From NCBI GenBank assembly GCA_038496445.1, contig JALMLS010000075.1:186001-250000 (forward strand): DNA of 64,000 bases, given 5' to 3'. How positions within the stretch are numbered: position 1 is the first letter of the stretch; each line of letters opens with the position of its first letter. Below are positions 1-64,000 of this stretch, one piece after another. Position numbers and translations under genes: made by a program. A model generated the notes under the pieces. The model searched no databases. It was not told where the DNA came from and saw nothing but the letters and a program-made list of their open reading frames with translations. The DNA comes from Trichosphaerium sp. ATCC 40318 (taxonomy: Eukaryota; Protista; Tubulinea).

Positions 1-2803
1 GTGTATCCAGAGATCCACCTAAGCATTCAACTTTCAGGAACTATTATTTCAAAAAAACTCATACCTGCCATGAAGTCCATTACTACAAGGTATGACATTG
101 TAGATTCGTTTTTACATACACCAAAAACCTGAATACGATATTAAATTAGTTGCGCAGAACTATAGAAGTTGTCTTGAGCGTACGCGAACTACGTTGTTAT
201 GAGGTCTCATTTCTACCATTAGTTTTACTTCAGCAATAAACTCGTCTACTCCGCTAACATCAGAACAGAACTTGACAGCAACATCATTAAATCGCCAAGT
301 GGCTTTCCGGACAATACCAAAACTACCTGGATCGAATAATTACAACTTTTGCTAACCAAGAAGAGACGCACCCGCTCCAAGCTTTTTGCCAAGTTGTAAC
401 TCAGAATAATCTAAGAACCAGTTTTTCGCAACCAGTGTTGATAGTGCCATAGGTCTACTAGGTTCTCTGGTAATCCCTGGTTCTTGAATTGTACCTCCTG
501 TTATGTGTGTTTCAACACGTGCATATTGATCATTGTCTAGATCTTCAGTGTGGGTTTCAACACTAGCTACTTTTCTTTCTTTAAGTTCTTCTGAGCTGCT
601 ACTTTCTTTTGCGTCCATTGTTTTGTATCTAGACGAATCCTTCTTCTGTGGCATTGTATTTTTATTCTACACACTAAATTAGAGGAGTCAAAGTTACTTT
701 GATAAAAATCATACGTGTTGCTTGAAGTACAGAAACAGTACTACTAAAAGAACGACCAACAAAATGAACACAAGCGCAATAACCAGTCCAATGATTATAT
801 ACAAAGAGCTATTATTACTTGGGGTTTCTTCTTGTGCAGGCGATTGTGGAGAACTTGTTGAAGTAGGTTGTATTGTAGTCGCTATTGTTGGAGAATCCGC
901 AGGTGGTGACTCACCTGGGTTTGCCGAAGCTTCTCCAGTATCTAATTTTGTTTAAGTCGTGCTTATGTTTTGTTGACACTTTCTGACGTACTATCGCACT
1001 CATTTAGCGTAACTCCTATGGCTAGGAATGTAGCTGCTCCATCAAATATTTCTTCGCACGTTGTTCTATAAAATTCGTCTATTGGTGGCTGCGTGACTAA
1101 GGCAGAATGTAAATTTAAGTGATATTTGTGTGTAGAGAAAAGTCTAAGTCTTTAGTTGTCTTACTGCCGTTTAGGTTGATTTGAAGAACGTAATCAGTTA
1201 TTTGACGTTTTAAAGCCCCAGTTCGAAAGATCACTCTTTCAAAGCTTGACTCTTGTTGGTCTGGAAATAATTTTGCTATCGCTGAAATAAGACTTGTAAC
1301 ATTTTCATCTGTAAATCCTGAAGTTGCTTCGAACGCTATGACAACTACAAATAAACATAAATACTAGCTTAAAGAAAAGTTGTAATCAAAGAAACAGTAT
1401 AATAAAGATGTAGGGAGCCACCAAAAAAGGTAACAATTAATCATAAAAGTATGATCATACTTGGAAAAGTTTCGCAGTCTGCCACAGCTGCAAGTGTCAA
1501 GTCATGATCTGTTTCAATGGTTAAGAAAGCTATTTCTTCAAGTTTGCTATTTGTGTCATCCACCACGTAGGAAGTGATCTGCGGTATAAATCAGTTCAAA
1601 ACGACTTAGCACAAATTCTCAATTAATTCTCAAAATAATTCCACTATTTCACGCACTGTCTTCTTGCTTGCGATATAAATGTAATCTACTGCGCTATGCT
1701 AAATTATCATGGTTATTTTGCATTCAATTATACAATATATGCTAACACTAACCGTCTCTGCAGTGATTGAAGTACAGTCTGTCAAGTCGGTAGAGAACGT
1801 TATGTTTTTTGTGATATCGCGTAAGAAATCACCATTGGGTCCTGTGAGGCAAACATATATACTTCCACCAGCTTTACAATTAACTAAATAAGTTCATAGC
1901 ATCGAACAAAGTTACGCACTTTGTACAACAGCTCTAATCTGCAGGCCCTCGTCAGTAAAGTCTGCGTCGGTTATTGTGTTATCAAAGTTCCCATCTTTGT
2001 CAACGGAAATAGTGCGTGTTATATTCTCTGTGGCAAATATAAAACCAAGTCCTCCTTGTACTTCAGTATTGGTGATGAATCCTCTTACGTCTTCTTCAAC
2101 AATTATTGCCGTATTATCGCACTAATAACGCAACATGCGAGTTAGAGTTACTAAGTAATTGTAATTTTAGAACCTTGGGATCTTTGAAGTTGTTGCAGAG
2201 ATACCAATATTGTGTCCCTTCGCATATAAAATACGCTGCGGTTTCTTGTCTTCCAGTACCACTCAATGCTATGGGTTCGCTAGAAACAATAAACCAGTAC
2301 AAAACTAAGTCTGTTTTTGGAGAGAATTTAACGCACCACTGAGTTCTAACGCTACTAATATTATATTCATTACTAGGGAAACCAAACCCGCGTTGGGGAT
2401 TAGGGCCCTCCTCTAATTGATATTCTATACCATATATAGCGTTCATTGCCCATAATCGATCGTTAAAGCTACAAACGAATGAATCGATTTTAAATTATAT
2501 CACGTGACCAAAAAAAACCAAACTTACCCGCTAATATCCGCAATATGCGTAGTGAAACTTCTAAAGACCCTGTATGATGATAAAGCACCTTGTTTGTCCA
2601 AACTAATGGTATATATTTTTTGCTCTCCAGGTACTTCTGAATACGGGTTGGCTAATACCTTTTGTTATTTCGTAACGTTTTTGATAAACGAAAATAAATT
2701 TTACGATTGTTAACATTCTTCCGCTCTTCGTACCAAAATAAGCACATGGGTCACTTACGCAAAGTGATGTGAATATTAAACCATAAAATAGTAGGCAAAG
2801 CAT
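1..2803 (-). CDS. Single-pass receptor-like TKL protein kinase (3' end runs off window), multi-exon
   Basis: Signal peptide MLCLLFYGLIFTSLCVS from ATG 2803. TM segment SLYIIIGLVIALVFILLVVLLVVLFLYF at ~725-805. Kinase subdomains I-IV across GT-AG introns: WFLDYSELQLGKKLGAG / SFGIVRKATWRFNDVAVKF / EFIAEVKLMVEMRPHNNVV. Confidence 0.85.
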
Positions 2804-3024
2804 AATTCGATAACTACATGGTAACACGTAAAGCAGAGTTCACAATAACAGTCAACTTTTTTATTATCTGGAGGATAAAAAGAAAACTGTCGTTGATAAA
2901 ACTTGTATATCCCAGTGTGGTGCAAACAAGGAATGAGCTTCATTTTGATAGAAGCAAGGTTAAACCTTATACTAAGCGAGTTGACCTGAAATAAAGCTGT
3001 TTCAATTTTACTAATGTAACTTTA

Positions 3025-5224
3025 TTACGTAGTGACTAGCTCTATACTGCGACTTGATTTCGATAGATTGTTAGTAGTTATAGATCGATTGTTAGTAGTT
3101 ATAGGCATCTCCGTTATCTGTTTCGAAGACGTTCCACTTGGCTTTCTTCGAATAGCTGATATTTGTGTAATACTGACACATATGAGTGGCACCCAAAAAA
3201 TGAAAGTGCCGATCAAGTTTCCAATAGGGTAAAAAATAACGTTGAATGCAGCAAGAATAGAAGTCGTTGAGAATAAATAAGTGAATAATGAACTAGACAT
3301 GAGCTGGATAGTAATCTAAAGATAAGTAAGCACATGATTGGTGCAACTTTAAAAAAGTAAAAAGCGTTATCAGTAATGAACGCGTGAGAAGACACCACTA
3401 ACTGCTGGACTTGCAATGAGGAATACCGCCTTTGCAATAACTTAATGTTTAGTGCAGCTGGTGATTGTTTTATTTGAAGTTTTAAGAAAGAAGTGAGAAC
3501 GTACATTTCTGACAAGCCTCAGTCTCTTTGATTTGTTGCTGTTTTCTACTTTATTAAGTCTTTTCAAAACTAGCCATCCCATAACAAGCAAATAACTCGC
3601 TGCAGTAATACTAGCAAGAAATATTACTATTTCGAATATTAGCCTCAAGTCTCCAAACTGAGAAGTAGCTCCAATTATACCACCAGAAATCTCAAGCAAA
3701 ATAAAAATCGTAACAAGACTCACACAAGGTATAAAGAAACGTCTTGAGTTATTAGAGCTTGTTTCTTTCATTACTTTGACGTTTCTTAACATTTCATGCC
3801 TAAAAAAACTCATGTAAACTATAGTGATGTAGTGTAAAAGAGACTTTTTCTTGTACAAAAAAAAGTGATTGACAACTCCGATTTGCTGGGATGTACTCGC
3901 TAACAAGCAAAATCACGTGATTTTTGAGGCTAGCTCACTGTAATTAATCGCGTACCAGTAGAATGCAATGAGAACAGTAGTGGTCAAAGAGAGAGATATC
4001 ATCCCATACAAGAAAAAATCATGAATTGGAATCACGAAAATACGCCGTGAATAGAGAGGATCAATGATTACATAAATACCTCGTACTATGTCGAAAAGCA
4101 TTAAGCGCATGAGTTATTTAAGGCTTTACTACCTGTGTTTGCAACAACTTCAATGTAGAGGCAAGCCATTTGAATAGAGAATCGTAGTCCTTCAGGAGTT
4201 GTAGAAATTACATAAATTTTATGGCATGCCAAGTAAACAGTGAATAAAGCTAGGAATCCGACAATGATAGAGAATAGTGACTAACCTACGTATGTTACAT
4301 ATTAAAGATACTAATCAAGGTACACATTACGAAGCCTATTATTTTTATATTCCTCCATGGATTTGAGTCTAAGCAGGATGGTTAAAATAGACACAACTTC
4401 GATCAAAGTTACCATTTTTAAATAGAGTTACATTGAACTCCACAAAACTTCCGTTTGAAGTAGGTGTATTTATTTCGCCAAACATATCATCAAAATCATC
4501 ACCTGCTCCTTCTACAGTTATAATAGGTGACATGAAAGATGGTCCTTGCAGACGACTTAGTTTTATGTATTCTAACCCACCAGCCTCCTCTTAAAATTGT
4601 TAGTTTTGAAACTTTCATTAAGAGCTGAGGTACATACTTAGTAATGGAGATCTAACAACTACAGCGATAGCTCCTTTGTCATGAGCTTCCTGTATATTAT
4701 ATCCCCACTTGATATCAAACGCATTTACATAAACAATCTTTGAAGATATATTTGGGTGATTAAAACCAACCAATACTCCTAAACAGCATTGTTATTGAGA
4801 AACACATTTAATCGTTTAATAAATACACACGTGCAGTACACGCCGTGTAGGTATTTAAAAAAGACGAGGTTGGGCGCTTGCGAAGTTTGTGATGGCAAAA
4901 AAGTTTGTTGTCAGTTTGTTAATTTTTGAAGGCGTTTTTGACCAGCGAGCACGTGATTTTTTAAAAAAAGTAACTTTAATTACCGGATATACTATCGTTC
5001 AATTGCCATGCATCTTGAGATAACCATGAGATGTTTGGTGTGTTGAAGAAACCTATTTTAAACAAAAAAGGCGTTTTAACGAATGTAACCACGTGGTTAG
5101 GGTGTTTGTGCTTTGTGTTAACTTATTTAAAGGTCGTACGTTCTTTATCATCTTTTTCATGTAGTATTAGTCCTTTTGATACCATTATAAATACAACACA
5201 AATAAATGATCGTGTATAACGCAT
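3025..5224 (-). CDS. Secreted PA-domain + multi-pass (7TM-like) membrane protein, multi-exon
   Basis: ATG 5224 MRYTRSFICVVFIMVSKG (signal-like). PA-domain motif IQEAHDKGAIAVVV at ~4650-4700. Several hydrophobic helices in ORFs 3913-4110, 3442-3906 and 3025-3300, then a Ser/Thr-rich tail. Confidence 0.7.
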
Positions 5225-5289
5225 CACGCAGATAAAAATTACAAACTGGTCAATTATGTGAACTATGTCTTAAGGACAACTGAACCAGT

Positions 5290-7049
5290 TCAGAACACAA
5301 ATAAAAAGACTGGTCCATAATCAAACGGATTATGTATTACGCATTTGACCCATGATTCGACCCTTCTCGCTCTTGAGGTTGTCCATTCAGTAGAAGTAGC
5401 GAAGTAGAACCTAAACATGGTATTGCAAATGAAGAAGAGTTGTTTTTTTTCTGAAAAAAATGGAACAATAAAATGTAGACCACAAAAACGTTTATTGCAA
5501 ACAAAAACCGATTTAAAAAAAAACAAAGAAGAGTTGATTAAGGTTTATTTTTTGTTCTTGTTGATTTCATGGTGCTATTTACGTCACGTGACGAGTCAAT
5601 ATATTCTATCGGCTTCTTTGATAAAATCCACCAGAAACTGTTTCAAGACATGATGTAATGACCATCCTACTGCAGCTACTTCGTTTGTATCAATTGTTGT
5701 GCCTCTTCCAATTTTATTCAACATTTCTAAAAAAAAATTTATTAGTTCATGTATTCACGTGTGCATTGTAGGAAATAAAAACGAGGAAGAATACAAATCA
5801 AAAATGTCCCAGTAGGTTCGTTGAATCGTTCCAGTTGGATTTATTACCCGTCTTCTCGTTCTACTGATAAAAGAAGTTGAAAATGATCATTTGCGAAAGA
5901 CTTTTGGTCAGCAGTTTTGTTTTGTTCAATTGTAAATGAAGAACTAGTTGTGTGAACGTATAAATCGTACTGATGTGAATATATGTTGTTACTTTACTAT
6001 TAATGCATGTACTAAAGTATGTTTCATCGCTGTCGAGAGTTGCTCCAATGTCAAAAAATCCAGCAATCGGAGATCCTAAATTTTTTTTCCGATCAGTGAA
6101 GATTTGTCAGTCATTCCCTTACCTTCTGTGGTTTTATCCAGCTTTTTAAATTCTTCCTCTGACATATCATTGTACTTACTGGTAGAAAGTGTGTATTCTT
6201 TAATCTCATCTGGAGTCATTTCAGGTCTAAAACAAACTTGTAAACAAAAAAACAGCTATTTTGGATGCAAAAAGATTTCATCTTGCATACTTGTATACAC
6301 GCATTATGTAATACAAGTAACATAAAAGCATTGTTTAATGCTTAATATCTGTACCAAGAAGGGCAGTAGCAATACTAAGATCTCACTTACTCAGGTAAAA
6401 TTGTGACAAGCAAGAAAAACAAATAATTTAAAAAAAAAAGCCAAACACTGTACCCTTCAAGTACAAACAACAAACAGCTGTTAAGTGGAGAAGAATAATG
6501 CCTTGGTGGTGCTATTCTCACAATAAGCTCATTGCAAACATAAGCCATTGCCTTTGTAGAGGCTATTTTAAGAACAACGTTCACGTTTGTATTACGACCG
6601 TAACTTGTGCCTAAAAAGTAAGAAAATTAGTCTGCTGGTAGTTTTGTTTGACACGCACAATAAGCAGGTGTGCTTTCGTGTGTGATGTGACGGAGACCAT
6701 AGTAGCTGTTTTGCTCTCCTCCATCAGAGTAAACGGCCTCTAGAGGGATTTTTTCCTTTGTTGATGTTGCTATCAGAGTGAGCCCTATTTTCTACGTCCT
6801 TATAGTCGTACCAAAGAATTTACAGCTATTGTAGCAAAAACGTGGATCGTTGATAATAAAACGCCCTCCTGACATCGCTTTTATATTATCTGGGGTACAT
6901 CCATACTCGTTGAGCAATCTAAAACGCCATATAGTATCATCTCTACAAATGCCGCAGAAATATGTTGAAACCGATGCTGTAGCGGCCAATGAATGAGTGG
7001 GAAGATAGCCAACAACTTCAAATAGTAATTCAGTTGGAAGTGTGTCCAT
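5290..7049 (-). CDS. F-box protein, multi-exon
   Basis: MDTLPTELLFEVVGYLPTHSLAATASVSTYFCGICRDDTIWR is a canonical F-box. Downstream minus-strand exons with GT-AG introns continue to ~5290. Confidence 0.75.
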
Positions 7050-7249
7050 ACGTCCTACACAAGTGTGAAATTGTGCTAAGTTAGACCTTGGTTCAATGAA
7101 AAGAGGAGCGGCTTTTTTTATAACTTTTGTCAAACCAAAAACCGTCATAGACTGAATATAAGGTGCCTCAGAAGCAACCCAAAACGAGAATAAGAAAACC
7201 TGACAACAACTGTATTCTTAAAGTGCTTTTGAAAGTACCCTCGTCATTC

Positions 7250-8170
7250 AAACATGAATTTATTGGTTTTTAGCCATGCGCTTGACATTTGCATTCAGAC
7301 AATACCAACCTTAAATTTACTGGTTTATGACACTACTTTCATCCTGTCAACCAAGAACCATGTCTTCCTACTTGTTAAAATCTCACTGAATGAGTCACAA
7401 CACCACTGCTGGTTTTTTTTCTCCAGACAAAAAAAAAATAATGGTGGAGCTATCCTCAGCAAGCAGTTTTCTGTGGATCTTGACCAGATCTTTTTATTAT
7501 CTAATCCAGTTCTTTAACAATAGTAGGATGTCTACCAACAAGATCATTTAAATCTGATTTCGTGCACCCATTCTGAGGTATACAAAGTTAGTACAAAAGA
7601 TCTCGTATTTCCTTGTTATTTATTCTTACTTTATTCCTAGTGTAAATCCTTGAGTTACATCCATTTCCTGGTCTCTGGGCTTATAGCCCATTCAAGAGGT
7701 TTAAAAAAAGCATGATACACACCTAACATACGTTACAAAAAGTACAATAAGGGTATGTTTGTTTACCTCAATGTTGTCGCTTCACTAATGCCTGCACTAA
7801 ATATAAACGCTTACCACGAGTTTATTTGTTCCAAAAGGAAGTTCAGAAGTTGATTTGTTACAACTCTACTTAAGTAATTAAGCTTTCCTCATCGTCGAGA
7901 TAGAAAGATGTTTCGAAGCCTCACAGCTCCAGGGTGTCAAATGGGTACCCTAAGTACCTTAGCCATAAAGTGAGCACCAAGTGTAGATTCCATCATTTCT
8001 TTCTCAAGCGTGTAGTCACCATCAGCTAACGCTTCATCAAATTTAGAAGGATCACACTGCTGCCAATTCAAAACATAATCAAGAGCGACCTTAACTTCAT
8101 GATGACGCCATAGAAAACAAGTTGAAAAATCATGCGAGGATTAAACAATTGCAAGCAGCAATAAGGGCAT
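7250..8170 (-). pseudogene. Probable decayed protein-coding gene
   Basis: Reads MPLLLLAIV*SSHDFSTCFLWRHHEVKVALDYVLNWQQCDPSKFDEALADGDYTLEKEMMESTLGAHFMAK. Later exon-like pieces (GVYHAFFKPLEWAISPETRKWM*, NGCTKSDLNDLVGRHPTIVKELD*) carry in-frame stops but keep splice-like boundaries. Confidence 0.4.
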
Positions 8171-8348
8171 TTTGATCTCTTCACTAAAAAAATAGTTTTC
8201 TACTCTTGGAATCCGTTTGCCGTTCACAACAATCTATTGTTGTTTATTTATATTACAATAGTAGATTGGTTTAAGATAATAGTACAAAAAGGCGCTTTCA
8301 TTTATCTTTATGACCAGAAATACTATCATGGTCTTATAATGCACCATT

Positions 8349-11000
8349 CTACTTTGACACTTTGTTCAAAACAAAACTGTTTTGTGGAGTCAGAGGCATC
8401 TTTTGTTCCTTATTTCTAGTCTTATCAACTGGATTTAATCCAGAACTAGTACTCCGTCTTCTATCCCCTATAGTTGTACCTGAGAAACCAGAATGCCTGT
8501 TTGGGCTGCCACGTGTTTGAATGCCAAACAAAACCCGAACCGATTTTCTGAAGTTCCTAGACAACGACTGTATTAGGTTTTTTCCTTTCAATGTTTATGC
8601 GTACGGTTGTGCTAGCCATAGTGGAAAAAGAATAGTACCAGCGCCAAGAGTTAAAAGTATACCCATCACTGATACACCCAAGAAGAGTTTTACTTCCGTT
8701 TTTTCTTGTATAAAAGAACATTCCGCAAAAGGCTTTTGATATACACATTGTATGTACTCAATTGTAACTTTCTTCATCTGATCTGTGGCATATATATCTA
8801 TCCATGCTCTCATACCAAGTATTAACAGAAGAACAAGCCATAAAGTGATCAATACAGACAGCACTGCAACAGTAATCTGATTCGCTGTTTTTCCAAATTC
8901 TTTTCTTTGCATTTTAAGCTGAAGTAGGTTTTAGCACTTAGCAAAGACATAAGTCAAAAAGAACGTACTTTACAGCTTTCATATACAATATATCCAAAGC
9001 AAAGAGTTGTAACAAGTAATGCAGGGACGAGAGAACCTCCCAAAAAAACATACCAACTGTGTTTTCCCATGGCTAGGTTTTGGTTAAATCAAATAAAATC
9101 AGTAATTAAAGAACAGTGAATCACATACCAAGACATGAGAATTGTACTGAAATTATATCTCCAATAGCAAGGCTACTGCTTGTAGTTACCAAAGGATATA
9201 CCCATACCAAACAATAGCTAATCTACACATACTTAAGCAAAACTCTGAGAATATAATCATTTGATGCATACAATACGAAAGTAAAGCGGGAGTGTTTTTT
9301 GCTGAAGCGTTTTTTTATTCGTATGCATAGAATAAACAAGGGTGGCAGAATGAACTGCTAAGCAAATAAATAATTGAGTTATCATATACGTCATTATAAA
9401 CCCTACATAAAGGTGAGAAGAGTGTGAAAACTAAGAAAATTATTGGAACCTTCAAGTAAGCATGGCCAGTGTGTTCGACTTGTAGCTGCTCGTGCCCCAT
9501 TTTTACAATTAATCTTGTACTTAAACAAACTTACAATTAATCCAAGCATAGATCCCATCAAAGAGTCACCAATGTACACAATCCAGAAATGCGTCATGAA
9601 AGCAAAGTATCTACATTAAAAGAAATTACAACCAAAGAAAAAAATACGAAAACATCAAGCCACCCGGCTTGCCAAGGTGAATGAGTCTCCTTACATAAAG
9701 TACTCACGATTTGTTACTACATACTACCACCAATGAAAACAATTGGAATACAACGCCAATACTACACAGGACAATCGCCAAAGTATTCAAAGCATTCCAA
9801 ATATTGTCTTTGAAAAAAGGAGCAGGACATTTGTAGCAAGGCAAATCATTGCCTGAAGCTTCCAAATCACTAACAAGAGGTTCAGGGCATGGTCCCGATA
9901 AAGAAACATCTAAACAAAGTAAATACGATAGTACAAACAACTAAAAAAGAAAGAAAAAGAAAGAAAAAAAGATATACTGTATGTCGAGTTGTTGTTATCA
10001 CATAATGTGGTTACTAAGTCAGCACTATTACAATCTGGAGTAAGGCCTATAAGACCTAGTTCTTTTTCACATAGTCGTGAGAACTCTTCACACTCCTCTT
10101 TACAAGGTTTTATTGGTTCTACACATTTATAAGCTAGCAACAAAAGAAAAAAAAGTATAAATCAAATAAAGCTGGTCCCGCGCCCGCAACATTCCCAGAA
10201 TGTTACCAATACAAGCGATGTGGTTGTATGTACGTACCTGCCAAAACAGAGCATGGATTAAATGCAGCAAAGCATACGAATGGAACTCCAACTTGTACAC
10301 ATTCAGAAGATGCAAGAGAAATAAATGGTTCTAATCGTGATGGGTCCCTTTTCGTAGAAAGTTAAAAAAAAGGTTTACAACAAAAACTTAATTAGTTTTT
10401 GGTCGAAAAAACCTGCAGATCAAAATCTACACATGTAGACTTTGATCCACTTTTGTGTAGATTTTGATCCACCTACAAAATGGTGTGGTAAGTTTTTAGT
10501 AAACATGTTCAGTTTCACTCTTCTAGTGTCCGGAAAACGGGGTAATAAAAACTGAATTGCAAGTTTTCTGCCTTACTTAAGCTAAACGCTGAAAGAACCT
10601 TGGTATGGATATAGCAGAAAACTCTGCAAAGTTGTTATTTCCCACTGCTTAAAATTCTACAAGCGCTCTAATTGCTAGAATAGCACTCTATGCGCGTAGT
10701 AGTGGTGAAAAAACCTGCGAAATACACTCTCGCAAAAGTCGATCAAAACGTGTTGTATTGTATCGCTTTTCGCATAATTCTATCAGAAAACTACGCGTAC
10801 GTGTATAGTTCATCCATTGTATTGTTTTGGATAGATATTAGAGTCCCATTTTGTATAATGCTATCACATAGCCGCTCTCTACCACCGTAGTTGTGTATAT
10901 ACGCCTGACATTTTTCTTGAGACAAGGAAAGAGCGTCAAACGTCACTATAGTAGAAAATACACAAACAACAATGATTCGAAGGCCACAAGCGCGTATCAT
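8349..11000 (-). CDS. Frizzled/Smoothened-like GPCR (Cys-rich CRD + 7TM), multi-exon
   Basis: Signal peptide, then CRD cysteines (EKCQAY..LCDSII, ECVQVGVPFVCFAAFNPC, KPCKEECEEFSRLCEKEL..PDC, CPEPLV..CYKCPAPFF). TM helices at 9704-9790, 9315-9600 and 8595-8912. Cytoplasmic tail reached via a 48-nt intron. Same architecture as Dictyostelium Fsl proteins. Confidence 0.8.
10418..10469. repeat. 16-bp perfect inverted repeat plus an imperfect third copy, in the long first intron of the Frizzled-like gene
   Basis: GATCAAAATCTACACA (10418-10433) and TGTGTAGATTTTGATC (10454-10469), with TGTAGACTTTGATCCAC between them. Confidence 0.7.
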
Positions 11001-11404
11001 AGACGAACGCAGTTGTTTTAAACTCCTAATAAACTAAAAATAGCGAAATTCGGCAGAATTTGTTACACAGCTCGTTTTCACAACAAAAAGCATCAACACA
11101 TGCTATAGACAATGCATTGAATACTATATAGTTACGCGTACCTCATAACACTATTGGAATTGCGCAAGTGTACTATTAAACGAATATTTCCAAAGGACTT
11201 AATTAAGAAAAACCAAGTTTTTGACTCTACATGGCTTAAAACTCGAATACAGTCCATTCTACGACACAACCTGATTAATATAAGGACTAGATAATTCGCA
11301 ACTAGTTGCGTATCTGTTACAAACCACGTGGGAGGACGATCATACTTTTAAAAAGAAGTTGGAGGTTTTTTTATTTCTTGTTTTACAAATGTAATCAAAT
11401 CACT

Positions 11405-14400
11405 TTACAAAATCATTACTACGAGTAATGATAATAATAAGAAAGTGAATGATAAAAATTCAGAAGAGCTACATTCAGTTGTTGTTTTGTCAAATTTTAA
11501 ATAAAATCCTGATGTTCTACGCTCTCCTTTAGCAACCTAAAAAAAAAGTGAATACGAAGAAAAAAAAATAGAAAAAAAGCAAGCCACATCCACATCCAAC
11601 TGACACAATTCATGCTTCTGTCGAACACACACTTCAACATTAAGTGTTAAGCATTTGTTGCTTGTTGGAGGCTTGGTGGACAAAACAAAGGAGAGATTCA
11701 AACAAAAAGTGGTACCCTAATGCATTCAAAATCTGGCGATGTTTTAAGAGTCACTCCATTTGATCTACTATGGAAACAATTACCACTCACTATTCTCACT
11801 TCTGTGAAAATATCTGCATTCAAAGTGTTTGCAGTCATTTCTTTTACTATAACAACATCTTGTGCAGAAATACATCCTGAACAAAGTAATTAACAAAAAA
11901 ACAAACACAAAAATTAAAAAAAAAAGCTACAACTCTGAAGGTGTTGCTATAATAATCAATCATTAACATACCAGCATTAGAAGCAAGAATAATCTCTGCA
12001 GCCTCAGCAATCTCCAAAACAAAGTTTTCAAGTATAATATGCTCTAAACAATACGTTAAATTGAAACCATTGCATAAAAAAACTTACGATCAATAACAAT
12101 GTTTTCTGTTATGCTAATGGTTTCTCCATTACCAACATATTTATAAGCACCATTATAGGTACAAGTCCGCGTTTTTCCGGAGAGAAGATCTGGTGCAGAA
12201 GCAGGACAACTAAGACAAAATATTTAGCAAGCTAAGATAAACACTTGCAACACTGTGGTATTGTAAACTTACTTTTTAGCAGCTTCTGTTGGAGAGTTGT
12301 ACTCTGCGTCTTTAACAGTTAATCTTAATACACCATTCTCAATACGAGATTGTACGGTTGTTGTCTGTTTTGCAGAACCAACAGCAATGTAGTATGTCTG
12401 CAAAAAAAAAGTGTAAGCCAAATTGACAAACGAAAAGTCAAGTACATACATTGCCTGCAGTAACAGAATAACTGAGTTCGCTTCTCCTGCCACATAAAGT
12501 TTGTAAATCTCTGCCTAAACCGCTATCGCAAACAATAGAAGTTCCATTTGCAGGACAACCTTCATATACTGCCAGCTATCATTCGAATGTCAGTTGGATA
12601 AAAAAATTACAAAAAAAACTTACAATTGTTTCATCCTTGGCTCCAGATAAACAAGTATCCAATTGGATGTCCGCGTTTGCATCAGCAGTGTATTTATACC
12701 ATAAAACTCTTCCCATAGTACCACAAGAAGTAGTATTTTCTTCGCCATAAGCGCTAGTATGGCCACATCAATATTAAATTCAAACAACTTCAGTTTTTTT
12801 CTTCTTTTTGACGTACATTGTGTTTTCAAACGTGTACAAACCCACACCAGTAATTTCAGTAGCGTTATCGCATACTGTATTAGTTGGTGGCACGTATTTA
12901 TTTACAGCTAGTATAGACGAAGCTGTAATAAAACCACAACAGGCTGCGAATTGAATAACATATTCCTAACGCATTTAGTTTGTTTATTAAATTTAATAAA
13001 AACTATCCAAAAAAAAAGGGTACCTTAGATGCCTCCAAAGGTGCTACCAAGCGATTCTGACCACATCCAACTTGTATAAGATCACTTTGATTACAACTGA
13101 GAACATCTGCTCGCTCATATAGCTGAATCTATAATACTATCAGAAGAAGCGGTACATAGTACAGTCTAGCAAACCAAAAATCAATCAACGACATGCTTAC
13201 CGAGAAGTTTGGTATGGCGAAAATAAACTCAGCAGTTTCAGGAGCAGTGAATCTATACCATTCATCGTCGAATGTTGAACCTTGGCATGTTACATTACCA
13301 ACTTGTACAGATTGAGTAGCCCTAAAAAATCATTGATTGAGTTTTTAATACCAAATCACTTGCGAGCGTTAAGCGCTTACCCAGAATTGCTTATAAATCC
13401 ATACAGTCCGTCTATTTCACCTATATCTGTTGCCATTTCGCATTCATCATTGCTTGGTGCAGAAGCTGAAGAAAAGTTAAGAAAATTGGAACAAAAGGGT
13501 AATGGCTAAAAATCGTTTCAAATAAATAAAGACAGAACAGAATAGAATAAGCGTACGTGCGACAGGTACGTTAGAAGTAGGTACTGGATCCACAAGTTCT
13601 GATGCTTGTGGTAGTACGCTTGAACCATCATAAATCTCCACACAAGCATACGCCTGCCAGATACGTGTGAATTCAGCTATGACAAAAGTATGAGTACAAA
13701 GTAACATATTAGTAATCACGTACTGGCTGCTGTGTACTCTCCTAAAGAGTCAAAAAACTCACGAATCTGGATAGTAACACGGTTACTGGATACACCATAC
13801 TTTCCTGCTTTCCCCATAGATAAACGAGAGTTACTAAATCCACCAGGAATCAAGTGACAGTAGCCCATTATAGACCCTTCAAATAACTTAAAAAAAAAAC
13901 ACAGCGAAAAGCAAAAAAACGTACCACCATCTGAAGGTGCAGACACAGCTCCTGAATAGCAATTACTCTCTCCACTGAAACAATTATCAATTGGCCCATC
14001 TTGTACATTCCAAGCAGCTCCAAAAGTAACTTGATTCATACAATGCGTATGGATAGCTCCAAAGTTATGACCAAACTCATGAGCCAAGAAGCTCTAAAAA
14101 AATTATACAGTTAAACAACAATCAACAAAAAAATACGTCAAATACTCACAACGTCTTGGAACGCAAGTGTGCCTCCAACCATCTCTGTGATGCCAATATC
14201 TGCACGTGTATTGTTAAGTAAAAAACATACAAGTTAATAATCGAGTAGAGCCGTACTACTTCCAAGAGGTGCACAGACACCATTCAAGTTTGCAATACCA
14301 CCAGATCCAGAAGAAGTAAATAGATGATACAGGTCCACTGGCAAGTACTTTTTGTTTTCACTTTGTACGTACTCCTTTAGGAGTGCCAGGGTGTTATTTA

Positions 14401-15526
14401 ATGCCAAATAAGGTGGGAAAATAGTCGTTGCTAAGAAAGGAGTTAAAACTGAAAGAGAAAAAACTTCTGTAACGTACGCTCGGTGTATAATTCAAAGAAT
14501 GAAACTTCAACTTGCACACCAATATCACGCATAAAAATAGAGTTTACAGCAGCTATAACACGACCAACATGTAATTCAGCCTCAGTGGCATTTCCATTAA
14601 ACAATTGACTGTACTCATAATCGCCAATGATACCAACCTGATTACTAACTGTCAAACAAGCGCAACATGAACTAAAATCGTACCTTTGCAAACCAAATTG
14701 TATCGTCAGAGAACTCAGCCCATCGACCTTCAGTGGATCTCTTCTTATTACTACCGCCTAGATCTAGTCTATCCTTAAAAGCGTTTATCATCGAGTTTAG
14801 ATCTTCTGGGTGAGTATGTTGATGACATTGTCCAGATGGCCTCTCTGGTGTCTCTACCTTTTTAAAGGCGACAATACCACTAGCGCTATGCTCTATTGTA
14901 AATTGCTCGTCCTGTCTCCTTGTTAGAATGCGATATTGTAGACAACAAAGTAATTGAATTTAACAGTTTTAAAACGCTCTCATACGCCTTGTTGGATCCA
15001 ACCACGCAGAGTGTTATCAATTCCAAGCGAAACTGCGACTGTTGATGTTGTATCACCAACCATTGCGCCAAAATAATACTTCTCGCCTGATAACGCTAAT
15101 TAGCTATGGTACAACTAGCGGTAAAACTTGCAAGTTACAAAAAACTAAACTGCAAAAAAATGAAAAAGCGCGCTAAAGGCATGTCAAGCAGTAAATACTA
15201 ACTAGACGCACCATGACAAGGTTCTCGACGCGCTGGTTCACCATTGAGAGAACGAAGAACAGTGTTCGTCCAAGGACTTGCACTACGAGAAAGCACGAGC
15301 TCAGAGTGCGATACGTGACCAGTTTCGTCGGATAAAGAACTATAAACGTCAAATGATGTACGTGTGACAAAACTGCGCTATACCGTTTGTGGTGAGGTAG
15401 AACTAACGTAAATTCTCCAGATACACCGTAACTCTCCGGATTGTTTAAAAAATCCTGCAACTGCACATTATCGGCGTACACACACGATAGCATGGCTATT
15501 ACGAGAATTAAAAGTGAGTATCTCAT
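11405..15526 (-). CDS. Secreted, probably GPI-anchored M12 (reprolysin-like) zinc metalloprotease, multi-exon
   Basis: Signal peptide MRYSLLILVIAMLSCVYA. Prodomain ends QCHQH...KRR. Zn motif HEFGHNFGAIH and Met-turn GSIMGYCH (13716-14087). Last exon ...TTECSSSEFLSFTFLLLSLLVVMIL* gives a hydrophobic C-terminus with no cytoplasmic tail. Confidence 0.85.
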
Positions 15527-15679
15527 CTAATAGTCTATCTCTCGTATTTCCAGCTAAAAGATAGTTTGAATACGGTAAATAGCCTTTGAATGCTCTTTTG
15601 GTATTATTACGACTGGTTATTATTAAAAAGGACCATCACAAAACCTGACTTAATCATATTGATTTTTTGTTCAAATCCG

Positions 15680-18050
15680 TCACAATGACTCAGGTGTTCG
15701 TTCAACGTTCAACAAGACTAATTTGGCTTGTTTTAGGTTTACAGATATCGGTGGGTTCTTGTTACTACTCTCTTTGTTTCTGTGGGTAGCTGTGTTGTTT
15801 CTTCCCATTTGTAGATATTCATGTGAGGTTGTGAATCTCTTGAAGGTACTGGAGGAGGGCCACCTGACCTCTAGAGGACAAATTAGATGACGCTTCATTC
15901 TAACATATAGACGTACACCATGAACATCCTCATTACCTTCATCAAAATCATCTAGTAGCAAGTTACTCTCTGACTAACTAATGTACATACCAACTTGTCC
16001 AAACGGTTTCCTTACTCCAATATCCCAACTTGTATCTATAGGTCCGTCTACAACATAATTTGAAGACATCTGAGCTATACCATTTGTCTCACCACCAAGG
16101 GTCTAAACAAGTAAGCAAGACCTTGATTGTAGGTGTAACAGGTTTGTTTGTACATTATCAAACTCATCCGAATCTTCGAGCTCATTCTCGGTCATTGGAA
16201 GCCATCTTTCCAAGATAGAAGATGCAGCAACTATTGCATCAACTGGGCTTTGGTTTTGCAACTTTGATTCAATATCTCTCATTGTGGGAGAGTCTTGAAG
16301 CATAAAATCATGTACAAAAGCTTCTATAGAAGCACTATCAGGAATAGAAGTACCAACAACCTTCTCACATGCTAGATCCTCGACATTAAACGCGAAAACA
16401 AGCAAAGCCAACATTAACCTTTACAACAGAAACAAGTTATCGTTTAGTTTATGCTACAATGAGCAGCAGTCAATGTACCTGATGCTTTGCATTAATGAGA
16501 CTCCTGTGGCAACTAGTGTTGTCATTTTAAGAGCATAAGAGCAAGCCAGGCAATGAGATTGTGAAGAATAAATCAAAGCACCTTTGAGTAAAATAACAAG
16601 CATCATCTTTAAGTTTGTTAGCATAAAAAACTCTTTAAATACGTGCATGTGCTGGGTCATCCTGTCTGACTGTGTGATATAGAGCGTATACAAGTGTATT
16701 CAAAGTACTGTATATTGATACCATTGTTTTTAATAGCGATGCTTGGTTTGCCATTGTTGAATTAGAACAAAAAGTGCTTCTGAGTGTTTGTACAAACTTT
16801 TGACTGCTTTGCACTACTGATCTGTTGGATGTTGTTTAGTTTCACCGTAAAAACAGTGATTACGTACACTTCACAGTCACTTTTTGCTCTGTAGGTAGAC
16901 ACTACTTTAATTAAACCTTCTATGGCTTTATTGTATTGTTCTGTGTAATCATGGGTTGCACGTGGGGATAATTCTTGAGGTTGACTGGTAGTATTTACAG
17001 TGTCTTCAAGTACTTTCACTTGAGTTAGAATCCCCTAACCAATTCAATCAAATAAAGAACCAACACGTGGGCAATGCAAGAAGAATTTAGACTCACCTTT
17101 GTTATACGTGCTAGTTGTTGCTTCTTTAAGGCATTACAAGAGTCATTAGATAAATCTCCTGCAATATCCCATAAGAAAGGTAATAGCTTTAATACACCAA
17201 CACAACATGTGTTTATTTTGAATTGCACATCAATATTTTTTAATCTAAACGAATAGCCATTTGCTATTTTTGCAAGCTACACGATTATTACGATAACTCT
17301 CAAAGAAATCACGACATGAAACGACCTTCAATGACACATGAAAGGCGATTGCGTACCTTAATAGTCTCAAGAAGCGAAGCGAAACCAGCTACTTCAAAAT
17401 CCTTTTGAACGCGACCTACAAAAAGCACGTGAGTTTTCCTACAAGGTATTCTCCATAACAAGGTTGTAAGTACCTGTAGCGATTCCTGCTATCGTTGTAA
17501 TCGTTTGCAGCACTTGCTTACTACACCTTACAATCTCAGGACGGTTGTTCTTCGCTTTTTGAGTATTTTACGATACATTTTAACGTACAGATGTCGGTAT
17601 TATACCCATACGTAGTACGCTAGTAACATAGCTTTGTAGCGTGCGTAAGAAGTCTTTTTTCGCTTTCTGTTGATCTTTGGCACCTTTGAGTACCTTCAAC
17701 GCGCTTAAAACCTTAAAGGCAGCCCCTTTAGCTTGTTTGGATAACCCCGTAATATTTTGCATTTTCTAGCGCAAAACATAAGCTGTACTGCGATATTAAC
17801 GGTATATTAACCTTCACAGCACTAACAACGCTTGCAAAAAACCGTTGGGATCCAATTGGCTTAGTCTTGTCGAATATACTGCCGACAAGCCTTGTGGTGC
17901 ATATTGATACGCTCAAGGAAGCCATAGAAGTGCCGTGGATTGATTGTATACGAAAACGAGTACTAGGCTTAACTGGGAACATGTTACAATGTGTCAAAAT
18001 GTACGTTGAGCTAGTGGCTGTTTCGAAGAGTGCGCACAAAGTACACTCAT
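15680..18050 (-). CDS. Hypothetical protein, multi-exon
   Basis: Chain of coding-like minus-strand exons (17580-17762, 17025-17228, 16762-17019, 16103-16414, 15680-15961) with GT-AG boundaries. No family recognised; start uncertain. Confidence 0.55.
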
Positions 18051-18403
18051 TGTAGAGCGTTTAAATGTTTTTTGATATCCAACACTTGGTATCAATAGTT
18101 ATCAATCAGTACAAGTATTTTCTATAGAGCGATTTGGACTGTAGTTTGATATCAATCAGAAGTTCGCCATCTGAATAGTTGGTACATCTCAATCATCAAG
18201 TTTTACAGTTTTTCAATCATCAATTCACTCTATCTACAATTGAGAACCACTACTCCCCTTTAATACTGTATATTGATTAAAATGAGAGTGAAAGTGTTGA
18301 TTGATGCAGCATCAATCTGTTCACTTAATACTTGAATGATTTTGTCGTAAATCATATTTCATAAATCAAAATCTCTCACAAGCAACACAGCATCTCCTCA
18401 AAC

Positions 18404-19409
18404 ATGTCTCAACAATCTTCTCACCCTACTTGCGATACACCTGTGTGCACATGCGAATCTTGTGGTATCATAAACAATAGAAATGTCCAACAGATAGTAA
18501 AGCATAAAAAATTGCTTCGGACTCATATGTTGACGTAAGTAAAATCGTTCAAAAAATCAATCATGCAAATCATTTGAAACCAAAATTAACATCGTTTTGT
18601 GTAGGGTTGACCCAAGCACAACAAACAAGAATATGAAGTTGCTAGCGGGTGCAAAAAAACTGAACCTAACTGCAGACAGAGACGGCTATTCACTACTCAG
18701 AGATGAAGGTCTAATGCACCTCGCTGGTGCTCACACGGTCTGTCTTAGAGGCTGTAAGGATATAACAGATGTCGGAATAGCGTCATTAGCTGGAGTAACC
18801 GCAATTGATCTTGCTGGTACAAACGTCACTGATAAAGGTCTCAAAGCACTTGCTGGTGTCCAATATATCGATCTAAGCAGTTGCCGCAATATAACAGACG
18901 CTGGAGTAGCTTCATTGGCAGGAGCAAGAAATATTTGTTTGTATCGTTGTTCTCAAATCACAGACGCTGGTATTATACCGCTAGCTGGAGTCAACACAAT
19001 TGATATTCGTCATTGTCGCCAAGTCACAAACAAAGGCGTTCAAGCTCTAGCTGGAGCTCATACCATGATGTTGGGATGTACAGAAATCACTGATGAAGCA
19101 TTGAAACCTTTGAAAGGAATTTACAAGATTAATTTGGCAAGTTGCTATGGCATCACTGACAAAGGCCTGAGTTACATTGCCGGCGCAAAAAATATTGATC
19201 TGACTCATTGTCTTCAAACTACTGACAGAGGTGTTTTGAATCTCATTGGCGTCGAAACCTTAAGTGTGGCATACTCAAGCGTTACAAACAGAGTTCTACG
19301 TCCGTTGGTAGCAGGTGGATTGAAATCAATGGACGTTCGCTTCTGTTGGAACATCTCTTCAAGCGCTAAAATGGCACTAGCTGTTTCTGGTGTTTCAATT
19401 TCCGGTTGA
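18404..19409 (+). CDS. Leucine-rich-repeat protein with short (21-22 aa) Cys-containing LRRs; one intron
   Basis: ATG 18404, intron ~18535-18604, then ~10 repeats of consensus ITDxGLxxLAGxxxIDLxxCxx (e.g. ITDAGVASLAGARNICLYRCSQ). Confidence 0.85.
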
Positions 19410-19752
19410 GGTGATTGGCTCATGTCAATAAAACTACTTTAATTTGTTTCTGTCTATATAGTTAACGTTGCTTCGTGTGTCATTATTTTAGTCACTCATC
19501 AATATAGTTTTTCAATGTTGTCACTTTATTCACAATAATAATCACAAAGGGAACGAACAGGTTCTGAAATTATTTCAGAAAAAAATACAGGCTACTAAAA
19601 CGCCATGTATGTTTTTTGCAGTCTAGCTTGTCTTATTCTAATTGTTATTTTCTCTGTTTTCAAATCATTACTCTTACTATGTTGGCACGTGGCCCAAAAG
19701 TTGAGCGTATTATATTCCATTCACAAGAAACGAATAAAGGTATAGCCCAAAC

Positions 19753-21574
19753 CTAAATGTGTTTGGAAGTACAAAGCTGTGTTTAAACCGGAAATAACCA
19801 AGACAAGAAAAATAAGATGCACAATTGTTTATTCTAACATACTGCGCAAATACATTCTCGCTGAGAAGCAACACAACCAAGAGGGTTGTTGAAGTAAGGA
19901 AATAGGCTTTCCCTGCATGAACTATCGAAGCAACCTCGGGTAGCACTTACTTCACATTTACCAACGAGTTCCTCAGAGGTGCACAAGCAATCAGTTTCGG
20001 TGGAGCCTAGGGTTTTGTTTTAGAACTTGAAAGAAATATACAGGGTACTTTTGACGTACCGTCTGATAGAAGCTTTTTGTATTGTTTGCAAGAACCACCA
20101 ATGGCCTGGCTTCTTTCACTGCAACCGTTGTCAACACATTGTTCTGTTTCTCTGTCATAGTAGCAACAACGTTTATCTGCTGTAGGTTCTTGCGCTTTTG
20201 GAGCTCGTGTTATCGGAGCGCGGGTTGTTGGAGGACGAGTAGTTGGAGGACGAGTAGTCGGTGGACGAGTGGTTGGAGGACGAGTAGTTGGCGGACGAGT
20301 CGTTGGAGGGCGAGTTGTTGGAGGGCGCGTAGTTGGAGGGCGAGTTGTTGGAGGGCGAGTAGTTGGAGGGCGCGTAGTTGGAGGACGAGTAGTCGGTGGA
20401 CGAGTGGTTGGAGTACGAGTAGTTGGCGGACGAGTAGGTGGAGCAGTTGTAGCTGGGTCACAATCACAACAACAAGCACATGAAACAGTTAATTCTGTTA
20501 GTGAATTATCTTCACAACAACTGACATTGTATGTATATGTGTCCTTGATAAGGCATTCACCAAAGTCAGCAACCGGATATCCTTGGCTTTCGCAATTTCT
20601 ACAAACTTAGTTAGAGATGAAACCGAAGTATAAAAACAATTGCCTAACCTTGCACATGCGATCTGAGCTTGGGCCTCAGCTTCTTCAACGGCAACAGTTT
20701 CGTTACAGTCAACGGTAGAAGCGCTACCAAGCACAGGTACTCTACAAGGTTCTGCACAAGATTCGCATTCATGAAAGTTAACAAGAAGACCGAATGGTCC
20801 ACCATAGTTATTTACTGTAAATTGCAACACATTCGGTCCGTCAACAACACCGTTAGTGCTGTCTAGAGTGAAAGAAGGAGCAGTTGCGTAATTCAAGTAG
20901 TTAAAATCAGAACATCCTATGGATATAGGGTTTCCGTTCAAAGTAGCTCCTGCCATGTCATTATCAGACCAACACTTACCAGATATAGAAGGTTTATCAC
21001 ATCCTAAAGATCTCTGTTAGTTTTTTTATCTATCACGTGTGGATCCTTTCTGTTCGTACCTGCTGGTATTGTAAAAGTACGTGAAAACGTAAAAAATGAG
21101 CCTAACTGAGATCCAATGTTAGTAGTTTCGATCCAGTTACTCTACAAGTAGTGTGAGCGCTTGTGGCAAAACAAGATGAAAGAATTATTGCGTACGGCAG
21201 GAATTGCTGGGTCAGTGTTAGGGTTAATCCAAGCGGGATTGATGGTATGAACTACTCCGGCTGTACAGCATGGGCTTGGTGGACCAGCGCCCCAGCAATT
21301 GACAAAGCCAGGGTGATTACTTGAGCAGATCTCCCAGTGAGGATCGTCCAAAATGGGAACCATATTGGGAATAATATTGAATGAATTGTCAACGCCTGAT
21401 GTTGTTGTTAGTTTACGTTTTGATTCTGGGATCGAGCCCAAGAGCTGGTAATTGTTTATTTAAAGTACCTGTTGGAAAGAGTTGGTAGTCCACTAGACAT
21501 TGTTGTACTTCGGCAGATTGACATAGTACCGTGTAAAGCGCAGATAAAGTGCATAGGACAATAAGACTTCTCAT
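19753..21574 (-). CDS. Secreted protein: beta-sandwich lectin-like domain + Cys-rich domains joined by a (TTRPP)n mucin-like linker
   Basis: Signal MRSLIVLCTLSALYTVLC. Jelly-roll-like segment AWI..FTFSRTFTIP..SDNDMAGATLNG..GPNVLQFTVNNYGGPFGLLV. Pro/Thr repeat, then C-terminal RGCFDSSCRESLFPYFNNPLGCVASQRECICA|LCTSKHI*. Confidence 0.75.
20215..20442 (-). repeat. Coding minisatellite, ~15 x 15 bp, encoding TTRPP
   Basis: Plus strand reads GGAGGACGAGTAGTT with synonymous-type variation; minus strand frame gives Thr-Thr-Arg-Pro-Pro. Confidence 0.9.
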
Positions 21575-23315
21575 GATGATGCGTTGTTGTAACCTGTAGG
21601 AGTATGTTTGATTAATTAATTTGGGTCAACTTTTTTTGTTTGTTGAATCTCAAAAAAGTTTGCGGGACATCTAGTTGGGTAACCTTGGCCGCAAAAAAAT
21701 AAAGCATGAAATAACTAAAATAGGTGCTGAATAACAAATACAAACCTCATGAACTTTTTTTCACCCTTCATTCTTGGTATATTAGTATCATAGGCGTGTT
21801 GGCATCATTTTGTTGATTTTGACAACTCCACAGTCCCGTTTTAGAATTTAGCGTAATTACATCAGATTTTCTTATTTTTTCGATAAGAACTTTGAACTGT
21901 AGAACCTTTTTTCGCTATGCTATTCATAATAACGTAATTTCATTCTTAAAAACTCAATGTTTGAAAATTCGCGAGTTTTCTAGCCGCTGTAATACGATTC
22001 TTGTTTTTCTTCCAGGTAACCCAAATACTTTAAAATCGTGCTGTGCATGCGCCAGATTACTAAAGAACTCGATTTTTGCTTCATGAGAACAGCCTTTTGA
22101 GGGAGAAGCAGGGGAGTGCCGGAATAAGTCCTTCTTAGCCACCTAACCATGGAACGTACAGGCTGTGGAGACACATTTTTTTAATCTCCAAAGATACGGT
22201 TTTTTTTGGGATACACTACCCGAATATTTGCCACCTGTTATGTATATTTGTTCTGTTTGCCCTTTACCTTATGCTTAAAGAATTACCGTAACATAGATTG
22301 TTGAAGCCTACTAACATTTCATTGCTTTTGTCAACTCAACTAGAACACGAGTCAGTTCAAAGTGCTGGTAATGGATTAACTTTTGCTAGGACTATTCGGT
22401 TGCTTGTTCGAGCATATGGCAATGCTCGGTTTAACTATGTTACCATCTAGTGACTCTACGGAGGCCGTTGAACCAAAGAAAATAGCGTTAGTACTTGTAC
22501 ACAACACATTCAATTTACTAATTGACGGTTCTTTATTATTAACACTTGCATTCTAACGGTACCTACAACGAGAACGTGCAAAATACCATGCTCTGTATGC
22601 TAACCTACAGCATGTAAAAGTCGCAATATACGTCCTTTACGCCACTATTTTCAACTTGCTTTTTACTATGAAATAAGCTAAGAAGGAAAGCTTCCAAAAA
22701 GCCGCTAACACATACCTACGTGATGTGTAGAGCTAATAGCGCATACGCGATAGATGTTTAATCGTTTCATAACTGAACCACTAACAATTGAACTATCCCT
22801 TGAAAAAACCAGTCACGTGCGTCGAAGAGACGTACAACAAGTTCAGGTGAGAAGATTGGAAAGTTAATAAGATATAGCGCTAGTTGTTGGTTTAACTTTG
22901 TTTAACAAAGGATCTGACGCATCACACATACACCATAATCGCTTAAAAACGCAATACAAGCGTTAATTCAATACCTACTGAATTATTCTCTACCCAACAT
23001 TCCGTTTTTCCACGACTCGGGAAAACAAATGGAACAACCAACCTTACTAATACTACCTAAAATGAACAAAAGTCTACCTCTCCGACTCGCAATCACTCAA
23101 TTTCGCAGTAAATGACGTATACAGTACATGTAACGTACTAGTATAATCGCTGACATAACAAACTGTGTAAAAATGTTCCACCCATGTTTAGGGAGTCGGC
23201 ATAAGTTATGCCGACTGTTCACAAAAAAAATACATGAAAAATGCACTTTTTATTACTTTTACTTTTTGGAATTTATATCAACCGTACAGCAATGCAGTCT
23301 GCGTAGTAGTCATCA

Positions 23316-26300
23316 ATGATTGAAGTTTCACGCAATTTAAACGAGCTTTGTACAAAGAAAACCCAGGAAAGCATAGAGGTAGCGTTTTAAACCAATGGCG
23401 TAATAAAAACCCCGTTTTAAACACTAAAAAACCCTTTCAGTCGCTTTGGCATGGTACTCAAAGGGAGGTTGATCTACGTTTGGACTATAGCACTACAGCG
23501 GACCAAACGCAGCAAAAACAAGTTATAATGAGCGCTATAGGACTTGTAAGTATACGACGATAAGCTTTCTACAAGCCCTTATTTTTTTCAAAACTAGAGC
23601 CTACAGAACAACCCCTCTACTAGAAAACTCAATGTAATAGATCTCACAGCTCAGAATGTGGGCATAGGAACGTACGTGGGCCCTTTTTGGTTTTTACTTC
23701 AAACAAACGGCGAATTCTTTTTTGAAAAAAAAAGGTCACGTGACCTTCACACCCGTATCGCCATGTTTTTTTTTTTGGCGTCCGTTTAAATTAACAACCA
23801 TATACTTACATTTGTTTTTTGGAATAGTCAAGGAGCTCAAGAGATTAGTAGAGGTTTACAATATAATAAGACTCTATATAGTATGGTGTTGCGTGGTAAT
23901 GAGCTATCGTATGAAGAATTAAAGATACTGGTTACAGGACTAAAAGAAAATACAACACTTCATTCACTTGACCTTAGTTATAATACACTACCTGCAGAGG
24001 GTAAGATTTTTAAGCGCTTTATTCCTTTTCCTTCGGTGTGTTGTGTACGAAACTTGCGTGACACTTTTTTTGAATGCACCAACAACAGATATTTTGTTAA
24101 TGACGTTTTGTTACCATATTTTTGTTCGTGGCTTACCGTACCTTATAGGTATGTTCTTCCTGAGCGAATTTATTAAAAAGAATACACCACTCCATTGCCT
24201 TCACTTGAAAGGAACAAACTTGTCAACAGGGACATGTGATGTACGCTTTGAAAAACTTTCTGAATAAATCAAGAAAGTTCTGAAACCTCTTTCCCAAAAT
24301 AAACAACGAAGTTCTCTCTTTAACGCTCAAAACCAATAGGATATTGTGGATGCTTTACAAGATAATACAAATATATACGACCTTACAATGAACGCTGCTA
24401 ATATAAGCTATGAAACTCAACAGGAACTAAGAAGTAAACTTGCTAGTAATAAGGAAAGAGGTAAGAAACCTTTCACATTTCTTTTTTCTTCGACATTTTT
24501 TCACTTAATAACTTTTTTTTTCAGTCGAGTCAGAACAATGGATTAGAACTCCTTTACCACAAACCCCAAGGTCTCCAAGTCGTTTATCACGTTCTCTTGA
24601 TAGTGTGAGCGAGATATCAGTAGCTGGAAATCATAGATCGCCACTAAAAACAAGAAGAAAGAAAAAATCAACAACCAAAACAAAAAAGAAGAAACCAAAA
24701 AACACATCAGTTTCGCGTCGCTCAAGATCCGACCAGAGCCTGGAAGAGAAAAAAGGTTTAGTGCTGCCATCAGAGGCTTTTGAAAATGGTATTCTTAAAA
24801 ACCGTATTTTTCTTGACATTTTTCGGTTCTCACATGACACTAGATTTAACTTGTAAATGTATATTGGGCGATGAAAAGCGAGCGTTTACAGTCTCCTCGT
24901 CCATTTCTTTTGACGATTTTAAAGAAAAGCTAGATACAGAATTTGATACAGAGATATTAGCCATAAAGTATATGGATGAAGAAGGTGACTTCATAACAAT
25001 GAGAACTGAAAAGGATCTAAGATTCATTATAAACAAAACTGTACGTAAAGGTGCCCTTTTTTTGAGTCTAATGAGATACGTGTTAGGATATTGACAGCTA
25101 CCTGAAGTTAAAGTTACAAGCAAACGATGAAGAATCTTCAATTTGTGTGAGAAACACTATGGATGATTTACTAGTAGACCACAAGGAGGTAGAAATATTA
25201 GAAAAGGTACAGAAATACAAAATTCTTTTTAAGTACTAAATGGGCTTTTCTCAGGTTTCAGAGCGTATAAATTTCGCTAAATGGCGAGGTACAAAGGAAT
25301 AATATTTGAAATGGTTTAATGTAATGGTGTAATAGGAGCAAAAGTAGCTTGCAAGCAACTGAGAGTATCTAATAATGATGGAGAGGAAGAAATGCAAGAG
25401 TTGAAAATCCTGGTGTACGTCACGTGTTTTATCGTTATATAAAGACATAAGATTCTAATAATTTTTTTGAAGCGGTTTGCGCCACCCTCGCATTGTATTA
25501 ATGATGGGTGTATCCTTGAATGGGCCAGAAAATTTTTTAGTAATGGAGTACGTTCGTCACACCCAGATCTTTATCCAACAAATTTTTTTTTCCAGATTGA
25601 TGGCAGGAAGAGATCTAAAGGCATTTATTGAAGAACATGATGGTCCTTTTGATATTGAATTAGTCCTTTCTATTGCGACAGATATCGCACAAGGGTAACA
25701 AGTCTCAAAAAACTAATTTTGAATTAACTTGTTTAATGTAGCATGACATACTTACATGGTATTCCAATGTTACACAGAAATCTATGTACATCAAATATTT
25801 TATTGGAAAAATCAAAAAACCGAGCTAAACTTTCAGACTTTGCGTTCAGCGTACAATCAGATAAAAGTAGACGAACAACTCTCTCTGATGATTCATTTTA
25901 TACTAAACCAGAATGTGCGTATTCAGTTCTTTTGGAGTATTTTGGACCTCAACTTATTTTTCTTCTTTACAGTTGTATATTTTGCACCAGAAGTAATGCA
26001 AGAAGACAAGTGTACTACAAAATCTGATGTTTACCCATTTGCGCTTATTTTATGGCAAATGATTCTTGGGAAAGATGAGCCGAAACCAGGTGAAGATACG
26101 AATGTGACAACATGGGCTGTAGAGGTAACCCTAACAACAACAAAGAAATTGTCCAAAAAAAGTTGTGTCTTAATGTCTATTCGCAGGTCGCTGAAGGAAA
26201 ACGACTACCTATCCCCGAAGAATTTCATCCTAGTCTAAAGTTACTTGTAATGAATTGCTGGGATCATGATCCCAGTAAACGGCCAGAATTCGGAGATATA

Positions 26301-26327
26301 GTCGAGTATCTAGAAGACATGTATTGA
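23316..26327 (+). CDS. RNI-like LRR + PB1 domain + TKL (pseudo)kinase, multi-exon
   Basis: LRRs (LVTGLKENTTLHSLDLSYN, FIKKNTPLHCLHLKGT). PB1: CKCILGDEKRAF..IKYMDEEGDFITM. Kinase pieces RHPRIVLMMG, LHRNLCTSNILL, KLSDFA, YFAPE, KSDVYPFALILWQM, CWDHDPSKRPEF. Confidence 0.85.
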
Positions 26328-26524
26328 AGTGTAAAAAAAGAAAGAAAAACAATGATTGATTTAAGCTCGTTTCATTTTCATTACACTAACAACAATCCCA
26401 AGTGTTCATAGGTTGAAGAAAGACTACTTTACACCAAATAAGGGCTCCAAATATAGTAACTTAACTTGCGCTTTTAAGTCCGTTAGTCAGTTTGTACTTC
26501 AAATCAATTGCGTTTACAACCTTC

Positions 26525-29500
26525 ATGATGAAGGCCACTACGCAAATATTCGTCTTTGGGACAATTCTTTTCGCTGTAGCCGTTTTGGCCGATTTTAATG
26601 ACGAAACAAACGTTCAACTCTGGGATTGCGGTACAATACTTCAATAACACCTCTTTGATGTGTTTTTAGCTTCAAACCCTCAAAAATGGGCGTACCACTC
26701 TGACGACAAAACAATTCGCTTGACACAAGATTGTACGCCGTTTTCACCACTGCCAAACCAGTTTTAACAGTTCCTTTTTGGGTTTTTTCGTAAGTTAGCT
26801 CGTACTTACCCAACTCAAGCGAAATGTCTTGATATCGCTAATTACGGCACCATTGATGGTTCTAACGTTTGGTTATACACGTGCCACACTTCTGATCCTG
26901 ATTCGTCTCATAAGAACCAAGAATGGACACTCAAATCGGATGGTAGTGTAGTAAGGTAAAACAAAATCTTTTTCTCCAAACAAATTAAAAAAGGTGAAAA
27001 ACCCAAAAATATTTTTCGAATGAAAGTTCGTCCACTTGTTAATCTTGTTCTCATAACACTTTCAATAGTACACTGTCTGGTAAATGCCTTGACGCATCTG
27101 ATTATGGCACTACTCCTGGAACAAACGTACAAATCTGGTGCGCGAACAGAAAATTTTTATGCTCACGTGATTTACTTTCTACATCACGTGACTTTTCCAT
27201 TAACTATTCCTTTATTTTAACTCTGTTTACAAAGGACTTGTACTGGCGCAGACAATCAAAAGTGGATATTCAACACCACTGATGGAAGTTTGAGAGGGAA
27301 ACAATCAGGTGAGAACTGATCCCAAAAAAGTTTTGTGATTATTTCTTGCTAACTTTGTATCTAACTACATATTTGAGGTCTTTGTGTAAACGTTGGGGGT
27401 AAATATACCACTCCTTGCGAGGATGCAACAAATAAGGGATATCCTTTCTGTAACACAGCTCTATCATTCAGCGATCGTGCGAAAGATCTCGTTTCAAGGT
27501 ACTAACTCAGAACCAACTTCTTTGACAAACAGGTGCCATCTAACTCTTTAAACGCAGAATTCCTGCCTCTGATAAAGTTGGTCTCTTTGTAAATGGCGCT
27601 TCATCAGTACCGAGCCTTAAGCTTCCAGCATACCAATGGTGGAGTGAAGCTTTACATGGAGTAGCACGTGAGTGTAAAGTCGCTTTTAACTAGTCATTAA
27701 CAAATTTTATTCTCAGGAAGTCCTGGTGTTTCGTTTAGCGGAACAGTACCTTCTGCTACAAGCTTTCCTCAAATTGCATCAACTGGCTGCGCATTTGATT
27801 CCACACTTGTTTCTGATATTGGCAAAGTCGTCGGTACAGGTGCGTGTCTTTTGTTTTAAGATGTGTATGCAACTATGTCTAAATATCAACAGAGGCTCGT
27901 GCCATGCACAATGAAGGACATGCTGGACTTACTTTCTGGTATGTATTTCAAATATATTTGATAATAAACCATGGCTAATGTATGCGTAAAGGGCACCAAA
28001 CGTGAACATCTTCCGTGATCGTATGTCGTGAAAAAAGACTTCAATAAATAGATTTGCTACCACGATTTATTTAGCACGATGGGGTCGTGGTCAAGAAACT
28101 CCTGGCGAAGATCCTTATCATACATCTGAGTACGCACACGCTTATGTATCTGCTCTTCAAGGTGATGATCCAAAATTCTTACAAATCTCTTCTTGTTGCA
28201 AGCACTGTACGTTCTCTTGTTCTTATAATGTTAGAAGTAAACTTATGATATCTTAGTCGCTGCTTATGACCTTGAAAACTGGGAAGGAGTTGATAGACAT
28301 CATTTTAATGCCATTGTAACACAACAGGTAATACACAAAAATGCTTTGAGTTGATCTTTACTTATTCCTTTTACCAGGACCTTGACGATACATACTTTCC
28401 AGCGTTTAAGGTGATAGTTTCTTTCATTAATTTGTTCTTACTTGTTACTTAAGACCTGCTCTATGAGAGGAAAAGCGAGTTCAGTCATGTGCAGTTATAA
28501 CGCTGTAAATGGAGTACCATCATGCGCTAATCCAGCTATTCTCAACGATTTGGTACTCTATTTGTTACTTCTTTGTATATGTGTTCTAACGTATTGTAGC
28601 TCCGTGCAAAATGGGACTTCCAAGGATACATCACTTCTGATTGTGGTGCTGTTTTAGGTACGTTGTCACTTTGATCTCCAAATGAGTATAACCATTTTAT
28701 AGATGTATATTCAGCACACCATTACACAAACTCAACAGATCAAACGTGTAAGGATGTACTAGAAGCTGGTATGGATATTGACTGTGGCGGTTTCTTGAAG
28801 AACCACCTTGGACAAGCTATTGCGTAAGTGAATTATACCGTTAATGTAACATAAATTCTTACAGTAATCGTTTTTAGTAATAAGGCAGTATCATCTGAAA
28901 CAGTTGATAAGGCATTGTACAATCTGTACATGGTTCAATTCAGATTGGGCATGTTCGATCCTGCTTCAAATCTTCCAAAATACTCATCTCTCAGTGCCAA
29001 GGATATTGACACAACATCCTCTAGAGTATGTATTAGATATTTATAATTTGATTTGGACTTACTTGTTGGATACAGGATCTCGCATTGAAAGCAGCTTTGA
29101 AAGCAATGACATTATTGAAGAACGATTACAATACTTTACCTCTCAGCAAATCACTATCAAAGATTGCACTTGTCGGTCCAAATGCAGCTGCTACAAAAAC
29201 AATGCAAGGAAACTATTACGGAACACCCCCTTATTTGATATCTCCTCAAGCAGGACTTGCAAAGTACGTAGGGTTTAACATAACGTGTTGTTAATTTCTT
29301 GTCTTAGATTTACTTCTGTGGACTATGTCAAAGGATGTGATATAAGTTCATCAGATAAGTCTCAATTCGCTTCTGCTTGTGATGCTGCAAAGTCAGCAGA
29401 TGCTACAATTATGGTTATGGGCATCGATGGAAGTCAAGAAAGTGAAGGTCATGATAGGTAAACCATACTCATGATCGTATTTTGTACTTACTTTTCATAG

Positions 29501-30683
29501 AAATATAATATCGTTCCCTGGTGTCCAAGAAGACTTTGTCTCAGAAATTTCAGGATGCTCCAAAGGTCCAGTTGTACTTGTGATCATGTCTGGAGGTCAA
29601 GTAGATCTCACACTCGCAAAAGCAAACAAGAAGGTAAGCATCTTATCAAACCAAGTTATGACAAGTAACACTCTGCTAACTACTATTATGAATAGATTGG
29701 AGCCATTATGTATGTGGGATATCCTGGCCAATCTGGAGGAGATGCTATCGCTCAAACAATATTCGGAGACAACGCTCCAGGTACAATAACAAAATAGATT
29801 GTTTGCGTTTTAACCACTTTCTTAAAGCTGGAAGATTGGCATACACAATTTACCCTGCAGATTATTTGAAGAATGTATCAATGTTCAACATGAACATGCG
29901 TCCATCCAACAACTTTCCTGGTATGTCTCATGCCTCTTATACCTCATAGAAATATGTTGTTTATTGCCAATCTAACTTTTCAATTGTACAGGACGATCAT
30001 ACAGATTCTACAACAACGCTGTTGGCACAGTATATCCAGTAAGTAACAACACTACATTTTAACCTCTGATCCATTAACACATTGTAATAGTTTGGACATG
30101 GATTGACATACACGAACTTCAGTGTCTCAACAACTTCAACAACAAACTCTATTTCAATCTACAAAATCAAGGTTTGTGGTCACAAACAATATATTATCAT
30201 TTACGTTCACTTGATACTGACCTTATTGTTCAGGAAGGTGCTACTGAGGACAAACAACTTCGTGATTGGGAACAACCATCTGTCGCAGGTACACGTCTTT
30301 TATTTAACTTGCCCTATATGCTTACACTGTATTAGACATCACAGCAGTCGTAAAGAACACTGGAAGTGTCACAAGCGACTTCACATTCCTTTCATTTGTG
30401 GTACCACCATCACCAGGTAAAAACGGCAATCCATTGAAATATCTGCACTTTTTCAGTCGATTGTATGATGTGAAACCAAATGAATCAAGAACTGTTGTTG
30501 TTCCTCTTCGTGCAACCGATCTCATTTTATCTGATACGTACGTATTATCTACAGTACACAACGCCATAAAACAGGGAGATCTGATGTGATAATAGGGACG
30601 GTGTACGCGGACCTTTACCTGGAACATGGAAGATAGAAATTGGACCTTATGCATCAGCTCAAAATACTTTTATTGTTGAATAA
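26525..30683 (+). CDS. Ricin-B lectin + glycoside hydrolase family 3 (beta-xylosidase/arabinofuranosidase-like), copy 1
   Basis: Signal peptide; QxW ricin repeats (NVQLWDC, NQEWTL, NVQIW, NQKWIF). GH3 motifs [61 protein letters not shown] (nucleophile), [24 protein letters not shown]. Many short GT-AG introns. Confidence 0.92.
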
Positions 30684-30741
30684 GAAAACCAAAGCATAGC
30701 ATCCTAATAGTAACAATCAACTCAATAAAAATAGTTTGTCA

Positions 30742-32273
30742 CTATCGCTCAACATTTAGAATTTGGTATTTTATAAAGTCTGTCTCTATGGGAAGCAATT
30801 CTGTTGCAATTTCTTGTACACCTTTCGGAGTAAGGGCCGTCTTGAAGCTTATAAAGAATAAAAGCATTTGTGGGTGTAGTAAAACCAACAAGGAAAAAGT
30901 GTCACGTTCCATTTTTGAACCGGCAATCTGTACAATAGGACTTGACCAGCTAGCCAAATTGATCACTATTTCCCTTAGCGTCATCATTTTTATTTTTGAA
31001 CATAGCTTTTCTTGCTACTGTCAAATGAACTTACGCACAGTAGAGAGTGGCCAACTGTATGATTTCATTGTTTTTGTTGCGACTGCAACAGTTTTGTCAG
31101 ATGGTGCCACTTGTGTATCCCACAGACTTTTTTTTTTTTGCAAGTGCTTGCTTCAACGCCACTGGCAGCGGTTGGTATTACATGGTACAGTAGCTTCTAA
31201 GCAGAATTCGCCCGGCTTGTTGAGATCCATGGCTAAACAAAAATTAGAGTCAACTGTACAATGATGGCACCTTCCAATTGTTTTCGACCATTTAGCAAAA
31301 AGAGGATTCATTTGGTGTGAGATGACGCTCAATCAAAGGGTTGATATAAAGTAAATCGGATACCTAGTTCGAATCATCAAGACAGTTCGATTAATCGAAG
31401 GCGTATGGTTTCTTAATGTTTTGAGTTGTTAAATGTTGTGCTGGAATACAGATTTCATCAACACAAGTGAAATAACCTGGTACCATGTGGCGCTTAAAGG
31501 CAAGCACTAGAAATGAATGTACCATGTTAGCATCAAATTTCATGTTGTTGAAGTAGTGTTTAAATGGCCAAACCTATTTTCCCTGTAAATGAAATTTGTA
31601 CTTCACCTATACTCCACATTTAAAATATTCCCTATTCCAATAATCCCATGCCACATCACTGTGCCAGAGGAGTTCGTCATATGGGTAGTGATCCCATTTT
31701 TTAGGTCAGTGTGATGTTGTTCATATGTGCTTGTGAATAGCAAGTTTTCAAAAATCTCATTGTACCGGAAGGTGAAAATGCCATTGGTGTCTTGACTTTT
31801 CCAATACCAATAACGCTAGGTTGTTTTTAAGTTTAGTTCATCCGTCAAGCATGGGACAGTCAACATAGGTAAATCCATAAGGCTTCAATCTGCTCTCAAA
31901 TTCGGAGACTTGAAAAAATAGTGTCTATTGCAGATGTTAACATCTGAAGTATCTCTAATTGACCGTTTCAACACGCTCCTTTGGCGTTTGCCATAATACT
32001 TGATATCCACGTCATTGTTGCGACCATTGGGGAGTTACGTGTTGTTTATTGTGAAATCCACAATTTAGTTTTACAAATGTTGACTTTTTGGATGACGACT
32101 TGACTACCTTGACTTTTCTTTGAGACAAGAACTGTTTTTAAATTGCAAATTCGTGCGTGTATGCTATGGCATGATGTGTACATCATAACTAATTTTAGCG
32201 TATGGGTTGTACGTAGAGAAGGTAAAATAGTCACTTTTGACAAAAACGAGCGATTTTTGCTCATGCTTAACAT
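30742..32273 (-). pseudogene. Probable decayed gene between GH3 copies 1 and 2
   Basis: Coding-like exon pieces (FQVSEFESRLKPYGFTYVDCPMLDG, KKWDHYPYDELLWHSDVAWDYWNREYFKCGV*, VLAFKRHMVPGYFTCVDEICIP) interrupted by stops and frameshifts. Confidence 0.45.
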
Positions 32274-33561
32274 CTACTTTTTCTTACACAACTTGAATAC
32301 GCTATACTATACTATGTACCCTTTTGGTCTACGTAAATGAACTTGTAAATGAACTTGATACGGTTAGGTATGGCTGCACGCAAAAAAAAACTGCCTAAAT
32401 GGCCAAATTTCGAGTTTTGAACAATACAGCAGTACAACTATGTTTGCCACCTGATTGTAATCCTGCAATGGCTGTACTACTACCTTGTCTATATCATCAG
32501 ATGGTGTATTGTATTCGAAAATATTTTTGTAGAGGTTTTCGTGCGCCATATAACACATTTTTCACTTACTTAATGGAACCAACCAAGCCCACCAAGAACA
32601 CTAACTGTTCTAAAAATCACATATTATACGCCCCTTGAGTCATGTATTGTGTGTACACCAAAGAAATAAAGAAAAACAAATTACTAATAGCAGCGTGATA
32701 AAAAACTGCCAAATTTTAAAAATGCCATAAATGCATAGCAATTCCTGACATATTGAATTAATTGGTTGTTGATATCGGGCACTTTTGGCACAAACACTAT
32801 TGGTATGTGTATTTTTCAAAGATCATAGTGGTACTACTGTATCATATACTCTGTTTCTAGAAAAATGTAGAACATAACATCAGTGTAGATGCATGAATTT
32901 CAACAAATTTCGTTCAACAAACTCCCGTATTAGAGGCACTTTATAGTGTTTTAATTTTAAATCAACAACCTATGACGGTATTAAATACAATCATAAACGG
33001 CTAGAAAATATAACAAAACCCAGAATGAAGATGTTTACATTGAGGCTGACTTAGCTAAACTATAGCTAGAAAAGTCACAAAATTGCACTGTTTTTTAGCG
33101 TCATTGTAGACTACATCACTATATGTGATATGTGGCTACATTTGAACAAGCATCAATGATAGAGATGCATAATTTTGTTCTAAAAGTGGAGTGCCTATGA
33201 ATAATAGCAACATACACAAAAGACTTACAAAAAGAACTCAGAAACAGAATATTTCGAGATATGAATCCGGCATGCGTCAGTACATGATGTCTTTAAATGA
33301 ATAGTATTTGATAGTAGTATGTTGTTATTAGAGGAAGTTGATAACAACAAGAGTTCTACAAAATCACGTGATTTCTTAAAGCTATTGTGATCTTCTTCCA
33401 GCAAACGTTGAGACTTGCTCAGGCACACCTAGAGGAATGAGCACGAAAATTGACAAGGTATTTGTCCACCAAGATAAGTAGTGCACTATTAAACGTGTTA
33501 ACTGCCCGCACCTAAGTCAGTTTGTCCGTTGTATCACATTATAATTGCGTTTACAACCTTC

Positions 33562-36500
33562 ATGATGAAGGCCACTACGCAAATATTCGTCTTTGGGACA
33601 ATTCTTTTCGCTGTAGCCGTTTTGGCCGATTTTAATGATGGAACAAACGTTCAACTGTGGGATTGCGGTACAATACTTCAATAACACCTCTTTGATGTGT
33701 TTTTAGCTTCAAACCCTCAAAAATGGGCCTACCACTCTGACGACAAAACAATTCGCTTAACACAAGATTGTACGCGCTCTCGCCACCTTTATTACCACCA
33801 AGGCGTTTAACGGTTTAATAGCCCGTTTTTCCGTTTAAATCGGTTTTTTTTACATCAAAAAGCAACAAAACTAACTCAAATCGCAGCGAAATGTCTTGAT
33901 ATCGAGGAATATGGCACCACTGATGGTTCTAACGTTTGGTTATCTACATGCCATACTAGCGACAAAGACCCTGCTCATCAGAACCAAGAATGGACACTCA
34001 AATCGGATGGTAGTGTAGTAAGGTAAAGCCAACGTTTGTTATTACAAAACCCAAAATATTTTTCGAGTGAAAGTTCGGTCTACTTGTTCATCTTGTTCGG
34101 TTCATAACACTTTCAATAGTACACTGTCAGGTAAATGCCTTGATGCATCTGATTATGGCACTACTCCTGGTACAAATGTGCAAATCTGGTGCGCACATTG
34201 GCAGTTTTTTTTTCTATCACGTGATTTATTTCTACATCACGTGACTTTTCCATTGACTATTCCTTTATTTTAACTCTGTTTACAAAGGACTTGTACTGGA
34301 GCAGACAATCAGAAGTGGATATTCAACGCCACTGATGGAAGTTTGAGAGGAAAACAATCAGGTGAGAACTGATCCCAAAAAAAGTTTGTGATTATTTCTT
34401 GCTAACTTTGTATCTAACTACTATTTGAGGTCTTTGTGTAAACGTTGGGGGTAAATATACCACTCCTTGCGAGGATGCAACAAATAAGGGATATCCTTTC
34501 TGTAACACAGCTCTATCATTCAGCGATCGTGCGAAAGATCTCGTTTCAAGGTACTAACTCAGAACCAACTTCTTTGACAAACAGTTGCCATCTAACTCTT
34601 TAAACGCAGAATTCCTGCCTCTGATAAAGTTGGTCTCTTTATAAATGGCGCTTCATCAGTACCAAGCCTTAAGCTTCCAGCATACCAATGGTGGAGTGAA
34701 GCTTTACATGGAATAGCACGTGAGTGTAAAGTCGCTTTTAACTAGTCATTACAAATTTTATTCTCAGGAAGTCCTGGTGTTTCGTTTAGCGGAACAGTAC
34801 CTTCTGCTACAAGCTTTCCTCAAGTCACGTCAACTGGCTGTGCATTTGATTCCACACTTGTTTCTGATATTGGCAAAGTCGTCGGTACAGGTATGTGTCT
34901 TTGTAGATGTATGTAATTATGCCTAAATATCAACAGAGGCTCGTGCCATGTACAACGAAGGACATGCTGGACTTACTTTCTGGTATGTATTTCTAAATAT
35001 GATTAAACTTAAGGCTAATGTATGTAAAGGGCACCAAACGTGAACATCTTCCGTGATCGTATGTCGTGAAAAAAGACTTCAATAAATCGTATTTGCTTAC
35101 CACTATTTATTTAGCACGATGGGGCCGCGGTCAAGAAACTCCTGGAGAAGATCCTTATCATACATCTGAGTACGCACACGCTTATGTATCTGCTCTTCAA
35201 GGTGATGATCCAAAATTCTTACAAATCTCTTCTTGTTGCAAGCACTGTACGTTCTCTTGTTCTTATAATGTTAGAAGTATACTTACGATATCTTAGTTGC
35301 TGCTTATGACCTTGAAAACTGGGGAGGAGTTGATAGACATCATTTTAATGCCATTGTAACACAACAGGTAACAAAGATGCTTTGAGTTGATCTTTACTTA
35401 TTCCTTTTACCAGGACCTTGATGATACATACTTTCCAGCGTTTAAGGTGATAGTTTCTTTCATTAATTTGTTCTTACTTGTTACTTAAGAGCTGCTCTAT
35501 GAGAGGAAAAGCAAGTTCAGTCATGTGCAGTTATAACGCTGTAAATGGAGTACCATCATGCGCTAATCCAGCTATTCTCAACGATTTGGTACTCTATTTA
35601 TTCTTGGTCTTCTTACTTTCTTAACAAACTGATGTAGCTCCGTGCAAAATGGGACTTCCAAGGATACATCACTTCTGATTGTGGTGCTGTTTCAAGTTCG
35701 TTGTCACTTTGATCTTTGCATGAGTATAACCATGTTATAGATGTATATTCAACACACCATTACACAAACTCAACAGATCAAACGTGTAAGGATGTACTAG
35801 AAGCTGGTATGGATATTGACTGTGGCGGTTTCTTGAAGGACAACCTTGGACAAGCTATTGCGTAAGTGAATTATACCGTTAATGTAGTATAAATTCTTAC
35901 AGTAATCGTTTTAGTAATAAGGCAGTGTCATCTGAAACAGTTGATAAGGCATTATATAATCAATTCATGGTTCAATTCAGATTGGGCATGTTCGATCCTG
36001 CTTCAAATCTTCCAAAATACTCATCTCTCAGTGCCAAGGATATTGACACAACATCCTCTAGAGTACGTATTAGATAATTTATAATTTGATTTGGACTTAC
36101 TTATTGGATACAGGATCTCGCATTGAAAGCAGCTTTGAAAGCAATGACTTTATTGAAGAACGATTACAATACTTTACCTCTCAGCAAATCATTATCAAAG
36201 ATTGCACTTGTCGGTCCAAACGCAGCTGCTACTAAAACAATGCAAGGAAACTATTACGGAACACCGCCTTATTTGATATCTCCTCAAGCAGGACTTGCAA
36301 AGTACGTAGTGTGGTTTAACATAACGTGTTGTTAATTTCTTGTCTTAGATTTACTTCTGTGGACTATGTCAAAGGATGTGACGTAAGCTCATCAGATAAG
36401 TCTCAATTCGCTTCTGCTTGTGATGCTGCAAAGTCAGCAGATGCTACAATTATGGTTATGGGCATCGATGGAAGTCAAGAAAGGGAAGGTCATGATAGGT

Positions 36501-37715
36501 AACTCACTCATGATCCTATTTTGGCACTTACTTTTCATAGAAATATAATATCGTTCCCTGGTGTCCAAGAAGACTTCATCTCAGAAATTTCTGGATGCTC
36601 CAAAGGTCCAGTTGTACTTGTGATCATGTCTGGAGGTCAAGTAGATCTCACACTTGCAAAAGCAAACAAGAAGGTAAGCATCTCATCAAACCAAGTTATG
36701 ACAAGTAACATTCTGCTAACTATTATGAATAGATTGGAGCCATTATGTATGTGGGATATCCTGGCCAATCTGGAGGAGATGCTATCGCTCAAACAATATT
36801 CGGAGACAACGCTCCAGGTACAATAACATAACCAAAATAGATCGTTTGCGTTTTAACCACTTTCTTAAAGCTGGAAGATTAGCATACACAATTTATCCTG
36901 CAGATTATTTGAAGAATGTATCAATGTTCAACATGAACATGCGTCCATCCAACAACTTTCCTGGTACGTCTCGTACCTCTTATACCTCATAAATATGTCG
37001 TTTTTCACCATCTGACTTTGTAATTGTACAGGACGATCATACAGATTCTACAACAACGCTGTTGGCACAGTATATCCAGTAAGTTCCATCAACGCTGTAT
37101 TTTTAATTACGATGATTAACACATTGTAATAGTTTGGACATGGATTGACATACACGAACTTCAGTGTCTCAACAACTTCAACAACAAACTCTATTCCAAT
37201 CTACAAAATCAAGGTATGTACACAGTCATTTAAGTTCCGTTGATACTGACTTTATTGTTCAGGAAGGTGCTACTGAGGATAAACAACTTCGTGATTGGGA
37301 ACAACCATCTGTTGCAGGTAAACCTCTTATTTCTTTCTCGTAGTATCTTTGACTTACACTGCGATAGACATCACAGCAGTCGTAAAGAACACTGGAAGTG
37401 TAACAAGTGACTTTACATTCCTGTCATTTGTGGTACCACCGTCACCAGGTAAAAACGGCAATCCATTGAAATATCTGCACTTTTTCAGTCGATTGTATGA
37501 TGTGAAACCAAATGAATCAAGAACTGTTGTTGTACCTCTTCGTGCAACCGATCTCATTTTATCTGATATGTACGTATTATCTACAGTATACAACACCATA
37601 AAACAGAGACATCTGATGTGATAATAGGGACGGTGTACGCAGACCTTTACCTGGAACATGGAAGATAGAAATTGGACCTTATGCATCAGCTCAAAACACT
37701 TTTATTGTTGAGTAA
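33562..37715 (+). CDS. Ricin-B lectin + GH3 beta-xylosidase-like, copy 2
   Basis: Near-identical exon and intron structure to copy 1; same GH3 motifs; QEREGHDR. Confidence 0.92.
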
Positions 37716-39102
37716 GAAAACCAAATAAAAGTTTTACTATTATTTCTGACAAACGGCTATGCTTGTGTTGTCATACAAACCTCGCTCAATAGCTAAACTA
37801 AAATTAAGTGGCACATATCCTTTTAATCGACCTTCTTTGCGCTGAACACGAGCACGTGACCTGCTATTAGTTTGGGTATTGTGTAAATCTTCACGTGTTA
37901 AGCGTTTTTCTCCGTTACGAACGGAAGTTTACTTGAGATAAAGCGGCGACGACAGCCACAAACTTAGTTCAAGAATATATAACAGCAATCATTCCGCCAC
38001 CCATTCCAGTTTGGATACTGTACTGATACAGCCAAATATCGTTTTGGCTACGTGTTTGAAGCATGCTCCGTGAACAAAAGCATAGCTCAACCTACCACTT
38101 GGATTATTTTTAAGTAAATCGCTGAATTACAGAGACACGGGAAGCTATAACGCACATTGGAAGATGCCGGTTTTTTGCAGTGAAAATTCAAATGTGGATG
38201 ATTCGTTACACTCAATATGTGTAGCAACACTTTGATTATTGGCATTTAGGTTCGACACCTCTCACTTCCACACAGTGCTTGCTCTATCAAATGCCTAACG
38301 AGCTGTTTAGGTTTTCCTACTCCTCTGCTAATCTAATTATTGGTCTCGTTGGTATTGTCCGAGTTTGGAGCACTTTGCAACTTTTTGTAGTTTGTGACTT
38401 TGTGTTTACTCAGACCTGACAGTTCTCGCAAGATCTGTCAAAAACTACAAGATCTGACGGAGCTTGTCAGTTGTAGAAAATTGAACGAAATTTTTTGTAG
38501 GATGTGGGTTATTGCTAATAAGCTTTGTATGTTGTTGTTGTTGACTAAGACAAAGTCAGCTGAAGTTTAACCAAACGTGCTTAACGGAGTAAAACACGTG
38601 TACAGCCATATACAACGCATACAGATTATTGCGACACGGTGTTTTCAACCAATTTGTTTTATTTGGTACATTAGCGTATGTAGTTCTTTTGGATTCTCTG
38701 ATGACCTCTAGGATACAACACTCGTCTCCTATACTCTAAAGCGGATGATTGTGCGTACTAATACCGTACGCCTAGCGCAAGATACTTTGGAAACATCCTG
38801 TTAGATGATGTGACTTGTACTTTTCGTCTTGCCTTGCAAGAACACTTTGATACTTCTGCGAAACCTGTTGCAAACTTGAATGATACGGACAATAAGCAAA
38901 GACTATTGACCTTTAACTGTATTCTTACTAGTCCAGGTTCGATGTGGGCGCTCCTACTGATATAATATGTGATTTCTATGACTACCTGCTCAAGTGTTTT
39001 TTCTCCCTTACAAAAAGTGGTGATCGCGTCTCGTTGCCTTTAATAGAAGTGTACTCCAGGTTTATTTTAAACCATAGGAGTACAACAAGTAAACGATGAA
39101 AA

Positions 39103-39182
39103 CACTCTTCAGGTGGGCGCTCTTCCAACTGAGCTACAGCAGGATTTAGTCCTGCTGGGTAGGATTCGAACCTCCGACCTCC
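39103..39182 (-). tRNA. Circularly permuted tRNA-like gene (anticodon GAA): 3' half 39182-39150, 6-nt linker, 5' half 39143-39103; functional status unknown
   Basis: Minus strand: GG AGGTC GGAGG TTCGAAT CCT(A)CC CAGCAGG A | CTAAAT | CCTGCTG TA GCTC AGTTGGAA GAGC G CCCAC CT GAA GA GTG | TTTT. Acceptor stem CCTGCTG/CAGCAGG pairs 7/7; anticodon stem CCCAC/GTG+GG pairs 5/5 once the halves are joined. Confidence 0.7.
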
Positions 39183-40031
39183 AAATCAGAAAGACCCGAT
39201 GACATTACTGCACCACACCAAATAATTAAAGCAAGGAGCTGTTTGTACGATGAAAAAAACAAAGCTAATTTATTGTGGTTTCCAAAGTAATGTTGGCATT
39301 GCTCTTTTGATTCTGTAAAGTATGAATAAACTACATAAAAAGATATTGTGAACAAAAAGGATTCTGAGTTTTTTACCAGTTTCATTTTAAATGAATACTT
39401 TGCATTTACCATGAGGTTCATCAACCCACATGACTTGTTCCTCAAGTTGTCCATTCTCATACTACTTTGCGTATTTGAGGGACACTACACGTGTTTGTTT
39501 GTGTTTATTGTACCTTTGTACATTTTGTTTTTGTTTTTGCAGTTGAACAGTGCTAAGCGCAAATCTATGATTGAGATTGTAGTGGCGAACAAAAACCACA
39601 CTATGTTGTTTGTCAGCGACCAGGAAAAGAATGGACTGTACATCAATTCCTCCTTTCCTTCGTGTACAACTTGTTGCATTACTGAAACTTTACCATTGAT
39701 AAATAAAATCAGTCGGTTCGATTAGCCCGCCACCGCTTCGCTCCCATCTCGTTTCTTCTTACAAAGGGGTAGAACGTCTGGATTGGGTGGTCTTTGGTTT
39801 GTACCTATTAAGGCCAAACACGTGTTCACTTGTTTTATCTCTCCGTCACAGGGAGTGAATGGTTATGTTTTCTTTATAATGACAAGTATAAGAAAATCGT
39901 GCTAAGCTTACTTAATTATTTGACAATTTAACTCACGGTTCGTTTAGCTGTGCTTACATACTCTTCAATAAAATGACTATTTATTATTGAGTTGATATTG
40001 CTATTATTAGGATACTCTGATTTGGTGTTTC

Positions 40032-43000
40032 TTACTCAACAATGAAAGTATTTTGAGCTGATGCATAAGGTCCAATTTCTATCTTCCATGTTCCAGGTAA
40101 AGGTCTGCGTACACCGTCCCTATTATCACATCAGATCTCTGTTTTATGGTGTTGTATACTGTAGATAATACGTACATATCAGATAAAATGAGATCGGTTG
40201 CACGAAGAGGTACAACAACAGTTCTTGATTCATTTGGTTTCACATCATACAATCGACTGAAAAAGTGCAGATATTTCAATGGATTGCCGTTTTTACCTGG
40301 TGACGGTGGTACCACAAATGAAAGGAATGTGAAATCACTTGTTACACTTCCAGTGTTCTTTACGACTGCTGTGATGTCTATCGCAGTGTAAGCATATAGG
40401 GCAAGTTAAGTAAAAGACATGTACCTGCAACAGATGGTTGTTCCCAATCACGAAGTTGTTTATCCTCAGTAGCACCTTCCTGAACAATAAGGTCAGTATC
40501 AACACAACTTAAATGACTGTGAACGTACCTTGATTTTGTAGATTGGAATAGAGTTTGTTGTTGAAGTTGTTGAGACACTGAAGTTCGTGTATGTCAATCC
40601 ATGTCCAAACTATTACAATGTGTTAATCATCGCAATTAAAATAGTGTCGATGGAACTTACTGGATATACTGTGCCAACAGCATTGTTGTAGAATCTGTAT
40701 GATCGTCCTGTACAATTGAAAAGTCAGATGGTGTAATTAACAGCATATTTCTATGAGAATAGGACGTACCAGGAAAGTTGGTGGATGGACGCATGTTCAT
40801 GTTGAACATTGATACATTCTTCAAATAATCTGCAGGATAAATTGTGTATGCTAATCTTCCAGCTTTGAGAGGTGGTTAAAACGCAAACGATCTATTTTGG
40901 TTATGTTTGTTATTGTACCTGGAGCGTTGTCTCCGAATATTGTTTGAGCGATAGCATCTCCTCCAGATTGGCCAGGATATCCCACATACATAATGGCTCC
41001 AATCTATTCAAAATAGTTAGAACTGGTCTCTTGTTATGACATGGTTTGATAGATGCTTACCCTCTTGTTTGCTTTTGCAAGTGTGAGATCTACTTGACCT
41101 CCAGACATGATCACAAGTACAACTGGACCTTTGGAGCATCCAGAAATTTCTGAGATGAAGTCTTCTTGGACACCAGGGAACGATATTATAGTTCTATGAA
41201 AGTAAGTAAAAAAAATGATCGTGAGTAAATGGTTTACCTATCATGACCTTCCCTTTCTTGACTTCCATCGATGCCCATAACCATAATTGTAGCATCTGCT
41301 GACTTTGCAGCATCACAAGCAGCAGGGAATTGAGACTTATCTGATGAACTTATGTCACATCCTTTGACATAGTCCACAGAAGTAAATCTAAGACAAGAAA
41401 TTAACAACACGTTGTGTTAAACCAGTAGTAATCATACTACGTACTTTGCAAGTCCCACTTGAGGAGATATCAAATAAGGTGCAGTTCCGAAATAGTTTCC
41501 TTGCAACGTATTAGTAGCGTTAGCGTTAGGACCAACAAGTGCAATCCTTGATAATGATTTTCTGAGAGGTAAAGTATTGTCATCGTTCTTCAATAATGTC
41601 ATTGCTTTCAAAGCTGCTTTCAATGCGAGATCCTAACATTAATTAGTATGGTATTGTGAACAAGAAAGTTCAAATCAAGTAATAATGTAATACGTACTCT
41701 AGAGGATTTTGTGTCAATATCCTTGGCACTGAGAGATGAGTATTTTGGAAGATTTGAAGCAGGATCGAACATGCCCAATCTGAATTGAACCATGAATTGA
41801 TTATATAATGCCTTATCAACTGTTTCAGATGATACTGCCTTATTACTAAAAGCGATTAATGTCAAAAGGTTATATTACTCCAACGGCGTAATTCACTTAC
41901 GTAATAGCTTGTCCTAGATTGGTCTCCATGAAGCGACCACAGTCAATATCCATACCAGCTTCCAATGTAACCTTGCAAGTTTGATCTGTTGAGTTTGTGT
42001 AATGGTGTGTTTTGTATACGTCTACAAAAACACGTTATACATAGATGAAGATAACGTGATAACAAACCTGAAACAGCATTACAATCAGAAGTGATGTATC
42101 CTTGGAAGTCCCATTTTGCACGGAGCTACATTAGGTTAGAACACAAATACAAAGAGTAACAAATAGAGTACCAAGTCGTTGAGAATAGCTGGATCAGCGC
42201 ATGATGGTACTCCATTCACAGCATTATAACTGCACATGACTGAACTTGCTTTACCCCTCATGGAGCAGCTCTACAGGAAGAATTAAGAAAATTACATAAT
42301 AACTTTAACTCACCTTAAACGCTGGAAAGTATGTATCATCAAGGTCCTGAAAAGGAATAAGTAAAGATCAACTCAAAGCATCTTTGTTACCTGTTGTGTT
42401 ACAATGGCATTAAAGTGATGTCTATCAACTCCTTCCCAGTTTTCGAGGTCATAAGCAGCAACTAAGATATCGTAAGTTTACTTCTAACATTATAAGAACA
42501 AGAGAACGTACAGTGCTTGCAACAAGAAGATATTTGTAAGTATTTTGGATCATCACCTTGAAGAGCAGATACATAAGCGTGTGCATACTCAGCTGTATGA
42601 TAAGGATCTTCGCCGGGAGTTTCTTGACCACGACCCCATCGTGCTAAATAAATAGTGGTAGCAAATAGGTTTTGAAGTCTTTTTTTTTACAACATACGAT
42701 CACGGAAGATATTCACGTTTGGTGCCCTTTATGCATACATTAGCCATGGTTTATTATCACAAATATATTTGAGAAATACATACCAGAAAGTAAGTCCAGC
42801 ATGTCCTTCATTGTGCATGGCGCGAGCCTCTGTTGATATTTAGGCATAATTACATACAAAACAAAAGACACATACCTGTACCGACGACTTTGCCAATATC
42901 AGAAACAAGTGTGGAATCAAATGCGCAGCCAGTTGACGTGACTTGAGGAAAGCTTGTAGCATATGGTACTGTTCCTCTAAACGAAACACCAGGACTGTCT

Positions 43001-44183
43001 GAGCGAAAAAAATTTGCTTAGTAATTAGTTAAAAGCTACTTTATACTCACGTGCTATTCCATGTAAAGCTTCACTCCACCATTGGTATGCTGGAATCTTA
43101 AGGCTTGGTACTGCCCCGGCACTATTTCTAAAGAGACCAACTTTATCAGAGGCAGGAATTCTGCGTTTAAAGAGTTAGATGGTATCACGGTTATGTAACT
43201 TGTCAAAGAAGTTAGGACCTTGAAACGAGATCTTTCGCACGATCGCTGAATGATAGAGCTGTGTTACAGAAAGGATATCCCTTATTTGTTGCATCATCGC
43301 AAGGAGTGGTATATGAAGCGGCAACGTTTACGCAAAGACCTAAAATATGTAGTTAGACAAACAGCACTGCGGATCAGTTCTCACCTGATTGTTTCCCTCT
43401 CAAACTTCCATCAGTGGCGTTGAATATCCACTTCTGATTGTCTGCGCCAGTACAAGTCCTTGTAAACAGAGTTAAAAAAGAAAGGAATAGTCAATGGAAA
43501 AGTCACGTGATGTAGAAATAAATCACGTGATAGAAAAAAAACTGTCTGTTTGCTCACCAGATTTGTATGTTTGTTCCAGGAGTAGTGCCATAATCAGATG
43601 CATCAAGGCATTTACCAGACAGTGTACTATTGAAAGTGTTATGAACCGAACAAGATGAACAAGTAGACCGAACTTTCACTCGAAAAATATTTTGGGTTTT
43701 GTAATAACAAACGTTGGCTTTACCTTACTACACTACCATCCGATTTGAGTGTCCATTCTTGGTTCTGATGAGCAGGGTTTTTGTCGCTAGTGTGGCATGT
43801 AGATAACCAAACGTTAGAACCGTCAGTGGTGCCGTAGCTAGCGATATCAATACATTTCGCTTGATTTGAGTTAGTTTTGTTGCTTTTTGATGAAAAAAAA
43901 ACCGATTTAAACGGAAAAACGGGCTATTAAACCGTTAAACGCCTTGGTGGTAATAAAGGTGGCAAGAGCGCGTACAATCTTGTGTCAAGCGAATTGTTTT
44001 GTCGTCAGAGTGGTAGGCCCATTTTTGAGGGTTTGAAGCTAAAAACACATCAAAGAGGTGTTATTGAAGTATTGTACCGCAATCCCACAGTTGAACGTTT
44101 GTTCCGTCATTAAAATCGGCCAAAACGGCTACAGCGAAAAGAATTGTCCCAAAGACGAATATTTGCGTTGTGTCCCTCATCAT
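40032..44183 (-). CDS. Ricin-B lectin + GH3 beta-xylosidase-like, copy 3
   Basis: Reverse-complement paralogue of copies 1 and 2; ATG 44183, TAA 40032-40034; GYITSDC retained. Confidence 0.92.
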
Positions 44184-44929
44184 GAAGGTTGTAAACGCAA
44201 TTGTAATGTGATACAACGGACAAACTGACTTAGGTGCGGGCAGTTAACACGTTTAATAGTGCACTACTTATCTTGGTGGACAAATACCTTGTCAATATCT
44301 TGGCTCTCATTCCTCTAGGTGAGAGTCAACGTATTCTAGAAGTAGCACAATACCTTTAAGAAATCACGTGGTGTTATTTATGCGAAAATTTGGATCCACA
44401 AATTCAAAACAATTTCTGTAAATACTTCAGAATACAGGATTTTGCTCAGAAAAGGTTTCCTTTTTTCAAGGACTTTTGGCTCATTTATTTTGTACTCGTG
44501 AGTAAAAGGGCGGGTAGTGGGATGATTGTTGCTTGCCATCAGTTGATCTGTGCGTGCCGTGTGCGGTAATCTCAGATTGTGGTTGGTCAGCTAGTTCCTT
44601 CAAACGCCTGGAATTCCAGCGGAATAAACAGACATTAGTATAACGGGTGACAGTTGTAATTTTGACTGAAACAGAATCAAGCTGCCAGAAAACCGGCTTT
44701 TCATTCTATTCGTTCAAATTACACTTCTTTTTTTTCCCGTACGCGTTGAAAATACTTGAAAAAGCAAAATAACATATTTATGGGGAAAAAGTCGGACTTG
44801 AATGACTAGCTTCATTATTAGCCACTAGGCTAGATTTTAAAATATACAAAGTTCTACATGTTGAGCAATAGTGACAAATTATTTTTATTGAGTTGATTGT
44901 TACTATTAGGATACTATGGTTTGGTTTTC

Positions 44930-47900
44930 TTACTCAACAATAAAAGTATTTTGAGCTGATGCATAAGGTCCAATTTCTATCTTCCATGTTCCAGGTAAAG
45001 GTCTGCGTACACCGTCCCTAGTACCACATTAGATGTCTGTCTTATGGTGTTGTGTACTGTAGATAATACGTACGTATCAGATAAAATGAGATCGGTTGCA
45101 CGAAGAGGAACAACAACAGTTCTTGATTCATTTGGTTTCACATCATACAATCGACTGAAAAAGTGCAGATATTTCAATGGATTGCCGTTTTTACCTGGTG
45201 ACGGTGGTACCACAAATGAAAGGAATGTGAAATCACTTGTGACACTTCCAGTGTTCTTTACGACTGCTGTGATGTCTATCGCAGTGTAAGCATATAGGGC
45301 AAGTTAAGTAAAAGAGGTGTACCTGCGACAGATGGTTGTTCCCAATCACGAAGTTGTTTGTCCTCAGTAACACCTTCCTGAACAATAAGGTCAGTATCAA
45401 CGGAACTTAAATGACTGTAAACATACCTTGATTTTGTAGATTGAAATAGAGTTTGTTGTTGAAGTTGTTGAGACACTGAAGTTCGTGTATGTCAATCCAT
45501 GTCCAAACTATTACAATATGTTAATCATAATTAAAATTAAAAATATAGTGTTGATGGAACTTACTGGATATACTGTGCCAACAGCATTATTGTAGAATCT
45601 GTATGATCGTCCTGTACAATTGAAAAGTCAGATGGAGTAATTAACAGCATATTTCTATGAAGATAGGACGTACCAGGAAAGTTGTTGGATGGACGCATGT
45701 TCATGTTGAACATTGATACATTCTTCAAATAATCTGCAGGATAAATTGTGTATGATAATCTTCCAGCTTGAGAGAAGTTAAAACGCAAGACCTTTTTTGA
45801 CTATGTTCGTTAGTATTGTACCTGGAGCGTTGTCTCCGAATATTGTTTGAGCGATAGCATCTCCTCCAGATTGGCCAGGATATCCAACAAACATAATGGC
45901 TCCAACCTATTCAAAAACTCAGTTGGGAACACTGGTTTCGATAAAATACTTACCTTCTTGTTTGCTTTTGCGAGTGTGAGATCTACTTGACCTCCAGACA
46001 TGATCACAAGTACAACTGGACCTTTGGAACATCCAGCAATTTCTGAGATGAAGTCTTCTTGGACACCAGGGAACGATATTATATTTCTAAAAGACATTAA
46101 TAATCCCAAAGTACTCGCTGAACTAAAACGTACCTATCATGATTTTCAGCTTCTTGAGTATCATCCAGGCCCATAACCATAACTGTTGCATCCGATGATT
46201 TTGCGGCATCACAAGCAGCGGCGAATTGGGACTTATCTGACGAGCTTATGTCACATCCTTTGACATAATTAACTGATGCAAACCTACAACATTATTAGTA
46301 AGCACGTGCTCATTCATAAAGATTACGTACTTCGAAAGACCTTCCAACGGAGATATCAAGTATGGAGCAATTCCATGATAACTAGATTGCATCACAAGAG
46401 TAGCGTTAGCGTTAGGACCAAGAAGTGCAATCTTTGATAGTGATTTGCTGAGAGGTAAAGTATTGTAATCATTCTTCAATAAAGTCATTGCCTTCAAAGC
46501 TGCTTTCAATGCAAGTTCCTAAACCACAATTAGTACGCTATAAGCATCAATAAACTACGCACTCTTGCGGATGTTGTGTCAACATCACTGGCAGTAAGTG
46601 ATGAGTATTGAGGATAATTCGACTCAGGATCAAACATGCCCAATCTGAACTTTACCATGTACATATTGTACAACGCTTTATCAACTGTTTCGGATGACAC
46701 TGCCTTGTTACTAATTAATTCTCGTTAGAATTTGGTAAGGTGATAGAATCGTTGAAGTTCACTTACGCTATGGCTTGTTCAAGATTCTCCTTTAGGAAAC
46801 TTCCACAGTCAAGATCCATACCAGCTTCTAATACAACTTTGCAAGTTTGATCTGTTGTATTTGTGTAATGGTGCGGATTCATAACGTCTATTGAAACAAA
46901 TGTTAAAAATAACAAAAACAGTATTATTGCTTACTCTCAACAGCGCCGCAATCAGAAGTAATGTATCCTTGGAAGTCCCATTTTGCACGAAGCTACAATT
47001 GTTAATACAACTGGAAAGAAAATAAAAAGATAAATATATAAATAGATTACCAAGTCATTCAGGATAGCTGGATCAGCGCATGATGGTACACCATTAACAG
47101 AATTGAAACTACACATGACCGCACTTGCTTTTGCTCTTAAAGAGCAGCTCTAGATAATCCAAGTTAGAACAGCGAACATTGTCTCAAAGTCTTGCCTTAA
47201 ATGCAGGAAAGTATGTATCATCAAGATCCTAGATTTAATTAACTACAAGTCTTTTTTCCTCTTTACAATTTACCTGCTGTGTTACAATGGCATTAAAGTC
47301 TCGTCGGTCGACTCCACCCCAGTTTTCAAAGTTGTAAGCAGCAACTATAGTCTATTAATAACTTTACGCCTTTGTTAAAAAATGAGAACGTACAGTGCTT
47401 GCAACAAGAAGATACTTTCAAGTATTTTGGATCATCACCTTGAAGAGCAGATACATAAGCGTGTGCGTACTCAGATGTATGATAAGGATCTTCTCCAGGA
47501 GTTTCTTGACCACGACCCCATCGTGCTAAATAAATAGTGGTAAGCAAATCTATTGAAAGTAGATTTGGAAGTGTTTTTTTACAACATACGATCACGGAAG
47601 ATGTTCACGTTTGGTGCCCTTTACATACATTAGCCATGAGTTTAATCATATTTTTTTAGAAATACATACCAGAAAGTAAGTCCAGCATGTCCAACATTGT
47701 GAAACGCGCGAGCCTCTATCGAACTCACTATTAGCTTACAGAAAAAAAAATGTCGTGCTGACTGATATAAACACGTGCCTGTACTTATAACCTCTACCAT
47801 ATCAGTAACAAGTTTCGAATCAAAAGCGCATCCAATTGATACAATTTGAGGAAAGCTTGTAGCAGAAGGGACAGGTCCACCAAATTTAATACCCTGGCAA

Positions 47901-49081
47901 TCTACAAACCATAAGTAAATGTATACTACAACTCTTGTCACTCACGTGCTACACCATGTAAAGCTTCATTCCACCATTGATACGATGGAATTTTAAGACT
48001 TTGAACTCCGGAAGCACCGTTTACAAACAGTCCAATTTTATCAGAGGCAGGAATTCTGTGCGTTTAATGAAAATAGTTGTCGCTTTGTGAGCTTGGCGTA
48101 CCTTGATACAAGATCTTTTACGCGACCACTGAACGATAAATCAAGATTGCAGAAAGGAAGCTCTTTGTTTGTTGGATCATCGCATGGTGTGCTGAGTTTA
48201 GAACCAACATTGACACATAGACCTCAAAATAGCAGTTGGCAAAATGAATATTGTAATTTTTTGGTTTGGGATCAGTTCTCACCTGATTGTTTTCCTCTCA
48301 AACTTCCATCAGTGGTGTTGAATATCCACTTCTGATTGTCTGCGCCAGTACAAGTCCTTTAAAAGAGTTAAAAGAAAGGAATAGTCTATGGAAAGTAAAA
48401 AAATCACGTGATATTTTATGTAGGAAACAGTTTTCGTTTGCTCACCAGATTTGTATGTTTGTCCCAGGAGTAGTGCCATAATCAGATGCGTCAAGGCATT
48501 TACCTGACAGTGTACTATTGAAAGTGTTATGAACCGAATAAGATGAACAAGTAGACCGAACTTTCACTCGAAAAATATTTGGTTTTAAACCTTTTTTAAT
48601 TTGTTTGGAAGAAAGATTTGTTTTACCTTACTACACTACCATCCGATTTGAGTGTCCATTCTTGATTCTGATGAGCAGGGTCTTTGTCGCTAGTATGGCA
48701 TGTAGATAACCAAACGTTAGAACCATCAGTGGTGCCATATTCCTCGATATCAAGACATTTCGCTGCGATTTGAGTTAGTTTTGTTGCTTTTTGATGAAAA
48801 AACCGATTTAAACGGAAAAACGGGCTATTAAACCGTTACGCAGATACGTGGTAATAAAGGTGGCGAGAGTGCGTACAATCTTGCGTCAAGCGAATTGTTT
48901 TGTCGTCAGAGTGGTAGGCCCATTTTTGCGGGTTTGCACCTAGTTTTTCAGTAAACGAGTTAAAATAGAGTACTGTACCGCAATCCCAGAGTTGAACGTT
49001 TGTTGTGTCAGGAAAGTCGGCGAAACTGGCTCCGAAGAATAAAAGGGCTACAAACAGTAGTACTTGCGTAGTAGTGCCCAT
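44930..49081 (-). CDS. Ricin-B lectin + GH3 beta-xylosidase-like, copy 4 (most divergent)
   Basis: Distinct signal exon [21 protein letters not shown]; [41 protein letters not shown]; 3' exons near-identical to the other copies. Confidence 0.9.
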
Positions 49082-49349
49082 CGCTGTCGTTACTGGAGGG
49101 TACACTGCATCACTTAACAAGTATTGCTTAAGCCAAAAAAAGAACTAGTCACGTGCTGTTAGGTGAACTTGACGTTTACCTCTGGCTCTTTATTTTATGT
49201 AGTCCTCGCGCTCTACAAGGCTGATAACATATTCTATGTGTTGTCGCTAGCGTCAGCAACTAGATGATGCAACCAAATTGTTTATTGCAAAGGTCGCTAC
49301 TTAATTTATTATTTTATTGCTAAATTTGTACATTTTTACAGACCAAACT

Positions 49350-52055
49350 ATCGTTCTAACATGTTCTTTTTAATCATCAATTGTTTAATCTTATTCAATA
49401 GTATGTTGACATGTACTTTATCGGTTAAAAATCCACATTGAAAAGTAAACTGTTTGCCTCTAATGTAATAGTTTAAAAGACATCAACAAAAAAAAAAGTA
49501 AAACTCACTGCATCCTTGAGAAACATTTTGTTAAATGAGATCCATCATAATTACTCTCTGGGAAAGATACAGTCGTTCTCCATGCATCTTAAAGTTGACA
49601 CATTAGCGTTATATCAATAGTTGATGTACTAACTGCGTACCCATGCTAGGTACTCCGAACAGTTTCATTAACTTGAAAGCGGCTGCATTTCCTTGTTGTA
49701 TGCGCTTATTGGTATCTTGTAAAGTTGAGATATACAACACCGGTAATATAATATACGTACAAAATGGGCCTTTGACACAAAGTTAGCATAAGTAGTGAAT
49801 ATTATAAAAGACGTACAACTTCTGTTTGGATCATGTTTTATTTCTCTTTCTTTTTCACGATTTCGTCTTGACATTCCTTTCCATATGGCAATCTTACCAT
49901 CCTCGCTTCCAAACCCTTTTGAATTTAAGTAGTTTAGAATCTTTTGTACGCCCATAGATATGCCTTTTGTAGAGTGCAAGTTTCCTAAACAGTCGAGCTG
50001 AACAATGATAAAAGACAAATACAATATTTGAAATGATGTTTTGGGACAAAACGACTGCTCGCCAACACTAATGTCCTACTACTTACTACACATATATCCC
50101 AGGCCAAGTCCAAACACAAGTACATCAGCGTCTTTTACAAGATTCAGGTGATTAACGTATCCTAGATAAAACAATAAAGAAAAAAGAAGGAAAGTTTTTG
50201 TAGAATTAAAATACCATCTGAAGAGGCTGCAAATTGAAAGCTAATACGAATCCACCCTTCCTTTAATTTATGTCTACTTTTTGCAACATCTTTTTCTTCT
50301 ATCTTAGCATACTCTATCCCATTTGTTTCAAATTCAAAATAAGATACATGCTTAATTTTAGTAACTTCACTGAAAAAAAGCGTTATTTATGAATAGAAAG
50401 ATTAAAATTATTCTCACAATGCTTCTTCGGGTGTTATGGTGAGTGACGAAACATCTTGTACGATTTTGATAAACAAAGATATCCACATGGTTCTTAAAGT
50501 TGAATCCTTCAAAAAAAAAAATTAGTGTTAATGATCAATGTTAACAAGCTTACTCCGATGAACGCTATCCACTTATTTTTGAAAGTACTGATTATACTGT
50601 GCCCACTAAATATATCGTATGTACAATCATAAGGTAACCAGACAAACTAGGCAAGTTACAACAATTCCACAACATAAAGATGTTACCTTTCGAGGAATAG
50701 GCAGTTGTTTAGGAATCACAGGTTGGGTTATTTGTTGAGACATACAGTTCTCTATCTTCCTGCATTTTTCCTCTGATACCCAGCGACCTTAGAATATAAG
50801 TGAATATTATTATAGATTGTAGACAAGTTACCCGGGTGATCGTTCTCGTCACATTGATTAATAGAAGCAACTTCAACATCAGGGGTTCCTTTAATTTCAA
50901 GGATTGTAGGTGTGTCACCAACACGCTCCCCTAGATATTTTGGCGCACCTCTAAATATAAGGTGAGTATTATATCACCTCTCTGAGGACCACGTACTTGC
51001 ACCTTTCTTTTCCTAAAGCACGTGGTTTTCGTATTTTCTTATCAAAATCTGGTTTTCCTTTTTTATGTGCTTTGAATATACACCTCTCACAACTATTAAC
51101 GGCTTAGAAATTGGAAAATAGTTAATAAAACCCGTATAAATTACTCAGCACAATTAGCATCGTCATTGGTATATGTCCTGTTTATCTCTAGAGCATACAT
51201 GCCAGGCTCCTCAAAAACAAGTTAATTAGAAGAACAAACATGAACAAAGTACTGGAATCATATAAGACACTTTATACAATCCTGGTGCCGTGCAAGTCAC
51301 ATTAGCTGAGTGGAGATACGCTCCACGTATTCTCACGTAGAAATCATCATCACAGGCTGTACCATTACGTATTTTTGGTTTTCTATGTCTTATTTTCGCT
51401 GTTTTACCACTGTGATAGTGTTTTGAGTGAATGTAAAAAGTTTCCTAAAGGAGAATTATAAGCGTTTGCTTACTAATAATAGAACGATAATGAATGCCAT
51501 ACCAAAACACCACTTCGTCCTTCTGAAGCCTTAATCGCGTTAGTACTGTTTGGAAATAAAGTAATAATCGTACTGCGTCACCGACTAATATAGACGGGTT
51601 GTGAAGCGTAGTAACAACACCTGATGGCCCTACCCATTTAACTTTTTTCGCTGGTTCGTAACCGAGCAATGATCGCATAAGAGTAAGTTTTGGCTCTTGT
51701 TTTTTCGGCATAACGACCTAAATCAACCTTAACTCAAAATATCTGGGCATTGATCACGTGCATTCTTTGTTTTTGAATTAGCCTTTGGTTTGGGTTCTTT
51801 GGATGTCTTTGTAGTCTTTGCTACTTCTATTGCTACTATTTGAGACTCTGCAGGTTTGTAATTTGTTTTTTCGCCAAAAGCTCTTTCGGATGCTTGCGTT
51901 GCTTGTATTGATGGTATTTCAGGCGATTTAAGCCAAGATGACAGAAAAGGAACGTCTTTATCTTTAATAGCCATCAACAGAAAGAAATGGCATAAGATCG
52001 TCTCGGCAAGCACAATCACGAGTAATATAGCCAACCATTTCTTTCTGAGCATCAT
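49350..52055 (-). CDS. NXPE/PC-esterase-like (SGNH) type II membrane protein, multi-exon
   Basis: N-terminal anchor KKWLAILLVIVLAETILCHFFLL. Ig-like segment DDFYVRIRG..GLYKVSY..PGMYALEI. Spliced FKNKWIAFIG|DSTLRTMW gives the GDS motif; DAWRTT..YDGSH gives the DxxH motif. 3' end approximate. Confidence 0.75.
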
Positions 52056-52338
52056 CGAGGAGTTTAGCAGCAATCTCAGTTAATTGTTTAAGTCAGTTCA
52101 TTACTCACCTTGTACAGCAACCGCACACTACTGGTACTACGTATTAACGAGCGTACAGCAATTTTAGTAAAGATTTCTGATAAAGTAAAAAAAACACTAA
52201 AACAGTAAGCTGCCGTCCACCTATAAGTACGATTGTTAGTAAAGCAGTTTCGAAACAGCATCCTTGTAGTGTTCCCACCACGTTTCTATTGTTTTTGAAT
52301 GCAATCTCAACGTACATTAAACTACAAAAACTATCGTT

Positions 52339-55080
52339 ATGATGCAAGAACACAAGTACGATAGCGTTTAACAAGTTTTGAGAGTTACTAATTTTTTTTA
52401 ACTCAAACAGAAGCTACGGATCTACAACTAGTGAGAATATTTGGTCTCTGCGCCTAAGCACTGTGCCGGCGCCAAAAAGAGCTCCCCCAAAACCGAAGAA
52501 AGCTCATTCAACTGGTCAGACACGATCACAAAGCGCCAGGGGATCGAAACGATACTCAGTACGCTTTGCAGAAGCATTTTCTCCATCAAAGCGATCTAAA
52601 ACACCAAGGGCAAAGGTACAATATAAAATAGGTTTAAAAACGGAACTACCATACCCCTACACGACGTAATACTAATGTAATTGCACAGAAAACATCTACA
52701 GATCACCCAAAGAGCCTCAAATTCTTACTTCCAGGCGCTCAATGGCAAGTAGTACGATTTGTACCGGATGCAGTACTTCGTGACGTTGTTAGAAAAGTTT
52801 TCGACCGTTTTCCTAAATTAGGTACGTTAAAAAGCTAACACAAGCTAATCAACATTCTGAACAAACATATATCAATCATACGTAGTACTTTGTTGTTTTG
52901 TAGAATGCTGCCTTTTCTATCAATTTTTGCTAAATCAGTGACCAACCATAGATTTGGCCAATTACTTTCCTTGTAACCCTAAACATGTGGAATGCCCTCT
53001 TGACGATACGAAAACTCTTGGTGAACTAGCAGTAGGCGAAATTCTTATGAGAAAGAAAAAATCAGTATCAGCACGACAAAGAAAGTATTCAGAGATTTTA
53101 CAATGGCAAATGGAAGCACAAAAACGTAAAACGAAAATTAGAAGATCACAAAAAAGCCCTAAATTAAAAGAACAAGTGTACGTTTTTTATCAAAATGTAT
53201 GTTGTTCGATGTTTGCTTAATACTTTTTTTTCAGCTCGCCTAAGCGGTCTAGAGTGAGTCCTTCAACATCTACAAAGCGTTTGAGATCAAGGAAACATGT
53301 TCGCGTACAGTCTGAGACATCAAAGGCCTCTTATAGCGCTCCAGCTAGTATGCATGATAAAGACTATTCTATTCTATGCTGTTCACTTACCCATTTTTTG
53401 AGATGTTAGGCTTATTGCTCCAAAGCCCGTATTGAGAATAATACTACCAGATGATCAATGGGAGTATGTTAGATATGATGAAAAAGCTGTATTATGTGAT
53501 GTTATTGATGAAATGTGCGAGAAGCTACGCTTAGGTATGCAAACTTTTTTTTCTGAGATTTTTTTTTCTTGCTCTTCTTTGTTGCTTATACCAAGAAGGT
53601 GACCCTACTTATGCTATTGCGAAAAACACAACTACAGGAGAAATAATACATAAATCAACAAGAGTTAAAGCCTTAAGATTAATCGGTGTTGAAGAACTAG
53701 AGCTTTCAATAACAAACCCAAATCCTAAAAGAAGAAGACCAACTGAGTGGTCGTTTACTTCTAACACAAGTCGTCGTACGACTTTAATTCATTATAAAGT
53801 CAGCTTACAGAGTATTTCTAGATGACCCACGACTCAGAAGACGTGCTTCGTCATTGACACTTCATGACAGGAAAAGGAGTGTTGCAACTGTACGATTTAT
53901 CTTTTTCTTTTGGTTTGTAGGTTCTCTTGTACTTACAAGTCTCACTTTTAGGCTCTATTACAAAGTCCAACAACACTACATGCTATGAATGGAAAAACTG
54001 TCCAAAGACCAAGGCGTCGTGCGCCAGTATCAAGCAAACAAGCCCAAAAATTAAAGTCATCTGTGTCTATTGATAATTTACACAAATACAAAGTAATCCC
54101 GTCATCACTTCGAGCGTACCACTTACGCCTTTTCCTTAATAGGATACAAAAGAAGATGATTCAGATTGTACAGCTAGTATTGGGAGCCAATCAACCAATA
54201 CTGAAAGTTTGAGTGGCTCTGAAACAGTTAAGGTTATTAGCAATACAACTGAATTGGTTACCTCGGTGCGACCTTATATTAGTGATACAGGTACCAATAC
54301 ACCTATTTAATAGTCCTAATTAGTATTAGGCCATTATGATACATCATCAAACAACCTCGTTAACTGCCACATAAAGGTGAGGGGTCGCCAACAGTGGAGC
54401 GCTCTTATTGCCATTTTCACTTTTTTCTAATTTTTTTAGTCTCTCGTTGCTTGGATGAATGAATGCATGCGTGCTAAAGAGTATTTACGTGTTAAATCAT
54501 TGAAATATGATTTAAAAGATGGAACACAACTTTTATGTCTATTAGAGACATTATCTGGTCGTAAAGTTGATCCTACTTTTATTTATTCAAAATCAACAGA
54601 TTTTTCAGATAATCTTGAAAACCTTGATACAGTACTAAAGTTTGCTGAGTATCTTGGTGTGAGATCTGCCATTAATGCAAAGAGTACGTGAAGTAATATT
54701 CAAATCATTACTAATAAATAACATAAGGTGTGTACGATGGAGACATGTCCAATATAATTGGATTGCTTTTTGCAATTTGCGACTTTTATAAAGATTTTGA
54801 CCATACAAAGTCATCTTCTACACAAAAAATACCTATTGAAGAATCTTCTTCAAAACAAATAGATGAAGGGCACTTTAATCCCGTAAACTACACAAGAATA
54901 TCTGCCCACGTAAGGTGGCAAGAAAAACAACAAGAAGAAAATTTTAAGAATAGCGCATTATCACCAAAGCGTCCTAAACGTCGACCTAACCCAGATGCAA
55001 AAGTTAGAGTACTCTAAAATAATATATAATTAACAAACACATGTAACAAGAAGTTATCACCACAAAAAAAACAAACCTAG
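52339..55080 (+). CDS. Two ubiquitin-like (RA/RBD-like) domains + calponin-homology (CH) domain protein, multi-exon
   Basis: MMQEHK|SYGS.. start. Two related units: LKFLLPGAQWQVVRFVPDAVLRDVVRKVF and LRIILPDDQWEYVRYDEKAVLCDVIDEMC. CH domain: LVAWMNEC..VKSLKYDLKDGTQLLCLLETLSG..ENLDTVLKF..YDGDMSNIIGLLFAI. Confidence 0.75.
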
Positions 55081-55326
55081 CTGTACCATAAACCCATTAA
55101 CTGAAAGCGTAATTCTATTACTTACTGTACATTCATTTACCTCTCTTTAACTTTTTTGACACATGTATGCTTCCCAATTCCTTTGGCGGATACTATGTAA
55201 GTTAGAGTTTTGAGTGAGGATCGCATCAAACTTGAAGTGTACCGTCCTTACTTTTAAGTCCAGTTAGAAGGACCTCTTTCAAAAAGAACTTTTTTGCAAA
55301 GTAAAGATTATTAATTTTTATTTACT

Positions 55327-57621
55327 TTACAGGACATCTATATCAAGCATTTCTCTTTGTTCTGTTCTATCTGGTCTAAGTGTACGACATTGCATACGAT
55401 GTTGGTAATTTAGAGGATCTTTATACTGCTCTTTTCTTTGTGGTTCTTTTATGCCTTTCTTTTGCCATCCATTGTTTACTACCTTCCAATTCACTTTTTT
55501 AGGCGTGCCTGTAAAACACAGTCAACTATTTGATCAGTAGAAATACAAAAAACTGTGCGTAGAATTGCAAAGAGCGCAAAAATTTCGGTCCCTCCAACTT
55601 TGGCAATGATACAATAACCAAATGTCAAAAAAGAACAAAGACAGTTAATAAATTTTCTTATTTGAGTACCTTCGTGGTACCCAGCATCTTCCATCCTTTT
55701 TTTTCTATTTTCTGCTATAGAAATAGTACCTCCTACATGAATTAAAATGTACATAAACGTGGTCAAGAGTTCCTACCTGTTTCCTTATCCAAGAGAGTAT
55801 CTTTGAAATCAAAGTGTTTAATCAACATTTTTCTAACTGTTTCCATTTCCCATTTTACAATAAAAGGCATCACAGTATCTTGTACTGGTGCATTATGTAC
55901 AAAATCCTCTATAGGAGGTACATCTATTTTTGTTTGAAGTGTTGTCAATTTAAGAGCAAGTTCCATTGTACTTCGGCTTTCCTTCAACCTAAATTGTTAT
56001 TAGTTTGTTCCAAGAAAACGAAAAGTTGAGGAGTTTCAACTAATAGGTAACTGACTAATGTAGTACAATTGTACTAAATAATGCTCTAGTTATCAAATAG
56101 ATAAGAACAATAAATCAATCGAGGAAGGCATGGCAAATAAGCTCAGATTGTTCAGACTATTTTCAAAAAATATGATGGGAAAAAATACCTTAGACGATGT
56201 TTTTCTGGTATCTCTTCGATATTCTCCAACAGTGTCTCAATTGACCCTATTTAAATGTCATCAGCTTAATGACACTATTTCATATGAGCCTACCATATTC
56301 ACTGAGAAGGTTAGCAGCTGTCTTTGGGCCTATACCTGGGACCTTAAGAGACCCATTAAATCAACAAATCTAAGCTCGAGTGGAAAACTACATTCTACTG
56401 TACCTTTGGTATGTTATCTATTGGATCTCCTGTTATAGCTTGAATATGTGGTATTACTTCAGGTCTAACTCCCCACCTCTCGGTAACATCTGGCTCACCT
56501 TTCGAAACTAGTTAATGAACGAACAACTTTGTTTTTCTTACGTATCCAACGTGGCGTCTTTGTTGTCGGAAAGGGGTTATACATTGTTACATTAGGCCTT
56601 ACAAGTTGCATCATATCCTTATCATTGGTAGCGATTATAACATTATGACCTCTTGCACGTGCTAGTGCAGTATAGGTCGCAATTAAGTCGTCAGCTTCAT
56701 ACCTTAGAATTTTTATCAGTTTTTTTTTGCTGTTGAGAAGGTGGACAAGAATGCGCTGTACCCTGGTATGTTTATGCTGTTGATATTAAACGCTTCGTTA
56801 CCTTCTTTAATAATTTCAAACTGAGGCTTTAAATCAGCTCTCATGTGATTTAATGATGGTCTTGTCTTTTTATATTCAGGAAAGATTTCATGACGGTATG
56901 TTTTACCTGGGCTACATAAAATGTAACTAACTATTTCTTTGGTATTTGGTAAATAATGATACAACTGATCTATGTAAATTACAAGTCCGAAAATTTGCAA
57001 AAGAGAGAATGCACTTTCAAGTGTTTCAATGAATAGATTTCAGAATGTTCAAAAAAAAAACAAATCAGTCTCCACAAACGGCTTCCAAAAAAAATTCGAA
57101 TTCAACTATAGTTTTATGATCTAGACTAAATATTTATAAAGCGAATCACATGCATGAGAAGTTAAAAAATTAAACACAAAACAAAGAAAATATCAGCAAA
57201 GAAATGTCAGAAGAAAAAAAATGAAATGTGTCACCTGTCATTGCAAACAATTAGGTAATCCGGTTTCTCCCTCATAAGCAATAGAATCTGTCTTATATAT
57301 CCATACGCAGCATTTGTGCATATATTTTGACCAACAGTAAGCCTTGGAAGCGCAAAAAAAGCTTTGAAGATCTAAGGCTATTAACGGTTATTGTTTTAGA
57401 TATAAAACAGGCGTACAAGGTTCAATCCATCCACAATAACGGTATTCGGTAGTTCTTTCGAAACTGAACGTATTTAGTTATAAATGTACGTTAGTAATAA
57501 TCTACGTACAGCCTTCTGCGGCAGGGCCTGGTTTTTCAGCTTTTTTACGTTTTGTTCGTTTAAAAAGCCTTGAGCGCGATTGTAGTGTAACTGCGCGCGC
57601 TCTAGTTTTCGCTAGAAGCAT
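55327..57621 (-). CDS. Stand-alone DNA polymerase I-type 5'-3' exonuclease (flap nuclease) with probable mitochondrial presequence
   Basis: ATG 57621 MLLAKTRARAVTLQSRSRLF (Arg-rich, no acidic residues). Motifs VIVDGLNL|IFKAFFALPRL, KTYRHEIFPEYKKTR, GYEADDLIAT, TNDKDMMQLV, AITGD..VPGIGPKTAANLLSEYG (H3TH). Confidence 0.88.
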
Positions 57622-57711
57622 GCTTTGCTGTACATTCGTTGTACGTTGATAAACGTTAACCAGAAAAGCGTTGACAACCTATAACCATAAAATAGCTCTG
57701 TACAGCTTCTA

Positions 57712-59704
57712 ATGCGTAGATACTACTTATTTGGAGCATTATGGCCTGGAGACAGTAAAGATACTCACAAAGGCATAGAATCGTTACCACCATACGCGAG
57801 AATATCTATTGGCGGATGTCACATGCTAGCTCTCGACGTTAAAACTGGAAAACTATTTGGCTTTGGAGATAACGCTTATGGTACTTTAAATCAGCTTTCT
57901 AGTACGTAACAAACAAAGGCGCTAGGCCAACAAGCTCGGAAACAAACTTAGAACAAGATTTATCAAACAATAAGCTATCAATGCCGCAATGCGGCTGGGC
58001 TCACTCGCTATTGCTTTGTGGTAAGTGCATTTGCGTTTAAACGAAAAAAAAAGTGCCAAACTAAAAAATGTAAGACTCTGGTAGCGTGTACGCTTGTGGC
58101 TGGAATAAGTACGGCCAGTGTACAACACAATCTTCAGTACCAAGGCCTGTATTTGTGGCAAACAAGGTCCGACTGTGTGCTGCAGGAGAAGCCCATTCAT
58201 TGATTGTAACAAGTACTATTCCCGTTTGTTTGTTTGGTTTTGTTTTTATTGACACTGTTTAGATGAAAATAAGCTGTTCTCTTTTGGCTTTAATGAAAAC
58301 GGACAGCTTGGCACTGGAGATACAAAATCACGTGTACGAAAAAAGCACTTTCGTTGTGAGAATAGTTATAGATATTCAAGAAAAAAACAGGAAATCTTCT
58401 GGAGGGAGAAAACTTACTGTTCCTCTATAGAGCCAACCTTTTGAAGTTGTTGACTTCCTTATTGATTCAACAATATCGTGTGGTTCACGACATTCCATAA
58501 TAACATCACGTGGTAAGGTTTATTTTTGTTGAATCACGGTTGAACAGAAAATAGTTTGAACCAATTGGTTTTGTATCGAAGGCACCCTTCCCTGTTGCAT
58601 TGTTTACTTTTTTTTTGCATACGCTTACTTATTGTTAGGAGGGCTATACACGTTCGGATGGAACGGATATATGCAATTAGGTGTTGGTGATAGTGAAGAT
58701 AAGCTCGTACCGACAAAAGTTGATTTGTTCGAAAATTTACAAAGCAGAGTTGATGCAATTTCTTCAAGTGTATGGCATAACTTGGTTAAGCTTGGTACTT
58801 AGTAATTTTTAAGATATCTCTTTATACCAACCAGAGCATTCAAATTGATTTTATGGTTCTTTTCATCGATCGAGATTAAAGCCAACAAATCAACTTAATA
58901 GAAGTTTTTTGACTTTTACTTTTCGCATGGTATCTACCTCGCTTTTATTTGTAGAGCTCCTATTATTGTGTTCTTATTACTGTTGAAGAAAATGGATTAG
59001 TCTTCAGTTGGGGATGGGGTGAAGATGGTCAATTAGGACATTGTGATACGAAAGCGAGTTCAACTCCACAAGTTATAAAGAAGTTGGCAATGAAAAAAGC
59101 TGTACAAGTAGCTACAGGTATGAATACTCATGTTAATACCAAGTATATTAATCAAATATTTCCCCTTCACATTTCTTATTGATACCTAGGGTCTAAGCAT
59201 AGTGTGCGTTATTTGAAAGACAAGACGAACAACAAACTTGTTAAACATTGGGTTTTTTTATCGATAAAAAAACGATATCGATTTTTTTCTTACTTTATTC
59301 GCTAAAATTGTTCACACCTTATTTTTATTGATACAATTATACAAGAAAGTTGAACAACAACGTTCTATATAGAATAGAAAGAAACAAGTTTTTTTAGTTT
59401 GAATTTGTACTAACTTTATAATGAAATCGTACATCCCTCTTTTCAACAAAATGTTGATAAGTTCGTTTGCCTTACATACCATCCCCGGCTACTACTCAAA
59501 CGTGTTGCTTATTTTTGTTTGTTATAGTTGGTTCTCATGGATGATAACACTGTATACGGATTCGGAACATCAGATTTTGGAACAAGAGAAACTAGTGATG
59601 ATGTTCGCTTTGTTGAACCTACAATTATTTTACAAGGAAAGAAATCAGTTAGGATTTACGCATCATCATGGGCGTCTATAATCGAAGTTAAAACTGGTTG
59701 TTGA
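57712..59704 (+). CDS. RCC1-repeat beta-propeller protein, multi-exon
   Basis: Repeats GGCHMLAL..GKLFGFGDNAYG, CGWAHSL, VYACGWNKYGQC, CAAGEAHSL, FSFGFNENGQLGTG, FSWGWGEDGQLG. Confidence 0.88.
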
Positions 59705-59759
59705 GCATTGTAAATTTCACTTCATGTCCTTGTATGTTGGCCAGTAAATAAAAATATCT

Positions 59760-60410
59760 AAGGCTGTAATCTAGCCACTAAACATTGTAGTCCTACCAAA
59801 CCGAGTATTTGCTATGAATAAGCAAGGAAAGAACTCTCTAAACAAGTTTGGAAAATACAAAAGTGGTCACATTTGTAGGCAGAGTCAATCCTCTCGCTTG
59901 TTTGATGCTCCATTGAAGTCGATTTCTAGTAATAGGATTAGCTCAGGTGTGTTGATTGCAGTAATCTATACCAGAGTACATTCTAACCTTCGGCTGAGGC
60001 AAACATACATGACAAACAAAGTTGACGGTTTAAGTACTCACCTAAATACGTCTTGTGAACGGCACTACGATAGGAACGGTACCAAACCCTACCACCACTG
60101 CTACCTCAATAGAAACACAAAGAGATGCGAAGCAGTAGAACACTGCAATATTCCAAACAACACTTGCCCAGAAATACGCCACATCATGTGAATTATTCGA
60201 TATGTTAAACTGTCACAAGTATTGGACTCATGGACGTGATTATATTGGCCAAAGATGTTCTTTTAATGATAGAATAGGTACCTGTGTAAAGTAAGGACCG
60301 GTCCTGGTGTTGTAACGAAACAAAATACTGTGGAGTATTTCTTGAATAATATATAACAAATTCTTGGTGCTGCGATAGCCACAAGACATTTTGTCTTCCC
60401 CAACATTGTC
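59760..60410 (-). pseudogene. Possible decayed gene remnant
   Basis: Exon-like pieces (GSSGGRVWYRSYRSAVHKTYL, PKVRMYSGIDYCNQHT*ANPITRNRLQW) with splice-like ends and in-frame stops. Confidence 0.3.
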
Positions 60411-60569
60411 TATAGTTTAGTTGTCCTGGTTAGTAAACTGATAGTGACAGAACTCTAACAAGTATAACTAAACAAGTCAGCTCATGTCAGCTCAAGAAAA
60501 CAAGAAAAACTAAGGTAGAGAAGGGCTTGGCTGAACGTGAATAAAACGAAATTAGTGCACAATACTGGT

Positions 60570-61346
60570 TTATTCTAAGTCATGTTCGAACCATAATACA
60601 CCTGTTATATAACCAAACCTGTTATAACCAACAACAAACATGATATAACATCGATAGTTAATAACAGTTGCTACATGATATGTTTCCTTTACACTAACGT
60701 CACTAAGATCACCTCCACAAAAGTTTAATTTCATCGTATCCAAGACTTTGATAGACAACAGGTAGTTCACCTCTGCTTCCACGCCAATAAGATCTAGAAA
60801 TTCGTCACCGAATGGAGGAAGATAATCTTTGTTTTTTCCTCCTTTTTTATGGTTATGGGTATGTAAGAATCCAACAACTTCATAATCTAGCGAATATCCA
60901 TCACCATATGACTCTCCATATGTATGTTCAAATGACAGATACTCCTTCAAAGAGAACAGAGTGAAAAGCCTCTTTTGGCAATCCTTGACGTCATTAGAGC
61001 ATGTTTTGGGATCTAACAGAAGCCACGTTTCTGTTGGCATCAACACTGTGAACTTCTTGTACTTTTCAGATACCGTACGTATCAAGTTATGCTTAAAGTC
61101 TTTTTCGACGGTTCCATAGACACTTGAAATACCTTCGTTAACTTCAATTTGCCATAACTGTTTGTAATATGTTAGTGCTTGTACTATAATTGTTTTTGAG
61201 AGTATAATCGAGCGAAAAGCATGCGATACAACCAAACAATCTACAAGAGTTTCCAAGTTGGTTAAAAGCACTTGTTTTATTATCTCCTGGAGTATTTCTG
61301 GCGGTACGAAACCGAAAACGTCTGCTTTGCAACCCACATCAGACAT
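60570..61346 (-). CDS. Intronless F-box-like protein (258 aa)
   Basis: Uninterrupted ORF; N-terminus FGFVPPEILQEIIKQV..LVDCLVVSHAFRSII resembles an F-box. Confidence 0.7.
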   Translation of the reverse strand: MSDVGCKADVFGFVPPEILQEIIKQVLLTNLETLVDCLVVSHAFRSIILSKTIIVQALTYYKQLWQIEVNEGISSVYGTVEKDFKHNLIRTVSEKYKKFTVLMPTETWLLLDPKTCSNDVKDCQKRLFTLFSLKEYLSFEHTYGESYGDGYSLDYEVVGFLHTHNHKKGGKNKDYLPPFGDEFLDLIGVEAEVNYLLSIKVLDTMKLNFCGGDLSDVSVKETYHVATVINYRCYIMFVVGYNRFGYITGVLWFEHDLE

Positions 61347-61613
61347 AACTTGAGTATTTCGACTAAAGAGTCTTATCTAATGTCACGTGACACGAAAACA
61401 AGTCAAGTTCCTTCCTTCTTCAGAAATCGCTGCAGGATTGACAGATCCTAACAACCATTGGTAGATCGAAGCGTGACAACAAATAGTGGGTAGGGTATTA
61501 CATCAGAGGCAAAAAGTAGTTGCTTGGGCCAGTAAAATAGACTAAAAAACAAGCTTTGCTTACATTAAAAAAATAGAGAATATTTGACGCGCAGGTCAGG
61601 TAGGTGCACACGT

Positions 61614-63200
61614 CTACATATTTATTTGATTTACGATACCAAACAGCTTTCCTAAACCCTTTCCACATACTTTACAGTAATTATATTCTTCAGACATTTG
61701 GTTGTTGCAGCGGCTACATTGTTGAATGTCTACTCGTGCTTGTATCTGTATGCAACATCAGTGTTTGCTTGTGAGAAGCGATTAACGTACATTACTCCCA
61801 ATTATGTTGGGGATTCTGATAGTATCATCTGAAGAGTAGACACGCCGAACCGTGTTCGTCTGAGCTCGCTTATGCTCATTTTTGAGATTTTGGCATAGTT
61901 TGCGTAATCTGGGAAAGCGCGTAGTCCAGACCTTTTGTATGATACCTTTTACGCACAGTATTGTGCCTACTTCAGATACCTTGCCAGCTGTCTCTAGGCC
62001 ATCATTTCCGATTTTGAGTAGATACGCTAAATACAAAACCATATGGTCTTCTACAAGAGGCACACCATAGTCTTTAAAACGAAACCATCCGCAAAAGAGT
62101 GTATATTGGTTATAGTACTGCCTACGAAATCCGGCTGGGATCATTACTTTGGCTTTTATATTTTCTATATAAGCCAACTGCTCTGCTGAGAACTGACTGT
62201 GGCAAGGCGGAGCTTCCATGATTCTGTCTAGGATTTAAGAGATATTTGTTTAAAAACCAAGACTCGACTCTCTTCGCTGCATTAGAGACACGTAAACAAA
62301 CAATGTTGTGTTTTTCTTTATGCACCAACACGGGTAGTTGCATTGGGTTTGGGATCGTTGCATCAGTGATTTCAGATCGTTTACTGTGCTGATGTTCTTT
62401 GCTAAGACTTGCAAAACTACACTGTAACAGAGCAGGGGAAACAAAATAAGGCCACTCAACCACAGAGCCTGCTCAAACCTGTAACGAACATCCCTTAACT
62501 GAGAATTAAGCATGAAGTTTGTTAACATTAATTGAATGTTATATCTTACTACGTTGATGTCGTACGGATTATTTACCTGTTTACCTGTACAAAAAACATA
62601 CTAGTCAACATTTAATCATTAAAAAAAGCAGTTTAGCGTTACTTTCGCTAAAAAGAGCTTCATTCTTTACACTGCGCCTAATCCTGCCGACATACTGGAC
62701 AACAATTCGTTTCAGTAGTAATGATTCCTCCAGTACGCCTGACCAGTATCACTCAATCCATAAAAGAGTAATGGTGCTTGTAAAGTGTGTGCAAGCTATT
62801 TTTGACTATTTTACGAACAGGAAAGTAGAAATTTTTTGAGGAAGTTCCTTCTTTTAAAGAATAAATTCCTTTCAAAACGCTTGCCAAATGCACGTGACGA
62901 GTGAGAAGTTCCTTGTTTTCAAAACCATCAGCTACAATTCCCGCAAACGCAACGTAGTAGACAAGAAAACAGTTGCACAATATTTTTTCCGTAGTTTGGA
63001 GAAACAAGCAACGTAGCACTCTCAAGGCGGTATAAAGTACCCCACACAGAAGAGCGTTGTAGTGCAACTAAAATTAAAGTCCAAAAGTACTCTGAAGTAC
63101 TTGCTAAAAGCATATTAGAGAAATTCTCGACACCAAAAAAAAACTCGATAGCTTTTGATTCCAGCGCAAAACTATGCTTCTCACACGATTGTATTGACAA
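61614..63200 (-). CDS. Hypothetical multi-exon protein with C-terminal zinc ribbon
   Basis: Minus-strand exons 62753-63067, 62250-62528 and 61782-62219; last exon QQCSRCNNQMSEEYNYCKVCGKGL..* (CxxC..CxxC). Start uncertain. Confidence 0.6.
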
Positions 63201-63285
63201 CGTATATTACACCAACGTACAAATTAAGAATTGACGTGTTCCATAACGAATATGGAACTTCCTCTGCTCTTTATTTACCTCAAAC

Positions 63286-63633
63286 ATGCTTGGAAAACGC
63301 AGCATGAGCGCTGAAAACAGTTACGGTGCTCCATCAAGCTATTATTCAACGTGGAGTATTCATAACGAACCAAAACGCTATAGTTCCGATAACATACCAC
63401 CAAACTTCAGCTACAACCCATATACCCAACCAATACAGACAAAAAACACTTGCAAAGCAAATGATCAAATACACGCTAAGTGTTCTCCACCAACTGGAAG
63501 TTCAATTCTCCGACCCGAGCCAGTCAAACCACAGGCAATACTACGCCGCAGTCACATAGAACGTCGCCCAGAGGGTCCTAATATATTACGCTGGAGGCAA
63601 GGTATATCAAAATGGGAAGTGGGGAAATATTGA
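63286..63633 (+). CDS. Small hypothetical protein (115 aa, Pro/Ser-rich)
   Basis: ATG in AAACATG context as in other genes here; single ORF followed by an AT-rich 3' region. Confidence 0.45.
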   Translation: MLGKRSMSAENSYGAPSSYYSTWSIHNEPKRYSSDNIPPNFSYNPYTQPIQTKNTCKANDQIHAKCSPPTGSSILRPEPVKPQAILRRSHIERRPEGPNILRWRQGISKWEVGKY

Positions 63634-64000
63634 AAAAAAACGAAAGAGTAAGGTAGATAAAAACTTGTATTGTAGCGCTTGTATATTTGTAAAACAGTGT
63701 AAAAAAATAAACATTCTGATGAACACACGAACAAAAAACATTATAGATCTCTATTCTCATTGATGACACTTGACTTCATGAAGAAAACTGTCATTACCTT
63801 TTTTGTAAAAAATGTTTATGAATGACTCACGTTGTAATGGACGTAGCAGCATTCAACAAAGCTTTCAGGTTACACGCAATTAGTCTGGTTTTGTTTTTTA
63901 TGTTTTAAGGCCTGTAGACTAAGAAAAAACAGAAACTGCAGCAAGGGTTGGTATAAAATGTTCATTTATTTAAAGGTTCACAAAAATTAAATTAATCAGT

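Follow-up and report, generated by a model that had tools for sequence, protein, structure and literature searches.

A tRNA-shaped unit in permuted order, broken at positions 41/42 and lacking a bulge-helix-bulge, in the amoebozoan Trichosphaerium

On the minus strand of a Trichosphaerium contig, the 3' half of a tRNA stands upstream of a 5' half, which raises the question of whether an amoebozoan carries a circularly permuted tRNA gene and, if so, of what kind and in what state. The first-pass annotation of this DNA had proposed such a gene, with its halves meeting at tRNA positions 41/42. We analysed the locus within a window of 64 kb, this being the whole stretch of DNA under analysis, and all positions are numbered from its first letter. 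Thirty-four permuted tRNA genes were catalogued in a 2014 review, from six algae and one archaeon (PMC3978253), and a 2026 review names algae and archaea as their only holders (PMC13578239). The annotation's statement that it knew of none in Amoebozoa is therefore in line with the published cases, all of which are algal or archaeal. Our own literature search returned no paper dealing with both Trichosphaerium and tRNA, and none on permuted tRNA genes in Amoebozoa.

Permuted layout and rejoined cloverleaf

Read on the minus strand, the unit comprises tRNA positions 42-73, the linker CTAAAT, positions 1-41 and TTTT, and each of these elements was found where the annotation had placed it (Table 1). 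The acceptor strands pair at all seven positions (7/7), as had been claimed, and the joint at 41/42 is exact, the halves abutting with neither gap nor overlap and completing the stem CCCAC/GTGGG. The linker and A73 together make up a 7-nt loop that closes the acceptor stem. CCA is not encoded, the 3' end of the tRNA being CAGCAGGA, and the sequence across the rejoined junction reads GAAGAGTG up to position 41 and GGAGGTC from position 42.

Table 1. Minus-strand elements of the permuted unit and its surroundings, with the neighbouring gene copies
Feature	Position	Strand	Remarks
T7 run upstream of cassette	39259-39253	-	Would stop Pol III arriving from upstream
Upstream copy of exact 10-nt direct repeat TTTTCATCGT	39256-39247	-	At end of T7 run
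Leader, 64 nt	39183..39246	-	No TTTT run
AT-rich TATA-like box TTTAATTATTT	39231-39221	-	In leader, 40-50 nt upstream of G42
tRNA 3' half, positions 42-73	39182-39150	-	G42 G43, variable loop AGGTC, T arm GGAGG-TTCGAAT-CCTACC, acceptor 3' strand CAGCAGG, discriminator A73
B box GGTTCGAATCC	39172-39162	-	In T arm of 3' half
Intervening linker CTAAAT, 6 nt	39149-39144	-	
tRNA 5' half, positions 1-41	39143-39103	-	Acceptor CCTGCTG, TA (with U8), D arm GCTC-AGTTGGAA-GAGC (with G18 G19 A20), G, anticodon-stem strand CCCAC, anticodon loop CTGAAGA (anticodon GAA), GTG (G39 T40 G41)
A box TAGCTCAGTTGG	39136-39125	-	In 5' half
TTTT	39102-39099	-	Adjoins G41; sole Pol III-type stop of unit
Downstream copy of TTTTCATCGT	39102-39093	-	Directly after G41; contains TTTT
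Probable decayed cassette duplicate (S2)	38940..39092	-	Begins with repeat; no tRNA fold left; alignment, moderate support
D-arm and anticodon-stem relic TCAGT-AGGAGCGCCCAC	38960-38944	-	At end of S2
Two tandem gene copies	26.6-30.8 kb, 33.4-37.7 kb	+	
Two tandem gene copies	40.0-44.4 kb, 44.8-49.0 kb	-	

When the rejoined 74 nt were scored, as the annotation had proposed, ARAGORN (default settings) returned tRNA-Phe(GAA). The cloverleaf has an acceptor stem of 7 bp, a D stem of 4 bp and an anticodon stem of 5 bp that closes across 41/42, all three of them perfect. Its structure is flawed at one point only: the 3' strand of the T stem holds a surplus A, the nucleotide that had been annotated as bulged. 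Once this A is deleted, the fold of lowest energy is a perfect cloverleaf of 73 nt. The universal nucleotides are all present, both in the body of the molecule (U8, A14, G15:C48, G18 G19, A21, U33 and a purine at 37, here G37) and in the T arm (G53-C61, T54 T55 C56 and A58).

The distinctness of this arrangement was assessed by a scan for permuted tRNAs over both strands of the window. All 7-bp acceptor-like hairpins with a loop of 2-41 nt were collected (n=2,129) and each was rejoined at every cut point giving a total of 71-77 nt, and the resulting constructs, approximately 850,000 in number, were submitted to ARAGORN. A full-length tRNA was obtained from this locus only, so that within the window there is no second instance of the 3'-half/linker/5'-half order that the annotation had suggested searching for. 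No full-length tRNA emerged when the window was shuffled six times with its dinucleotides preserved and the 5,994 hairpins of these shuffles were scanned likewise. The single locus in the window together with the empty shuffles indicates that the arrangement is more than chance, and we regard the permuted order as confirmed, real and sharply bounded. The annotation had failed to find a conventional partner for either half nearby, and no conventional tRNA was present anywhere in the 64 kb, whether sought with ARAGORN with and without introns or with Rfam models at their gathering scores.

Break point, processing and identity compared with known permuted tRNA genes

In layout the unit resembles the permuted genes of Cyanidioschyzon merolae, prasinophytes, the Bigelowiella nucleomorph and Thermofilum pendens, in all of which the 3' half comes first. 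Published intervening sequences measure 1-74 nt, and most of the known genes have a TATA-like sequence no more than 50 bp upstream and a T stretch downstream (PMC3978253). The Trichosphaerium unit shares the short linker (6 nt against 1-74 nt), which likewise contains no stop signal, the absence of an encoded CCA, an AT-rich box within 50 nt upstream, a T stretch after the 5' half and the retention of the consensus tRNA nucleotides. It differs from the algal and archaeal genes in its junction, which lies inside the anticodon stem, in its amoebozoan host, in the surplus base of its T stem and in its mixed identity elements. Known junctions fall at 15/16, 20/21, 37/38, 50/51 and 59/60 (PMC3978253); 41/42 is absent from this list, in agreement with the annotation, which knew of no such junction.

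The remaining difference concerns processing. Most known permuted genes form at the junction a bulge-helix-bulge (BHB) that is cut by the splicing endonuclease (PMC3978253). The annotation had been unable to build a strict BHB here, and our enumeration led to the same result: in none of 288 geometries did 3-nt bulges occur together with a central helix of 4 bp and a helix on either side of it, and the canonical register at the junction gave two of the four central pairs and no flanking pairs. Without a BHB, the route through splicing endonuclease and circular intermediate used in algae and archaea cannot apply to this unit. The unit thus shares the layout of permuted genes but lacks the processing signal of the algal and archaeal class, and what is new in it with respect to the known genes is the break point, the absence of a BHB and the host lineage. 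Permuted gene order is also a feature of two-piece tmRNA and of fragmented rRNAs, and in principle base-paired pieces could likewise result here if the linker were cut. In contrast to those RNAs, a two-piece product of this unit is hypothetical, and we know of no natural two-piece tRNA.

The identity elements of the unit are mixed. The eukaryal tRNA-Tyr set comprises A73, C1-G72, G34 and U35, and the tRNA-Phe set A73, G20, G34, A35 and A36 (PMC9976931), whilst the unit carries C1-G72, A73, A20 and G34-A35-A36. The Phe set is accordingly represented by A73 and the GAA anticodon, with A instead of G at position 20 and C1-G72 instead of the usual G1-C72. The Tyr set is also incomplete, A73, C1-G72 and G34 being present and position 35 being A. 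Judged from its letters, the unit combines an acceptor end of tyrosine type with a Phe anticodon that differs from the Tyr anticodon GUA by a single base. The mixed identity and the T-stem insertion together give it the look of an off-type or drifting copy. Likewise, the surplus A, the combination of Tyr-type acceptor and Phe anticodon, and A20 suggest a weakly functional or non-functional paralogue rather than the tRNA-Phe of the cell. An error in the assembly may have introduced the surplus A, and the copy would then appear intact. Of the interpretation offered by the annotation, the permuted arrangement, the 41/42 joint and the lack of a BHB stand, whereas the extra base in the T stem and the conflict between a Tyr-type acceptor and a Phe anticodon tell against a working gene.

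The reading that we favour, with a probability of roughly one half, is that the locus may belong, as a weak or decaying copy, to a class of permuted tRNA units of Pol III type that is particular to this lineage. For such a class the following course can be proposed. Transcription of Pol III type would yield a single short RNA that extends from the upstream AT-rich box to the T run. In this RNA the T arm and the D arm would form, as would the acceptor stem, with all of its 7 bp and its 7-nt loop, whereas the anticodon stem would be interrupted by a nick between G41 and G42. For a tRNA to result, the 5' leader and the U tail would both have to be removed as far as this nick, which an RNA ligase acting on nicks in a duplex would then seal. 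RNase P and tRNase Z might subsequently open the linker, with CCA added after the encoded 3' end. A stronger form of the proposal holds that the amoeba matures a whole set of 41/42-broken permuted tRNA genes in this manner, by trimming, ligase sealing and opening by RNase P and tRNase Z, and with no part for the splicing endonuclease, and that the present copy yields a working tRNA for Phe codons with a Tyr-type acceptor; we hold this to be rather unlikely.

The strongest rival is that the unit is a fully functional permuted tRNA gene, whose transcript is joined between G41 and G42 independently of a BHB, opened at the linker, given its CCA and charged; the anticodon and A73 would specify Phe, or C1-G72 and A73 would in part specify Tyr. 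The complete tRNA body, with every universal nucleotide and three perfect stems, argues for this rival, as do the exact abutment of the halves with TTTT at the junction and the intact state of this copy beside a probable duplicate that has decayed (see below). It has to contend with the surplus nucleotide in the T stem, with the conflicting identity elements and the A at position 20, and with the lack of a BHB and of any known enzyme route. In addition, no junction-spanning or colinear piece was present among RNA-like contigs, although such contigs cannot show small RNAs. On balance we consider full function unlikely, and prefer a weak or decaying member of a permuted class.

The known permuted tRNA genes, from a few algae and one archaeon, all depend on the BHB splicing machinery. 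Amoebozoan units that are broken in the anticodon stem and have no BHB would point either to a second, hitherto unknown maturation route for permuted tRNAs or to a eukaryotic class of tRNA-shaped small RNAs. To this question the present locus contributes the bounds of its cassette, a probable decayed duplicate that bears on how such units originate, and a case of mixed Tyr/Phe identity.

Cassette bounds and leader-tail pairing

Two exact copies of the 10-nt sequence TTTTCATCGT, spaced by 154 nt, bracket the 64-nt leader and the 80-nt unit and so delimit a cassette of 154 nt. A repeat of such length in such a geometry was seen at 0.8 % of control positions. No TTTT occurs between the TTTAATTATTT box and the terminal TTTT, nor anywhere inside the leader or the unit, and four Ts are a minimal terminator. 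With a T7 run upstream, no internal TTTT and a terminal TTTT, the cassette has the bounds expected of an independent Pol III unit. Its B box precedes its A box, an order unsuited to TFIIIC, and the AT-rich box taken alone is not statistically unusual in a genome of 37 % G+C. The bracketing repeat and the cassette that it delimits, the probable decayed duplicate, and the complementarity between leader and tail described below had all been missed by the annotation. Weak matches to C/D-box snoRNAs were also obtained on the opposite strand (E 3 to 10) and were treated as chance.

The first 37 nt of the leader can pair with the terminal 19 nt (G26 to G41 plus UUU), with a predicted energy of -18.5 kcal/mol. 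A duplex as good was formed by 15 of 1000 shuffled leaders and by 11 of 1207 genomic 40-mers. The pairing, which may extend to 19 bp, is conditional on an RNA that starts near 39246. Were transcription to begin just after the T7 run, the resulting terminal stem would be predicted to compete with the anticodon hairpin and to produce a layout like that of YrlA, a bacterial and phage Y RNA-like tRNA mimic in which a long 5'/3' terminal stem carries the Ro60-binding site. If instead the AT-rich box acts as a TATA box, the RNA would start approximately 15-20 nt before G42 and the terminal stem would be absent.

These features bear on a second rival, according to which the locus encodes a stable tRNA-shaped small RNA, a YrlA- or Y-RNA-like mimic standing on a terminal stem of leader and 3' end, that never becomes a tRNA. 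YrlA (RF02553) was the best Rfam match of the unit, covering the T arm, acceptor and D arm at 23.9 bits (E 0.019 in 1.1 kb), and like YrlA the unit presents a T arm, a loop-closed acceptor-like stem and then a D arm, with a 5'/3' terminal stem possible. With a start near 39246, the leader-tail pairing would also speak for the mimic, since only about 1 % of controls equal it. However, the YrlA score lies far below the gathering score of 69 bits, corresponds to E 1.1 when the whole window is considered, and concerns model positions 24-84 only. In contrast to YrlA, the unit has a full anticodon loop and an exact anticodon-stem complement that closes across 41/42, and it sits in a eukaryotic nuclear context. 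Further, the terminal stem demands a start upstream of the AT-rich box, and the fold of the whole cassette is no better than that of shuffles (z -0.72). We therefore judge a mimic to be quite unlikely, and retain the weak or decaying permuted unit as the better reading.

Probable decayed duplicate and genomic setting

Immediately downstream of the cassette lies a segment (S2) that begins with the repeat and preserves several relics in collinear order, among them the exact 10-mer GAGCGCCCAC and, at an offset close to that in the cassette, TCAGT from the start of the D loop, after which comes a shortened second copy of the trailer. Global alignment of the cassette with S2 scored 95, against 71.6 +/- 10.2 for genomic segments (n=1,316); six of the 1,316 reached that score, and several of these six overlap the locus. 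Identity between cassette and S2 is 43 % (MAFFT). We interpret S2 as a probable old tandem duplicate of the whole cassette, for which the alignment offers moderate support. If the duplication is real, the stems have all been kept in the present copy and all lost in its twin, a contrast that fits past constraint on this copy. Candidates for further copies of an array, upstream (S0) and downstream (S3), were not significant. A tRNA-like similarity at 38247-38305 had a score within the background of the window.

The 10-nt repeat had also suggested a target-site duplication left by retroposition of a Pol III transcript. Of the traits expected of a SINE or retro-copy, the flanking 10-nt direct repeat is present, there is no A-rich tail, and the window holds no other copy. 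The collinear relics that continue past the second copy of the repeat disfavour this origin, and as tandem duplication accounts for both the repeat and the relics, target-site duplication was dropped as first choice.

Local duplication is central to a third rival, in which the permuted order is a functionless product of DNA rearrangement, left either when one conventional tRNA gene, present as a tandem or dicistronic pair with 6 nt between its members, lost the outer halves, or when a cassette was inserted, with gene-like bounds that are coincidental. According to the published model, permuted genes originate when a gene is duplicated and the outer halves are then lost, and in Ostreococcus lucimarinus the permuted tRNA-Cys(GCA) has an extra 5' half downstream (PMC3978253). 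The Trichosphaerium unit is similar in having a 5'-half relic downstream, which suggests local duplication as its origin, but here the relic is barely recognizable and lies within what is probably a decayed copy of the entire cassette with its leader. Duplication at the locus is itself evident. Under relaxed settings, ARAGORN moreover folds the leader and the 3' half as a weak conventional cloverleaf, in which the leader and the 3' acceptor strand pair at six of seven positions. We had considered the leader as a decayed outer 5' half, and dropped this idea because its in-register similarity to the 5' half is not significant, being equalled at 292 of 3,456 control positions. Nothing similar to the missing outer 3' half follows G41. 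Nor would neutral decay be expected to spare just two complementary halves with their stems intact. A functionless rearrangement is slightly more improbable again than a small-RNA mimic, and a weak or decaying member of a permuted class remains the reading that we prefer.

The cassette is located in a unique centre of 2.3 kb (37720-40027) between four convergent copies of one gene, two on either side, the product of which is a glycosidase with ricin-B-lectin, GH3 N- and C-terminal and Fn3-like domains. Similarity among the four copies is 80-93 % along their length and reaches 99 % in short blocks. In contigs from four sequencing runs these genes are spliced, with short GT..AG introns removed, and it is for this reason that the contigs look like RNA. 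An assembly artefact or a chance resemblance is very improbable: the central position in a large inverted gene duplication is an error-prone setting for assemblers, but the arms are 80-99 % alike and not identical, the 2.3-kb centre is unique, the flanking genes have spliced contigs in four runs, and chance is excluded by the window scan and shuffles. The divergence of the arms and the spliced contigs of these genes, taken together, give no sign of a fold-back artefact. For the ORF that overlaps the unit, no encoding contig was on record. Queried with the final exon of the adjoining gene, a search for homologous proteins produced no match, and two metagenome scans, one with the permuted junction and one with the 5' half, each returned none.

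The runs retrieved for the stretch each cover only a small part of it. Across 37.8-40.0 kb the contigs of the four runs have almost no depth, and as contigs of this type are blind to small RNAs, expression of the unit is neither supported nor refuted by them. The sole contig piece identified on the unit, from run X5, joins its D arm and its T arm through 19 other letters (39178 to 39118). We rejected this piece as a joined form of the unit, since it represents a tRNA in conventional order whose acceptor stem is a different one and whose anticodon loop reads CTTCTAA (anticodon UCU). An ordinary tRNA in run X5 thus has its D and T arms in common with the permuted unit.

Possible conventional tRNA-like folds at and near the permuted unit

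When the leader, the 64 nt directly upstream of the 3' half of the permuted unit, was read together with that half, ARAGORN at a relaxed threshold returned a weak conventional cloverleaf at 39149-39222 (minus strand), annotated as 'Glu UUC'. The leader stretch TTTGGTG pairs with the 3' acceptor strand at 6 of 7 positions, and in-register similarity between the leader and the tRNA 5' half was not significant. A minus-strand relic in conventional order (Table) comprises a 7 bp closing stem (GGCATTT/AAATGCC), a hairpin with a 4-bp stem and 7-nt loop, and a T-arm-like hairpin containing TCGAA. Its similarity score to the permuted unit did not rise above window background, and its tRNA-like appearance may therefore be due to chance. 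Beginning approximately 15 nt downstream of the T run of the permuted unit, an inverted repeat was identified within the probable decayed cassette copy.

Table. Features identified in the window
Feature	Position	Strand	Detail
Glycosidase gene, four copies	26584-49025		ricin-B-lectin, GH3 (N and C domains), Fn3-like; intron-rich
Inverted repeat TGTACTCC/GGAGTACA	39050-39084		perfect, 8 bp, 19-nt loop
tRNA-like relic	38247-38305	(-)	59 nt, conventional order
ORF, 270 aa	18597-19409	(+)	intron-less; LRR_6-type leucine-rich repeats
C/D-box snoRNA-like match to SNORD78	226-292	(-)	34.3 bits

A tRNA contig in run X5

A contig from X5, one of the sequencing runs aligned to the window, matched positions 39118-39178 and represents a tRNA in conventional order. 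This tRNA shares D-arm and T-arm sequences with the permuted unit, carries the anticodon loop CTTCTAA (UCU, Arg-type) and has GCCCTTG as its acceptor 5' strand; it is not encoded within the 64-kb window.

Glycosidase genes and other features

The glycosidase gene copies form two tandem pairs converging on a unique 2.3-kb centre, with 80-93 % likeness overall and up to 99 % in short blocks. Their introns (GT..AG, 44-75 nt) were seen spliced in contigs of the aligned runs. Elsewhere, the SNORD78 match fell slightly short of 38, the gathering score set for that family, with an E value of 0.06 over the whole window, and the leucine-rich repeat assignment of the intron-less ORF had a Pfam E value of 4e-19.
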